Below are positions 1 through 64,000 of a stretch of 64,000 nt of DNA, piece by piece (the first letter of the stretch is position 1; every line of letters begins with the position of its first letter). Source of the DNA: an uncultured candidatus Porisulfidus sp. (GTDB lineage Bacteria > Pseudomonadota > Gammaproteobacteria > Poriferisulfidales > Oxydemutatoraceae); assembly GCA_965215125.1 (NCBI GenBank), contig OZ244052.1, positions 608,001 to 672,000 of the forward strand. The letters are read 5' to 3'. Under the pieces are notes generated by a model. The model did no database searches. It had not been told where the DNA came from and saw only the letters and a program-made list of their open reading frames with translations. A program made the position numbers and the translations under genes.

Positions 1-3000
1 CTCGGTGAACTGCTAAGCAAAGCCGTAGCGATTGACTACTTTGACATGGGCTTCCACGATGTACTGATACATTGGAATCATAAAGGTAGCGAAGACACCC
101 GAAGCTTCAATATTGAACATTTTATACTCACCCCCCAATACTATAAAACGCAGCTGGCTTTGGTCGCAGAATTACCCGGAACATTGGGTACAAAGCTGAC
201 TTTTATAGCCGAACTTGAACACGATATATTTAATCCGGGCGGTGATTTTTATATCAACACCGAAGATCTGAATTTAGCCACAATTTATCAACTGATCGGT
301 GCACAATCTGCCCACCAAGGTCTGCTGAAAACCGAGTTATGGGGACGAGCATCGTATCGGCAAGGTTTGGAAAATTTAACCGGAACATTATCTCTAAAAG
401 ACTATCTAAATCCTAAATTAAATCCTGCTTATGCAATATCGCATCTACAAACCGAATTGAATTGGCAAGCAAACGACGACGGCAGAGAACTAGGTTTTGC
501 CGGCTTGTCATTACAAAGCGACGACGCGGCTTTAGAAAATGTCGACTTGGCAATCGTTCAAAACCGAAATGAAGCGGGTTATTTCAGTAATCTAAGATTT
601 CAAGCGAATCATATCTCTCCCTCCATATACAATCGGCTTTTTTCTTATGCACAAACCGATTTTAGTATAGAACAAAACCGTATCCGAACTCCCGATGACA
701 GACGAACCGTTGATTTGATACTGCACACTGCGCACTCCGACCGTTGGTTTGCATCGCCGCGTGTCTGGCCGCCGATACGATTATCGGAACCGCTAACATC
801 GACCGACCTGCCACAACCGCTGAGCGGACAAATAGAATTGATGTTGGACGATGTTCGTCTTCATCGGCATCAATGGGTTTCGCCACAAAATTTAGAACGG
901 ATAGAATTAAAAGGAAATTATAAGCACGACGACGAATACGCAGAATGGAATCTGAACGACCTCTATATCAAAGGTTCCGCCGATACCCGCATCGACGGAA
1001 ACCTTTTTTACAGGATAACCGGTGGCAAAGATAAACACCTGCGATCGTCGATGCATTTACACAATCTTAAGGCAACCGAAATCCCGCAGTGGATACCACC
1101 TCAAACGCTCAAACCCAGACTCGAAAACTGGCTACGCAACGCGGTGCGCGGTGGCACCGTCCAATACGCCGAACTCTCGGTGGACGGAAACCCGGATACT
1201 CCTTTCGGTGAGGATGCCGGTCTTTGGCGGCTACAAGCCCAAGCCGATGATGTCACTTTGCTGTATCGCAAACAAGACCCCGAAATTACGGAACTCGACC
1301 TAGATTTGCTACTGGAAAATAAAGTGCTGAAGATTCAAAGCGATAGTTTACGGATGATGAATTTTCATGCCAAAGATACAACCGTTCTGTTAGAAGACAT
1401 TGCCGTGCCTTATATCAAAATCGACACTCAAGGAAGAGGGCCGCTTGCCGATGTTTTGAGCTATGCAAAAACAACCGGATTGGTAGATCCCGAAAGTATC
1501 TTAATCTCAAATATAGAAACAGACGGCGATGTAGATATGAGCTTAAAGGTACATACGCGAATGGTCCCAACGCTAGTGCGCGAAACCTATGTGGGGGGTT
1601 ATATAGACTTGAACGGTGCGAATATGAAACTGAAGACTTTGGGCTTAGATTTCAACCAACTGGAAGGACGCTTGCATTTTGATAGACTAGGCGGACGCTC
1701 GGACAATATCAAGGCATCGTTGAACGACACCTATCCGCTGACTGCAACCGCCGAAGCCGACGCGGGTTCAACCTTGCTCAAAATGCAAACCCGCATCCCT
1801 TTTCCTACCGATTATCTAAAAATACGCTCGTTGCCCGAGAATACGCTCAATACCGCCGCCGATACTTGGTATGCGGAATTACTAATCCCGCCGTTGCGTG
1901 CCGATTCTAAAGGTGCGATGCGATTGAAATTGAACTCGGACTTGAAAGCCTTAGCGGTCAATATGCCCGACCCGATGTACAAACGCGCCGGTGAGGTTGT
2001 CGACTCGACATTCGTTGCCGAAATCACCGACACCGGCAGTAATTATCAATTTGACTACGGCGACCGCGTGCGTTTGGTCCTGCAAACTCCGAAAGCCGAA
2101 ACCGGCGACCGAACACCGACCGGTTTGTTGCATTTCTCCCCGGAAATTACCTATCCGTACGAGGTGAACGAAAATGCCCGTTTCACGGTACGCGGTGTGA
2201 TCCCGCATCTCTCTGTCAATGAATGGCTTGACTGGACGGAAGGCTATCAAGGTGGCGATGGCGGTTCCGAACTTTATGCACAAGATATAGATGTACTGAT
2301 AGACAAGCTGGTTTGGAATACCTCCACTGCCAATCAAGCACACTTGACAATCAGACAACAACAAGACAGAACGCTAGCAACGATAGACTCCGAAACAATC
2401 AAGGGCAATGCATCGATTCCTGCACAACAAAACCAACGCGTTTATATAGATTTGGAACATCTGATACTAGAGGGTAATGCTTTATCATCCGACACAAACA
2501 AACTGGATCCTACTACACTTCCCCCGACATCAATCAAGGTGGCTCGGTTCAAATCAACACGTTTTGATATTAAAGATGTCAAAATGTCACTATCACCCGA
2601 CACCGATGGGGTTCAAATAACCAAAATGAACTTCAACAAAAAGGATGGCGATAAAATTTTAATCCAAGCACAACTGCAGGGCGATTGGAAAAAGATAGGT
2701 GAACAAAACTATAGTAATTTCACTTTCCAATTAAACAGCGATGATTACGGACAGTTGTTGCGCGATTGGAATTTTTTTAGTGGACTACGAGGAGGACAAG
2801 GGCAAATCAACGGGCTTCTTAGTTGGAACCACAGCCCTATGGAATTTGAACTAGACCGACTGCAGGGTCCGGTTAAACTACAAATTAAAGACGGTTCTAT
2901 AGAAACCATAGAACCCGGAGTAGGCAGATTACTCGGCTTGTTGAATGTCAATGTACTCGCAAGACGCCTGTCGCTTGATTTCAAAGATGTCTTTGATAAA

Positions 3001-3435
3001 GGTTTTGAATTCGATAGGATGCAGGGCACGTTGGAATTTAACAAAGCCGATCTAATGACTCAGAACCTTGACATCAACGGTCCTGCCTTGAACATGAATA
3101 TTACCGGACGCACCGGCATCGCACAACGCGATTACGATCAAAAAATTGTAGTCACACCACACGTAGGCACCAATATTGCATTAGCAACCGCTTTCTTAGG
3201 CGGACCTTTGACGGCCGCCACCGTATTCCTGCTGGGAAAAGTCACCGAATTAGATAATTGGGTCGACAAAATCGTCACTTTGGAATACACGCTAAAAGGA
3301 ACTTGGGATAAGCCCGAAGTTGAATTTACCAGTGCCCCGATAGCAAAAAAATTAGACCCCATGAATACGCTCAAAACTCCAGGCAAACATATTAAAGGTA
3401 TCCTCGATAAGATATTCTCGCGTGAGGATAAGTAA
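1..3435 (+). CDS. yhdP: YhdP (AsmA-like) phospholipid transport/envelope protein, 5' end outside window
   Basis: Frame is open from base 1. C-terminal AsmA2-like motifs GRLLGLLNV..LARRLSLDFKDVFDKGFEFD and Y.LKGTWDKP; >1100 aa, beta-rich. Confidence 0.85.
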   Translation, partial: LGELLSKAVAIDYFDMGFHDVLIHWNHKGSEDTRSFNIEHFILTPQYYKTQLALVAELPGTLGTKLTFIAELEHDIFNPGGDFYINTEDLNLATIYQLIGAQSAHQGLLKTELWGRASYRQGLENLTGTLSLKDYLNPKLNPAYAISHLQTELNWQANDDGRELGFAGLSLQSDDAALENVDLAIVQNRNEAGYFSNLRFQANHISPSIYNRLFSYAQTDFSIEQNRIRTPDDRRTVDLILHTAHSDRWFASPRVWPPIRLSEPLTSTDLPQPLSGQIELMLDDVRLHRHQWVSPQNLERIELKGNYKHDDEYAEWNLNDLYIKGSADTRIDGNLFYRITGGKDKHLRSSMHLHNLKATEIPQWIPPQTLKPRLENWLRNAVRGGTVQYAELSVDGNPDTPFGEDAGLWRLQAQADDVTLLYRKQDPEITELDLDLLLENKVLKIQSDSLRMMNFHAKDTTVLLEDIAVPYIKIDTQGRGPLADVLSYAKTTGLVDPESILISNIETDGDVDMSLKVHTRMVPTLVRETYVGGYIDLNGANMKLKTLGLDFNQLEGRLHFDRLGGRSDNIKASLNDTYPLTATAEADAGSTLLKMQTRIPFPTDYLKIRSLPENTLNTAADTWYAELLIPPLRADSKGAMRLKLNSDLKALAVNMPDPMYKRAGEVVDSTFVAEITDTGSNYQFDYGDRVRLVLQTPKAETGDRTPTGLLHFSPEITYPYEVNENARFTVRGVIPHLSVNEWLDWTEGYQGGDGGSELYAQDIDVLIDKLVWNTSTANQAHLTIRQQQDRTLATIDSETIKGNASIPAQQNQRVYIDLEHLILEGNALSSDTNKLDPTTLPPTSIKVARFKSTRFDIKDVKMSLSPDTDGVQITKMNFNKKDGDKILIQAQLQGDWKKIGEQNYSNFTFQLNSDDYGQLLRDWNFFSGLRGGQGQINGLLSWNHSPMEFELDRLQGPVKLQIKDGSIETIEPGVGRLLGLLNVNVLARRLSLDFKDVFDKGFEFDRMQGTLEFNKADLMTQNLDINGPALNMNITGRTGIAQRDYDQKIVVTPHVGTNIALATAFLGGPLTAATVFLLGKVTELDNWVDKIVTLEYTLKGTWDKPEVEFTSAPIAKKLDPMNTLKTPGKHIKGILDKIFSREDK

Positions 3436-3480
3436 AATCATCCGAAAATGCCGTCCTTACAGAACTAAGGTGTTTACCGC

Positions 3481-3575
3481 AAACCACCCCATGGAAAGGC
3501 TTTACATTTTGTAATATGTACTAAGATCTGCACAATGTTATGCCGATTAACCTACTGGCTTAATCGGCGATTCTA
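3481..3575 (-). repeat. Structured repeat family A copy (TAGAAYC + 9-bp stem/9-nt loop + TTGTGCAG tail)
   Basis: GCCGATTAA-CCTACTGGC-TTAATCGGC hairpin at 3542-3568; upstream GGCTTTACATTTTGTA is shared with copies at 45.7 and 51.7 kb. Confidence 0.85.
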
Positions 3576-3582
3576 TTACGCT

Positions 3583-3608
3583 TGCCACCCCTCCACAGGA
3601 GGGGAATG
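3583..3608 (+). repeat. REP-like repeat family B, partial copy
   Basis: TGCCACCCCTCCACAGGAGGGGAATG, identical to 14635-14660. Confidence 0.8.
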
Positions 3609-3633
3609 GCTTTCCCTACAGTAAGCGATGGTT

Positions 3634-5070
3634 CTACTTGGAGTCGGGGTCCATTTTATTCATTAAATTCTTAATTGTTTTTGCGTTCCGTAAAATAGTA
3701 TCTACCTCCGGTTGCGACTCGGATGCATCGGGAATATCGGAAAAAGAATCTGCGGGAGTATCATCGTTTCGGCTGTCTATCGCTTTGAACTTAGGCGAAT
3801 GACCGTAGTCATACGATCTAGGTTCTTTCTCGGCAACTAAAACAACCGCTTGTCCGGGATAAAACAACGCTTTTAAGTTAAGTTCCTTAAACAGCGACGA
3901 CAAAGCGTTTCGCCTACTGCTTTCCGCATGAGAAACCAATTTTTGCTTCAATACGGCATCGGATACCTCGTAGTGCACGACCCAACCTTCGGGAATAAGT
4001 ATCTCTATCAGTTCTTTCACCGCTATGGAACTATAATGCACAATAACAGCCTCATCCAACGAACCCACACCTTCCTTCGCTTTGATAACCGATTGCACCG
4101 ACCATAGATCGCGAACGACATCGTGTTCCTCGATGGTTGTCCGCTTATCTAGTTTCGATAAATCCGTATAGGGCGATGTGCTATGTCCCGGTATGTATTG
4201 AACACGGTGTATATTCGGTATCTTATCAAACGAGTCTGCATCATCCGAAGATAACATCTTTGCCGGATGATAAGATCCGATATTTCCTCGAGTATATTTA
4301 TTACCGAGTCCATCCGGTATCTCATAGTATAAGTCCGTGTTATCCGGAACGGGTATCTCGGCCTTTTCAAAATGCACAAAGTCGGCAACCGATTCATTAT
4401 GTATGACCGTATTTTCGGAAACATCATTGTCGACTATATTCGTATCCGACACCGATTGTTCTACAGGCAAGTCGGGGTATTCTTGTTGAAAATGATCTCG
4501 TCTCGTTTGTGCAGACACAGAGTCATCGGCAGGATAGTGGTTTGCTCTCGTTAGCGGTGCACGCGATATAGACTTTGGGGAATGCAGTCCAAGTGTGCCA
4601 TCGCCGTTGAAACCGTCTGCCGTTTGCCAAGGCACATAAGCGTGTAGCTGGATGACCAGCTTGCGATTCACCGAATCCACTAACAGCTGCCACGCCTCGC
4701 CCGCCAAAGTCGCTATCGCATCTTTGAGCGTCATTAGGTTAAGCCTTCTATGCACCGCCGGTATATCTAATCCTGAGAAAATGTTATACGCCTCGGCACT
4801 TTGCCGCCAATCTACACGATAACCCGAGCGTTGTAGCGCGTGATCAATCGCCTCTTGCACCGTTTTGACAGCGGAAGGAAAATTAATTTGCGTCAACACC
4901 AAAAGTGGGTTAACTTCTTCCAGCGCGGCATTTGTTTTATAACCGGTGTAGCGATCTACTTGCAATCTGCGATCGTGTGAACTTTGGCCGATAAAATATG
5001 TCTCGGCTACTACTATGGTGGCAGCCCAGATATTAATCAATAAAAGTAATAGACTTCCGATTATTTTCAT
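3634..5070 (-). CDS. Exported protein with PilL-like (ICE type IVb pilus) N-terminal domain and TcpQ-like C-terminal domain
   Basis: Start re-set to ATG 5070 (AGGAG RBS, signal peptide MKIIGSLLLLL). RYT...NPL....INFP..VKTV.EAI.HAL.RSGY...P.VHR.L..MTLKDA..TLAG.AW.L.VD.VNR resembles the conjugative PilL family. Confidence 0.6.
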   Translation of the reverse strand: MKIIGSLLLLLINIWAATIVVAETYFIGQSSHDRRLQVDRYTGYKTNAALEEVNPLLVLTQINFPSAVKTVQEAIDHALQRSGYRVDWRQSAEAYNIFSGLDIPAVHRRLNLMTLKDAIATLAGEAWQLLVDSVNRKLVIQLHAYVPWQTADGFNGDGTLGLHSPKSISRAPLTRANHYPADDSVSAQTRRDHFQQEYPDLPVEQSVSDTNIVDNDVSENTVIHNESVADFVHFEKAEIPVPDNTDLYYEIPDGLGNKYTRGNIGSYHPAKMLSSDDADSFDKIPNIHRVQYIPGHSTSPYTDLSKLDKRTTIEEHDVVRDLWSVQSVIKAKEGVGSLDEAVIVHYSSIAVKELIEILIPEGWVVHYEVSDAVLKQKLVSHAESSRRNALSSLFKELNLKALFYPGQAVVLVAEKEPRSYDYGHSPKFKAIDSRNDDTPADSFSDIPDASESQPEVDTILRNAKTIKNLMNKMDPDSK

Positions 5071-5241
5071 ATCAAAAACTCCTGTGTGTTTATCTCTGCA
5101 TAACAAGCTGGTTTTATAGCTTGTTTCCCATAGCATACCGATTTTTAGGCATACCGTCCGGCTTTCCGACGAACGAACACGATAATCCGACAAACGGTTA
5201 ATGGTGTTAGAATATCGGCTTCATTAAGCTACTCTCTCGTG

Positions 5242-6189
5242 ATGGATAAACTCAAATGTGCGGTCATAGGAACAGGTTATTTCGGCAAGTTTCATGCGCA
5301 AAAATATGCAACACTGGACGATTGCCAACTGATTGCCGTAGCCGATAAGAACCCGACATCGTGCGCAGTTTGTGCATCCGAAGTGAACGCACAAAGCTGT
5401 TCCGATTATCGTACATTGATCGGAACCATAGACGCGGCAAGCATCGTCACTCCGACGGCTACGCATTATGCAATCGCACGCGAGCTGTTGAATAACGGCA
5501 TCCATGTGTTGCTGGAAAAACCGATGACGACCTCGCTTGAAGAAGCCGACCGGCTAATTGAAACCGCTCGTCAAAACGATGCAGTCTTGCAAATCGGACA
5601 CATAGAACGTTTCAACCCGGCACTTACTCGTATTAAACATACGATTAACAAACCCGAGTTTATAGAGGTGCTAAGGCTTAGTGGATATCAAAACCGCAAT
5701 ACCGAAATAGGCGTAGTATTTGATTTGATGATACACGACCTCGATATAGTATTGAGTCTGGTCGGTTCGGAAGTGGAGTCTATACACGCTAAGGGCGTGC
5801 AGGTATGGAGCGAAGAGGTTGATATCATAAATGCTCGTTTGATATTCGCAAACGGATGTGTAGTGAACATCACCGAGAGCCGCATCAGCCTCAAATCCGA
5901 GCGTAAAATCAGAATATTCAGCAGGGATGACGGGTATCATTCCATAGATTTACAAAACGGCACGAGCGAGCACTATCGGATTAAGGACCGCAACCGTCGA
6001 GACTTCAGCCGACAAAGCTATCCGAGTATCGCAAATGCCGACCCGTTGCGCGACGAGATCAAACACTTCGTAAGTTGCATCAAAAACAAAACACCTCCTA
6101 AAGTCGGAGGTTCGGAAGGACGCAGTGCATTGGTGCTCGCCCAACGAGTGCACGATTCCTTATTCGGTAACGGAGCAATCAATCTATAA
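5242..6189 (+). CDS. Gfo/Idh/MocA oxidoreductase (GnnA/WbpB-like UDP-sugar 3-dehydrogenase)
   Basis: AVIGTGYFGKFHA, HVLLEKP, GHIERFNP, DLMIHDLD motifs; next to a DegT aminotransferase. Confidence 0.85.
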   Translation: MDKLKCAVIGTGYFGKFHAQKYATLDDCQLIAVADKNPTSCAVCASEVNAQSCSDYRTLIGTIDAASIVTPTATHYAIARELLNNGIHVLLEKPMTTSLEEADRLIETARQNDAVLQIGHIERFNPALTRIKHTINKPEFIEVLRLSGYQNRNTEIGVVFDLMIHDLDIVLSLVGSEVESIHAKGVQVWSEEVDIINARLIFANGCVVNITESRISLKSERKIRIFSRDDGYHSIDLQNGTSEHYRIKDRNRRDFSRQSYPSIANADPLRDEIKHFVSCIKNKTPPKVGGSEGRSALVLAQRVHDSLFGNGAINL

Positions 6190-6243
6190 TCAACTTATGA
6201 ATACCATGCGAAGTATGTCCGAGATCGGAAAGAGGAAAGCAAG

Positions 6244-7347
6244 ATGATACCGACTAGTAAGCCACGCCTCCAACACCAACGCCTGAAAACCGAATTGGAG
6301 CGAGCGGTCATCGATGTCATGCGAAGCGGGAACTACATATTAGGGCAGCAAGTAGAAGCATTCGAATCCGAGGTTGCTAACTTTCTGAATGTTCGGCACG
6401 CGGTATCTTGTGCCTCCGGCACCGATGCCTTATTACTGAGTATGAAAGCACTCGGTATAAAAGCAGGCGACGAGGTCATCACACCTACATTCAATTTTGT
6501 ATCGGTAGCCGAGGTTGCTTGTTATTTAGGTGCGACTCCGGTACTGGTTGATATTTCGCCTTATAGCTTCAACATAGACCCCGAGAGTATAAAAGCGCAC
6601 CTTAGCGAGAAAACTCGGGCAATCGTTGCGGTGCATCTATACGGCCAAACCGCAGATATAGAGTCGCTTATACAAATTGCCGAACAGCACAATCTGCTGT
6701 TAATAGAAGACTGTGCACAAGCCTTCGGTGCAAAATACGACGACGACTATGTCGGCACACTGTCCGAGGCCGGCTGCCACAGTTTTTATCCGACTAAAAA
6801 TCTAAGTGCATACGGGGACGGCGGATTGATTAGCACGAATAATACCGATTTGGTGGCACATTTACGGGCGTTGCGTAATCATGGTTCGTACACCCGCTAT
6901 CAACACGACGAAATCGGTTATAACAGTCGTTTGGACGAGATACAAGCGGCAGCACTACGCATCAAGCTAAAATACATAGAAGATTTTAATAACCAAAGAA
7001 CGGCAATCGCAACACAGTACGACACCCTACTGAAAGATTTTGTTACAATCCCGGCGCGCGATCCGCACGGCATCCATGTATTTCATCAATACACGATTTT
7101 GAGTCCTCAACGAGACCATATTAAACAAGCACTGCTCGATAACGACATCGTAGCCGACATCTACTATCCGCATCTACTCAGTGAGCAACTCGCACTCGCC
7201 GAGCGTTGTAAAACGCCGCCTTGCCCGAATGCCGAAACGGTAGCCAAACAATGTTTATCGCTGCCTATTTATCCGGGGTTGGATTCGGATACAATAGAAC
7301 ATATCGCTTCTATTATTATTGAAACCGCACAGCAAACCGATGATTAA
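6244..7347 (+). CDS. DegT/DnrJ/EryC1/StrS aminotransferase (GnnB/WbpE-like)
   Basis: SGTDAL, IEDCAQAFGA, SFYPTKNLSAYGDGG, GYNSRLDEIQAA motifs. Confidence 0.9.
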   Translation: MIPTSKPRLQHQRLKTELERAVIDVMRSGNYILGQQVEAFESEVANFLNVRHAVSCASGTDALLLSMKALGIKAGDEVITPTFNFVSVAEVACYLGATPVLVDISPYSFNIDPESIKAHLSEKTRAIVAVHLYGQTADIESLIQIAEQHNLLLIEDCAQAFGAKYDDDYVGTLSEAGCHSFYPTKNLSAYGDGGLISTNNTDLVAHLRALRNHGSYTRYQHDEIGYNSRLDEIQAAALRIKLKYIEDFNNQRTAIATQYDTLLKDFVTIPARDPHGIHVFHQYTILSPQRDHIKQALLDNDIVADIYYPHLLSEQLALAERCKTPPCPNAETVAKQCLSLPIYPGLDSDTIEHIASIIIETAQQTDD

Positions 7348-7364
7348 CCCTACGAGGTTTAACT

Positions 7365-7703
7365 ATGGCAACTTTGTTCACCAAAATTATTAATCGCGAA
7401 ATACCCGCCGACATCGTCTACGAAGACGAACAGTGCTTGGCATTCCGAGATATAGATCCCAAAGCACCGACCCATATCCTAATCATTCCCAAGAAGGAAA
7501 TTCCTAAAATATCCGAAGCGACGGCGGCGGATCAAAAATTACTCGGACACCTGCTCCTAAAAGCCGGCGATATAGCCCGCAACGAAGGTGTCTCCGACAA
7601 TTTCAGGCTTGTCGTCAACAACGGCGAAAGTGCCGGTCAAACCGTCTTTCATCTACACATACACCTAATGGCGGGCAGAGCCTTTAATTGGCCTCCGGGT
7701 TGA
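7365..7703 (+). CDS. hinT: Histidine triad nucleotide-binding protein (copy 1)
   Basis: TLFTKII.REIPA.IVYED, GQTVFHLHIH HIT motif, WPPG end. Confidence 0.92.
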   Translation: MATLFTKIINREIPADIVYEDEQCLAFRDIDPKAPTHILIIPKKEIPKISEATAADQKLLGHLLLKAGDIARNEGVSDNFRLVVNNGESAGQTVFHLHIHLMAGRAFNWPPG

Positions 7704-7819
7704 TTATCAAATAATCTCTTACAAATTACATATAAATAAGTTTGCTTCTCAAAGAAATATCGGCAAATACAAAATTTGCATAAAGACGGGATATTAGAAC
7801 ACACGGGTAATTGCTTATA

Positions 7820-8950
7820 ATGAATAAAAAATATCTGATGACACAACCTGAGTATCTAGAGGGTAAAGAAAGGGATAAAATAGAAGGATTAGACGGCAAG
7901 ATCAGGGATGTGAGTTCTCTCTGGGGCAAAGCACTGACATTAAAAAGAATACCGGTCATCCCCAATCAACCTCCAAACACCATGACACATAATTTGGGAA
8001 AATCACTGGACAATTTTACATGGTTAAGATATTTAGATCTAGATAAAACAGAAGCCTATAAGTTAAGAAAAGATGGAACCATAAAAAAGGAAAAGTCTCG
8101 GTTAAATTATGTTTTAAGGTCTGATTTTAATATAGAGTCTTATCCACAAAATCAAACACACACGGTTGATTTAGACAAACTCTACGATAGAGATAACGAA
8201 AAATATAAAGTGTTGCGTGTAGCACCTTCTATAGGATTCCCCACACCACCCTATTACATAAGATTTATCGCTTCACAAGCTGTGAACGATTTAACCGATA
8301 GTGTCCTCGCCCGTTTCGGCACCGGCAGATCTACTATGCAGGATGCTCAAGAATTGCTTTATAATCGTTGCTCTACGGTAAACTTGTTCGAGAAAATTAA
8401 GCATGAAAAATTCTTTTATTCGTGTCTGCATATACGCGCCAACGATATGCTTTTCTTTGAGCCTCGTTTTTTTCACGCTGCCTTAGCTAGTAATATCAAA
8501 AGACTAGTACACCGGGCGTGTCCACACGGCACGAAGCTCTACATTATGTCGGACATACATGATGCCGAGTATTTCGATTTTCTGAGAAATAGATACGATG
8601 TTTATACATATCGCGATTTCCCTGAACTTAAGTGCTTAATCGACAACGCAAGTCATGCCGCAGATAATCACCTACTATACGCAGTTGAAAAAAATATCAT
8701 GGATCATGCTTTGGTGAAGTTAGTGGCTCACCGAAGAAGCCTTTATCATTTCCAATCGGATTTTATATATAGTGTTCCTCGAACTATCCGGTATATTTAT
8801 GAGTATATAAAACGACATAGCAAGGGCGATACCATGAAAGCCTACACTATGATGGCAAACCATACGAGCATAAAAATGATGTTGCTTTCGATCCCATACA
8901 AGGGGCTAATGAAAAAAATATGGCATAAGTTTGCGACGAAGCCGGTGTAA
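7820..8950 (+). CDS. O-fucosyltransferase-like (GT-B) protein, copy 1
   Basis: YSCLHIRAND, LYIMSD, YTYRDFPEL and DNHLLYAVEK match the HxRxxD / LY(I)xSD pattern of O-FucT/NodZ-like families. AT-rich. Confidence 0.55.
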   Translation: MNKKYLMTQPEYLEGKERDKIEGLDGKIRDVSSLWGKALTLKRIPVIPNQPPNTMTHNLGKSLDNFTWLRYLDLDKTEAYKLRKDGTIKKEKSRLNYVLRSDFNIESYPQNQTHTVDLDKLYDRDNEKYKVLRVAPSIGFPTPPYYIRFIASQAVNDLTDSVLARFGTGRSTMQDAQELLYNRCSTVNLFEKIKHEKFFYSCLHIRANDMLFFEPRFFHAALASNIKRLVHRACPHGTKLYIMSDIHDAEYFDFLRNRYDVYTYRDFPELKCLIDNASHAADNHLLYAVEKNIMDHALVKLVAHRRSLYHFQSDFIYSVPRTIRYIYEYIKRHSKGDTMKAYTMMANHTSIKMMLLSIPYKGLMKKIWHKFATKPV

Positions 8951-8988
8951 ATTCCAGTGGCGGGGTTTAGAGAGTATGTGACTTCTCC

Positions 8989-9196
8989 TAACGACATCGT
9001 AGCCGACATCTACTATCCGCATCTACTCAGTGAGCAACTCGCACTCGCCGAGCGTTGTAAAACGCCGCCTTGCCCGAATGCCGAAACGGTAGCCAAACAA
9101 TGTTTATCGCTGCCTATTTACCCGAGGTTGGATTCGGATACAATAGAACATATCGCTTCTGTTATCATTGAAACCGCACGGCAAACCGATGATTAA
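8989..9196 (+). pseudogene. Duplicated 3' fragment of the DegT aminotransferase
   Basis: NDIVADIYYPHLL...QTDD is nearly identical to the C-terminus of 6244..7347. Confidence 0.9.
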
Positions 9197-9213
9197 CCCT
9201 ACGAGGTTTAACT

Positions 9214-9552
9214 ATGGCAACTTTGTTCACCAAAATTATTAATCGCGAAATACCCGCCGACATCGTCTACGAAGACGAACAGTGCTTGGCATTCCGAGAT
9301 ATAGACCCCAAAGCACCGACCCATATCCTAATCATTCCCAAAAAGGAAATTCCTAAAATATCCGAAGCAACGGCGGCGGATCAAAAATTACTCGGACACC
9401 TGCTCCTAAAAGCCGGCGATATAGCCCACAGCGAAGGTGTCTCCGACAATTTCAGGCTTGTCGTCAACAACGGCGAAAGTGCCGGCCAAACCGTCTTTCA
9501 TCTACACATACACCTAATGGCAGGCAGAGCCTTTAATTGGCCTCCGGGTTGA
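9214..9552 (+). CDS. hinT: Histidine triad nucleotide-binding protein (copy 2)
   Basis: Differs from copy 1 only at RN>HS. Confidence 0.92.
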   Translation: MATLFTKIINREIPADIVYEDEQCLAFRDIDPKAPTHILIIPKKEIPKISEATAADQKLLGHLLLKAGDIAHSEGVSDNFRLVVNNGESAGQTVFHLHIHLMAGRAFNWPPG

Positions 9553-9668
9553 TTATCAAATAATCCCTTACAAATTACATATAAATAAGTTTGCTTCTCA
9601 AAGAAATATCGACAAATACAAAATTTGCATAAAGGCGGGACATTAGAACATATGAGTGATTGCTTATG

Positions 9669-10796
9669 ATGGATAAAAAATATCTGACGACACAACCTAA
9701 TTATCCAAAAGGTAAAGAAAGAGATAAAATAGAAGGACTAGACGGCCAGATCAGGAATTTGAGTTCTCTCTGGGGCAAAGCACTGACATTAAAAAGAATA
9801 CCGCTCATCACCAATCATCCTCCAAACACCATGACACATAATTTGGGAAAATCACTGGACAATTTTACATGGTTAAGATATTTAGATCTAGATAAAACAG
9901 AAGCCTATAAGTTAAGAAAAGATGGAACCATAAAAAAGGAAAAGTCTCGGTTAAATTATGTTTTAAGGTCTGATTTTAATATAGAGTCTTATCCACAAAA
10001 TCAAATACACACGGTTGATTTAGACAAACTCTACGATAGAGATAACGAAAAATATAAAGTGTTACAGCTACCTTCTATAGGATTCCCAACACCACCCTAC
10101 TATATAAGATTTATCGCTTCACAAGCTGTGAACGATTTAACCGATAGTGTCCTCGCCCGTTTCGGCACCGGCAGATCTACTATGCAGGATGCTCAAGAAT
10201 TGCTTTATAATCGTTGCTCCACGGTAAACTTGTTTGAGAAAATTAAGCATGAAAAATTCTTTTATTCGTGTCTGCATATACGTGCCAACGATGCGCTTTT
10301 CTCTAATTATCGTTTTTTTCATGCTGCCTTAGCTAGTAATATCAAAAGACTAGTGCACCGGGCATGTCCACACGGCACGAAGCTCTACATTATGTCGGAC
10401 ATACATGATGCCGAGTATTTCGATTTTCTGAGAAATAGATACGATGTTTATACATATCGCGATTTCCCTGAACTTAAGTGCTTAATCGACAACGCAAGTC
10501 ATACCGCAGATAATCACCTACTATACGCAGTTGAAAAAAATATCATGGATCATGCTTTGGTGAAGTTAGTGGCTCACCGAAGAAGCCTTTATCATTTCCA
10601 ATCGGATTTCATATATAGTACTCCGCGAACTATCCGGTATATTTATGAGTATATAAAACGACATAGCAAGGGCGATACCATGAAAGCCTACACTATGATG
10701 GCAAACCATACGAGCATAAAAATGATGTTGCTTTCGATCCCATACAAGGGGCTAATGAAAAAAATATGGCATAAGTTTGCGACGAAGCCGGTGTAA
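9669..10796 (+). CDS. O-fucosyltransferase-like (GT-B) protein, copy 2
   Basis: Paralog of 7820..8950 with clustered substitutions. Confidence 0.55.
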   Translation: MDKKYLTTQPNYPKGKERDKIEGLDGQIRNLSSLWGKALTLKRIPLITNHPPNTMTHNLGKSLDNFTWLRYLDLDKTEAYKLRKDGTIKKEKSRLNYVLRSDFNIESYPQNQIHTVDLDKLYDRDNEKYKVLQLPSIGFPTPPYYIRFIASQAVNDLTDSVLARFGTGRSTMQDAQELLYNRCSTVNLFEKIKHEKFFYSCLHIRANDALFSNYRFFHAALASNIKRLVHRACPHGTKLYIMSDIHDAEYFDFLRNRYDVYTYRDFPELKCLIDNASHTADNHLLYAVEKNIMDHALVKLVAHRRSLYHFQSDFIYSTPRTIRYIYEYIKRHSKGDTMKAYTMMANHTSIKMMLLSIPYKGLMKKIWHKFATKPV

Positions 10797-11750
10797 ATTC
10801 CAATAGCGGGGCGGTTCGGACACAGTCGTATAGAAAAGTTGATTGGCACCGGGTGGATATATTTTTACCACGGCGCAGTCAAATAGGTCTTTTTCTATGG
10901 AATATAGTAAGTAATTGTTTGAGGCAATAGCATTGAGTTCAGGAAAATCATGATAGGTGTAGATTTTGAGTTCATGTCCTTTGCATCGGTAAAGTCCAGG
11001 AAAACGAAGATCTCTATTCTTCGATATTAAATAAATATCCCTGAATGATTTATTGAGTCTTATAGCGTGGCTGAAAATATGGTTAACTATGCTTAAAATT
11101 TTCTTAGATTTGCCGGCATATATAGAAAACTGTTTGTCGTATAGATTTAAGCAAGCGTAGGGAACCAAATTATAATTGTTATGTAAATAGTGGGTTTTTT
11201 GGCTTTTGTATAGCAAATTCTGAGTATCAAATAAACTTTGTCTGTTGGTCTTGAAATGTTCTAATATCTTGTTCGTCAAACAGTTAACTTTTTCCGAAGG
11301 AATTGTCTTTACATAATAGTGGGGTTTAGAGAGAGTGTGACTTCTCTTATTGTTAGTTAAAGATAAAGCCTTATGTTCGCTATTATTGTTTTTATAAAGT
11401 TGCTCTATATCGACAAGCGGTATTGAAGGTTGACCGGATAATTGCAATTCGGCATCGGCTTCGGAAATCCAGTTCAAAGAAGCGGCTTGTTGTTTAATCA
11501 TCCCATCTGCTTCAACTTTGTATATTTTTGTATTCGTCAAAGCCAGGTAATCTTCTAAACGAAAATCCGGAGAATTTTGCAACTTGTCACGCTGGTTTCT
11601 CCATGAAGTCGGAATCACCGGAACTCTATTTACATCGAGTGCGACACAAATAAAATCTTCTAATACATCAAGCCAATAATCTAAACCTTTATCATTGGGT
11701 TTAGGCCAGTTTTTATAAAATAGATATTTTGTTTCGTTTCGTGAAAGCAT
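10752..11750 (-). CDS. Divergent third paralog of the O-fucosyltransferase-like family
   Basis: Collinear motifs with copies 1/2 (GLD, R.PVIP, YK...DG.IK, YY.....S..VN.LT, YACL, YTY.DFPEL, N.LLY..EK). Probable ATG at 11750. Confidence 0.6.
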   Translation of the reverse strand: MLSRNETKYLFYKNWPKPNDKGLDYWLDVLEDFICVALDVNRVPVIPTSWRNQRDKLQNSPDFRLEDYLALTNTKIYKVEADGMIKQQAASLNWISEADAELQLSGQPSIPLVDIEQLYKNNNSEHKALSLTNNKRSHTLSKPHYYVKTIPSEKVNCLTNKILEHFKTNRQSLFDTQNLLYKSQKTHYLHNNYNLVPYACLNLYDKQFSIYAGKSKKILSIVNHIFSHAIRLNKSFRDIYLISKNRDLRFPGLYRCKGHELKIYTYHDFPELNAIASNNYLLYSIEKDLFDCAVVKIYPPGANQLFYTTVSEPPRYWNLHRLRRKLMPYFFH

Positions 11751-11830
11751 CTTGAATCTTGTGTCTGTCGGTAAGCTATATAGTATATATCGTATCAACA
11801 ATCCATAACTTGGTATCGAAACAATTTTCT

Positions 11831-12727
11831 CTAGTAATGCTCCTTAAGATCCCAACCGTATCCCGAGAAAAAATCGTATTTTTTAATCAACGAGTCTACC
11901 TCTATTTTTTGATCTTCTGTCCAGTCAAGTTCAAGGCGGCTTCTATAAGGTTCTCTAACTACTTGAGAAACACAATCTTCTAGATAGCCCGAGGGAATAG
12001 AAACTTGTAAAAATTCACAGAGTTTGGTTAATTGTCGCTGCGGATTCTCAACCATATCCTCATGCTTGGCTATAAACACCTCTGCGGCATTAACTTGTTT
12101 AAGGATTTTTATATTACCCTCACAAAAATTTATAAATTTTTTTCTGTCGTCGGCATTGGTTCTTACAGCCGTCGCAATCATATCGTATGGATTACGAACC
12201 GTAAAAATAAACTTTAAGATGATGCCCGTTTTTTGCAACTTTTGCTTAAGATTTTCTAATATCTTTCCTTTTGATAAAACTTCCACATTTTGTCTAGAAT
12301 GTTTTATTCCTATAACTTTTAGCGACTTAAAAGAGCCCTGGTATTGATTAGGAACATGTATATAGCGTTCGTATCGCTTCCCCCTAAGAATAACTGCATT
12401 TGTCTCGTTTGGTTGCGATGAGTACTGACTTCGTGTGTAATCTACACTTAAAATATAGTCAAACATTTTTAATATGTCGGCTTTATAAAGAATATCTTTA
12501 TCGGGACGCTTTCTTTTATTTATTTCTTTAAGAATTCCGATATATTGCATGGGTGCATAGCTAACAGTAGGTTCATCTGCAATAACTATATCAGGATGTG
12601 CCGTTAGTAAATAACTGAGTAGCGACGATCCCGACCGAGGAAAACCTATGGTGAGCACCATGATCCGTATACGGTCAAAAGAGCTTTTTTCAAAGTGCTT
12701 TTTATCCGATGTAGAGGAATCACGCAT
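11831..12727 (-). CDS. Sulfotransferase family protein
   Basis: 5'-PSB GFPRSGSSLL...L.AHP, 3'-PB VRNPYD, HEDMVENP...L.KLCEFL. Confidence 0.8.
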   Translation of the reverse strand: MRDSSTSDKKHFEKSSFDRIRIMVLTIGFPRSGSSLLSYLLTAHPDIVIADEPTVSYAPMQYIGILKEINKRKRPDKDILYKADILKMFDYILSVDYTRSQYSSQPNETNAVILRGKRYERYIHVPNQYQGSFKSLKVIGIKHSRQNVEVLSKGKILENLKQKLQKTGIILKFIFTVRNPYDMIATAVRTNADDRKKFINFCEGNIKILKQVNAAEVFIAKHEDMVENPQRQLTKLCEFLQVSIPSGYLEDCVSQVVREPYRSRLELDWTEDQKIEVDSLIKKYDFFSGYGWDLKEHY

Positions 12728-12836
12728 AAAATGAAAATAATGCCGCTTACTTATGCTTTAGGTATTTATTCATTGCCAAAATAGCCTTTTGTGAGTCGGT
12801 GAGCACAGCCGAAATGACACTCATATAACACAATGT

Positions 12837-13640
12837 TTAACCGGCAGGCTGTGCGATACTTTGCGGGTCCAACCGGCGTTCAAACCAGTTGATACGCCAA
12901 TCTAGATGCGGTCCTGTGACACGGCCGGTCGCACCAACTTCGGCAATAATTTGTCCTTGTTCAACGCGTTCGTTCAGCGCAACATTAACTTTACTCAGGT
13001 GCAGAAAAGTTGAAGAGAGTCCGTAGCCGTGATCTATAACCATCGTGATTCCGGAAAAATACATATCTGCTATCATTCTCACAACACCGCCGGCCGGTGC
13101 TTGTATCTCGGTACCTTCGGGGCAGGCAATATCTACTCCGTAATGCGGGCTACGCGGTTGTCCGTTCAATATACGGCGACTACCGTAGACTCCGGTGATG
13201 ATGCCTTCAACCGGCCAAACGAACTCGTCAAAGGCATCTAAATTAGGAGAACTAATATCCCGTATTTTAACAATCATCCCGACTTCCTTGGCAATACGCT
13301 CGTAGACTTCGGGCGGAGGACTAACCTTGTTAGGGTCTAAACCGTCTATACGTTGAACCTCGTAGCTACGACTGGCAATTTTCAGGTTTTCTTCTATACG
13401 CCGACCGTCGGGCGTATGAACGACAAGACGAGCATGTTCGGGCGCATCCGATGTCAAACCGAATATAAAATCACCGTTCTCCGATATTTGCAATAATCGC
13501 CCGTCTAAATAAACTTTAGAGCCTGCTGTTGTTCGGGCACGTACAACACCCCCTTGTATTAATTGACCACGGAATTCAAGCGACGGAACTTCAGCCGCTG
13601 CCGTACCGATAAATAAAACAAAAAACAGAACGGTATTCAA
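12837..13640 (-). CDS. M23 family metallopeptidase
   Basis: HYGVD, DHGYGLSSTFLHLS, GATGRVTGPHLDW. Confidence 0.9.
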   Translation of the reverse strand: MNTVLFFVLFIGTAAAEVPSLEFRGQLIQGGVVRARTTAGSKVYLDGRLLQISENGDFIFGLTSDAPEHARLVVHTPDGRRIEENLKIASRSYEVQRIDGLDPNKVSPPPEVYERIAKEVGMIVKIRDISSPNLDAFDEFVWPVEGIITGVYGSRRILNGQPRSPHYGVDIACPEGTEIQAPAGGVVRMIADMYFSGITMVIDHGYGLSSTFLHLSKVNVALNERVEQGQIIAEVGATGRVTGPHLDWRINWFERRLDPQSIAQPAG

Positions 13641-13651
13641 AAACTATATCC

Positions 13652-14488
13652 TCATCCGCTATCGGGCGCGCCGCTGTCAGACTTTAGATACAAACGTTTG
13701 GCTTGTAGTTTCTCGTCGTCGGGTAGCTTTGGGGCATAGTTAAAAATTGCTTTTTCCCAATGTCCGTATCGAGGGTTGCTAAGCAATATCCATTTAGTGC
13801 CCCAATATTCCTTGTAAGGTTCTACCTCGGCTACACGTGCCTCTGCAGAAGGAGAATTCGCCAGAAATCTGAAGTCGTTGTAATCGTCTCCGAACATCAT
13901 AATAATTCGATGTGTTTCTGCTATCGCCGCTCTACGACTACTTTTATCACTGCCCCATTCAGCCTGCTCTCCTTTGCATAATATCTGATCGGCTTGTACC
14001 TCGGAATCCACCATCATCCTGATATTCTTGACGGTAGCTTCTTCTAAAGCCGCGTCTCTATTCGTAACATAGAGCACGGCGATACCTTTAGACTTGATTT
14101 CCGAAATCAACTCTTTGACCCCTTTTATAGGCTTTGCTCTCGCCGCATTAGCCCAAACTTTCCAAGTATCATAATGATATACCTGACCGCTTGTGATTAG
14201 ATATGCTTCATACGGGCTATTATCCAATACTGTTTCGTCAATATCAAAAATTACCGCCGGTGGTAAGTTCCGATAACCTTCACGTTGCTCTAGGGCAGCA
14301 GTCCAATTTTTATTCTGCAAGGCTCTGTCTAAATTCATACGCGCTGCATTGAATGCTTGATTAGTTGCGGCAACGTACTCCGCCGACGATTGCATCCACA
14401 AAGTACTATTCAAACCTCCGTAATCCATATTGCGTGAGTCACAACCGAAAATCGGCAAAATTAAAAATAAAATGGTTATCTTTTTCAT
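13652..14488 (-). CDS. Class C acid phosphatase / 5'-nucleotidase lipoprotein, e(P4) family
   Basis: Lipobox (IFGC), DIDETVLDNSPY, YVTNR, GDDYNDF, NPRYGHW. Confidence 0.88.
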   Translation of the reverse strand: MKKITILFLILPIFGCDSRNMDYGGLNSTLWMQSSAEYVAATNQAFNAARMNLDRALQNKNWTAALEQREGYRNLPPAVIFDIDETVLDNSPYEAYLITSGQVYHYDTWKVWANAARAKPIKGVKELISEIKSKGIAVLYVTNRDAALEEATVKNIRMMVDSEVQADQILCKGEQAEWGSDKSSRRAAIAETHRIIMMFGDDYNDFRFLANSPSAEARVAEVEPYKEYWGTKWILLSNPRYGHWEKAIFNYAPKLPDDEKLQAKRLYLKSDSGAPDSG

Positions 14489-14588
14489 AATAAGTCCCTC
14501 CTCCCTAAAATAACAATGCATAGTCAAATTGACTTTACACACTATTATACAACTACTAAGAGTAGAGATGCGACCCATTCCCACGGAT

Positions 14589-14660
14589 CATTTCTCTCCT
14601 CTGAAGGGGAACGACCACCCCGTCAGGCGTAGCCTGCCACCCCTCCACAGGAGGGGAATG
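14589..14660 (+). repeat. REP-like repeat family B
   Basis: ACCACCCCGTCAGGCGTAGCCTGCCACCCCTCCACAGGAGGGGAATG (14614-14660), also at 28811-28857 and partly at 3583-3608. Contains two short hairpins. Confidence 0.8.
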
Positions 14661-14678
14661 ATCGGCCCCTACGGGTGG

Positions 14679-15254
14679 TTATCGTAGTTCTACCGGACTC
14701 CACCAGTTCGGGCTGGACAATTCCACTGCTTCCATGCCTGTTAATTTGTTTGATAACTCTAGGCCAGCCACACCCGGTTCGGTCTCCAAGAGATAGGCGT
14801 TCTTAGTGAAATCCATCTTAGATATTTGATTAAGATCCATCCCGGCAAAGAAAGCATCTATATCCGCTTGTTTCATCTCGGGTGATAAAACGACGAGCAC
14901 ACCTCCCGGCAAAGCTTTCCATGCACCGTTCTCGGTGACTAAGACCGGGAATACATTGTCGCCCATTTGATGCCAACTCTGCTTCTTGACCACCCTCAAC
15001 TCACCGTTATCGGCAAGCACATCCTCCGATTTTATCGCCGACGGTTGTTCGGATTGCTCTTCGGCATCGTAGCGTTCCATTACTAGATTTTCGGCTTCCC
15101 ATAAGGAGATTATGTAATCTCCGTCTTGCCAACTATACACTTTACCGTCTTTGTCGGGAAGCACACGAAATCTTTCGCTATCTTGCGCCATAACCGGCAA
15201 CATACTCAAGCCGATAACAATCGTAGCTAAAACTAAAATATCTTTATGTTTCAT
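14679..15254 (-). CDS. Exported hypothetical protein, C-terminus resembling a serine-protease propeptide/external chaperone domain
   Basis: Signal peptide after GAGGT RBS; FPVL...ALPGGVLV...LELSN.L....V....PNWW. Confidence 0.5.
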   Translation of the reverse strand: MKHKDILVLATIVIGLSMLPVMAQDSERFRVLPDKDGKVYSWQDGDYIISLWEAENLVMERYDAEEQSEQPSAIKSEDVLADNGELRVVKKQSWHQMGDNVFPVLVTENGAWKALPGGVLVVLSPEMKQADIDAFFAGMDLNQISKMDFTKNAYLLETEPGVAGLELSNKLTGMEAVELSSPNWWSPVELR

Positions 15255-15290
15255 GACCACCTCAATAATTGAGTCCGATTTCAAGGCACT

Positions 15291-15677
15291 TTATTTATCG
15301 TATTTGATATAAGCAAAGCGAGCATCCGATGGGGTACCGGTTAAGGAACTCTCTTCTTCACCGGGCTGCCATTGTATAACTTCTTCTATTTTCTTAGCTA
15401 GCTCAAAGTCTTTATTCGTCACACCTTTGGCGGCGTGGTTCATCAGCTTAACAATAACAAAAGCATAAGAAACGGTTAAGTCGGGATGATGAAAAGCTGC
15501 CTCCGATAAATGCCCGACGGTATTGACTACCATCAGGGTGCTCTTCCAGCTATGGGTACGATATTTACGGCGAATCCAACCGTTTTCATAATACCAGTGC
15601 GGCAGTTCCTCTTTGAGGCGTGCTTCTATGTCCGCCTCACTATATGCCTCTTCGTCTTCGTGTTGTCTCCAACTCAT
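15291..15677 (-). CDS. Pterin-4-alpha-carbinolamine dehydratase family protein
   Basis: LP.W......I.R.Y, HHPDL.VSY, H...GVT.KDFELA. Start re-set to ATG 15677 (GGAG RBS). Confidence 0.88.
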   Translation of the reverse strand: MSWRQHEDEEAYSEADIEARLKEELPHWYYENGWIRRKYRTHSWKSTLMVVNTVGHLSEAAFHHPDLTVSYAFVIVKLMNHAAKGVTNKDFELAKKIEEVIQWQPGEEESSLTGTPSDARFAYIKYDK

Positions 15678-15909
15678 AATAATCTCCGTTAATTTGGTTA
15701 AACATAAACCATTGTAATACAATATCCGAACTATCGGGGGTGTCACGAATATAAATTTTTCGCATTAAAATTTCCACCCGATGCCACATAGTTTATACCG
15801 ACAATGGTTATGGTTTGTAGTACAATGACTTAAATCTTAATGAACACCACAGATTGAAAATGACTCTCTTTCAATGCAAAACTACATTTAATATGCTCTA
15901 CAAAGTGCA

Positions 15910-17607
15910 ATGACGGAAACGATAATCAAACTAAAGCAGAGCAAACGTCTCAAACGCAAGCGAGGCCAACCTAAAGGCAGACAGGTCTCGGATGTCGCTC
16001 TGTCGGAAATCAGAGATTTGTTGGGATATCGTTCCAGACGTCGCGATCTTCTGCTCGAACACTTGCATTTAATACAAGACCGCTACGGTCATATCGCTTT
16101 CGATCATTGTGTCGCACTCGCACACGAAATGAAAATATCTACATCGGAAGTCTACGAAGTTGCCACCTTTTATCATCATTTTGATTTGGTGAGCGACGAA
16201 CAAACACCGCCGCCGCCATTAACCGTTAGAGTATGCGATTCTATTAGCTGTCAAATGGACGGTTGCGAGGCATTGATAGAGGCATTAGAGAAAAACTTGA
16301 ATGCCGACGAAGTCAGAATACAACGCGTGCCTTGCGTCGGTCGTTGTGAGCAAGCACCGGTCGCGGTAGTCGGTACAAATCCCATTGCAACGGCAACACC
16401 GAAGACTATATCGGCGGCGATACAACAAAAATCAACCAAGGCACCCACCATCACAACGCATATAAGTTATGCGGCATACAAGCAAAAAGGCGGTTATCAA
16501 CTACTCAAGGCTCTGCACGACGGCACACGCAACACCGAGTCGGTGATACAAGCCTTAGACGACTCGGGATTACGCGGTTTAGGCGGTGCCGGCTTCCCGA
16601 GCGGGCGCAAATGGCGTATCGTCAAAGAACAACCGGCACCGCGTTATCTAGCGATCAATATAGACGAAGGTGAACCCGGCACATTCAAGGACCGATACTA
16701 CTTAGAAATAGACCCCCACCGTTTTTTCGAAGGGATGCTGATTGCATCATTCGTCGTAGAACTAGAAGCGATTTATATTTATTTGCGAGACGAGTACGCC
16801 GGGGTGCGCGAGATGTTGACCGAAGAACTGGAATTATTGCAAAAAGAATCCGAATTACCGTTGCCGTCCATAGAACTTCGACGCGCCGCAGGGGCTTATA
16901 TCTGCGGCGAGGAATCGGCAATGATAGAGTCCATAGAAGGCAAGCGCGGGATGCCTCGTTTGCGCCCTCCGTTCATCGCCCAAGTCGGTTTGTTCGGTAG
17001 ACCGACCTTGGAACATAATATGGAAACCTTGTATTGGGTGCGAGAAATCGTAGAAAAAGGCGGCGAATGGTTTGCTTCAAGTGGACGAAACGGGCGCAAA
17101 GGTTTACGCTCGTTCTCGGTGAGCGGGCGCGTCAACAAACCGGGTGTACATCTCGCACCGGCCGGCATCACCGTAAAAGAATTGATTGACGAATTCTGCG
17201 GCGGCATGCAAGAAGGACATGCATTCTACGGTTATTTTCCGGGCGGTGCTTCGGGCGGTATTTTGCCGGCATCGATGGGAGATATCCCGTTGGATTTCGA
17301 CACCTTGAACGAATACGGTTGTTTTATCGGATCGGCAGCGATAGTCGTGCTTTCGGATCAGGATGGGGCGCGTACGAGCGCACTCAATGCGATGCGTTTT
17401 TTCTCGCACGAATCGTGCGGTAAATGCACACCGTGTCGGGTCGGAACCTCTAAGGCGGTGATGCTGATGGAGAAAGAAAAATGGGATGTACCTTTGATGA
17501 ACGAACTGAGCAAGGTGATGGCGGATGCATCTATCTGCGGATTAGGTCAAGCCGCACCCAATCCTTTACAATGTATTATTAAGTACTTCCCATCGGAAAT
17601 AGAGTAA
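15910..17607 (+). CDS. NAD-dependent formate dehydrogenase beta subunit (NuoE+NuoF-like fusion)
   Basis: VATFYHHF, CDSISC/CVGRC 2Fe-2S, GLRGLGGAGFP, DEGEPGTFKDR, YICGEESA, ESCGKCTPCRVG. Confidence 0.92.
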   Translation: MTETIIKLKQSKRLKRKRGQPKGRQVSDVALSEIRDLLGYRSRRRDLLLEHLHLIQDRYGHIAFDHCVALAHEMKISTSEVYEVATFYHHFDLVSDEQTPPPPLTVRVCDSISCQMDGCEALIEALEKNLNADEVRIQRVPCVGRCEQAPVAVVGTNPIATATPKTISAAIQQKSTKAPTITTHISYAAYKQKGGYQLLKALHDGTRNTESVIQALDDSGLRGLGGAGFPSGRKWRIVKEQPAPRYLAINIDEGEPGTFKDRYYLEIDPHRFFEGMLIASFVVELEAIYIYLRDEYAGVREMLTEELELLQKESELPLPSIELRRAAGAYICGEESAMIESIEGKRGMPRLRPPFIAQVGLFGRPTLEHNMETLYWVREIVEKGGEWFASSGRNGRKGLRSFSVSGRVNKPGVHLAPAGITVKELIDEFCGGMQEGHAFYGYFPGGASGGILPASMGDIPLDFDTLNEYGCFIGSAAIVVLSDQDGARTSALNAMRFFSHESCGKCTPCRVGTSKAVMLMEKEKWDVPLMNELSKVMADASICGLGQAAPNPLQCIIKYFPSEIE

Positions 17608-17621
17608 CTACGGAGAATATT

Positions 17622-20390
17622 ATGGCGGCAAATCCCGAATATTTTGCAAACACGCAAACGGTCGAGTTCGTACTAAACGGACAAACCATAAGTGCTTTTG
17701 AAGGTGAGACGATTTTACAAGCGGCGAAGCGACACGGAATAGACATCCCACATCTGTGTTTTAAGGAGGGCTTGCGTGCCGACGGCAACTGCCGTGCGTG
17801 CATGGTGGAAATAGAAGGCGAGCGGGTGTTGCAACCCTCATGCGTGAGACAACCGACTGCCGATATGAAAGTCACTACCGATAATCCTCGCTCCCTACAC
17901 GCACAACGTATGGTGCTGGAGCTTCTGCAATCCGACATGGTGCAGCAAAGCTATACATTAAATAGCGAATTAGACCGATGGAGCCGTCACTTAGACCTCG
18001 GCTTGCCGCGTTTTGAAAGCCGAGTTAATCCGCCTGCCGATAATTCTCATCCGGCGATTGCAGTCAATCTCGATGCCTGCATACAATGCACCCGTTGCTT
18101 GCGCGCGTGTCGCGAAGAGCAGAACAACGATGTGATCGGTTATGCTCGGCGCGGTGCCGGTTCGGAGATTGTCTTTGACTTGGACGACCCGATGGGGATG
18201 AGTAGCTGCGTGGGCTGTGGAGAATGTGTACAGGCTTGTCCCACCGGTGCGCTCATGCCGTCGCACGAAGTCGGTATGCAAGAACTAGATCGTAAAGTTG
18301 ATTCGGTTTGCCCTTATTGCGGTGTCGGTTGCTTGCTGAGTTTTAATGTTAAGGACGATAAGATTATTTATGTCGAAGGGCGAGACGGGCCTTCCAATCA
18401 TAGCCGCTTATGCGTCAAGGGACGTTACGGCTTTGATTATATACACAATGAAGATCGGCTCACAAAACCTTTGATCCGAGTTGAGGGCACCCCTAAAATC
18501 GCCGAGATAGAATCACTGAGCGACGATGATATCTCACAAATGTTTCGCGAGGCGAGCTGGGACGAGGCTCTGGATTATGCTGCCGAAGGCTTGAAAAAAA
18601 TATACGCCGAAGGTGGTCCTTCGTCGGTTGCCGGCTTCGGGTCGGCTAAAGGCACGAACGAAGAAGCATATTTATTTCAGAAATTGATACGCACCGGTTT
18701 TGCAACCAATAATGTAGACCACTGCACGCGCTTATGCCATGCTTCTTCGGTTGCCGCACTCCTGGAGGGCATAGGTTCCGGCGCAGTCTCCAACCAAGTG
18801 TGCGATGTTAAAGAATCCGAGGTTATCGTCGTTATCGGCGCAAACCCGACCGAAAATCATCCGGTCGCTGCGACCTTTATTAAAAACGCGGCGCGTTCCG
18901 GTAAGTCTTTAATCGTTATGGATCCGCGGGCGGTAGAGCTTTCCAAACATGCCGATTATTATTTGCAGTTCAAACCCGACACCGATGTCGCATTGCTCAA
19001 CGCAATGATGCACTCTATTATCAAACAAGGTTTGGTCGATGAAAAATTCATCGCCGAACGAACCGAAGGCTATAGCGAACTGGAGGCACATCTAAAAGAT
19101 TATTCCCCCGAGGCGATGGCACCTATTTGCGGCATAGATGCAAAAACCATAGACGAAGTCGCAGCTTTGTATGCGGGATCCAAAGCCTCTATCATCTTCT
19201 GGGGCATGGGCATCTCACAGCATATACACGGAACCGACAACGCGCGGTGCCTAATCGCGCTATCGCTGATGACCGGTCAAATCGGTAGACCGGGTACCGG
19301 ATTACACCCGTTGCGCGGACAAAATAATGTGCAGGGTGCTTCGGACGCAGGTTTGATACCGATGGTCTTCCCGGATTATCAACGCGTAGACAACGATGCG
19401 GCAGCGGATCGTTTCGAAAAATTATGGGGTTGCGAACTGGACAAAAAACCCGGCTTGACCGTGGTGGAAATCATGCACGAAGCCGAACGAAAAAAAATTC
19501 GCGGCATGTATATCATGGGGGAAAATCCGGCAATGTCCGACCCGAACCTCAACCATGCCCGCAAGGCACTCGCAACACTCGACCATTTAATCGTGCAGGA
19601 TATTTTTATGACCGAGACCGCGCTGTTTGCCGATGTTATTTTGCCGGCATCGGCTTTCCCCGAAAAAACCGGTACCGTGACCAACACCGACCGTCGCGTG
19701 CAGCTCGGCAGGCAAGCCTTAGACCCCCCCGGCGATGCGCGACTGGATTTATGGATTATACAAGATATCGCACAACGCATAGGTTTGGATTGGCACTACG
19801 AAAAAGTCTCCGATGTGTTTGACGAGATGCGCGAATGTATGGATAGCATCAAAGGTATTAGTTGGGAACGGTTGGAGCAGACAGGTTCGGTCACCTATCC
19901 GTGTAGCGATGCCGAAGACCCAGGACAACCGATTTTATTTAAGGAAAACTTTCCTACCGCAAACGGACTCGGTCGCTTCGTACCGGCGGAGTTCACCCAC
20001 GCAGACGAAATGCCGGATCAACAATATCCTTTTATATTCATCACCGGACGGCAATTGGAGCATTGGCATACCGGAGCGATGACGCGGCGAGCGTCGGTAT
20101 TAGCGGCGATAGAACCCCACCCGGTTGCATCGGTACACCCCGACGATTTGGCCGCCATCGACGCGCAAGCCGGCGACACCATTAGGCTGACTTCCAAACG
20201 CGGCACCGTAGAATGTTTGGCACGTACCGACAGAGGCTTGATACGCGGACAAGTCTTTATGCCGTTTTGCTATAGAGAAGCTGCCGCCAATTTGTTAACC
20301 AACGCAGCTTTGGATCCCTACGGGAAAATACCCGAGTTCAAGTTTTGTGCATTGAAGCTGGAAAAAATAGAGTCATCACCCGCATCGTAA
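17622..20390 (+). CDS. fdhA: Formate dehydrogenase alpha subunit (Mo/W-bisPGD, Cys-ligated)
   Basis: N-terminal Fe-S motifs, CPYCGVGC, NNVDHCTRLCH, PLRGQNNVQG, IPEFK. Confidence 0.93.
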   Translation: MAANPEYFANTQTVEFVLNGQTISAFEGETILQAAKRHGIDIPHLCFKEGLRADGNCRACMVEIEGERVLQPSCVRQPTADMKVTTDNPRSLHAQRMVLELLQSDMVQQSYTLNSELDRWSRHLDLGLPRFESRVNPPADNSHPAIAVNLDACIQCTRCLRACREEQNNDVIGYARRGAGSEIVFDLDDPMGMSSCVGCGECVQACPTGALMPSHEVGMQELDRKVDSVCPYCGVGCLLSFNVKDDKIIYVEGRDGPSNHSRLCVKGRYGFDYIHNEDRLTKPLIRVEGTPKIAEIESLSDDDISQMFREASWDEALDYAAEGLKKIYAEGGPSSVAGFGSAKGTNEEAYLFQKLIRTGFATNNVDHCTRLCHASSVAALLEGIGSGAVSNQVCDVKESEVIVVIGANPTENHPVAATFIKNAARSGKSLIVMDPRAVELSKHADYYLQFKPDTDVALLNAMMHSIIKQGLVDEKFIAERTEGYSELEAHLKDYSPEAMAPICGIDAKTIDEVAALYAGSKASIIFWGMGISQHIHGTDNARCLIALSLMTGQIGRPGTGLHPLRGQNNVQGASDAGLIPMVFPDYQRVDNDAAADRFEKLWGCELDKKPGLTVVEIMHEAERKKIRGMYIMGENPAMSDPNLNHARKALATLDHLIVQDIFMTETALFADVILPASAFPEKTGTVTNTDRRVQLGRQALDPPGDARLDLWIIQDIAQRIGLDWHYEKVSDVFDEMRECMDSIKGISWERLEQTGSVTYPCSDAEDPGQPILFKENFPTANGLGRFVPAEFTHADEMPDQQYPFIFITGRQLEHWHTGAMTRRASVLAAIEPHPVASVHPDDLAAIDAQAGDTIRLTSKRGTVECLARTDRGLIRGQVFMPFCYREAAANLLTNAALDPYGKIPEFKFCALKLEKIESSPAS

Positions 20391-20498
20391 AACAAAACAC
20401 TTGCTCTGTTCAGCATTTCATCTGAGCATAATGATTACTCCTCTATAACATCATTGACGAACGATGCGCCATACCGAAACCCTCTATCACTACGACCG

Positions 20499-21266
20499 AT
20501 GTGCCGACTTGCCGCATATCTAGGCAAAGCCATTCCTTTGCGCAAACTCTTATTAGATCCCGAACATAGCCTTTATGTGCAGTCTTGGCAACCCAAAGAA
20601 TTGCAATACGCCAAGCTCAACGCCGACGGCTTCGGCTTCGGCTGGCATTATCCCGACGGACGTGCAGCCGTCTATAGAAATGCGCTACCTATATGGTCGG
20701 ATGTCAATTTGAACGACTTAGCCGACAGCCTGTACAGCGAACGGTGGTTTGCGATGGTGCGTAGTGCGACTGCAGGTTTTGCTACCGGCGTTGATAATAC
20801 ACAACCTTTTAGACACGACCGCTATCTTTATCTACACAACGGTTATATAAAAAATTTCAATCAGACCATGCGCCGAAAGATCAGCAACGAATTATCCGAT
20901 GAAATCATCGCTACGCTACGCGGATTGAACGACTCGGAATATCTATTCGCATTGTTGCGTCAATTCATTGCCGACCACCCACAGGAAAAGCTCATTCGGA
21001 TTATCAAAAACTTAATTCAATGGTTGACGACACATATAGCAGGCAACGAAGCTTTGCTCAACATGGTTATCAGCGATAGTCAATCTCTGTATGCGCTACG
21101 CTATGCTATTAATCACCAAGCACCCTCTTTGTATTTTCTAAGTGAGACCGATGCACTTTGGATTGCTTCCGAGAAACTGGATAACAGGTCGGCATGGGAA
21201 ACATTTCCCGAAAAGAAATTGATGGTGGTAGACCCCGAGTACGCGATTAGATGGACTGAGTTATGA
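20499..21266 (+). CDS. egtC: EgtC-like class II glutamine amidotransferase
   Basis: MCRLAAYLG Ntn start, NADGFGFGW, VRSAT, NTQPF, HNG, DSE. Confidence 0.8.
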   Translation: MCRLAAYLGKAIPLRKLLLDPEHSLYVQSWQPKELQYAKLNADGFGFGWHYPDGRAAVYRNALPIWSDVNLNDLADSLYSERWFAMVRSATAGFATGVDNTQPFRHDRYLYLHNGYIKNFNQTMRRKISNELSDEIIATLRGLNDSEYLFALLRQFIADHPQEKLIRIIKNLIQWLTTHIAGNEALLNMVISDSQSLYALRYAINHQAPSLYFLSETDALWIASEKLDNRSAWETFPEKKLMVVDPEYAIRWTEL

Positions 21267-22435
21267 GATACGAAGAACTCGTAGCAAAACTTTCGCAACT
21301 ACACGATAAGGTGCAATACCTAACCGCATCTATGGATGACAATGCGTATCGTCAACAATATCATCCCGACTTGAGCCCTCTAGGCTGGCACTACGGACAT
21401 ATAATCTATATAGAGAACTTATGGTTGCGCGATACCGTACTAAACGAGGGCATGCTGAAAGAAAGCGACCACCAACTCTACAACCCACGGAATACCCCCA
21501 AGCATTTGCGAGGCAAAGCCCTGACGCATAACAATACGCTTTTAGAACGAGGGCAACGACAATTCAACAATAATATCGTGTTGCTCGAAAATTTGCCGAC
21601 CCGGGTCGGCAAACATCGCTTGATGAAAGATGCATACTTGCTAAAGTTTATTCTGCAACACCATACGCTACACCTAGAGACGATGAAAATGATTATCACC
21701 CAAAAGCATATTCAAGAGACGACACCGAGCAACAACGGTTGCACTCTCAACGGCGGTAGTCTCAAACACGCCACGCAAGTTAATAAAGAACCTTTGTTAT
21801 TTGAGCGCAAGCGATACCGAATCGGAGGCAAAGACAACTGGTCTTTTGATAACGAATTACCTCATCACTCGGTAAATTTGGATACTTTCGCAATCAATCG
21901 CTCTCCGGTTAGCAACGCCGAATATTTAGGGTTTATCGAAGCCGGCGGCTATCAAGACAAGCGGCACTGGAGTACGGAAGGCTTTTCGTGGCTACAAAAA
22001 TCAAAAGTAAAAGCACCCGACGGTTGGTGCTATCAAAACGGGTGGTTTCAAGCAGACCCCGAGGGTTATCGAAGTCTTGATGCCGATGCTGCAGTCTGTG
22101 GTATTTGTTACTACGAAGCACAGGCTTTTGCGAACTATGCAAACACAAGGCTTCCGCACGAATACGAGCGGGAAGTCTCACACCCACAACTAGAAAAAAA
22201 TACCGATACATGGGAATGGTGTTTGAATAATTTTCACCCGTACTCGGGGTTTAACTCTTTCCCGTATCGCGAATACTCTACACCTTGGTTTGATAAACAC
22301 CATCATGTACTACGCGGCGGCTGCCGCTTCAACGAAGTCAATTTTCATTTGCGGGCGAGCTTTAGGAACTTTTACGAAAAACACAAGCGGCATATTTTCT
22401 CGGGGATTAGGCTCGCTTACGATATCCACCCGTAG
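21263..22435 (+). CDS. egtB: EgtB-like sulfoxide synthase (DinB + FGE-sulfatase domains)
   Basis: Q.HPDLSPLGWHYGH, HHTLHLE, FDNE.P.H, WEWC, FRNFY..HKRHIFSGIRLA. 4-bp overlap with egtC. Confidence 0.78.
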   Translation: MRYEELVAKLSQLHDKVQYLTASMDDNAYRQQYHPDLSPLGWHYGHIIYIENLWLRDTVLNEGMLKESDHQLYNPRNTPKHLRGKALTHNNTLLERGQRQFNNNIVLLENLPTRVGKHRLMKDAYLLKFILQHHTLHLETMKMIITQKHIQETTPSNNGCTLNGGSLKHATQVNKEPLLFERKRYRIGGKDNWSFDNELPHHSVNLDTFAINRSPVSNAEYLGFIEAGGYQDKRHWSTEGFSWLQKSKVKAPDGWCYQNGWFQADPEGYRSLDADAAVCGICYYEAQAFANYANTRLPHEYEREVSHPQLEKNTDTWEWCLNNFHPYSGFNSFPYREYSTPWFDKHHHVLRGGCRFNEVNFHLRASFRNFYEKHKRHIFSGIRLAYDIHP

Positions 22436-22572
22436 ACGTCGATTACTACACTTCATAATGTATGGTCGCCCAGCGCATCAAAGTTCTAAACAACATTGTA
22501 TTGATGAGCCTTCGGCTCAATGGAAAATTCAATAACATTCGCCTACTTTAGGTATTGTTGTACAATAGCGCA

Positions 22573-24249
22573 ATGGCTAAAAACATTAGACCGCACTCTT
22601 CCATAATCGTTGACGGCGACGCGCGTGCCCCCAGTCGCTCGATGTTGCGCGCCGTAGGTTTCAAAGACAAAGATTTTAATAAGCCACAAGTCGGGATTGC
22701 TTCGACATGGGCCGAGGTAACGCCCTGCAATATGCACATTGACCGTCTGGCTCGGCGGGCGGCGAGCGCGGTTGACGATGCCGGCGGCAAAGCTCTGATA
22801 TTCAATACGATTACCGTTTCCGACGGCATTTCCATGGGCACCGAGGGGATGAAATATTCTCTGGTGTCGCGTGAAGTGATTGCCGACTCTATAGAGACGG
22901 TTGTAGGATGCGAAGGTTTTGACGGTCTCATCGCTATCGGCGGCTGCGACAAAAATATGCCGGGTTGCATGATGGCAATCGCTCGTCTAAATCGTCCGGC
23001 GATATTCATATACGGTGGCACAATTCTGCCGGGCATTTTAGGTGAACAGAAGCTAGATATCATCAGTGTATTTGAAAGCGTGGGAAGTAAAGCAAAAGGC
23101 AAAATGAGTGCCAAGCAATTCAAGCAAATTGAATCTTGCGCAATTCCCGGTCCGGGTTCTTGCGGCGGCATGTACACCGCCAACACGATGGCTTCGGCAA
23201 TAGAGGCTCTCGGCATGAGCCGACCCGGCAGTTCGGCACAAAACGCGGTATCACGTGCCAAATCCGAAGATTGTACCGGTGCCGGAAAGTTGTTAATCAA
23301 TTTAATCAAAAAGCAGATACTGCCACGCGATATTATGACCAAAAAAGCTTTTGAAAACGCCATCACAGTCGTCACTGCGTTGGGTGGTTCGACTAATGCA
23401 GTACTACATCTAATTGCGATGGCGCATAGTGCCGGTGTCAAACTAAAACTCGAAGATTTTTCGAGAATAGGACGCAAGGTGCCGGTGCTTGCCGATCTTA
23501 GGCCCAGCGGTCGCTATCGCATGTCCGAATTGATTCGCATCGGTGGTATACGCCCGTTGATGAAACGGCTGCTTGAAAAAGGACTGCTGCACGGCGACTG
23601 TCTGAGCGTCACCGGTAAAACCTTGGAACAAGACCTAAAAGGTACTTCCGACTATCCTAAAAAGCAACAAATTATCCGCGATTGGGACAATCCGATAAAA
23701 GCCGACAGCCACCTCGTGATTCTGCGAGGCAACCTAGCACCTCGTGGTGCGGTCGCCAAAATCACCGGCAAAGAAGGCACGCAATTTGCCGGTACTGCTC
23801 GGGTATTCAATTCCGAAGAGGAGGCATTGCAAAATATTTTGTCGGGAAAAATTAACAAAGGAAATGTTATCGTAATTCGCTACGAAGGTCCGCGCGGAGG
23901 GCCCGGCATGCGAGAAATGCTATCGCCGACTTCCGCGATTATGGGGCAAGGATTAGGGTCCCATGTTGCGTTGATTACCGACGGGCGATTTTCCGGAGGC
24001 AGTCACGGCTTTGTCGTCGGACATATTACCCCCGAAGCGGCGACCGGCGGTCCTTTGGCTATCGTCAAAAACGGCGACTCTATTACCATCGACGCAGTAG
24101 CAAAGACTATAAACCTCAACTTGTCCGAAGCACGGATCAAACAGCGACTAAAACAATGGAAAGCCCCCAAAACCGAACAACGGCGAGGCACACTTGCCAA
24201 ATATGCACGGCTCGTAGCTTCTGCTTCCGAGGGTGCGGTGACCGAATAG
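22573..24249 (+). CDS. ilvD: Dihydroxy-acid dehydratase
   Basis: [48 protein letters not shown]. Confidence 0.97.
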
Positions 24250-24409
24250 AACCACCACTTGCTCCAGTTGGGCAAGTGGTATCACGTTGTGCAGAAACTC
24301 TGCGTAGATATGTAGGTCGGATAGACTATAAAACCACCACTTGCTCCAGTTGGGCAAGTGGTATCAAGCTGTGCAGAAACTTTGTATGGGTATATAGGTC
24401 GGATAAACT
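24247..24409 (+). repeat. Two tandem 82-bp units; variant of structured repeat family A
   Basis: AACCACCACTTGCTCCAGTTGGGCAAGTGGTATCA occurs twice, 82 bp apart. Hairpin ACCACTTGC-N9-GCAAGTGGT followed by TGTGCAGAAACT. Confidence 0.9.
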
Positions 24410-24491
24410 ATGGTTTATCCTTATGAGTGCAAAACGGTGTAGGTTGGCTCCTACGAGTGGTTTGCAGAAATTAATGATTAGATGAATTACG

Positions 24492-24923
24492 ATGCTTGAG
24501 TTTTGGACATCCGGTCCTATTTGGAAAAAGAGCGCATATAACACCTGGTGGTGTTTGGTCGGCTGCGCAACCGGTGATTTAGGCACGATTGCATATTTCC
24601 AGATTGCCGGTATTCGGTGGCCTACACTGTCTATTATGTTGCTCGCAATGGTCAATGGTTTGATTAGTAGCATTTTATTAGAGACTTTTATTTTGATTAA
24701 ACGACAACACTTCCCGTTTGTAACCGCATTGCGGACGGCACTGGGGATGAGTTTTATTGCCATGTTGGCAATGGAGATAGCGATGAATACCACCGATTTT
24801 ATTATCACCGGAGATGCAAGGCTGACGCTTGCGGCAATATTGCCTATATTGGTGGCAGGCTTTGTCACACCATGGCCGTATAACTATTGGCGGTTGAAAA
24901 AATTAGGGCTTAGTTGTCATTGA
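24492..24923 (+). CDS. DUF4396-like membrane protein
   Basis: NT.WCL.GC..GD, LET, A.GMS.I.M.AME, AGF..PWPYNYWRL. Confidence 0.7.
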   Translation: MLEFWTSGPIWKKSAYNTWWCLVGCATGDLGTIAYFQIAGIRWPTLSIMLLAMVNGLISSILLETFILIKRQHFPFVTALRTALGMSFIAMLAMEIAMNTTDFIITGDARLTLAAILPILVAGFVTPWPYNYWRLKKLGLSCH

Positions 24924-25014
24924 CTAATCGTTTATAATAGCCTACTTAAACAAAACCCGATATTCGTGAACTAACGAAAATGATTAATCCCACTTCAATT
25001 TTAAGGAGTTTAAT

Positions 25015-25647
25015 ATGCCATTAACACAAGAAGAGCTAAAGGCTCTGATGGAACAAAAAAACATCATGCGGCGCAAAGCATACGACGCAAGAGCAGCGCA
25101 AGAAAACAAAGATGAAATTAGCGAAAGCATCTGCGAAAAATTCATTGCTTTGCCGGAATACCAAAATGCGAAAACCGTAATGTGGTATATAGATTGCCGT
25201 TCCGAGACGCGCACTAAAAAACATCTGCAACTAGAAATCGATAAACAAGACAAGAAAATTATCGTCCCCTACTGCACGGTGGACGAGAAAGGCGACAATA
25301 AGTTGGGACTTTGGCATTTGAGCAATTTCGACGAGTTGATCGTCGGTAAATGGAACATCTTGGAACCACCACGCGAATTATGGGGTAACCCCGACAAAGA
25401 GGTAGAACCCGAAGAACTTGATATCGTTATGGTGCCCGGTGTCGGTTTTGACCGCAACGGCGGGCGCATGGGCAACGGTCAAGGATACTATGACCGCCTG
25501 TTGGAAAGGGCACGCAAAGATTGTCCGCTGATAGCTATCTGTTACGAATCACAGTTATTCGAAGAAATACTGGTAGGACCGCACGATATATTCATGGATA
25601 AAGTCATTACCGAAAAAGACATCTACGAGGGCCGAGGAAGGGACTAA
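25015..25647 (+). CDS. 5-formyltetrahydrofolate cyclo-ligase
   Basis: K...R, Y....SE, ILEP, D.VMVPGVGFDRNGGRMGNGQGYYDR, PHDIFMD.VITE. Confidence 0.9.
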   Translation: MPLTQEELKALMEQKNIMRRKAYDARAAQENKDEISESICEKFIALPEYQNAKTVMWYIDCRSETRTKKHLQLEIDKQDKKIIVPYCTVDEKGDNKLGLWHLSNFDELIVGKWNILEPPRELWGNPDKEVEPEELDIVMVPGVGFDRNGGRMGNGQGYYDRLLERARKDCPLIAICYESQLFEEILVGPHDIFMDKVITEKDIYEGRGRD

Positions 25648-26570
25648 TGACCGCCAAAATAGACGATACTTATGCAGAAGCCTTTAAGAGTCTCTATGTA
25701 GAGTTTTTAATCACTGCCCGAGATCGCAAATGGTTAGACCATGCGATTAACGCCTGCACCGGTAATGCGTCTAGTTCTATACTCTGCGATTGCGAAGCCG
25801 GCATGGATCGTTATGTAGGCCCGGGCGGCGACGAGCGTGCGCAAACCCCGGACGGACGTCCGGGCGCGATCATCCAACTACATGTACCGCGCTTTTGGAA
25901 GGATCGTGTCGCACGGCTTGAACGAGCGGCGTTGGTGCGTATCAGTCAGAATGTCTTGACTTGCCCGACCGCCTCTTGCTTCAATACGCTGGAGGATAGC
26001 GAGAACTATTATCAGATAGGACGCAAAGTTGCTTATTTCGGCAACGGTTATCAAAAACGTATAGAACGTTTCGGGCGGAAGATGTGGTGGATACCGATAC
26101 TCGGCGGAGAATTTATATTAGATCGCCGTCTCGGCTATAGCGAAGGTTTGATGGGCGGAAATTTATGGTTCTTCGGCAAAGATACGGATTCGGCACTTGA
26201 CGCCGCCGAAAAAGGTGTTGCGGCGATTGCCCCGATGCCCGAGGTCGTCACGACTTTTCCCGGCGGCATTGCCGGAAGTGGATCTAAGGCAGGTAGCCGC
26301 TACGATTTTACGATTGCCAGTACTTACGAAAAATTCTGTCCGATGCTTCAACAAAACCCTGATGTGGAACGCGGGCTACCCGAGGGTGTTGCCTCGGTGA
26401 TGGAGATTATTATGAACGGTCGGAATATAGAAGCCATCATCAATGCCACCCAAGCGGCGATATCGGCATCCAAAGATACCGAGGGTCTAATCATGATTTC
26501 GGCAGGTAACTATGGCGGCAAGCTAGGCAAGAGCCTAATCTACCTACACCCCGACAAGCAACCGACTTAA
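25647..26570 (+). CDS. ftr: Formylmethanofuran:tetrahydromethanopterin formyltransferase (Ftr/FhcD)-like protein
   Basis: IDDTYAEAF, CDCEAG, TPDGRPG, QNVLTCPT, FPGGI..SGSK.GSRY, ISAGNYGGKLG. Confidence 0.88.
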   Translation: MTAKIDDTYAEAFKSLYVEFLITARDRKWLDHAINACTGNASSSILCDCEAGMDRYVGPGGDERAQTPDGRPGAIIQLHVPRFWKDRVARLERAALVRISQNVLTCPTASCFNTLEDSENYYQIGRKVAYFGNGYQKRIERFGRKMWWIPILGGEFILDRRLGYSEGLMGGNLWFFGKDTDSALDAAEKGVAAIAPMPEVVTTFPGGIAGSGSKAGSRYDFTIASTYEKFCPMLQQNPDVERGLPEGVASVMEIIMNGRNIEAIINATQAAISASKDTEGLIMISAGNYGGKLGKSLIYLHPDKQPT

Positions 26571-26593
26571 GCAAGTTCACCGAGACTACCATT

Positions 26594-27481
26594 ATGCAAC
26601 AGGCGATTATTATGGACGGACAAAGTCTGTCACAAAAGATCGCCCAGGATTGTGCGGAACAATTAGCCGAATTAAACTATCCCGAGATTGTTTTAGCCAC
26701 CGTACTAATCGGTGATTATGCACCGAGTCGCCTTTATGTGAACTTGAAGATGCGGCTCGCTAAAAAAGCGGGGTTGATACCGCGTTTGGTTGAATTATCC
26801 GCCGATGTAAGCAACGACCAAGTCGAAGATACATTACTGAATCTTGCCAACGATAATCAGGTACACGGTATCCTCTTGCAATTGCCTCTGCCCGAACACT
26901 TAGACACCGACCGCCTGTTAGAGATGATTCCACCGGAAAAGGATGTAGACGGCTTGACCATACAAAGTATGGGACGTCTAATCAAAGACGAGGTCGGCAT
27001 GGTGCCTTGTACGCCGTTGGGTGTCATGCGGTTCATAAAAGAATACAACATTACAACCGAAGGGCGCACCGCCGTTGTAATAGGACGATCGTATCTAGTC
27101 GGCATACCGCAAATGCTACTATTATCCAAGCACGGTATCGATGCGAGCGTAACGCTGTGCCATTCTAAAACCGAGGCTATAGAGGATATTTGCCTTAATG
27201 CCGATATTATCGTCGCTGCTGCCGGCATCAACGGACTAATCGGCAAATCCGCCGTCAAACCGGGGGCTGCGGTTTTTGATGTAGGTATCACTTCGGTAGA
27301 CGGAAAAATCATAGGCGATGTCATTTTTGACGAAGTCAAAGAAGTTGCCGGAGCGATTACACCTATGCCGGGTGGCACCGGCCCGATGACGGTTGCCAGC
27401 CTCATTGAAAATACAATCAAAGCGGCACGAATGCAGGGCGTGATAGAGGACAACTCGCTAGACCAAGTAAACGAACCCTAA
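26594..27481 (+). CDS. folD: Bifunctional methylene-THF dehydrogenase/methenyl-THF cyclohydrolase
   Basis: YV..K, GILLQLPLP, KDVDG, PCTPLG, VIGRS, TLCHSKT, TPMPGGTGPMTVA. Confidence 0.93.
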   Translation: MQQAIIMDGQSLSQKIAQDCAEQLAELNYPEIVLATVLIGDYAPSRLYVNLKMRLAKKAGLIPRLVELSADVSNDQVEDTLLNLANDNQVHGILLQLPLPEHLDTDRLLEMIPPEKDVDGLTIQSMGRLIKDEVGMVPCTPLGVMRFIKEYNITTEGRTAVVIGRSYLVGIPQMLLLSKHGIDASVTLCHSKTEAIEDICLNADIIVAAAGINGLIGKSAVKPGAAVFDVGITSVDGKIIGDVIFDEVKEVAGAITPMPGGTGPMTVASLIENTIKAARMQGVIEDNSLDQVNEP

Positions 27482-27502
27482 TTAGGTGTACTAACCTTAA
27501 AT

Positions 27503-28658
27503 ATGGCAATGGCTAATCGGCAGATAGAAAATATCAACCCTCAAATTCTGCGTCAATGCCGAGAACAAATCGGATTGAGTATAGAACAAGCTGAAAAAAA
27601 AGCTGGATTGCGTACACTTGCCGGCATTGAAGCAGGTGAAAAATATCCCACCATTAAGCAAATTGAAAAGCTCGCTAAGCGATACCATGTACCAGCGTGG
27701 GTTTTTTTGAGGAGAAAACTACCTGCTAAATACCGCCTTGAAAATTTTGCATCTTATAGAAAATTCCGGAATAGTCCTATTAGCGGTTATGAAGTAAGGT
27801 CTGTAATAGCAAACGTGGAACGGTTCAGAGAATTGTTATTAGAATTCAGAGACGACATGGAAGAACCCGTACAACCTTTCTCGCCACCGCAAATAATGGA
27901 AAGTGACTTCAAAGCTACCGCAGAGATTACTCGCAAGTGGTTAGGATGTACGGATATGTCGTACCCACTTATTGAATGGAAGCGTATGCTTGAAGATAAT
28001 AATGTCTTCATTTTTACAACCAGCAAATACTCGAGCTGGTCAAAAGTTGAGCCTGATAAATTTCGAGGGCTGTCCGTATATTATGACACCTTACCGATTA
28101 TCGTCATCAATAACTCCGATACATATAAAGCACAATCATTTACATTGTTTCACGAGTTGGGACACTTACTTAAAAAACAAAGTGTTCTAGATGAGCAAAA
28201 AAAAAATAGAATTACAGGAAGACGAAGAAAAATGGTGCGATATGTTTGCCGGGGCGGTTTTGATGCCCGAGGAAGATTTTTTACGCGAAGTGGAAACATT
28301 CTCTCACGAGGAACCATTAGAAAAACAAATGAGACAAATCGAAAAACTGGCAAAAAAATTCCAGGTCAGTTCTTATGCTTTTTTAGTGAGAATGAAACAT
28401 CTAGATGTTATCACTCAACCACAATACAATGAACTTGAAAATCAGTTGAGAAAAAATTATCTTGCTTACAAAAACAAGCTACAAGGGGGAAGGATATCAA
28501 GAAATATAGTAAAAGAGGCTCTGGAGCAGTACGGCACTATTTACTCTAAGACGGTTGTGCAGATGTATCGAAATCAAGAAATCGATTTGCATAAATTTTG
28601 TAAATTGGTCGGGATCAAGAAAGTGTCGGATGCGTTGGAATTAGAAACCCTACTATGA
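27503..28658 (+). pseudogene. XRE-HTH + ImmA/IrrE metallopeptidase, frameshifted at an A10 tract
   Basis: HTH N-terminus and FTLFHELGH. The E.WCD.FAGAVLMP half lies in another frame; A10 at 28197-28206, and A9 would restore ~384 aa. Confidence 0.8.
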
Positions 28659-28696
28659 GTTATTGTATAGACACAAACGTGTTTATTACTGCTGCC
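28655..28696 (+). pseudogene. N-terminal remnant of PIN-like (DUF4411-type) gene
   Basis: ATGA overlap with the upstream stop. Encodes MSYCIDTNVFITA, then runs into repeat DNA. Confidence 0.6.
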
Positions 28697-28734
28697 CCCT
28701 CCTTCGGAGGGGAATTAGCTTGTGCAGACCCATT

Positions 28735-28897
28735 GGGGCTGTTGAAAAAGTACCGTTTTGCACAAATCCAATCGCTTTGCGCCACCCGATGATGGTTTCC
28801 ATATTTGACAACCACCCCGTCAGGCTGCGCCTGACACCCTTCCACAGGAGGGGAATGTACCGTCCCTGCAGTTTATGGATACTTTTTCAACAGTCCC
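28735..28897. mobile_element. MITE-like element with 18-bp terminal inverted repeats, containing a family B REP
   Basis: GGGGCTGTTGAAAAAGTA (28735-28752) and TACTTTTTCAACAGTCCC (28880-28897), 17/18 match. No transposase. A lone matching end lies at 45604-45617. Confidence 0.7.
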
Positions 28898-31663
<2,766 letters not shown>

Positions 31664-31664
<1 letters not shown>

Positions 31665-34600
31665 TACCCGCTTGCCATTTTCACCGCTTCTTCAACATTG
31701 ACCGAAACCAACCTAGAAATGCCCGGTTCCGCCATCGTAACACCGATCAAAGCACTGACGCTTTCCATCGTCAAGCGGCTATGGGTAATAACCATAAATT
31801 GTACTTTCTCACTCATATCGTCTATCAGCTTGCAAAAATTTAATATATTATTTTCGTCCAACGGCGCATCTACTTCGTCCAATATACAAAAAGGGGCGGG
31901 TCTTAACTCAAAAATAGCGAATACCACCGCAAGTGCCGACAATGCTTTCTCTCCTCCCGATAACAAGCGTATGGAGGATAATTTTTTGCCCGGCGGGTAT
32001 ACCATGATCGACACACCGCTCTCCAGCCAGTTTTGTTCCACCAATTCTAAGCGTGCATAACCACCGTTGAACAGCCGCTTGAAGATAGCACCGAGCTTAT
32101 CGTTGATCTGCTCGAAGGTATTTTTGAATTTTTCTTTGCTCTCGCGATCGATCTTGCTAATTGCTTGCCGTATAGACTCGAGTGCCGAAACCAGGTCTTG
32201 ATTTTGATTGTCTAAATACGATTTGCGTTCGTTCAATTCTTCAAATTCTTCTATCGCAATCAGATTGATGGAACCCATACGGCTGATTTTCTGTTCCACC
32301 TTTTCGAGATCGGTACGAACCTGTGTTATATCTTCGGTTGCCTCGCTATTGACAAGTTGTTCCGGCGCCGAATCGACATCCGACAGTTTCTGTCGTAAGT
32401 CGTTGCAACGCGCCACCGCTGCTTGGTGTGAACCATGCCGTTGTTCGTGCTGTGCTTGCATATTTTCTCTAGCTTCATGCAACGATTTATGTTGTGCTTC
32501 CAATTCGTGTATTTGTGATTGGCTATCCTTTAGTGTTGTATTACATTCGGAAATCGTTGCTTCGAGTTCCTCTCTTCGGTTGATCAATCCTTGAATCTCC
32601 GCTTGCCGTTGAGCAATGGGTTCACGCGAGTTTTGTGTAGCCGCCTTCATCGCTTCGCGTTGATGTATTAAATCGGTGCGTTGTTGCCGGTTCTGTTCCA
32701 ACGCTTCGTCCAAGCCTTTGAGTTCGGTAATCAAAGAATGTTGCTCTATTTCTATTTCGTGGAGTTGCCGTTGTTGTTCGGAGATCCGATTTCTAGTTGC
32801 CGCAACCGCTTCTTCGCTTTCTACACGCTGTTGCTCAAGCACACTACCGCTACTGTCGTGTCCGGATGCCAGAGCCGTAGCTTGTTCGTAATCCTTTTGC
32901 AATGCCTCGCTCTGTTTACGCATATCGGTTTCTCGTTCGCTCAACCGATTCAATTCACTGTCTAGATTTTGCATTAAATCGTTTTCTTGTTTAATCTTGA
33001 TTTCGGTTTGCTGCATTTGTAATTTAATATCGGAGATATCATTCATACAAGTTTGAAGTTTGAGGCGTGTTTGCTCGCGTCCTTCTTCACAAACCTGCAA
33101 GCGATTACGCAACGACGATGTTTGCGCCTGTAAATCGTTTACTTTTTTATCCGCAGTTGTGATCTCGCTTTGTAGTTGTTCTATTTCGCGGCGTCTGGAC
33201 AACATTCCGTTGTGTTCGTAGTTTCTGTGCAGTTGCATCCAGTGCTTGCCTAGCCATAGACCTCCGGCGGTTATCAATGATTCGTGGGAGGCAAGCCGAG
33301 CCCGTCGTTGCATTGCGAGTTCCGAATTATCCGCTATATAAATATGAGCCAATAAAGCCTGTATTGCAGTGCTGTTTTTGATTTTAGTAGCAAGAGAGTC
33401 TTGCGGTATATCGGCAGGTGGCATGGCGGGTTCAATCATCGTCAATCGCCCGGACTTTATTTCCGAGGAAGTCTTTATATAGTTATCGAGCGCGTCTACT
33501 TCCATGCCACTTAGCTTATAACCGAGCACCTGCTCTACGGCTTTCTCCCAACCCGCTTCTACCTCTAAATAGTCCACCACTTTTTTGACATCGGATAGAC
33601 TATTTTTTTGCAGCCAATCGGTAAAACCTTCAGGTGCTTGTTCCGCTTCCTCTTCTTGTAATGCTTTCAGCGATGCGAGTCTGCCGCGTAGATTCTGCAC
33701 ATAAATACCGGCTTCGTGGGTATCTTTCAGAGTACCGTCGATTTGAGATTGCAGTTTCACAGCCTCGTCGGTATGATCCCGAATGCCTTGCTCGTGTAGT
33801 GATAAAGTTTGTTCTAAAGTTTGCAGTTCGTGCTGTTCTTGTTTGAGTTGCGCTTTTGCCGTATCCGGTTTTATCGCTGCCCGCCGTTCGGTTATTTCCG
33901 ATATTCGGCTTTGTATATTATCAAGTCCTTTGACGCAATAGTCTATCTTGACGCGATAGACCTCTACGTTATCCAACACTTCCTTGCCGCTGCTATGGTG
34001 GCTATCCCATTCAAATCTCAGTTGACTTTGCTTTTGTTCCGCCTCGTTAAGTTGCCGTTGGTACGTTGCCATCTTATCGTTTGCTTGTACGATACTCTGT
34101 TCCACAGTTTGTAGTTTCTGCCGTAATTGTGCCCTCCTTCGCTCCTGCTCTTGATCGCGAGTTTCGCATTTTTGTATTGCTTGTTCTATCGCTTCCTGCT
34201 CTTGAGAAAGTTGCTCTGCATTTTTACGGCGGTTTGCGATATCTTGCTCTATGCCGGCGATCTCTGTGTTGAGCGCGTAGAAACGTTCACGGGTTTGATT
34301 GAGCTTTTCGTTCCATTCGTCTTGCGCTAAACGGAGTTCCTGTGTTCGGGTTTCCGATGTGGTAATCTCGGTTTGATTGCTTTCCAATTTCAACCGTAAT
34401 TCGGACAGCTGCTTTTCGTGATTCAGACGTTGTTCGTCGTATTGACGATATTCCAAAACAAGCACCCGAATACTTAATTTATGTTGTGCGTCTTTTAACT
34501 TCTTAAATCTTTCGGCATCCCCGGCCTGTCGTTTAAGTTTCCTCAGCTGCTTATCGATCTCTTCGCAAATGTCCCGTACTCGTGCAAGATTTTCACGGGT

Positions 34601-35155
34601 ATGACGCATCCGAGTTTCGGCATCTCGCTTACGATCGCGATATTTAGATATACCGGCGACTTCTTCTATATAAAGTCGCATCTCGTCGGGTTTAGCTTCT
34701 ATGATACGGGAAATCATCCCCTGTTCTATAATGGCATAGCCGTGTGTGCCTAAACCGGTGTTTGCAAAAATGTCGTGTATGTCGCGCCGACGACATCGTG
34801 TGTTGTTTATAAAGTACTTGGACTCTCTGTTACGATCGACGCGACGGCGTATTGAAATCTGATTATACGAAGCGTATTGTCCGCCGGCGGTATTATCGGT
34901 GTTGTCGAATAATAATTCTACCGAAGACAAGCCCATCGCCTTGCGGGCACCGGTGCCGCTAAAAATAACGTCATCTGCATAAGCCGCCCGCACCTCTCGT
35001 GCATCGTGTCCCAATGCCCAACTCACCGCATCGACGATATTGGATTTACCACAGCCGTTAGGACCCACGATGGCGGTAACATTTGATAGAATATCAATTG
35101 TGACTTGATCGGGAAAAGACTTAAACCCCGCTAATTTTATCTTTTCAAGTTTCAT
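31664..35155 (-). CDS. smc: Chromosome segregation protein SMC
   Basis: GFKSF, GPNGCGKSN, coiled coils, LSGGEK, LDEVDAPLD. Confidence 0.97.
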
Positions 35156-35194
35156 TTTCGTTGTATTAAAATAGATACCTAAAGGTTAAGAATT

Positions 35195-35590
35195 ATGTCG
35201 TATCGCAAGCCCACCAAAAATATAGAAACTTTTGACAACCCTAGAGTTGACCGTGATTATACCATTGATATAGATATTCCCGAGTTTACCTGCTTATGCC
35301 CGCTAAGCGGACAGCCTGATTTCGCTCATTTGTATCTGAGCTATATACCCGATAAATCGTGTATAGAACTAAAGAGCCTAAAAAACTATATATGGACTTT
35401 CAGGGATCGGCCGGCATTTCACGAAGCGGTCAGCAACGAGATTTTAGATCACCTCCGCTCGGCAATCGAACCTCGGTTTATGAGACTTATCGCAGACTTT
35501 AACGTGCGCGGCGGTATACAAACTTCGGTGACGGTAGAACATTGTCAAGATGGCTATGTACCCTCCACAAACCAATCTCGTATAGAATAA
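35195..35590 (+). CDS. queF: 7-cyano-7-deazaguanine reductase (short type)
   Basis: [30 protein letters not shown]. Confidence 0.93.
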
Positions 35591-35597
35591 CCACGAT

Positions 35598-35674
35598 GCC
35601 CCTGTAGCTCAGTTGGATAGAGCAACGCTCTCCTAAAGCGTGGGTCGGATGTTCGAATCATCTCAGGGGCACCA
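35598..35674 (+). tRNA. tRNA-Arg(CCT)
   Basis: Acceptor stem GCCCCTG/CAGGGGC, anticodon loop CT-CCT-AA, GTTCGAATC, encoded CCA. Confidence 0.95.
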
Positions 35675-35737
35675 TAGAACCGCCGATTAACCTACCGGCG
35701 CAAATGGCGGTTCCACTCGGTGATAATCGGCGGTTCT
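35675..35737 (+). repeat. Structured repeat family A, degenerate copy abutting the tRNA CCA
   Basis: TAGAACCGCCGATTAACCTACCGGC...TAATCGGCGGTTCT. Confidence 0.75.
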
Positions 35738-35774
35738 GTGCTACTATATGTATCTTAAATATGGAGTATCCGAG

Positions 35775-36113
35775 ATGGCAGAACAAAATTTAGTATTCAC
35801 CGAAGCGGCTGCTACTAAAGTAAAGCATTTAATAGAAGAAGAGAAAAACGACAAATTGAAGTTGCGTGTTTTTATAACCGGCGGCGGTTGCTCCGGTTTT
35901 CAATACGGCTTTACTTTTGACGAGAACCTTCAAGAAGGCGACGCTTCGTTCGAAAAATGTGGTGTTACCTTATTGGTAGACCCGATGAGCTATCAGTACC
36001 TAAGGGGTGCCGAAATTGACTATAGCGAAGGTTTAGAAGGAGCGCAATTCGTTATCCGCAATCCGAATGCGGCAACGACCTGTGGTTGCGGTTCGTCTTT
36101 CTCGCCCGCTTAA
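35775..36113 (+). CDS. erpA: Fe-S cluster insertion protein ErpA
   Basis: [30 protein letters not shown]. Confidence 0.95.
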
Positions 36114-36121
36114 ATAGTATT

Positions 36122-37228
36122 TTATGCTTGCCGGGTGCGGTAAATAGCACCCGATAATGTCGCCTCACGCGCCCCCGTAAGCGACGAAATGATCCCATTA
36201 CGATTTTCTATACGCCGCTTGGCAAGCCACGCAAACAATATCGCTTCAACCCAATCCGGATCGACACCTCTATCCGCTGTGCTTATGACATTCATTCGTG
36301 TATGTCTGCGTAAGCAATCTATTAAATGCTTATTGTGTACTCCGCCACCGCAAACCAGCACTTCGTCGTTTTCGGTAATATACGCTTTGAGTGCATCGGC
36401 AATCGTAATCGCAGTAAATTCCACTAAAGTTGCCGCGATATTACCGAGGCTCGGCGGGTCACTTTCTTTGATATAACCCTCCAACCAATCTAGAGAAAAA
36501 TAACCTGTGCAAGTACTTTTAGGCGGAGTTTTAACAAAAAAAGGATCTGCCAACATAGCCTGCAACAGTTCCGTGTCGGGAACATGAGAAGCAGCCCATT
36601 GACCGTCGTAGTCGTAACCTTGATCATTATGTTTTCGACACCAAGCATCCAGCAAACAATTCCCGGGGCCGGTATCAAAGCCAGCGATTATTTGCTGCCC
36701 GTCCAGCACGGTGATATTGGCAATCCCGCCTATGTTGACGACTGCCTGTTTTTTATCGGCTTCTGCAAATAGTTGTGCGTGCAGTGTTGGAGCTAGAGGG
36801 GCACCTTGCCCCCCTGCAGCGATATCGGCTCGCCGAAAATCTGCAACAACAGTGATCCCGGTTTGATAAGCAACAACATTCGGATCGGCAATCTGTAGTG
36901 TCAAAGGAGTTTCATTTCCGGTGTCGTGCAAAATCGTCTGCCCGTGCAATCCTATCGCCGCAACCGCTTCACTCGGAAGTTTTTGACGGGCTATAAAATC
37001 ATTGATGCAATCGGCAAATAATTTTCCGAATGTATAATCTAATTGCACATATTCCGACAAACGACACGCAACAGACTGCATGCGTTTTGCTTGTGCGATT
37101 AAACCTTCGGCAATCGGGTAGTTTGCATGCGCCGACAACAAAGGATACTCAACGGAGAAATCAACCGCAGCGATATCAATCGCATCCATGCTGGTTCCGG
37201 ACAATGCGCCTATAAACACCTCGTTCAT
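36122..37228 (-). CDS. anmK: Anhydro-N-acetylmuramic acid kinase
   Basis: SGTSMDAID, HGQT, DFRRAD.AAGGQGAPLAP, FDTGPGN, VEA..FAWLA. Confidence 0.93.
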   Translation of the reverse strand: MNEVFIGALSGTSMDAIDIAAVDFSVEYPLLSAHANYPIAEGLIAQAKRMQSVACRLSEYVQLDYTFGKLFADCINDFIARQKLPSEAVAAIGLHGQTILHDTGNETPLTLQIADPNVVAYQTGITVVADFRRADIAAGGQGAPLAPTLHAQLFAEADKKQAVVNIGGIANITVLDGQQIIAGFDTGPGNCLLDAWCRKHNDQGYDYDGQWAASHVPDTELLQAMLADPFFVKTPPKSTCTGYFSLDWLEGYIKESDPPSLGNIAATLVEFTAITIADALKAYITENDEVLVCGGGVHNKHLIDCLRRHTRMNVISTADRGVDPDWVEAILFAWLAKRRIENRNGIISSLTGAREATLSGAIYRTRQA

Positions 37229-37251
37229 AACCGTCAAAGTGTCCGCAGCTG

Positions 37252-38709
37252 CTAAGGATTTTTGCCGGCTATATAAGCGTCGTCCAAAAGATGCAGTTTT
37301 TCTATAATAGGTTTGATATGCTTGTTAAAGCGGGGCAACTCCGATTTTGCCAGCGGCACGGCATCCGGTAATTTTACGGTCAACGGATTTTTATGTACGC
37401 CGTTAACTCTAAACTCATAATGCAGATGCGGTCCTGTTGAAAGACCGGTTGAACCCACATAACCGACAACCTGTCCTTGTTTAACCCAAGAACCTATGCG
37501 TTGCCTATCGGCAAACTTTGAAAGGTGCGCATAAAGCGTGCTGTAACCACCACCGTGTCGTAGGACAACGGTATTACCGTAACCGCTATAAAATTGGCGT
37601 ATAGAAATTCTTCCGTCTCCCGAAGCCCGTACCGGTGTCCCTCGTCTCGCCGCGTAATCTACACCTTTATGGGCGCGTACTCTATGAAGTATGGGGTGCA
37701 CACGCATAGGGTTAAAACGCGAGCTGATATAGGCAAACTCAAGCGGGTTTCGCAAAAAAGCCTTGCGCACCTTCCGCCCGTCGAGAAAATAGTAATCGGT
37801 GTATTCCTCGGAGTCGGTATAACGAACGATGCGATAATCCTTGCCATTATTCGTGAAGCGCAAAGCAAGTATAGGACCGTCGTCTATTTTCTTGCTACCG
37901 ACGTAGCTCTCGTAATAAATAACCGAAAAATTATCTCCTTTGCGTATATCGTAGGCAAAATCTATATCCCATTCCATGATATTGGCAATAGAAATAATCA
38001 GTTTGTCGGATAAACCTATACGCTTTGCAGATAAGTATAAAGAATCGGTAATTTCGACGGTGGCGTGTGTTTCTAACTTCTCAATTTCCAATATCTCTTC
38101 GCCGATTTCATAGCTACCGTCTTCTTGTAAGCTAATTTTATAACTCTGCAAAGGTGATATTTGATAATCGATCTCCGATAAAACTTCGTTCTTTTTCGTG
38201 AATATTATTTTTCGGCCTGCTACCAAAGAATTAAAAGGTCCTAATTTTTTGTTACTTTCCATAAGTTTTCTGATCACGCTATAGTTTCCGTACTCTTCCA
38301 GTATATGCGAGAAAGTCTCACCTGTTTTAATGGTATGCGAATATACGATATCGGGCTTGGGTTCGGTAAATATTTCCGATGATTCCGGCAAGACAGGTTG
38401 TGCAAATGCCAAAGTCGCAGTGTCACTCGCTTGTTCTGCCGTATATAGGGTTTGTTCCTCTGCCGGTGGTTCCACTATGTCCGACAAGCCGCCTCCCATT
38501 GCCGGTGTGGGACCCATTATGTTCGGCCATGCTTCTACCGATTTATTATTGAGCAAAGCGAGGAATGTATGCTCCTCAACATTGGATTCCGATGAATTCA
38601 TAGCAAGTATGAATACGGTTAGAGACAGTAACAGCATAAGCGTAATAAAAAATTTTGTTGCGCCTTTGTCCTTTGGGTGCCGATGCTGTAGAATTTGCTT
38701 ATTAATCAT
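37252..38709 (-). CDS. Peptidoglycan DD-endopeptidase, M23 family (MepM-like)
   Basis: N-terminal TM, HKGVDYAA, YAHLS, TGPHLHYE; typical anmK-M23-tyrS context. Confidence 0.9.
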   Translation of the reverse strand: MINKQILQHRHPKDKGATKFFITLMLLLSLTVFILAMNSSESNVEEHTFLALLNNKSVEAWPNIMGPTPAMGGGLSDIVEPPAEEQTLYTAEQASDTATLAFAQPVLPESSEIFTEPKPDIVYSHTIKTGETFSHILEEYGNYSVIRKLMESNKKLGPFNSLVAGRKIIFTKKNEVLSEIDYQISPLQSYKISLQEDGSYEIGEEILEIEKLETHATVEITDSLYLSAKRIGLSDKLIISIANIMEWDIDFAYDIRKGDNFSVIYYESYVGSKKIDDGPILALRFTNNGKDYRIVRYTDSEEYTDYYFLDGRKVRKAFLRNPLEFAYISSRFNPMRVHPILHRVRAHKGVDYAARRGTPVRASGDGRISIRQFYSGYGNTVVLRHGGGYSTLYAHLSKFADRQRIGSWVKQGQVVGYVGSTGLSTGPHLHYEFRVNGVHKNPLTVKLPDAVPLAKSELPRFNKHIKPIIEKLHLLDDAYIAGKNP

Positions 38710-38747
38710 TAGACCGAATAATTTTTTTTAGATTATAACAGAGAACG

Positions 38748-39941
38748 ATGGATATTAAAGAATTATTGCGCGGGACCGAGGAAATCATATTACTTGAGGA
38801 ACTGAAACAGCGTCTTAAACTTAATAGACCTTTGGTCGTAAAAGCAGGTTTTGATCCGACTGCTCCCGATTTACACTTGGGGCACACCGTGTTAATTAAT
38901 AAGCTACGGTATTTCCAAAACCACGGACATATCGTAAAGTTCCTCGTCGGAGATTTTACTGCGCTAATCGGCGATCCGTCGGGCCGAAATGTAACCCGCA
39001 AACCTATGTCTGCAGAGCAGATTAAAGAAAACGCAGAGAGTTACAAAAAGCAGATCTATAAGATACTTGATCCCGACAAAACAGAAATTCTTTTTAATTC
39101 TCAATGGCTCGGGAAGTTGTCGGCAGCGGAAATAGTCAAACTATCCGCCAAACACACGGTCGCCCGGATGATGGAGCGCGACGACTTCAAAAAACGTTAT
39201 AGCAAAGAACACGCCATAGGCATCCATGAGTTTTTGTACCCGCTATTTCAAGGTTACGACTCGGTTGAATTGAAGGCCGATATAGAACTCGGCGGCACCG
39301 ATCAAAAATTCAATCTACTGGTAGGCAGGGAACTACAAAAAGATTGGGGACTCGCACCGCAGATTGTTATCACGATGCCTATCCTAGAAGGGTTGGACGG
39401 CAAACAAAAAATGTCCAAATCGCTGAAGAACTATATCGGTATTGCCGAATCACACAAAGAAATGTACGGGAAACTGATGTCCGTCTCGGATCAATTAATG
39501 TGGCGTTATTTTGAGCTATTGAGCTTTAAGTCTAAAACGGAAATTGATGATTTGAGGAAATCGGTAGTCGACGGAGTAAATCCGAGAGATATTAAAATGA
39601 CGCTAGCCGAAGAGATCGTCGCTCGTTTTCACGACAAAGCCACTGCCATTGAAGCCAAAACCGATTTTCTGGCGCGCTTCAGCCGCGGACAAATACCCGA
39701 CGATATTGAACATTGCAAAGTTCATGTTAACAGCGACAGCCTAACCCTTCCCAAATTATTAAAAGAATCGTCTATGATGCGCTCTACTTCGGAAGCCAAT
39801 CGCATGATTGCACAAGGTGCCGTGCGTATAGACGGGGTCAAGGTAATATCTAGGGATGTTCATATCAAGGTAGGAACCGAGCATATATATCAAGTCGGCA
39901 AACGTAATTTCCGTCGTATCCTACTGTGCAGAAGCCGATAG
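38748..39941 (+). CDS. tyrS: Tyrosine--tRNA ligase
   Basis: [19 protein letters not shown]4 domain. Confidence 0.97.
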
Positions 39942-39969
39942 TCTATAGACATCGGATATTATCGTACAA

Positions 39970-40704
39970 ATGATTATTTCACACAAGCTAAAAGTCATCT
40001 ATATAAAACTAATCAAAGTTGCAGGCACATCGTTTGAACTAGCCTTATCAAAATACTGTGGCCCCGACGACATTCTCACACCAATAAAAGGAGGCGGTCA
40101 GAAATATCGGAAATCTTCAGGACTTCCTGAAGCACAAAATTATATGGACTCCGAAACACAGACACCCAAGTTTGTAAACCATACTTCTGCAAAGGAAATA
40201 AAAAGATTGGTAGCGGAACCTATTTGGAACGATTATCTAAAAGTTGCAACCATTCGTTGCCCTTATGATATGTTAATATCGGGATACTATTTTTTTAACG
40301 GTAGGGGAAAAAGAGCAGAAAAGGGATTCTTTGAAAAATATGTGGCTGAAACTAATCGAGAATTCAAGCCAATATATGGTCTGCACAAAAATGGAGAAAT
40401 ATTAGCAGATTTTTTAATCAGATACGAATACCTAGAGGAATATATAAAAGAACTGGAGGCAAAAATAGGTTGCCCCGAACTTCTAGAAACATTTCAAAGT
40501 ATCACTGCCAAACAAAATGTACGTTATAAAGAGAAGGCATCCAGTTGTGAGATATATTCTAAATATCCGAATGCAAAATTAATAATAGACCAACGATGTT
40601 CCGAACTGGCCGACGAGTATGAATTCTTCCAAAAATACTGGCCTCTATATAAATCCGATTTGGAAAAAGCTATGCAAAACTACGCCTCAGACACCCCACA
40701 ATAG
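39970..40704 (+). CDS. Sulfotransferase family 2-like protein
   Basis: MIISH..K.I.IK..KVAGTSFE, H..A..I, R.PYD...S.YY, IRYE.L. AT-rich. Confidence 0.65.
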   Translation: MIISHKLKVIYIKLIKVAGTSFELALSKYCGPDDILTPIKGGGQKYRKSSGLPEAQNYMDSETQTPKFVNHTSAKEIKRLVAEPIWNDYLKVATIRCPYDMLISGYYFFNGRGKRAEKGFFEKYVAETNREFKPIYGLHKNGEILADFLIRYEYLEEYIKELEAKIGCPELLETFQSITAKQNVRYKEKASSCEIYSKYPNAKLIIDQRCSELADEYEFFQKYWPLYKSDLEKAMQNYASDTPQ

Positions 40705-40756
40705 TTGCACGATACGACGCACTGCATTACCTTTGAAAACAATCTTTAATATTCAA

Positions 40757-40782
40757 CTTGAAAGCGACAAAACCACCTATAT
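40757..40782 (+). promoter_or_regulatory. Putative sigma32 promoter of grpE
   Basis: CTTGAAA...CACCTATAT resembles CTTGAA-N13/14-CCCCATNT. Confidence 0.55.
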
Positions 40783-40825
40783 AGTAGTAGGCAAACATCG
40801 TTAATATTAAAAAGGAACCACATAA

Positions 40826-41536
40826 ATGGAAGACACAAAATCATCCTCTGATGAACAGGTCGAAAATCAACCTGAAACAAACGATTGCAACAAGGCTAAT
40901 CCGCACAAGCAGCCACAGAAAGGTGCGGATCTAAAAAAACAACAAAACCCGGAGACGCTGACCCAACCCGAACCCGATTTCACCTCCGAAATAAAGAAAC
41001 TGGAGGATCAAATAGCGGAATATTATGACCAATTAATGCGTAGTCGCGCCGAATTAGAAAATTTCAAGAAACGCACGGAACGAGAAATCACACAAATACG
41101 TAATTATGCCAACGAGCAATTCGCAATCGAACTACTAGCAATCAAAGATAGTTTGGAAATGGGTTTGCAGGTCGATATCAAGGAGGATAACAAAAAACTA
41201 CACGAAGGTATAGAGTTGACATTAAAACTACTCCAACAGACTTTTGAAAAATTCGGAATCAAAGAAATTAATCCCGAGGGAGAGATTTTTAATCCGGAAC
41301 ACCACCAAGCCATGATGACACAAACCGATACAACTAAACCACCCAATACGATATTAAATGTGTTACAGAAAGGCTACTTGATGAACGACCGTCTGTTGAG
41401 GCCGGCAATGGTCTGCGTCTCCAGTCAACCCGAAGCATCAACGCCCTCGGAAAATCCGACTTCGGAGAAGCAAGCCGAGGAAAAAGCCGAAAACACAGTA
41501 AAAAATACAAAAAACAAAGTTAAAACAAGCTCGTAA
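40826..41536 (+). CDS. grpE: Nucleotide exchange factor GrpE
   Basis: R..AE.EN.KKR, FNPEHHQA, QKGY..NDRLLRPAMV.VS. Confidence 0.95.
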   Translation: MEDTKSSSDEQVENQPETNDCNKANPHKQPQKGADLKKQQNPETLTQPEPDFTSEIKKLEDQIAEYYDQLMRSRAELENFKKRTEREITQIRNYANEQFAIELLAIKDSLEMGLQVDIKEDNKKLHEGIELTLKLLQQTFEKFGIKEINPEGEIFNPEHHQAMMTQTDTTKPPNTILNVLQKGYLMNDRLLRPAMVCVSSQPEASTPSENPTSEKQAEEKAENTVKNTKNKVKTSS

Positions 41537-41537
41537 C

Positions 41538-41563
41538 CTTGAAAGTTTGATTTAAGCCCATAT
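41538..41563 (+). promoter_or_regulatory. Putative sigma32 promoter of dnaK
   Basis: CTTGAAA-gtttgatttaa-GCCCATAT. Confidence 0.65.
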
Positions 41564-41597
41564 TTAGGTTCATTATTCAATATGGAGAAAAGCGAAC

Positions 41598-43544
41598 ATG
41601 AGTAAAATTATAGGTGTTGACTTAGGCACAACCAATTCCTGCGTTGCGGTCATGGAAGGTGAAAGTGCAAAAATCATAGAAAATAGCGAAGGTGGTCGCA
41701 CCACCCCTTCAATCGTTGCTTTTTCTAAAGAAGGCGAAGTTTTAGTAGGACAATCCGCAAAACGGCAAGCGGTCACAAACCCGTCGGATACGCTATTTGC
41801 GATTAAACGGCTAATCGGACGTCGCTACGACGAAGAAGCCGTTAAAAAAGACCTAAAAATGGTTCCCTATAAAATCGTTAAATCAAAAAATAACGATGCT
41901 TGGGTTGAGGCCGGCGGGAAGCAAATGGCTCCGCCGGAAGTATCGGCACGTATTTTGATGAAAATGAAAAAAACTGCCGAGGATTATTTGGGAGAAGAGG
42001 TAAAGGAAGCAGTAATCACGGTTCCGGCATATTTTAACGACTCGCAACGACAAGCAACCAAAGATGCCGGCAAGATTGCGGGTTTAGAAGTAAAGCGTAT
42101 TATCAACGAACCGACTGCGGCAGCCCTCGCTTACGGTCTTGACAAAGCAAAAGCAGGCGACCATAAAATAGTCGTCTTTGACTTAGGCGGCGGCACTTTT
42201 GATATCTCCGTCATTGAAGTCGCCAGCGTCGAAGGCGAACAACAATTTGAAGTCCTTTCTACCAACGGTGATACTTTTTTGGGTGGAGAAGATTTTGACA
42301 CCCGTCTGATGGAGTATTTAGCCGATGAATTCAAAAAGGATCAAGGTATAGATTTGCATAACGATCCACTTGCTTTGCAGCGTCTTAAAGAAGCTGCCGA
42401 AAAAGCAAAAGTAGAACTATCATCGAGCCAACAGACCGAAATCAATCTGCCTTATATCACCGCCGACCAATCCGGACCGAAGCACCTCAATATAAAATTG
42501 ACTCGTGCCAAACTCGAATCCTTAGTAGAAGATTTAGTCAAACGAACCATAGAACCGTGCAAACAAGCCCTAAGCGATGCCAAAGTCAAAGCATCGGACA
42601 TCAGCGATGTGATTTTAGTCGGTGGGCAAACCCGTATGCCGTTGGTACAAAAATATGTTGCCGATTTCTTCGGTGCCGAACCGCGCAAAGATGTTAACCC
42701 CGACGAAGCGGTTGCTATAGGGGCTGCGATACAAGGCGGCGTTTTGGGTGGCGGCGTTAAAGATGTGTTGTTGCTCGATGTAACACCGCTATCCTTGGGC
42801 ATAGAAACACTGGGTGGCGTGATGACCAAACTAATCGAAAAAAACACCACGATCCCTACAAGCGCTTCGCAGATTTTCTCGACTGCCGAAGACCAACAAT
42901 CGGCGGTAACCGTACATGTATTGCAAGGTGAGCGCGAACGCGCTGCGACAAATAAATCACTCGGTCGTTTTGATTTGACCGATATACCACCGGCACCTAG
43001 AGGCATTCCACAAATAGAAGTCAGCTTTGACATAGATGCCAACGGAATACTCAACGTCTCGGCCAAAGATAAAGCGACCGGCAAAGAACAATCTATAATC
43101 GTTAAAGCATCGAGCGGTCTGTCCGATGAAGAGATTGAAAAAATGGTTAGCGATGCCGAACTACATGCAGAGGAAGATAAAAAATTCCAAGAACTCGTCG
43201 GCACGCGCAACCAAGCCGAAGCGTTGATACATGCGACCGAGAAGTCACTCAAAGAATTAGGAGACAAAGTTGAGGCAGACGAAAAAGAGCGCATAGAGAG
43301 TGCAATAAGTGAATTAAAAGAACTTATTAAAAATGACGACAAGGCTGCGATTGATGACGGCATACAAAAACTTGCCGAAGCATCGGGTAAACTTGCCGAG
43401 CGCGTCTATGCGGCACAACAAGAAAAACAAACCGAAGAACCCGTGTCTCAAACCGAATCGGAAAATTCATCGGATGACTCGGATAAAAAATCCGATAATA
43501 CGGTAGATGCCGAATTTGAGGAAGTTGACAACTCCAAAAAATAA
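41598..43544 (+). CDS. dnaK: Chaperone DnaK
   Basis: [25 protein letters not shown]. Confidence 0.98.
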
Positions 43545-43629
43545 AACCGTTTGCGGATATCAAACATCCCCACCGTTTTGAACCTGCTCGGTTTTTGATT
43601 AAGCAGACAGGTTAAACGGGAGCAAGTTG

Positions 43630-44760
43630 ATGGCAAAAGAATATTACGAAACACTGGGTGTCTCTCGGCAAGCCGGTGCCGATGAAATACGGAAAGCATA
43701 CCGCCGTTTGGCGATGAAATACCACCCCGACCGTAACAAAGACGACAAAAAAGCCGAACAGAAATTCAAAGAAATTAAAGCAGCTTATGATGTCCTTTCG
43801 GATGACCAAAAGCGCGCTGCGTATGATCAATTCGGGCATGCAGGTTTAGGCAATAGTGGTGCGGCAAGCGGAAGCGGTAATTACCAAGATATATTCGGCG
43901 ATATATTTGAAAATTTCTTCGGCGGCGGCACCTCGTTCGGACAACGTGGTGGCCGCAGCACTGCATATCGTGGCAGCGATCTTGAGTACGCACTTGATTT
44001 AACACTTGAAGAGAGTGCTTACGGCATGGAGAAAAAAATCAGAATAAAGAGCATGCAGGCCTGTGACCGTTGCGACGGCACAGGCGCGGAACCCGGTAGC
44101 GGCTTAAAAACCTGTGGAACTTGTCATGGTAGCGGTCAGATTAATATGCAACAAGGTTTTATATCGTTTCAACAAACTTGTCCGACTTGCGGAGGGCGCG
44201 GTAAAATAATAGCCGACCCGTGTACAAAATGTCATGGGCGAGGACGAATAGAAGTACCCAGAACACTGTCGGTTAAAGTGCCCGCAGGAATAGACGACGG
44301 CGATAGTATACGATTGTCGAGCGAAGGAGAAGCAGGTATAGGTGGCGGATCTCCCGGCGATTTATTTATACGGATACGAATACGCCCGCACGAAGTATTC
44401 AAACGTCGCAACGGTAATTTGTTTATAGAAGTTCCGGTCTCTTTTCCTACGGCTGCCTTAGGTGGAGAGATAGAAATACCGTCTCTAGGAGGAAGGCTTA
44501 AACTCAAGATACCCAAAGGCACACAAAGTGGAAAAAACTTTAGAATGAGAGGAAAAGGGATTAAACACTTACGCGGCGGTGGTAGCGGCGACCTGATATG
44601 TCGTATAAACGTAGAAACACCGATTAACCTAACGTCTCGTCAAATGGGATTATTAGAAGAGCTCAACGGTTCATTGTCGGGTGCCAAACACTCACCTCGC
44701 TCGGAAAACTGGCTTGACGGCATCAAGAAGTTCTTGAATAAATTTGACCTCAACATATAA
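43630..44760 (+). CDS. dnaJ: Chaperone DnaJ
   Basis: HPD J-domain, G/F region, four CxxCxGxG repeats. Confidence 0.97.
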
Positions 44761-44816
44761 GTTTATGTAACAAAAGACTATAATTTTAATAACAGCGATA
44801 CGACTACTCTATAAAA

Positions 44817-45599
44817 ATGGAAAAAAAACAAATCAAAGTTGCAATCAACGGCGCGGCAGGCCGTATGGGGCGTGCAATTTCCGAAGTGATAGATGGGCGC
44901 AAAGATATGATTATTAGCCATGCCTACGATCGTCCCGGTTCTAAGGCCATAGCCAAACACCTATGCGATATCTCCGGCAGTCAATCTCAAGTGATCGTAG
45001 AAGCGTCCGATACGATACGCAAAGGTCGTTTTGATGTATTGATTGATTTTTCTATGCCCTCCTCGGTAATCGATGCAGTGCAACATTGCCTGCAAGTTAA
45101 GCAGCCTATGGTCATCGGCGTAACCGGTTTCAGCGATACGCAAAAGGAGAAACTGCAAGCATTTGCCGAAGAAATTCCTGTATTAATGTCGCCGAATATG
45201 AGCATCGGTGTTAATCTATGTTTTGCTCTATTGGCGCGTATAACGCAAACGGCTTGGGGTAAAAACGCACAAGTTGAAATTATAGAAACACATCACCGAA
45301 ACAAAAAAGATAAGCCATCGGGAACCGCACTCAGAATGGGCGAGATTATTGCCGAAAAAAAAGGTGTCGATTTAAGCGACATCGCGATGGAATCTTATCG
45401 GGAAGGCGAAATAATGGGAGAACATAAAGTCTTCTTTTCCACAAACAACGAGCGTATAGAACTGAGGCACGAAGCCATGGATCGTTCTCCATTTGCCAAC
45501 GGTGCGGTGCATGCCGCAGGGTGGGTCGTCAACACCCGACCAAAACCGGGAAGAATCTATACGATGAACGATGTTATAGCAACATCCAACGAAGCATAA
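44817..45599 (+). CDS. dapB: 4-hydroxy-tetrahydrodipicolinate reductase
   Basis: GAAGRMG, IDFS, IETHHRNKKDKPSGTA. Confidence 0.93.
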   Translation: MEKKQIKVAINGAAGRMGRAISEVIDGRKDMIISHAYDRPGSKAIAKHLCDISGSQSQVIVEASDTIRKGRFDVLIDFSMPSSVIDAVQHCLQVKQPMVIGVTGFSDTQKEKLQAFAEEIPVLMSPNMSIGVNLCFALLARITQTAWGKNAQVEIIETHHRNKKDKPSGTALRMGEIIAEKKGVDLSDIAMESYREGEIMGEHKVFFSTNNERIELRHEAMDRSPFANGAVHAAGWVVNTRPKPGRIYTMNDVIATSNEA

Positions 45600-45675
45600 A
45601 CTTGGGGCTGTTGAAAATAAAACCGCCACATAAAATATTTATCCATCTAATTTACGATAATCACCTATAGAGGCA

Positions 45676-45763
45676 GACTTTACATTTTGTAATGTCAGCG
45701 TTACTCAATGTGCCGGGGTTCTGCACAACATTACGCCGATTGACCTACCGGCTCAATCGGCGG
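45676..45763 (-). repeat. Structured repeat family A copy
   Basis: CTTTACATTTTGTAAT...TGCCGGGGTTCTGCACAAC...GCCGATTGA-CCTACCGGC-TCAATCGGC. Confidence 0.88.
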
Positions 45764-45814
45764 CATGACCGGTGTTTGAATAATGTACTTCTAACATATA
45801 GAATAAGCAATCTG

Positions 45815-46315
45815 ATGGTTAAGAAACTTCCTTTGGTGGTTCGGCCCGACACGTTGGCACAAAATAAGACAAGAATTGAGGGTTATTTGGCAATAGAAAA
45901 ATTACCCAGATTGTCGCTTATGTGTCCGTCTTCCCGAACGCCTATAGAAGCGACGCTTGATTTCGGGTTGCACACCGCTTACGGTTGCGTGTCTCTAAAA
46001 ATAGGGATTGCGGCAACATTGGTTTTGGAGTGTCAGAGATGTTTATCACCGATGCAGTGGAAAACTCGGCTTGAAAATCGGCTGTGTATCGTTGAAAACG
46101 ATGCACACGCGCGTCGTTTGCCGAATAGCACGGACTATTATGTTTGCACTTCGGGTAGAATATCTATAGCCGATTTAATAGAAGACGAGTTGTTATTGGT
46201 GATACCGCAAAACCCGATGCACAATAGCAAAGACGAGTGCAACCCGGAGTTTATCGGTTATTTAAGTCGCTACCGTTGTCAAGGCAAAAGGGAAAATGTC
46301 AAAGAAATAGAGTAA
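45815..46315 (+). CDS. yceD: YceD/DUF177 family protein
   Basis: LECQRCL, LIEDELLL.IP..PMH; directly upstream of rpmF. The ORF-track N-terminus is repeat-derived. Confidence 0.8.
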   Translation: MVKKLPLVVRPDTLAQNKTRIEGYLAIEKLPRLSLMCPSSRTPIEATLDFGLHTAYGCVSLKIGIAATLVLECQRCLSPMQWKTRLENRLCIVENDAHARRLPNSTDYYVCTSGRISIADLIEDELLLVIPQNPMHNSKDECNPEFIGYLSRYRCQGKRENVKEIE

Positions 46316-46334
46316 TTATTTTTAGGAGATAAAC

Positions 46335-46538
46335 ATGGCTGTACAGCAAAACAGAAAAACTCGTGCCAAACGAGATATGCGCCGTTCGCACGATAAAGTT
46401 AAACCTGCCACTTTATCGATTGATTCTACGACCGGTACTAAACATCGACGTCATCATATCAGCGACGACGGTTTTTATCGCGGCGAAGAGGTGATCGTTC
46501 AAGAAATATATAGCGAAGAGGAAGAAGAAAAAGAATAG
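46335..46538 (+). CDS. rpmF: 50S ribosomal protein L32
   Basis: [18 protein letters not shown]...HRRHHI..DGFYRG. Confidence 0.95.
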
Positions 46539-46577
46539 GCAAGCAGGTATTGCCTTCTTTGTTCATATCCTAAAATT

Positions 46578-47594
46578 ATGAACGATCGCGTCAGTGTAGC
46601 CATAGACTCAATGAGCGGTGATCACGGTCTGGACGTGACCGTGCCGGCAGCGATTTCTGCGATTGCCAGATATAACGATTTGCATCTATTAGTGGTGGGT
46701 GATAGCAATTTGATAGAATCGAAGTTATCTGCACTCGATATAGACACTAGGCAACGTGTAGATTGCGTCCATAGTACGCAAATCGTAGAAATGCACGAAC
46801 CACCCACCGTTGCGCTACGCACAAAAAAAGATTCTTCAATGCGAATTGCGATCAACTTGATTAGAGAGAACCGCGCCCAAGCCTGCGTGAGCGCGGGAAA
46901 TACCGGTGCATTAACCGCAATATCACGCTATATATTGCGCACTCTAGCCGGTATCGACCGACCGGCAATAATTACCGCTTTGCCGACAACCAAAGGACAT
47001 ACCTACATGCTCGATTTGGGGGCAAACGTAGATTGCAAAGCGGAACATTTATTCCAATTTTCGGTCATGGGTGCAGTACTAGCTTCGGCGGTCGACGGAT
47101 TGGAGACTCCTCGCGTCGGCCTACTCAACATAGGAGAAGAAACTATCAAAGGCAACGATCAGATCAAAGAAGCCGATCGTCAGCTACGCGCCAGTAAACT
47201 TAACTATATAGGTTATGTCGAAGCCAACCGTATCTACGAAGGTGTCGCAGATGTAGTCATAACCGACGGTTTCGTCGGCAACGTTGCCTTGAAAACAGCC
47301 GAAGGCACGGCTGCTTTTATTTCCCATTCTCTCAAGCAAGCATTTAAGCGTAACTTAATGACTAAATTCAGTGCTATGCTCGCTCAGCCTACGCTTAAAC
47401 TGATTGCCCAAACTATAGATGCGCGTAGTTATAACGGTGCCAGTTTGCTGGGCTTGCAAGGTGTGGTAATCAAAAGTCATGGCAGTGCCGACCGATTAGC
47501 TTTTGAAAAAGCAATAGAGGTGGCACGATTAGAAGCCATGAAACAGGTACCGCAGATGATAGACAAACAACTCGAAGAAATGCTCGTCGACTAA
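46578..47594 (+). CDS. plsX: Phosphate acyltransferase PlsX
   Basis: [37 protein letters not shown]. Confidence 0.95.
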
Positions 47595-47598
47595 GACT

Positions 47599-48549
47599 AT
47601 GGCTATTTATACAAAAATAACCGGTAGCGGATCCTATTTGCCCGAGAAAATTCTAAGCAACAAAGACCTGGAGAAAGTTGTCGACACCTCCGACCAGTGG
47701 ATACGCGAGCGTACCGGAGTAAAACAAAGACATATTGCGGCAAACGGAGAAACCGGCAGTCAACTCGCTTACTATGCCTCACGCAAGGCGATGGAAATGG
47801 CATTGGTGACCAACAAAGACATTGATCTGTTAATTTGCGCAACAACCACCCCCGATAAAATATTTCCCAGCAACGCCTGTGTCATACAGCGCAGATTAGG
47901 TGTGCATCGGTGTCCGGCTTTTGATATACAAGCAGCCTGCACCGGTTTTATTTATGCTATGGATATTGCCAATCGCTTCATTAAAATGGGCAGTGCCAAG
48001 TGTGCTTTGGTAATCGGGTCGGAGATATTGTCTCGCATCATAGACTGGAGTGATCGTTCAACCTGCGTGCTTTTCGGAGACGGTGCCGGTGCGGTCGTGT
48101 TGCAAGCCGATACCGAACCCGGTATCTATTCAACTCACATACACGCAGACGGTCAGTACGAGGAATTATTGTATGTAGACGGGATGCCGGCATCGGACAA
48201 TTGTTACATCAGAATGAAAGGAAGCGAGGTATTCAAGACCGCAGTTCAAACTTTGGGACAAATTGTAGATGAAACACTGGAGGCGAATAATTTAGACCGT
48301 AGTGCTATAGATTGGCTGGTGCCTCACCAAGCTAATTTACGAATTCTTGCCGCAATAGCTAAAAAACTCGCACTACCGATGGAACGCGTCGTCGTCACCG
48401 TCGACAAGCACGCAAATACTTCGGCTGCGTCAATACCGCTGGCACTCGACGAGGCAGTCAGAGATCAACGCATACGATCGGGAGACACCGTGATGCTGGA
48501 AGCCTTCGGTAGCGGTTTTACTTGGGGGTCTGCACTACTAAAGTTTTAG
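47599..48549 (+). CDS. fabH: 3-oxoacyl-ACP synthase III
   Basis: [26 protein letters not shown]. Confidence 0.95.
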
Positions 48550-48562
48550 GCCCTTATAGACC

Positions 48563-49204
48563 ATGACTCGCTTTTTTAGCCCTAGCTGTAGACGTTGTAG
48601 TCGTCTAAGCGAGTATCTGATACAGATTAAGAAAATATATCCCGATTATCATTGTGCGCCGGTACCACCTTTAGGGCCTTTGGATGCTCGGCTGGTTATC
48701 GTCGGCCTAGCACCCGGCAAACACGGGGCGAACCGTAGCGGCAGGGTTTTCACCGGCGACTATGCGGGTGTAGTGCTTTACAAAACACTCTATAAATACG
48801 GGTTCAGCAATCAACCTACATCGATTTCTCATGACGACTCTCTCGTATTAAATAACTGTAGGATTACCAATGCCGTCAAATGCTTGCCGCCGGATAATAA
48901 ACCCAATCTTGCGGAGATTAAAACTTGCAACCGTTTTCTTAAAGCGGAAATACGAGCATTGCAACCCAATGCGATTTTACTCGCTTTGGGACATATCGCA
49001 CATTCGGCAATCGTGCGCGCCTACGGCTTAAGGCAATCCGAATATCGCTTCAAGCACGGTCGTGTATATTCTCTTCCCGACAACAAAAAGTTAATAGATT
49101 CCTACCATTGCAGCCGCTATAACATTCAGACCCAACGTTTGACCCGGAGGCAATTCGAGGCTATTTTTGCAAAGATTGTTAAACTAATCTCTTGCCACGA
49201 TTAA
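48563..49204 (+). CDS. Uracil-DNA glycosylase family 5 (UdgB-like)
   Basis: CRRCSRL, GLAPGKHGANRSGRVFTGD, CLPP.NKP, SYHCSRYN. Confidence 0.88.
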   Translation: MTRFFSPSCRRCSRLSEYLIQIKKIYPDYHCAPVPPLGPLDARLVIVGLAPGKHGANRSGRVFTGDYAGVVLYKTLYKYGFSNQPTSISHDDSLVLNNCRITNAVKCLPPDNKPNLAEIKTCNRFLKAEIRALQPNAILLALGHIAHSAIVRAYGLRQSEYRFKHGRVYSLPDNKKLIDSYHCSRYNIQTQRLTRRQFEAIFAKIVKLISCHD

Positions 49205-49238
49205 ATATGTTTTAGACGCGACAAAGAGGTATATACCG

Positions 49239-51059
49239 ATGAGTGAGTTTGATGCTAAAGAATTCATAGCCACCCTACCCCATGTATCGGGCACTTATCA
49301 AATGCTCGATACCACGGGAGAACGGCTCTATGTAGGCAAAGCAAAAGACCTCAAAAAGCGTGTCGCCTCGTACTTTAGAAAACACGGTTTGTCGCAAAAA
49401 ACCAAAAGCATGGTCGATCAAATTGCCGATATTAGGATTACAGTGACGCAAACCGAATCCGAAGCCTTATTACTGGAAAATAACTTAATCAAAAAATACA
49501 TGCCGCGCTATAACGTGCTATTGCGCGACGACAAAAGTTATCCTTATATCTATATATCGAATAACGAGAAATTTCCACGCATCGCTTTTTATCGCGGAGC
49601 CCGCAATACAGACGAACATTATTACGGGCCGTATCCCAGTGTCGCTGCGGTAAGGCTTACGATCAACCTGCTCCAAAAACTATTCAAGCTACGCACGTGC
49701 CAGCCCTCGTATTTTAAGAACCGCACCCGCCCGTGCCTGCAATATCAAATCAAAAGATGCAGTGCCCCTTGTGTAAACTATATTGCTCCACAAGATTATC
49801 GACAAGAATTATCGCACGCCATACAATTCTTGGAGGGTAATAGCCGAAGCCTAATCGAAACCTTAATTAAACGCATGGACAAAGCTGCACACGCCTTAAA
49901 TTACGAGGAAGCGGCGCACTACAGAGATCAAGTTGCGTTGTTGCGACAAGTCTCCGACCAGCAACTCATCACCGGTGAAGGCGGAGATACCGACATCATC
50001 GCCGGAGGAATCAAAGAAACACATGCTTGCGTGCAAGTGTTCAACATTCGCGGTGGAATGAATATAGGCAACAAGGCCTTCTATCCGAACTTGCCGAATA
50101 GCGATATCGGCATGGCGCGACTGTTGACCACATTCGCCGGGCAGTATTATCTCAAGCACCCCATCCCGGATGAAATTATTTTTAGCCATAAACCGGATGA
50201 CCAAACTACTCTAACGAACATGTTAATCGAAAAATCCGGTCGTAAAGTCAAATTGATTACTCGGACGGTGCGTGGCAAGAAGAGAAAATATCTGGAACTT
50301 GCGACTAAGAATGCCGATATTGCGTTGAAAGCCAAATTGTTATCCCGCGCCGGCATGCACAAACGACTACAAAGCCTGCAAGAAGCACTCAATTTATCGG
50401 AACTTCCCGTCCGTATGGAATGTTTTGACATCAGTCATACTATGGGTGAAAAAACCGTAGGTGCTTGTGTGGTATTCGATCAAACCGGTGCACTCAAACA
50501 GGAATACAGACTTTTTAACATCACCGACATCATCGGTGGCGACGACTACGCAGCGATGAAACAAGCACTACAAAGACGTTATCGGCGCGTTAAATCAAAC
50601 GACGGTAAAATACCTAATTTACTCTTTATAGACGGAGGCAAAGGACAAACCAAAGAAGCACAAAAAGTTCTAAAAGAACTTAATCTGCCCGATGTGACTA
50701 TCGTCGGTATCGCTAAGGGAGTTGAAAGAAAGCCCGGATTAGAAACATTAATACACGGCGACCTCGGCATAGACATAAAACTGGACGCGGATTCGCCGGC
50801 ATTGCATCTGATACAGCAGATACGAGACGAAGCGCATCGCTTTGCCATCAGCGGGCATCGCCGGCAACGCGACAAAGCCAGACGACACTCACCGCTAGAG
50901 GATATACCGGGACTGGGAACGAAGCGACGCCAATCTTTATTACGCTATTTCGGTGGTTGGCAAGGTGTCAATAGAGCGAGCATAGAAGAACTCGGGAAGG
51001 TGCCGGGAATCAGCCTGAAACTAGCGGGATTGATCTATCAAACATTACACGAAGAGTAA
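49239..51059 (+). CDS. uvrC: Excinuclease ABC subunit C
   Basis: YVGKAKDLKKRV, ECFDISH, IDGGKGQ, RDEAHRFA, HhH. Confidence 0.97.
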   Translation: MSEFDAKEFIATLPHVSGTYQMLDTTGERLYVGKAKDLKKRVASYFRKHGLSQKTKSMVDQIADIRITVTQTESEALLLENNLIKKYMPRYNVLLRDDKSYPYIYISNNEKFPRIAFYRGARNTDEHYYGPYPSVAAVRLTINLLQKLFKLRTCQPSYFKNRTRPCLQYQIKRCSAPCVNYIAPQDYRQELSHAIQFLEGNSRSLIETLIKRMDKAAHALNYEEAAHYRDQVALLRQVSDQQLITGEGGDTDIIAGGIKETHACVQVFNIRGGMNIGNKAFYPNLPNSDIGMARLLTTFAGQYYLKHPIPDEIIFSHKPDDQTTLTNMLIEKSGRKVKLITRTVRGKKRKYLELATKNADIALKAKLLSRAGMHKRLQSLQEALNLSELPVRMECFDISHTMGEKTVGACVVFDQTGALKQEYRLFNITDIIGGDDYAAMKQALQRRYRRVKSNDGKIPNLLFIDGGKGQTKEAQKVLKELNLPDVTIVGIAKGVERKPGLETLIHGDLGIDIKLDADSPALHLIQQIRDEAHRFAISGHRRQRDKARRHSPLEDIPGLGTKRRQSLLRYFGGWQGVNRASIEELGKVPGISLKLAGLIYQTLHEE

Positions 51060-51626
51060 ATGAAAGCTAAATTACCGAACATTTTAACATTCTCGCGTAT
51101 TCTGTTGATACCGTTGTTGATATTGTTTTTTTATCTGCCCTATCGCTGGAGTTTATATTTTTGCACGCTGATATTTATACTCGCAATGCTAACCGATTGG
51201 CTGGACGGTTATCTAGCAAGACGTTTTAATCAGCAAAGTTCTTTCGGGGCATTTTTGGATCCTGTCGCGGACAAACTGGTAATCAGCACCGCGCTAATCC
51301 TCATCGTCAGCCGGCAACAGGACTGGGTCATCACCTTGCCGGCATTGGTTATCGTTGGTAGAGAAATCGCAGTCAGCGCGCTACGCGAATGGATGGCAGA
51401 GTTAGGGCAAAGGTCTTTGCTCGCAGTCTCGGTTATCGCCAAGATAAAGACTGCCGCACAGGCTGCCGCAATCGCTACATTGCTATGGCACTATCCGATA
51501 CTCGGCGTAGATATACATCGTCTAGGATTGATACTGCTATATTTTGCCGCAATACTCACACTGATTTCCATGTTTGACTATCTAAAAATAGCGTGGAAAT
51601 CGATGCGTAATAGAACCGCCGATTGA
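51060..51626 (+). CDS. pgsA: CDP-diacylglycerol--glycerol-3-phosphate 3-phosphatidyltransferase
   Basis: PNILT..R, TDWLDGYLARR...GAFLDPVADK, REIAVSALREWMA. Confidence 0.95.
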   Translation: MKAKLPNILTFSRILLIPLLILFFYLPYRWSLYFCTLIFILAMLTDWLDGYLARRFNQQSSFGAFLDPVADKLVISTALILIVSRQQDWVITLPALVIVGREIAVSALREWMAELGQRSLLAVSVIAKIKTAAQAAAIATLLWHYPILGVDIHRLGLILLYFAAILTLISMFDYLKIAWKSMRNRTAD

Positions 51627-51767
51627 GCTTGTAGGGGCAGAATAAAGCCGCCGATTGAGCCGGTGGGTCAATCGGCAATTCTGATGTCCGCCCGATAGGT
51701 CAATCGGCGTGATATTGTACAGAACCCCGGCATATACAAAATGTAAAGCCTTTTCATGTGGTAGTTT
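51611..51767 (+). repeat. Cluster of structured repeat family A pieces
   Basis: TAGAACCGCCGATTGAGC (51611); full hairpin 51650-51676; TAGGTCAATCGGCGTGATATTGTACAGAACCCCGGCA..ACAAAATGTAAAGCC tail. Confidence 0.85.
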
Positions 51768-51851
51768 CAAACGCGCTGCACTCGCATAATAAATATATTC
51801 ATCTATCAAATTGATGGGCACCTATCATGGCCTACATTATGATTATGGTAT

Positions 51852-51927
51852 TGGTGGAGCCGAGGGGATTCGAACCCCCGACCTCGACAATGCGAATGTC
51901 GCGCTCTCCCAACTGAGCTACGGCCCC
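51852..51927 (-). tRNA. tRNA-Ala(CGC)
   Basis: GGGGCCGTAGCTCAGTTGGGAGAGCGCGACATTCGCATTGTCGAGGTCGGGGGTTCGAATCCCCTCGGCTCCACCA; G3:U70 pair. Confidence 0.95.
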
Positions 51928-51968
51928 GTGAATCATTCGTGTATTGTATGACGATTGGGTATGTAGGT

Positions 51969-52928
51969 CTAGCTTCGCATCGCTATACCCGAAAGATCCC
52001 AAAGTTCCTTGGGCAATCTAAATGTCACCGTTTCCTCAATACCCGCTTGTTCTACAACTTCGGTTGCTCCGTAATCTTTGAGTTTCTGTACAACCTGTTT
52101 GACCAAAGTCTCGGGCGCGGATGCACCCGCCGAAAGCCCTATACATTTTTTACCGGCCAACCACTTCGGTAGGATCTCGTCGGGCATATCGATCAAATAG
52201 GATTCAACGCCTTGCTTAACCGCAATTTCGTGTAGGCGATTGGAGTTTGAACTATTCTTGGAACCCACGATTAACATTAAATCACATACTTTAACCAGTT
52301 TCTTGACCGTGTTTTGGCGGTTTTGGGTCGCATAACAAATGTCGTCTTTGCGAGGTCTGCGTATGCTCGGAAAACGTTCCACCAATATCTTTATAATCTC
52401 GGCAGTATCGTCCAACGACAATGTCGTTTGCGTTACCATCGCAACTTTATTTGCATTGCGAACTTGTACCCGTTCGGCATCTTGGGTGGATTCCACTAAA
52501 AAAATAGCGTCGGCCGAGGTTGTGTCGTATTGTCCCATCGTCCCGTCGACTTCCGGATGCCCGCGATGCCCTATCAGAATCGTCTCATAACCATCTTGTT
52601 GATTTTTTAATACTTCTAAATGTACTTTGGTAACCAGCGGACAGGTAGCGTCTATCACGCGCAGTCGGCGGCGGCGAGCTTCGGCCCGCACATCCCGAGA
52701 AACACCGTGCGCACTAAAAACAACAACCGACTCTTCGGGTATTTCGTTTAATTCTTCGACAAAAACAGCCCCCTTATCTCTAAGTTCCGTCACCACATAG
52801 CGATTATGCACAACCTCGTGCCGCACATAGATAGGCTTACCGAGCATAGCCAATGCACGCTCTACTATCTCAACGGCTCTATCTACACCGGCACAAAAGC
52901 CTCTGGGGTTGGCTAAAAGAATTTTCAT
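51969..52928 (-). CDS. ispH: 4-hydroxy-3-methylbut-2-enyl diphosphate reductase
   Basis: [32 protein letters not shown]. Confidence 0.97.
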
Positions 52929-53452
52929 TGCGTATTCGGAACCTTGTCGCGAAGGGCTACGACTATGATCATCAGCGCACCGACGGTGATGCCTATATCC
53001 GCTATGTTAAATGTCGGCCAATGATAGGACCGATAATAAACATCCAAAAAATCGACAACCGCGCCCCTGAACAGACGATCGATTAAATTACCCAAGGCAC
53101 CTCCCATTATCATTACTATGCCGGTAGCCGACATGACTGCGCCCGGTTCTCCGGGTTTCAACTTTCTGAGTAGAGACCAAAGAATACCGCATACGACCAC
53201 CGTCACTATAACGAAAAACCATCGTTGCCATCCACCCGCCTCGCTGAGCAAACTAAAAGCGGCACCGGTGTTGTACCACAAAGTCAAATTAAACGACGGC
53301 ATGACAGGATAAGGCTGACCTTGGAGTAACCACGATTCCGCAAACCCTTTGCTGATTTGATCCAGCAATACGATGAGTAGGACAACCCCGAGCCATTTAT
53401 AGTGGTAATTTTTCAATAATGCTCGTTGGGCGGTATTGGTGGAAGCATCCAT
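52925..53452 (-). CDS. lspA: Signal peptidase II
   Basis: [31 protein letters not shown]. Confidence 0.95.
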
Positions 53453-53470
53453 TTTGTGCGGTAGAAAATT

Positions 53471-53869
53471 CTAGTCGGAAAGATTTTTTCTTTTTATCAA
53501 TCTCCAATGCACCATAAACAAGATGACCTGAATCAACAAAACAATGGAATACTGCACGATGTCCTGCAAGCCCTCTCTTTGTTCCCCTTTGAGCGCAATG
53601 CGATACGCCGCTTTGCGTGCTTCAGTGATCTCCTGTTCCGACATATTTTTTAATTTATCGGCAAAACTCTCGGTATCCGGACGGGTTGCGATAAATTCAT
53701 CGTTACTTTGGTATTTTGAATGTTCCCAACTAGCCAAAGTCAACTCGGGTGCAGCTATGCTCGTCATAGCATAAATAAGAATCCCGAGGGCGATGCTACC
53801 TATCAGCACATTGATAAAACAAACCGCAAAAGCATAAAGCTCAAGAAATGTCCTTTTAGTCATTGCCAT
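53471..53869 (-). CDS. Hypothetical two-TM membrane protein
   Basis: AGGAG RBS; two hydrophobic segments. Confidence 0.65.
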   Translation of the reverse strand: MAMTKRTFLELYAFAVCFINVLIGSIALGILIYAMTSIAAPELTLASWEHSKYQSNDEFIATRPDTESFADKLKNMSEQEITEARKAAYRIALKGEQREGLQDIVQYSIVLLIQVILFMVHWRLIKRKNLSD

Positions 53870-53944
53870 TTATTTCTCCTTCTCTGAGATTGTGTTCATA
53901 CTACTATTATAACGGCAGCGGTCTCTTAAAAGTATCAACATCCC

Positions 53945-54433
53945 TCAAGGCATTATCAATATCGGAGTACCTTCCTTAACAAGCTGCCAAACTATCTGCA
54001 TATCTTCATCCTTCATAGCGATGCAACCTTCGGTCCAATCGTCTGCGAGATTTCTCCTTTTGACAGGGTCGTTCGGTTCTCCATGTATCATAATATCACC
54101 GCCCGGATCTTCGCCCCTAAGTTCGGCAAGAAAACTGTCGGTGTCATTCGGAAAGGAGATGCCGAGCGAACGGAAAAAGCGACTATCGGGATTGCGTCGA
54201 TCGATATAATAAAGTCCTTCGGGGGTGCGAAGATCCCCCGATTTTTGCTTATGCCCTATCGGGTTTTGTCCGAGTGAAATTGCAAATGTGTGGGTGATTT
54301 TCCAGTTTGTCAACAAATGCAGTTTACGCTCCGATTTCTTTACCCAAATCACATTGACCTCGTTTTGCGCAGACACCGATACTCCTATCGTTGATAAGAT
54401 AGCTAAAGTAAAAATGAGTATTGCCTTTTTCAT
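53945..54433 (-). CDS. L,D-transpeptidase (YkuD) family protein
   Basis: Signal peptide from ATG 54433; GD.RTPEG.Y, IMIHG, WTEGCIA. Confidence 0.88.
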   Translation of the reverse strand: MKKAILIFTLAILSTIGVSVSAQNEVNVIWVKKSERKLHLLTNWKITHTFAISLGQNPIGHKQKSGDLRTPEGLYYIDRRNPDSRFFRSLGISFPNDTDSFLAELRGEDPGGDIMIHGEPNDPVKRRNLADDWTEGCIAMKDEDMQIVWQLVKEGTPILIMP

Positions 54434-54438
54434 TATTG

Positions 54439-55365
54439 CTAGCCGTCTAATAACTTCCTTCTCTGTCTGACCAGTGCGATTCCCGTACCCGACAGACATA
54501 TCGTAACAGCAACACCTAAAGTTGCCACACCTATTATAAGATAATTTAAGCCCGCCAGATTCCCTCCGTAATAAAGCGTAATCAGTTCTTGTAGTTTTGT
54601 ATGCACCAAAGTACATACGATAGCGATGACAAGCGTGGCTCCGAAACCACCCAATAAGCCGTAAGCCCAAGCCGTATAAAGAAAAGGACGTCTGATAAAC
54701 ATTGCGGTTGCCCCCAATAACCTGAGAATCTTTATTTCATCTAAGCGTCTCGTTATTTCCGTTAACATCAGCGTAGAAATCATCAATATTGCGGCACTCG
54801 CAAACAAAATTGCCAATAACCAAACGGAAGTGCCGATAAAAGCAACCAGCGCATCCATACGCTTGAGCCAGACAACGTTCGTTTCTACTCTTTCTATATA
54901 TCTTTGTTGTTCAAGATTAAAAAGTAGTGTGTCCAGAGCGATGCCACGGCTATGTTCTAATTTCGCCGATATTTCGATAACCGCAGGAAAAGGATTTTCA
55001 TCGAATAACACCAAACTCTGTTCCATCCCGTATTGGTTTTTGAAATAATCCAACGACTCCTCGGCACTGATGAGCTTCACCTGTGCGACGCTCTCCATTA
55101 CCGATATTTGATTAGTCAATTCCGCTATAGTCGCATCCGAAGTACGCGGCGCAATATACGCCGATACGGAAGCAGGACGCTCTAAATCCGAGACGATCCC
55201 CTGAGTATTCTGTAATATCACCAACAAGATCCCCGGCAACGACAACGCAATAGTAATCAACGCAACCGATAGCGCGGTTAGCAAAGGACTTGCTTTTAAG
55301 TTTTGCACCGTCTGATGCAATGCCAAGCGGTGGCTTTCCAAATAATGACGAATAGCTAATAACAT
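54439..55365 (-). CDS. ftsX: Cell division permease FtsX
   Basis: IALSLP, NPFPA, W..R, R..EI.I..L.GAT..FIRRPFLY. Confidence 0.85.
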   Translation of the reverse strand: MLLAIRHYLESHRLALHQTVQNLKASPLLTALSVALITIALSLPGILLVILQNTQGIVSDLERPASVSAYIAPRTSDATIAELTNQISVMESVAQVKLISAEESLDYFKNQYGMEQSLVLFDENPFPAVIEISAKLEHSRGIALDTLLFNLEQQRYIERVETNVVWLKRMDALVAFIGTSVWLLAILFASAAILMISTLMLTEITRRLDEIKILRLLGATAMFIRRPFLYTAWAYGLLGGFGATLVIAIVCTLVHTKLQELITLYYGGNLAGLNYLIIGVATLGVAVTICLSGTGIALVRQRRKLLDG

Positions 55366-55545
55366 GGCAACCGTATATTTTGTACCCTTTTATATTAGCA
55401 TTAGACGATTGCGCTACTCAAATAACTACTTTCCCGAGAACTCTACTGCAACAAACGCCGGCAAAAGCCGGCTGTTTTTATTTTATAAAACCAAGTAAGT
55501 AATCCGACCCCGGGAATTGAGGAGTATGTTCCTTTGAAATAAAAA

Positions 55546-55767
55546 CTAAGAAAACAATTTTATCAGTATAGCGACATTCATAACGAAGATTAGACCCAGC
55601 ACCCACCGCATATACTTAAGCTCCGTCTCTATCTTTGCCACTTCTGCCTTTAACTCTGCCTTTGTTGCCAAATCACCGGTGTTTGCTATATCGGCAACGG
55701 CTCGTTCGGCTTCATCCGGCTCCACACCTAATTTAGTTAGTGTGTTATATAAGGCTATTTCTGACAT
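55546..55767 (-). CDS. Small coiled-coil/TM protein (DUF1640-like)
   Basis: L...G.....A...DLATKAEL heptads plus a C-terminal TM segment. Confidence 0.6.
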   Translation of the reverse strand: MSEIALYNTLTKLGVEPDEAERAVADIANTGDLATKAELKAEVAKIETELKYMRWVLGLIFVMNVAILIKLFS

Positions 55768-57076
55768 CTCTGTTTACTCTCGGTTAAAAGTTTAATTTTA
55801 CGCTATCTTAACATAGAGCTAGTGAAAAGAACATCACCGTTTGTTTCAGTTGCAAAGATGTCAGCCTATTTTTAGGGTTACTTGCAGGAGGGCTAATATG
55901 CCCTCTCGAAAGGTGGTGTGTCTGCATAAGCGGAGGGACTTTGTCCTGAACCTCAACCATTAAATAACGCATACATCACAAAATACAATATCCGCTTGCG
56001 GTACCCGGATTACCTCTATAAAATCCGAAAGGAAACAAACAGCAAAAATAATCAACCGGCATTTGCCGCCTTCATCTCTTTTTGCAACCAGTTAATTGCG
56101 GTTTGTTCGTCTTGCTCAATTGCCATCTCCACCGCTCGCTTGGCACATTCCAGCAAATGCTTTGACTGCTTGCGCAGTTTGGAGGACTCGGTAATTTTTT
56201 CCCGTATCCGAGTTTGTTTCTTTTCCGGTAAAAGAGGAATCACCGTTTCTTTCACTTGATCGGGTCGCCAATGAAAAATAACCGAACCACCTACATCACG
56301 TTCCACTTGCCCTTTTGTCAAAATTGAATTTAGAACCAGTGTTAGATACTCGTTATTGATTTTGTTAGATTTCCTTTCTAGGCGGAGTATTCCGCTAGAC
56401 GGAATCATCTTCTGTGGTGTTTCATTTAAGTAATAGGCAATTCCCGGTGTGGCATCTTTGCTGAATAAAATCTCTCCTCTCTTTGGCTGATGCTGTTTTA
56501 TTTGCCGATATAGCTTTTCAGAAATATATTTTTCCTCGCTAATTTCAAACGGGCTTAAATTACTTACGCGAATAAACGGGATACCTTCGTCTATATACTC
56601 ACGACTTCCAACCTCTACACATTTTTTTATATTGACCAAATTCCCCAGCGTATCCCAGCCGCCGGAATATTTTTGTATAGCTTTGACGATCTCCTCATAT
56701 TTCGGCTGGTAGTATTCTGCATCCATACGCCCCGCTGTTTCCGTATCGGAGTAGTTCTTGATAAAGCTTAGTTGATGATTGGGTTGCCAATTAGATAGAC
56801 CAAGTTCGGAAAGGAGTAGATATTCAGCCTGTCTGAATAAGCCTTCTGATTTTTTTATTTTTTCCAATAGATAATGATAGGCCTCTTCAATTTTATTTTG
56901 AAAATTATTGCTTAGTAAGGGTATTGGTATTTCATATAGTTCAGATTTGCTAATAAACGGTGTTGCAATATTTGAAGTTAGACGGTCTTTTAATTTTTGA
57001 CCAAAGTTGCAAGATAAATAAACTACTAAAAAGTATTTGTTTACATTACTGTTTATAGTGAATTTATATAGTGTTC

Positions 57077-58392
57077 GAGCCTGTTAACTATTTTGTGTAA
57101 CTTCGTTTTCCTCAATATCAAATCTACCTTCGTATTCAATAGCTAATCGGTTCATCGCCGGTATCCAATTTCGTATCGGCAGCGTCCAGCGAGCAGAGGC
57201 TTTTTTGATTGCCAAATAAACTACTTTCAATGCCGATTGGTCGCTCGGGAATATCTTCCGGTTGCGGATGGATTTTCTAATCACGCTATTGAGACTTTCT
57301 ATCGCATTCGTTGTATAGATAATTTTTCTAATCTCCGGCGGGTAATCAAATAACGTAATCAGGTTGTCCCAGTTATTGCGCCACGACCGCTCAACACTCG
57401 GATATTTTGCCGACCAGCAATCGGCAAACTCATCTAACGCCTGCTCGGCAGCCTGCGCCGTAGGACTATTGTATATCTTCTTTAACGCTGCCGAGACTGC
57501 TTTCTTATCTTTAGTCGCAACATAGCGTAGCGAGTTTCTCATCATGTGGACTAGACACAGTTGTATTTTTGCCTGCGGATAGACGCTGGCAATCGCCTCT
57601 GCGAAACCCTTCAGACCATCTATGCAACAGATCAAGATATCTTTCACACCCCGATTTTGTAGCTCGGTTAATATCGCTAACCAGAACTTAGCACTTTCGG
57701 TCTCGGCAATCCACAACCCGAGTAATTCCTTGCGTCCACTGCGCTTTATGCCCAGTGCAACATAGATCGACTTGTTAATGATACGGCCTTGCTCTCGCAC
57801 TTTGACGACGATGCAATCCAGATACATCACCACATAGAGGCACTCTAACACTCGGCTCTGCCAAGTCCGCACCTCGTCTATCACCGCATCGGTGACATTC
57901 GAGATAACCGCAGTAGAAATCTCCGCACCATGATACAACTCTTTAATCGACTCTTGTATCTGTCGCACCGTCATCCCTTGCGCATAGAGTGCCAATATCG
58001 TATCCTCAAATCCGTCTAAACGGGTTTTCCCTTTCGGCACAATCATCGGTTCAAACGACGCCTCCCGATCTCGCGGTGTCTGTATCGTTATATCCCCATA
58101 ATTGGTCTTTAAGGTCTTGGCACTATGCCCGTTGCGGGTATTCTTTCTACGCTTGGATGCTTTGTCGTTTTTCTCATAGCCGAGATGGTCGTCCAGCTCC
58201 GCATTGAGTATGCCTTCCATCATTGACTTAATCAACTGACCGATGATATCGGTCATCTCTTGTTGGGTCTTTACATGACGGGATAATTCTTTCCCGATGC
58301 TTTTTATATCTTTCATAAGTTCTCCTTTATTAGTTTGGTGTTGCCACCTAGTTTATCTTAATTAGAACTTACACAATTTAAATTACAGTCTC
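57077..58392 (-). mobile_element. IS256-family insertion sequence (1316 bp) with 8-bp target duplication
   Basis: Imperfect TIRs GAGCCTGTTAACTATTTTGTGTAACTT / GAGACTGTAATTTAAATTGTGTAAGTT; TSD TAGTGTTC at 57069-57076 and 58393-58400. Confidence 0.93.
57084..58316 (-). CDS. IS256-family DDE transposase
   Basis: RNG, PRDR..SFEP, YLD, DGLKG, CLVH..RN, YTTNAIES. Confidence 0.95.
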   Translation of the reverse strand: MKDIKSIGKELSRHVKTQQEMTDIIGQLIKSMMEGILNAELDDHLGYEKNDKASKRRKNTRNGHSAKTLKTNYGDITIQTPRDREASFEPMIVPKGKTRLDGFEDTILALYAQGMTVRQIQESIKELYHGAEISTAVISNVTDAVIDEVRTWQSRVLECLYVVMYLDCIVVKVREQGRIINKSIYVALGIKRSGRKELLGLWIAETESAKFWLAILTELQNRGVKDILICCIDGLKGFAEAIASVYPQAKIQLCLVHMMRNSLRYVATKDKKAVSAALKKIYNSPTAQAAEQALDEFADCWSAKYPSVERSWRNNWDNLITLFDYPPEIRKIIYTTNAIESLNSVIRKSIRNRKIFPSDQSALKVVYLAIKKASARWTLPIRNWIPAMNRLAIEYEGRFDIEENEVTQNS

Positions 58393-58805
58393 TAGTGTTC
58401 CGGATATCAATACCTTTTCAGGAAAATTATCAGGAATTATTGCAACTTTTTGAATATTGCCTTTTACTTCTAATAGTATCTCACCTTTTATGACCCTTCC
58501 TTTTTCATAGCTTAACCAATCGGCATTTGAAACATATCCAGATTTTTCGATATTAATCATTGGTGACTCTATATCGGCTGCTTGTAAAAACCTTGGAGAA
58601 TTATCTGCAATCTCGTGTTTAGGTAATATTTTGGTATTTTCATAAACAACCCTGCAACCATCTTTTATTAAGTCCCCTAATCTAAGTGAGCTTGATGATA
58701 TTTTATTTGATAGTTTAATCATATCAGGATGCCAATACTCTGCATCCATTCGTGAATTTAGCTGATTCCTAATATCACTAAGTTGGACAATAGACACTTG
58801 CATTC

Positions 58806-60914
58806 TCAGTCTCCCACCCAAAACGATAAATTCTCACTTTTAGCCCATTCAATAAATGCCTCGGCGATACCATCGGGTAATTCTCTATCCTGATTGTGCA
58901 GGTCATGGTCAACAATGAGGTGTCCGTTCTTATCCAGTTTGTATTGTCCATTATCGTTTTTGACATAGATATATTCGCCGGAATTATCCTTGCCGCCTTT
59001 CTCGGAAACAGCAAAAAAGATGGGGTAGTCGTTGACTTTCGGGCAGAGTTCGTCATCCCACTTCTGCACAAATAACACACTGGTTTTGGTACCTGTATGA
59101 GGTTTGAAGGTATTGCCGTGCAAACCAATTACGGCAAGGATACGACCACGATAAGAGATAAATTCTCGAATATATTTATCGGAGGTGTTATTGAATCGGC
59201 CTTGCGGCAAAACAATTGCCATACGTCCGCCCGGCTTCAAGAAATCAAGGTTTCTTTCTATAAACAGAATATCTCGACCGACTTTGGTTTGCGCCTTACC
59301 GCTAGCCTTAAAACCTAGTTCATATTGATGTAGAATACGGCTTTCCTTGATGTCGCCGGCAAAAGGTGGATTAGCCATCAAAATATCAAATTTGAAGCAT
59401 TTATTTTCGTTTTTATCAGTTCTCAGTTTTTCCAGCCTACTAAAGCCTTTACCGTAAGTGCCAATCCACTGTCTATCTTTGTCGGTTTTATCTCCCCAGC
59501 GTTCATAGTCCAATGTGTTGAGATGTAAAACATTGCTTTCCCCATCTCCGGCAATTAAGTTTAGAGTACGAGCGACGCGTACGGTTTTTTCGTCAAAGTC
59601 AATGCCAAAGACTTTTTTTACATGTTGTTTATCATCTTTCGATATCTCTGCATTGGTAAACAAATGACCGGTGAGCTTAAAAATGGTGTGTACCGGAAAA
59701 CCACAGCTCCCGGAAGCGGTATCAATCATATACTCATCTCGTTTAGGGTTGAGCATTTGCACACACATATCAATTACATGCCGAGGTGTAAAATACTGAC
59801 CTTTTTCGCTCTTAGCCGATTTGTTGACTAGATATTCAAAGGCTTCATCTATTACCAGTAAATTGGAATTGAACAGTTTCACATCCTGCAAGCTAGAGAC
59901 ACAGATAGAGAGGTGGCTATCGGATAAATCAAAAGTTGAGCCTTCCGGAAATACCCCCTTCCATTGACCTTTAGCCTGATCAAACAGCTGTTGAATCTTT
60001 CTCTTTAGTTCGGTGTCGGTCTGACCGGTATTTCTAAACTCCATAAGCCGAAAATCATCGTCATTAACACTTTTAACTGCTTCTTTAAGGGCAACATAGT
60101 CTTGCCCACCTAGATAACTAGGGGCATTGCTATATCCTGTTTTTTGTTCATGCACTTCCGTTTTTATAACTTGCCGTATAAGATAATTGATTACACCCTT
60201 GTCATCTTTGCTCAAATATTCATCATAAAGTTTAGTAAAAATGAGCTTAAAAACCTCTTCGAAAACATCTACTCCTGCATTAGCCAAAACCTCATCTTCC
60301 ATTTCTAGAATGATATCTTTCAATGATTTTCGCTCGTTAGCAATTTTGTCCTTGATAATCAAGTCTTTCAGCGTAAAACGCTCACTCAGAATATCCTCAA
60401 GGCTTTGTTGAACCTTCGGTATATCGGTGATGTCTTCAAAATAATTCGGGTCTTTGCGGTGATAATGAGAAATCTGTTCACCGTTTGTCCATACGCCGAT
60501 GGGAGCACCGGTAGCATTACAGTACGAACGAAGTTGTTCCTTACCATCCTTGAGCTTGGGTTTTTTCAGTTCAATAATGATGTACTCTGTATCAGTGCGG
60601 TCTTTGTCTAAGATGACAATATCGGCACTTTTCTTTTCCCGCCCAAAAGTAACCAAGTGCTCAAAAGCCAATCGCTTTTTCTCATAGCCGTATTGGTTGA
60701 TAAGCCGTGTGGCATAAAGCTGGCGGACAATTTCTTCGGGTTTTAACTGGATTTCTTTTCCACGGATGACACAATTTATATAAAGGCTTTCTTTGCCTGC
60801 TATTGTCTTTGTAAAGATCTTTTTTTGTAGTGCTTCAATCTCTTCTGGCTTAAACAAGTCTAGACGATATTTGCTGTCTTTTAGTACTGTCTGAATGATA
60901 TTCGATTTCGTCAT
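58806..60914 (-). CDS. Fused restriction endonuclease (HSDR_N-like) / N6-adenine methyltransferase
   Basis: PEE.VRQ, ADIV...IIIELK nuclease motif; GQYFTPR, D.ASGS.GF, NPPF. Start ATG 60914. Confidence 0.88.
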   Translation of the reverse strand: MTKSNIIQTVLKDSKYRLDLFKPEEIEALQKKIFTKTIAGKESLYINCVIRGKEIQLKPEEIVRQLYATRLINQYGYEKKRLAFEHLVTFGREKKSADIVILDKDRTDTEYIIIELKKPKLKDGKEQLRSYCNATGAPIGVWTNGEQISHYHRKDPNYFEDITDIPKVQQSLEDILSERFTLKDLIIKDKIANERKSLKDIILEMEDEVLANAGVDVFEEVFKLIFTKLYDEYLSKDDKGVINYLIRQVIKTEVHEQKTGYSNAPSYLGGQDYVALKEAVKSVNDDDFRLMEFRNTGQTDTELKRKIQQLFDQAKGQWKGVFPEGSTFDLSDSHLSICVSSLQDVKLFNSNLLVIDEAFEYLVNKSAKSEKGQYFTPRHVIDMCVQMLNPKRDEYMIDTASGSCGFPVHTIFKLTGHLFTNAEISKDDKQHVKKVFGIDFDEKTVRVARTLNLIAGDGESNVLHLNTLDYERWGDKTDKDRQWIGTYGKGFSRLEKLRTDKNENKCFKFDILMANPPFAGDIKESRILHQYELGFKASGKAQTKVGRDILFIERNLDFLKPGGRMAIVLPQGRFNNTSDKYIREFISYRGRILAVIGLHGNTFKPHTGTKTSVLFVQKWDDELCPKVNDYPIFFAVSEKGGKDNSGEYIYVKNDNGQYKLDKNGHLIVDHDLHNQDRELPDGIAEAFIEWAKSENLSFWVGD

Positions 60915-61031
60915 TTTTTCTCCGTTTGGTTTTTTTATATAGTTAATGGTGGCATCTGATATTACCGCACATATTATAGGGTAATTTAAGTCTGCTGGTT
61001 GCGCTCTATAGTACAGCAAAAATGTCCTCCC

Positions 61032-62206
61032 CTACGGTTGGTTGAAAATGTTTTTTATGCCGTCTTGCCAATGAATAATTTCTATACCGTCTACTTTTCT
61101 GGCTCGTTTTTCCAAGCAAAGCACATATTCCTTTTTAGAGTTTATGGCTGCTCTCACCGATTTAAGACTTTTAAGGTCATGGCTTAAAACTTTGTTTTTT
61201 GATTTGATCTCAACGAGTATAACTTCTTTCCCTCTTTCAAGAATAAGGTCGATCTCCACACCGTCTTTAGAGCGGAAATAAGAAAACCTGTATCCGCTTT
61301 CGGAATACTCGTTAATCCTATATGCTTCGGAAATAACCAAATGTTCAAAAGCATTACCGAGAGCATAGTTTGAAGGTGTTATGGTTTCGGTGAGCAACCC
61401 CGACAAGGCTCTAGCTACGCCTATATCAAAGAGGTAAAACTTGGGGCTTTTGATTTGCCTTTTTCTAATCGATTTTGCGTAAGGGTATAGGTGAAAGCCT
61501 AAAAAGGTATCTTCCAATATCTCAAAGTACCGTTGGCAACTTTTATAATCGATGCCGGCTTCCGTGGCAATTCTGGAGTAATTAAGAATCATCCCGTTGC
61601 ATTGACCTGCCACATCCAGAAAAAATCTAAATGGTGGGATATTTCTGATAATCTGTTCATAAATAATCTCTTCTTTCAAATAAACCTGCACATAAGAATT
61701 TAAGTAGCGATTTTTTCCTTTTTATCTTTTAGATTGAAAATCTCGGGCAGACTTCCTCTTTGTAGCACTTCATGGAGGTCGAACTTTTCACCTAATTCTA
61801 AAAAGGTTAAAGGATAGAGCTTGTATAGAAAAGCTCGTCCGGCAAGCAGATTGGCTCCACCCGATTTTAGTTTTCTGGCACTCGACCCGGTCAAAGCGAA
61901 ATTCAACTTCTTTTTTATTATAAGACGATGGACTACATCCAATAGTTTGGGAACCTTTTGGATTTCGTCAATCACTACAAAACGAGGCTTTTCTTTCAGG
62001 GCTTCAATCTCTTGTTCTAAAGCAGAGGGATTAAGGGATAATGTACGTTCTTTCTCCGGTTCAAGCAGGTCAATCCACAGAAGGCTATGTTTGCCTCTAA
62101 AACTTCTGCTCCAGAAACTTTCCAGATAGCTCGACTTCCCCGTAGCCCTTGCCCCGAAAAGAAAAAAACTTTTATTTTTTGAACATTTAAGCAATCTTGG
62201 GAACAT
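61032..62206 (-). pseudogene. AAA+ ATPase with DUF4143-type C-terminus, frameshifted
   Basis: GARATGKS, IDEIQK, LTGSS, LAGR / PKFYLFDIG, G.AFE, EIDL, VEIK. One extra base in the T6 tract at 61711-61716 restores the frame. Confidence 0.8.
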
Positions 62207-62598
62207 ATATCTAAAATGTCCGACAAAATAGATATAAAGTCAATAAAACCACCGATTACCTTATCGGCTTGAGTGGTTGGGTATGTGCAAGGATAGTACT
62301 CTAGAAGAGCAGGTATATTAAACCTCGGCTTATTTGATATAAGATAAACGCAAATAGATACAGTGCTTAAGAAATTGCAGGTGGCACGCTAAAAAGGGAG
62401 TTAGGCATTAAAACCTGTTACCTTGATGTCTTAAGTTTTTCTCTCCATCTTTGTATAAGCGATTTAGCTCTCTTAGGGGTAGCCTCCTCTCCGAAAGATG
62501 GAATAACATCTTCACGGACTTTTTTAGGCGGAGGAGGTGCCGGAACCCGATTTGTTAATGTCTTTGCTGGCATGATGATTTTTTAACTGGTTGGAAAT

Positions 62599-63150
62599 CT
62601 ACGATTTTTCAAAAATAATTAAAAATAAATAGAATAAGGTAATGACTATTGAGTAAGATGGCAATACTTCAATAAACCTAACAATATAAGCGTTTCTCGC
62701 TAGATTAATGTTGTGATTATAATCTGCATATTTCATAAACTGTTGGGTAAGGTCTTTCTCAAAAATTTCTCTCACCGTTAATTCCAACTCCTGTTTATTC
62801 CGATACTTATCTAAATCTTTTTTATAATACTCGGTCAGTCTATCATAATATTCATCAAAACCTTTTAATGAAACTTCATAATATATCCATTTGGTTAATA
62901 CCTTATAAATGCAATACAACAGATATACAAGAATAGATGAACTAATAATCATGAATGCACTCGGTATACTAATTATCATGGACTGTTCCCACGCGAAGGC
63001 AACAGCTTTGCCGATTAAGAAAAAATTTATCGGCACCATAAATGTTAAAATCGCTATTGGTAATTTTAGTCTTACGTAAATTTGCTCCCGTTTCTCTAGT
63101 TCGTAAAAATAAACCTTTTCGTAAAACTTTCTCTTTTCTGTTCTATCCAT
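62599..63150 (-). CDS. Hypothetical membrane protein
   Basis: AT-rich 183-aa ORF with three hydrophobic segments. Confidence 0.6.
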   Translation of the reverse strand: MDRTEKRKFYEKVYFYELEKREQIYVRLKLPIAILTFMVPINFFLIGKAVAFAWEQSMIISIPSAFMIISSSILVYLLYCIYKVLTKWIYYEVSLKGFDEYYDRLTEYYKKDLDKYRNKQELELTVREIFEKDLTQQFMKYADYNHNINLARNAYIVRFIEVLPSYSIVITLFYLFLIIFEKS

Positions 63151-63234
63151 TTTAAGGGTATCCGTTTTGTTTTGACTATAGTCTGACGAGGTGGTTTGCG
63201 ACGGGTTGAAATGTAATATCGTTTGCCGTTTAAT

Positions 63235-63462
63235 TCACTTCGCCACCGTCAACATCACGCTTTCTAAAAACAAGCCAATGATTAAAGTCATTGCGGCGAT
63301 GCTCTCGGTAAATAATGCAACTCCCCGTTTATTAATGTCTAAGCGAAGTTTCAATTGAGCTGCCTTTATTTCCACTATCCCGAATGCTACCTTAGCCTTA
63401 AACTCTGTTTCAGACTTTATTTCAACTATCACTGCGTATAGTCCTTCACTCGTTATATTCAT
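63235..63462 (-). CDS. Small coiled-coil/TM hypothetical protein
   Basis: AGGAG RBS before MNITSEG; C-terminal hydrophobic stretch. Confidence 0.4.
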   Translation of the reverse strand: MNITSEGLYAVIVEIKSETEFKAKVAFGIVEIKAAQLKLRLDINKRGVALFTESIAAMTLIIGLFLESVMLTVAK

Positions 63463-63665
63463 CTCTTTTCTCCTGTTAGTAGATTGCAAATAAACAGCTT
63501 GCTAGAACGAAATGCTGCTTAGAGGAAACAGTATATCCCAGCACTTATTGGACACGACTCGGCAATCCGACGAACGGTAATAGATACTAGATAAGCGGTT
63601 AAAGTTGGCAGGTACAACACGCTCTAGAGGGCATATTGAATTGCCGATTATCGCTGCGTGAAGCC

Positions 63666-63697
63666 ACTGATTGAGCCAGTAGGTCAATCGGCGATTC
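63666..63697 (+). repeat. Structured repeat family A copy
   Basis: ACTGATTGA-GCCAGTAGG-TCAATCGGC-GATTC. Confidence 0.75.
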
Positions 63698-63872
63698 AAT
63701 AACCCTCCCCTACAATCGCTTGTATAATTATGTGGTGCGTGGGGATTGGGCTTGTGCAAATACTCTGCATTGCAGGAGGAAATGTTAGCCCTCCCCTACA
63801 AGCCGAAACTCGGCTATAATGGCGTTTTTTATCTACGATTATGAACTCACTAAAACCAAGGGGATATCTTTG

Positions 63873-64000
63873 ATGCCGATTTACGAATATATTTGCGAGT
63901 CTTGCGGTGAAAGTTTGGAGGTATTGCAACAAATATCGGACCAACCTCTGCGCAAATGTCCTGCGTGCCACAAAGACACATTAAAAAAACTTGTCTCGGC
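63873..64000 (+). CDS. FmdB-family zinc-ribbon protein (truncated by window end)
   Basis: MPIYEYICESCG...CPAC....LKKLVS. Not in the ORF track. Confidence 0.85.
   Translation, partial: MPIYEYICESCGESLEVLQQISDQPLRKCPACHKDTLKKLVS

Follow-up and report, generated by a model that had tools for sequence, protein, structure and literature searches.

A formyltransferase paralogue coupled to a 5-formyltetrahydrofolate cyclo-ligase as a possible formate-free passage of one-carbon units into folate

Three adjacent genes of an uncultured Candidatus Porisulfidus species encode a 5-formyltetrahydrofolate cyclo-ligase (MTHFS), a divergent paralogue of the formylmethanofuran:H4MPT formyltransferase (here Ftr2), and the bifunctional methylene-THF dehydrogenase/methenyl-THF cyclohydrolase FolD. 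We see about an even chance that they form a one-carbon entry module, which passes formyl groups from the H4MPT/methylofuran system into folate without free formate; the substrates and the flux direction are inferred and no assay is available. Textbook methylotrophy knows a single connection between the H4MPT and folate pools, namely free formate and formate-THF ligase. In the proposed bridge, formyl-methylofuran made by the canonical Fhc complex would serve as the formyl donor, with direct use of N5-formyl-H4MPT as another possibility. Ftr2 would move the formyl group onto N5 of THF, and the resulting 5-formyl-THF would be converted to 5,10-methenyl-THF by the translationally coupled MTHFS at the cost of one ATP. 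FolD would then yield methylene-THF, from which serine hydroxymethyltransferase would feed the serine cycle. MTHFS is ATP-driven and effectively irreversible and would, thus, direct the flow into the folate pool. For Planctomycetota, where the pair lies away from serine-cycle genes, a plain link from H4MPT to folate-dependent biosynthesis is envisaged.

The window—that is, the whole analyzed stretch of 64,000 nucleotides (positions 608,001–672,000 of its contig)—carries the three genes on the forward strand. MTHFS (25015–25647) comprises 210 amino acids, Ftr2 (25647–26570) 307, and FolD (26594–27481) 295. The TAA of MTHFS and the ATG of Ftr2 have one base in common within the motif TAATG (25645–25649, forward strand), an overlap read from the sequence that couples the two genes, and the stop of Ftr2 is separated from the ATG of folD by a 23-bp gap. 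Both features had been noted in a preliminary description of this DNA and are borne out by the ORF coordinates, as is its remark that fhcA, fhcB, fhcC, and mch are missing from the window; these are located elsewhere in the genome. An NAD-linked formate-dehydrogenase-like gene pair is found 4.6 kb upstream. Scanning 24200–27800 for promoters and terminators gave counts not above those of shuffled sequence.

The genome of the source organism (G000) consists of one contig of 2.22 Mb and is 99% complete. Its canonical fhcC-D-A-B cluster lies at 1,905,679–1,910,285, mch at 104,373–105,314, and a serine-cycle cluster with sga-like, mcl-like, mtkA, mtkB, and hpr-like genes at 1,106,386–1,111,686, herein mtkA reaching 620.9 bits (cut-off 604). 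The genome also encodes fae, an MptN-like gene, and a PQQ dehydrogenase of the methanol/ethanol family (775 bits). Formate-THF ligase (fhs/ftfL, PF01268) was not found in this genome, the best score being 19.4 bits, and nothing above cut-off was obtained for PurU. Hence, the profile searches met the expectations of the preliminary description: fhcBADC and mch are present separately and fhs is absent. MTHFS and FolD of the operon are the sole copies of the genome—each family gave a single match in the profile search, for FolD counted above cut-off—and, hence, are not dedicated duplicates. FolD contains the catalytic and the NAD(P)-binding domain (PF00763, 98.2 bits; PF02882, 186.3 bits) and reaches no NCBIfam FolD equivalog cut-off (best 279.2 vs 465 bits).

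Ftr2 is a member of the formyltransferase family with both lobes present, as seen from the Pfam matches to FTR (PF01913, 141.5 bits) and FTR_C (PF02741, 158.8 bits). Against TIGR03119 (fhcD), it scores 296.7 bits, which is barely above the cut-off of 292.6, and against NF002554 315.7 bits (cut-off 297). The canonical fhcD of the same genome, situated inside fhcBADC, scores 415.9 bits, and the two proteins are 39% identical. In the tree, Ftr2 belongs to a clade of its own (15 rows vs 45, SH-aLRT 100, stem 0.56), which a further analysis confirmed, and a search of 1.84 billion representatives returned relatives beyond this clade with at most 47% identity. Since Ftr2 also lies outside fhcBADC, at a distance of 1.27 Mb from the canonical copy, it fails the criteria for a canonical FhcD both by cluster and by clade. 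Placement within the canonical clade as the only copy of the genome had been set as a refutation of the bridge; neither applies. A closer relationship to archaeal Ftr was considered and rejected, with archaeal chains giving 214–228 bits compared with 277–295 bits for the canonical copy. The FhcD of Methylorubrum extorquens gives 158 bits with Ftr2 and 323.5 bits with the canonical copy. Judged by such scores, Ftr2 is more distant from every Ftr/FhcD, the archaeal ones included.

With FhcD and archaeal Ftr (1FTR, 1M5H, 1M5S, and chain D of 6S6Y), Ftr2 shares the two-lobe fold, the Pfam domains, and the equivalent of the catalytic Glu245 of M. kandleri Ftr, and it differs from them by its separate clade, its location outside fhcBADC, the MTHFS partner, and two local changes. 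The catalytic residue corresponds to E253 of Ftr2, which aligns with E245 of 1ftr and is invariant in 28/28 orthologues; in M. extorquens FhcD, the catalytic glutamate is Glu252 (Hemmann 2019, PMC6926001). Canonical Ftr/FhcD have 28 columns with a conservation of 85% or more, and Ftr2 retains 25 of them, this glutamate included. The two local changes are a Glu at position 19 in place of a conserved Arg and an insertion around residues 80–88 with the conserved F83, K85, and R87. The AlphaFold2 model (pLDDT 79.5) matches 1ftr_A in Foldseek with an E-value of 3.3e-33 and TM scores of 0.79/0.82, and TM scores of 0.78–0.82 to known Ftr/FhcD structures, with 1ftr and 1m5h at 0.79–0.82, support the Ftr fold of the model. 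Ftr2 is also the best conserved protein of the cluster, the median identity to the window protein being 82% compared with 72% for IlvD and 52% for FolD.

Searches for fusion proteins gave no accepted case. The near matches, as far as the best 120 are concerned, all have 301–329 amino acids, and searching for longer ones brought up only an unrelated Ftr protein of 572 amino acids. Two representative fragments with portions of both Pfam families (P0012 and P0134), candidates for MTHFS-Ftr2 fusions, were rejected and taken as read-through of genes that overlap, in assemblies of poor quality. A complex prediction of two Ftr2 and one MTHFS, with alignments of 28 rows each, gave no answer (score 0.00), which neither favors nor disfavors binding. 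At E ≤ 1e-60, 4,234 clusters are counted, the carriers being abundant in marine and sponge metagenomes, and a single cluster comprises 854 member sequences.

The MTHFS of the window is recognized by PF01812 (133.5 bits) and passes the equivalog threshold of TIGR02727 (MTHFS_bact) with 134.3 bits (cut-off 84.9), and it reaches just 45.7 bits against the Escherichia coli-type (YgfA) equivalog NF007661 (cut-off 343). Across 28/28 aligned orthologues, K15 and R19 are invariant, as is the block PG..F...G.R.G.G.GYYD with P141, G142, F145, G149, R151, G153, G155, G157, Y158, Y159, and D160. By analogy with solved MTHFS structures, these may be residues of the nucleotide and folate sites. The N-terminal Lys/Arg, the GYYD block, and the status of sole family member—as in most bacteria—are shared with the YgfA-type enzyme, whereas the separate clade and the coupling to a formyltransferase are not, and an inferred flux-carrying role would stand in place of salvage. 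An HMM made from pair-type MTHFS, the kind that pairs with Ftr2, scored 294–384 bits on nine pair-type genes versus 37.5–100.9 bits on 19 MTHFS genes of other gammaproteobacteria, and the pair-type clade stands apart in the tree (22 rows, SH-aLRT 93, stem 1.93). From these sequence comparisons, pair-type MTHFS is judged a clade co-inherited with Ftr2. It is the sole MTHFS-family gene in 50/50 genomes of the order with a match and in 5/5 pair-bearing Planctomycete genomes, a second one being present in one of about 60 pair-bearing genomes examined (G406). This pattern fits a pair-type enzyme that also performs the ordinary salvage of 5-formyl-THF.

The pair is conserved across two phyla, namely Planctomycetota and several families of marine Gammaproteobacteria. 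The carriers include the culturable Schlesneria sp. T3-172. In 50/50 genomes of the order with an MTHFS match, as compared by eye from the coordinates, MTHFS immediately precedes Ftr2 and shares its strand. In addition, 160 loci were fetched, 80 of the gammaproteobacterial type (set A) and 80 of the Planctomycete type (set B), and subjected to a strict colinearity filter. MTHFS is contained in 76/80 loci of set A and 59/80 of set B, and 114 of the 160 loci (74 and 40, respectively) show MTHFS and Ftr2 colinear under the filter; across the 74 loci of set A, the intergenic gap varies between −4 and +34 nt. Together with the adjacency in the order, this argues against a chance arrangement. FolD follows directly 3' of Ftr2 in 62/80 loci of set A, being missing in the other 18, and in 0/80 of set B. 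Thus, the survey of the three-gene neighborhood proposed in the preliminary description upheld the linkage of MTHFS and Ftr2, whereas that of FolD turned out weaker. Recurrent upstream neighbors (ilvD, an ABC transporter, a peptidase, MetRS, a ferredoxin, and CysG) are unrelated genes and were rejected as module members.

Beyond the original idea, the trio heads a serine-cycle operon in most gammaproteobacterial relatives. Of the 80 loci in set A, 57 carry sga, 54 mcl, and 45 each mtkA and mtkB, all of them, like FolD, on the strand of Ftr2. Where there is enough room (76 loci), sga follows at a distance of at most 3.5 kb in 50. The usual gammaproteobacterial order is MTHFS-Ftr2-FolD-sga-mcl-mtkA-mtkB-hpr; in the genus of the window itself, the trio and the serine-cycle block lie apart. 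Five Planctomycete genomes with the pair contain no malate-CoA ligase above cut-off, which indicates that the pair is not bound to the serine cycle as such. The pair probably originated in Planctomycetota, from where it appears to have been transferred to Gammaproteobacteria.

Formate-THF ligase is mostly absent where the pair occurs. The fhs gene is present in 3/53 genomes of the order and in 0/5 Planctomycete genomes with the pair. Among sampled gammaproteobacteria, 2/9 with Ftr2 carry fhs versus 33/41 with FhcD only (Fisher p = 0.0016), a significance that is overstated since related genomes are not independent. The exclusion is incomplete on both sides: fhs and the pair occur together in four genomes (G021, G022, G028, and G175), and 8/41 of the FhcD-only genomes lack fhs. 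All computational checks proposed in the preliminary description favored the bridge, and none met a computational criterion that would refute it; a formyl transfer to THF has not been demonstrated.

THF as the acceptor remains an inference, as nothing in the Ftr2 sequence identifies it and no biochemical data exist. Since Ftr2 keeps nearly all residues conserved in the H4MPT/methanofuran enzymes, its substrates may be unchanged. In the most serious alternative, which we regard as unlikely but do not exclude, both enzymes act on H4MPT, as the preliminary description had already considered for the cyclo-ligase: Ftr2 would be a second formyl-methylofuran:H4MPT formyltransferase and the MTHFS-type protein an ATP-dependent formyl-H4MPT cyclo-ligase, serving either a reductive one-carbon pull from formate to methenyl- and methylene-H4MPT or the repair of a dead-end formyl-H4MPT isomer. 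Apart from the retained catalytic Glu and the 25 of 28 family-wide columns, this is supported by canonical FhcD accompanying Ftr2 in every near-complete genome. It is further supported by one genome (G395), in which a pair-type MTHFS adjoins an MtdB-like (Mpt_N) methylene-H4MPT dehydrogenase gene in the absence of Ftr2—an arrangement that counts against a THF bridge and points toward H4MPT chemistry. However, an enzyme that is the only member of its family in 50/50 genomes of the order and 5/5 of the Planctomycetes, and that exceeds the MTHFS_bact cut-off, does not fit well with a role confined to H4MPT. Nor does the position of FolD, a THF enzyme that acts on the product of MTHFS, after Ftr2 in 62 loci of set A. 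Moreover, Mch reversibly interconverts formyl-H4MPT and methenyl-H4MPT, so with Mch present an ATP-wasting cycle would be inferred. In favor of the H4MPT reading, methanogens devoid of THF contain an MTHFS homologue as well, and a function acting on formyl-H4MPT has been proposed for it (Kaster 2011, PMC3087415).

The supply of the formyl group presents a difficulty of its own for the bridge. The Fhc complex of M. extorquens holds methylofuran tightly as a prosthetic group, with 97% of the cofactor bound to protein, and its FhcD subunit docks on FhcC (Hemmann 2019, PMC6926001). A free-standing Ftr2 may, therefore, lack access to formyl-methylofuran.

Ordinary folate housekeeping could explain part of the clustering, given that MTHFS and FolD are single-copy. 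Taken further, MTHFS and FolD would be the normal folate enzymes, Ftr2 would be an FhcD isoenzyme that is either redundant or specific to certain conditions, and their clustering would be without pathway meaning. Public data indeed annotate Ftr2 as a plain formylmethanofuran-H4MPT formyltransferase, and some sampled methylotroph genomes (e.g., G217, G381, and G071) hold two canonical-type copies. We consider this improbable, because the pair—mostly overlapping or nearly abutting—is kept in Planctomycetota and several gammaproteobacterial families, both proteins form separate long-stemmed clades, Ftr2 is the most conserved protein of the cluster, and even genomes of about 1 Mb retain both Ftr copies.

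The most doubtful alternative is the opposite flow, with Ftr2 draining folate-bound formyl groups via methylofuran and FhcA to formate in place of the missing PurU: neither PurU nor fhs is encoded, and the upstream formate-dehydrogenase-like pair would suit it, but the coupled MTHFS irreversibly uses up 5-formyl-THF and would be a competitor rather than a helper, we know of no enzyme that makes bulk 5-formyl-THF from methenyl-THF, and the head position in an assimilatory serine-cycle operon is better suited to inflow. In its favor, the Ftr reaction is near equilibrium (4.4 kJ/mol; Hemmann 2019, PMC6926001).

The proposed bridge can be compared with two known systems. Like the FtfL-Fch-MtdA route of M. 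extorquens, it would bring oxidized one-carbon units of the H4MPT pathway to methylene-THF for one ATP, and the genes for C1-THF interconversion are likewise located inside a serine-cycle cluster. Unlike this route, it has no formate-THF ligase and FolD in place of Fch and MtdA; the formyl group is inferred to stay carrier-bound and the intermediate to be 5-formyl-THF instead of 10-formyl-THF. With formimidoyltransferase-cyclodeaminase (FTCD), it would share the logic of a transferase loading a one-carbon group on N5 of THF and a second activity cyclizing it to 5,10-methenyl-THF; FTCD, in contrast, belongs to unrelated families, transfers formimino instead of formyl groups, and does not require ATP.

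No description of the Ftr2-MTHFS pair or of such a bridge was found in the literature, although older papers on Planctomycete one-carbon genes may already record the paralogue; the accessible parts of PMC5020050 and bioRxiv 10.1101/2023.11.21.568154 do not mention a second Ftr. The MTHFS-Ftr2 route may, hence, be an undescribed passage of one-carbon units into folate in marine bacteria that mostly lack formate-THF ligase. We hold it somewhat short of an even chance that 5-formyl-THF, handled by a dedicated Ftr2 and a co-evolved MTHFS, is a flux-carrying intermediate through which one-carbon units chiefly enter the serine cycle in Gammaproteobacteria that are widespread in the sea and in association with sponges, and which, in Planctomycetota, the apparent source of the transfer, provides a general link from H4MPT to folate. 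If so, H4MPT and folate would be connected in a new way, by carrier-to-carrier formyl transfer followed by ATP-driven cyclization. 5-Formyl-THF, usually viewed as a dead-end or storage folate, and MTHFS would gain a new physiological role. The module consists of merely two genes, which makes it quickly testable and a candidate for synthetic methylotrophy. The source of methylene-THF in serine-cycle bacteria without ftfL would be explained, and the long-puzzling H4MPT genes of Planctomycetes would have a purpose besides formaldehyde detoxification.

The operon consists of three open reading frames, and the preliminary description is correct on their TAATG overlap at 25645–25649 and on the 23 bp that separate folD from the preceding gene. 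The first (window 25015–25647) is a 5-formyl-THF cyclo-ligase, MTHFS (TIGR02727, 134.3 bits versus a cut-off of 84.9), the third (26594–27481) matches the FolD family profile, and both are the sole copies of their kind in a genome-wide profile search. The second (25647–26570, plus strand, 307 aa), herein termed Ftr2, belongs to the Ftr/FhcD family, barely exceeding the fhcD equivalog (296.7 versus 292.6 bits), and is publicly annotated as an ordinary formyltransferase. It is 39% identical to the genome's own canonical FhcD. Among 977 matches in a search of 1.84 billion representative proteins, full-length representatives are at most 47% identical, apart from a single one at 65%. In a tree of 60 rows, an Ftr2 clade (15 rows) is set apart from 45 canonical Ftr/FhcD rows with an SH-aLRT of 100 and a stem of 0.56. 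The suspicion of a second paralog, which a place inside the canonical clade as the only copy would have refuted, is thus upheld, since a canonical fhcD (415.9 bits) is located elsewhere in the genome, within fhcC-D-A-B. Ftr2 is predicted by modeling to adopt the Ftr fold. It retains the catalytic Glu (E253, aligned to E245 of 1ftr) and 25 of 28 columns in which canonical sequences reach at least 85% conservation. Glu19 is found in all 161 Ftr2 sequences, at a position where 89% of canonical sequences carry Arg. An Ftr2-specific insertion at approximately residues 80 to 88 contains the conserved F83, K85, and R87.

MTHFS and Ftr2 form a conserved pair. Within the window's order (53 species genomes), full-length Ftr2 occurs in 49 (70–100% identity) and as fragments in two more; the remaining two genomes are 79% and 73% complete. 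Exactly one MTHFS match is present in 50 of the 53, and in each of these 50 it immediately precedes Ftr2 in the same orientation; both Ftr copies are retained even in genomes of about 1 Mb. Two sets of loci were compared: set A, the best 80 of 173 relatives from a scan limited to a single genome for each species, mostly Gammaproteobacteria, and set B, the best 80 of 357 relatives of the divergent representative P0001, nearly all titled Planctomycetota, cultured Schlesneria sp. T3-172 among them. Of the proposed three-gene neighborhood, the MTHFS–Ftr2 linkage holds in both phyla (76/80 loci in set A, 59/80 in set B), whereas FolD does not follow it throughout (62/80 and 0/80). A strict colinearity filter was passed by 74 set-A and 40 set-B loci, the MTHFS–Ftr2 gap ranging from −4 to +34 nt in the former and reaching up to 323 nt in the latter. 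Five Planctomycete genomes each encode a canonical FhcD (four intact, 303–442 bits; one in pieces), an Ftr2 (297–315 bits), and one MTHFS, which adjoins Ftr2 in four; none of the five contains fhs, the formate-THF ligase gene. When the Ftr2 tree is rooted on canonical sequences, the gammaproteobacterial clade (16 rows, SH-aLRT 100) lies inside a Planctomycete grade, a nesting with which the MTHFS tree is consistent. Hence, these quick trees of limited sampling suggest a transfer of the pair from Planctomycetota. Gammaproteobacterial- or Planctomycete-type pairs also occur under odd bin labels (loci L076, L058, L025, L130, and L168; labels Pirellulaceae, Planctomycetaceae, Mycobacterium, Acidobacteriota, and Kuenenia), representing either mis-binning or further transfers.

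The pair-type MTHFS is itself a distinct subfamily, forming a single clade (22 rows, SH-aLRT 93, stem 1.93). An HMM built from 28 pair-linked sequences scores 294–384 bits on nine pair-type genes versus 37.5–100.9 bits on 19 MTHFS genes of other gammaproteobacteria with FhcD only. A gammaproteobacterium with FhcD only and fhs (G395, locus L192, G395:C1:2051137–2054691) carries a pair-type MTHFS (294 bits). The stop of this MTHFS gene and the start of a gene of the PLP-dependent Orn/DAP/Arg-decarboxylase family overlap by 4 bp, and an Mpt_N (MtdB-like) gene runs divergently from it. Among the pair-bearing genomes seen, only G406 (L188, L212) has an additional, divergent gene of the MTHFS family (PF01812, 81.3 bits versus 152.1 bits for the pair-linked copy).

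The window genome (G000) is a single contig of 2.22 Mb and 99% complete, in which the window spans G000:C1:608001–672000; near-identical public loci are titled Candidatus Oxydemutatoraceae or Candidatus Porisulfidus (Gammaproteobacteria). Outside the window it encodes mch, fae, and MptN-like and CitG-like genes; the genome also has two Mpt_N-domain dehydrogenases and one PQQ dehydrogenase of the methanol/ethanol family (775 bits). Formate-THF ligase was not found in the whole 99%-complete genome (best score 19.4 bits), so that the anticipated combination of separate fhc and mch genes without fhs is met; PurU likewise gave no match above cut-off in this genome. Naive ORF calling yields a 15,111-aa frame starting 380 bp from fhcB (G000:C1:1910665–1956000) and a 3,196-aa frame beside the H4MPT gene cluster (G000:C1:109405–118995). 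In the order, fhs occurs in 3 of 53 genomes, and these three retain the pair. In an even class sample of 401 genomes, 54 have an Ftr homologue, ten of them of Ftr2 type; four of the genomes in these counts are unpublished, and one of the four (G351) is of Ftr2 type. With these four left out, fhs is present in 2/9 Ftr2-bearing genomes (including G000) versus 33/41 with FhcD only (Fisher p = 0.0016), a significance inflated by relatedness, the nine genomes representing six families.

ORF clustering of the 160 loci gave the usual set-A order ilvD-MTHFS-Ftr2-FolD-sga-mcl-mtkA-mtkB-hpr on one strand, the last five being serine-cycle genes. By tblastn with G000's own proteins, sga was found in 57, mcl in 54, mtkA and mtkB in 45 each, and hpr in 25 of the 80 set-A loci, with distal genes missed because flanks stop at 6 kb. 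Of the 76 loci with room, 50 have sga no more than 3.5 kb downstream of Ftr2, and in some loci without FolD (e.g. L011) sga directly follows Ftr2. In the 80 set-B loci, the pair has none of these genes nearby, and no malate-CoA ligase scores above cut-off in the five pair-bearing Planctomycete genomes. In Gammaproteobacteria, the pair is additionally associated with FolD and with the serine cycle. In the window's genus, the serine-cycle block is 473 kb away from MTHFS-Ftr2-FolD. In G000 it comprises an sga-like aminotransferase, a CitE-family malyl-CoA-lyase-like protein, malate-CoA ligase beta (620.9 bits, above the 604 cut-off) and alpha, and a hydroxypyruvate/glyoxylate-reductase-like protein. 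IS110, IS1380, and IS481 family transposase genes just after it (L089:12699–16059, i.e. G000:C1:1114699–1118059) may account for the detachment, and hence the split is probably secondary. The only SucC/MtkA-type gene of G000 (G000:C1:1108630–1109793) lies inside this cluster, other Ftr2-bearing gammaproteobacteria having two; a separate succinyl-CoA synthetase may be missing.

The recurrent genes upstream of the pair are unrelated. A DUF4396 membrane protein gene (window 24492–24923, plus strand) between ilvD and MTHFS is confined to the closest relatives (L004–L006, L008, L009), which indicates a recent insertion. Further upstream on this strand, a class-II glutamine amidotransferase gene overlaps one with DinB_2 and FGE-sulfatase domains (20454–22435), presumably EgtC/EgtB of ergothioneine synthesis. 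A gene for a 565-aa Nuo51/2Fe-2S/4Fe-4S protein followed by one for a 922-aa molybdopterin oxidoreductase with N-terminal Fe-S domains (15910–20390, plus strand), 4.6 kb upstream of MTHFS, looks like an NAD-linked formate dehydrogenase of the FdsB/FdsA type. Downstream, an HTH_3 and Peptidase_M78 (ImmA/IrrE-type) gene (27503–28658, plus strand) is probably frameshifted, since its overlapping frames (27503–28432 and 28191–28658) each hold part of the M78 domain.

In near-complete genomes, the pair was always found together with a canonical FhcD and hence behaves as one unit tied to the H4MPT pathway. Where a serine-cycle operon contains FolD but the genome lacks fhs, methenyl- or 10-formyl-THF has to be supplied in some way. 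The simplest supply is 5-formyl-THF from Ftr2, with substrates and direction being inferred: Ftr2 would make 5-formyl-THF, MTHFS would convert it with ATP to methenyl-THF, and FolD would use up this product. Because the MTHFS reaction from 5-formyl to methenyl is ATP-driven and irreversible, flux would be directed into the folate pool, at the same ATP cost as the formate-THF ligase route. The main rival is a cyclo-ligase acting on formyl-H4MPT, as the pair-type MTHFS of G395, a genome lacking Ftr2, adjoins an MtdB-like gene, and a similar proposal has been published for methanogens (PMC3087415). However, nearly every genome with the pair-type enzyme has no other MTHFS (G406 being the exception), FolD adjoins the pair, and a formyl-H4MPT cyclo-ligase together with Mch would create a futile cycle. 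For 5-formyl-THF formation by Ftr2, a transfer close to equilibrium is expected from the analogy with FhcD, for which Hemmann 2019 (PMC6926001) quotes 4.4 kJ/mol. Donor access is the weak point, because methylofuran is described in that source as a bound prosthetic group of the Fhc complex in M. extorquens. Both protein families are already known, and within the literature open to searching no published description of the MTHFS–Ftr2 pair was found. If true, the change of substrate, the coupling of MTHFS to Ftr2, and their pathway role would be new.
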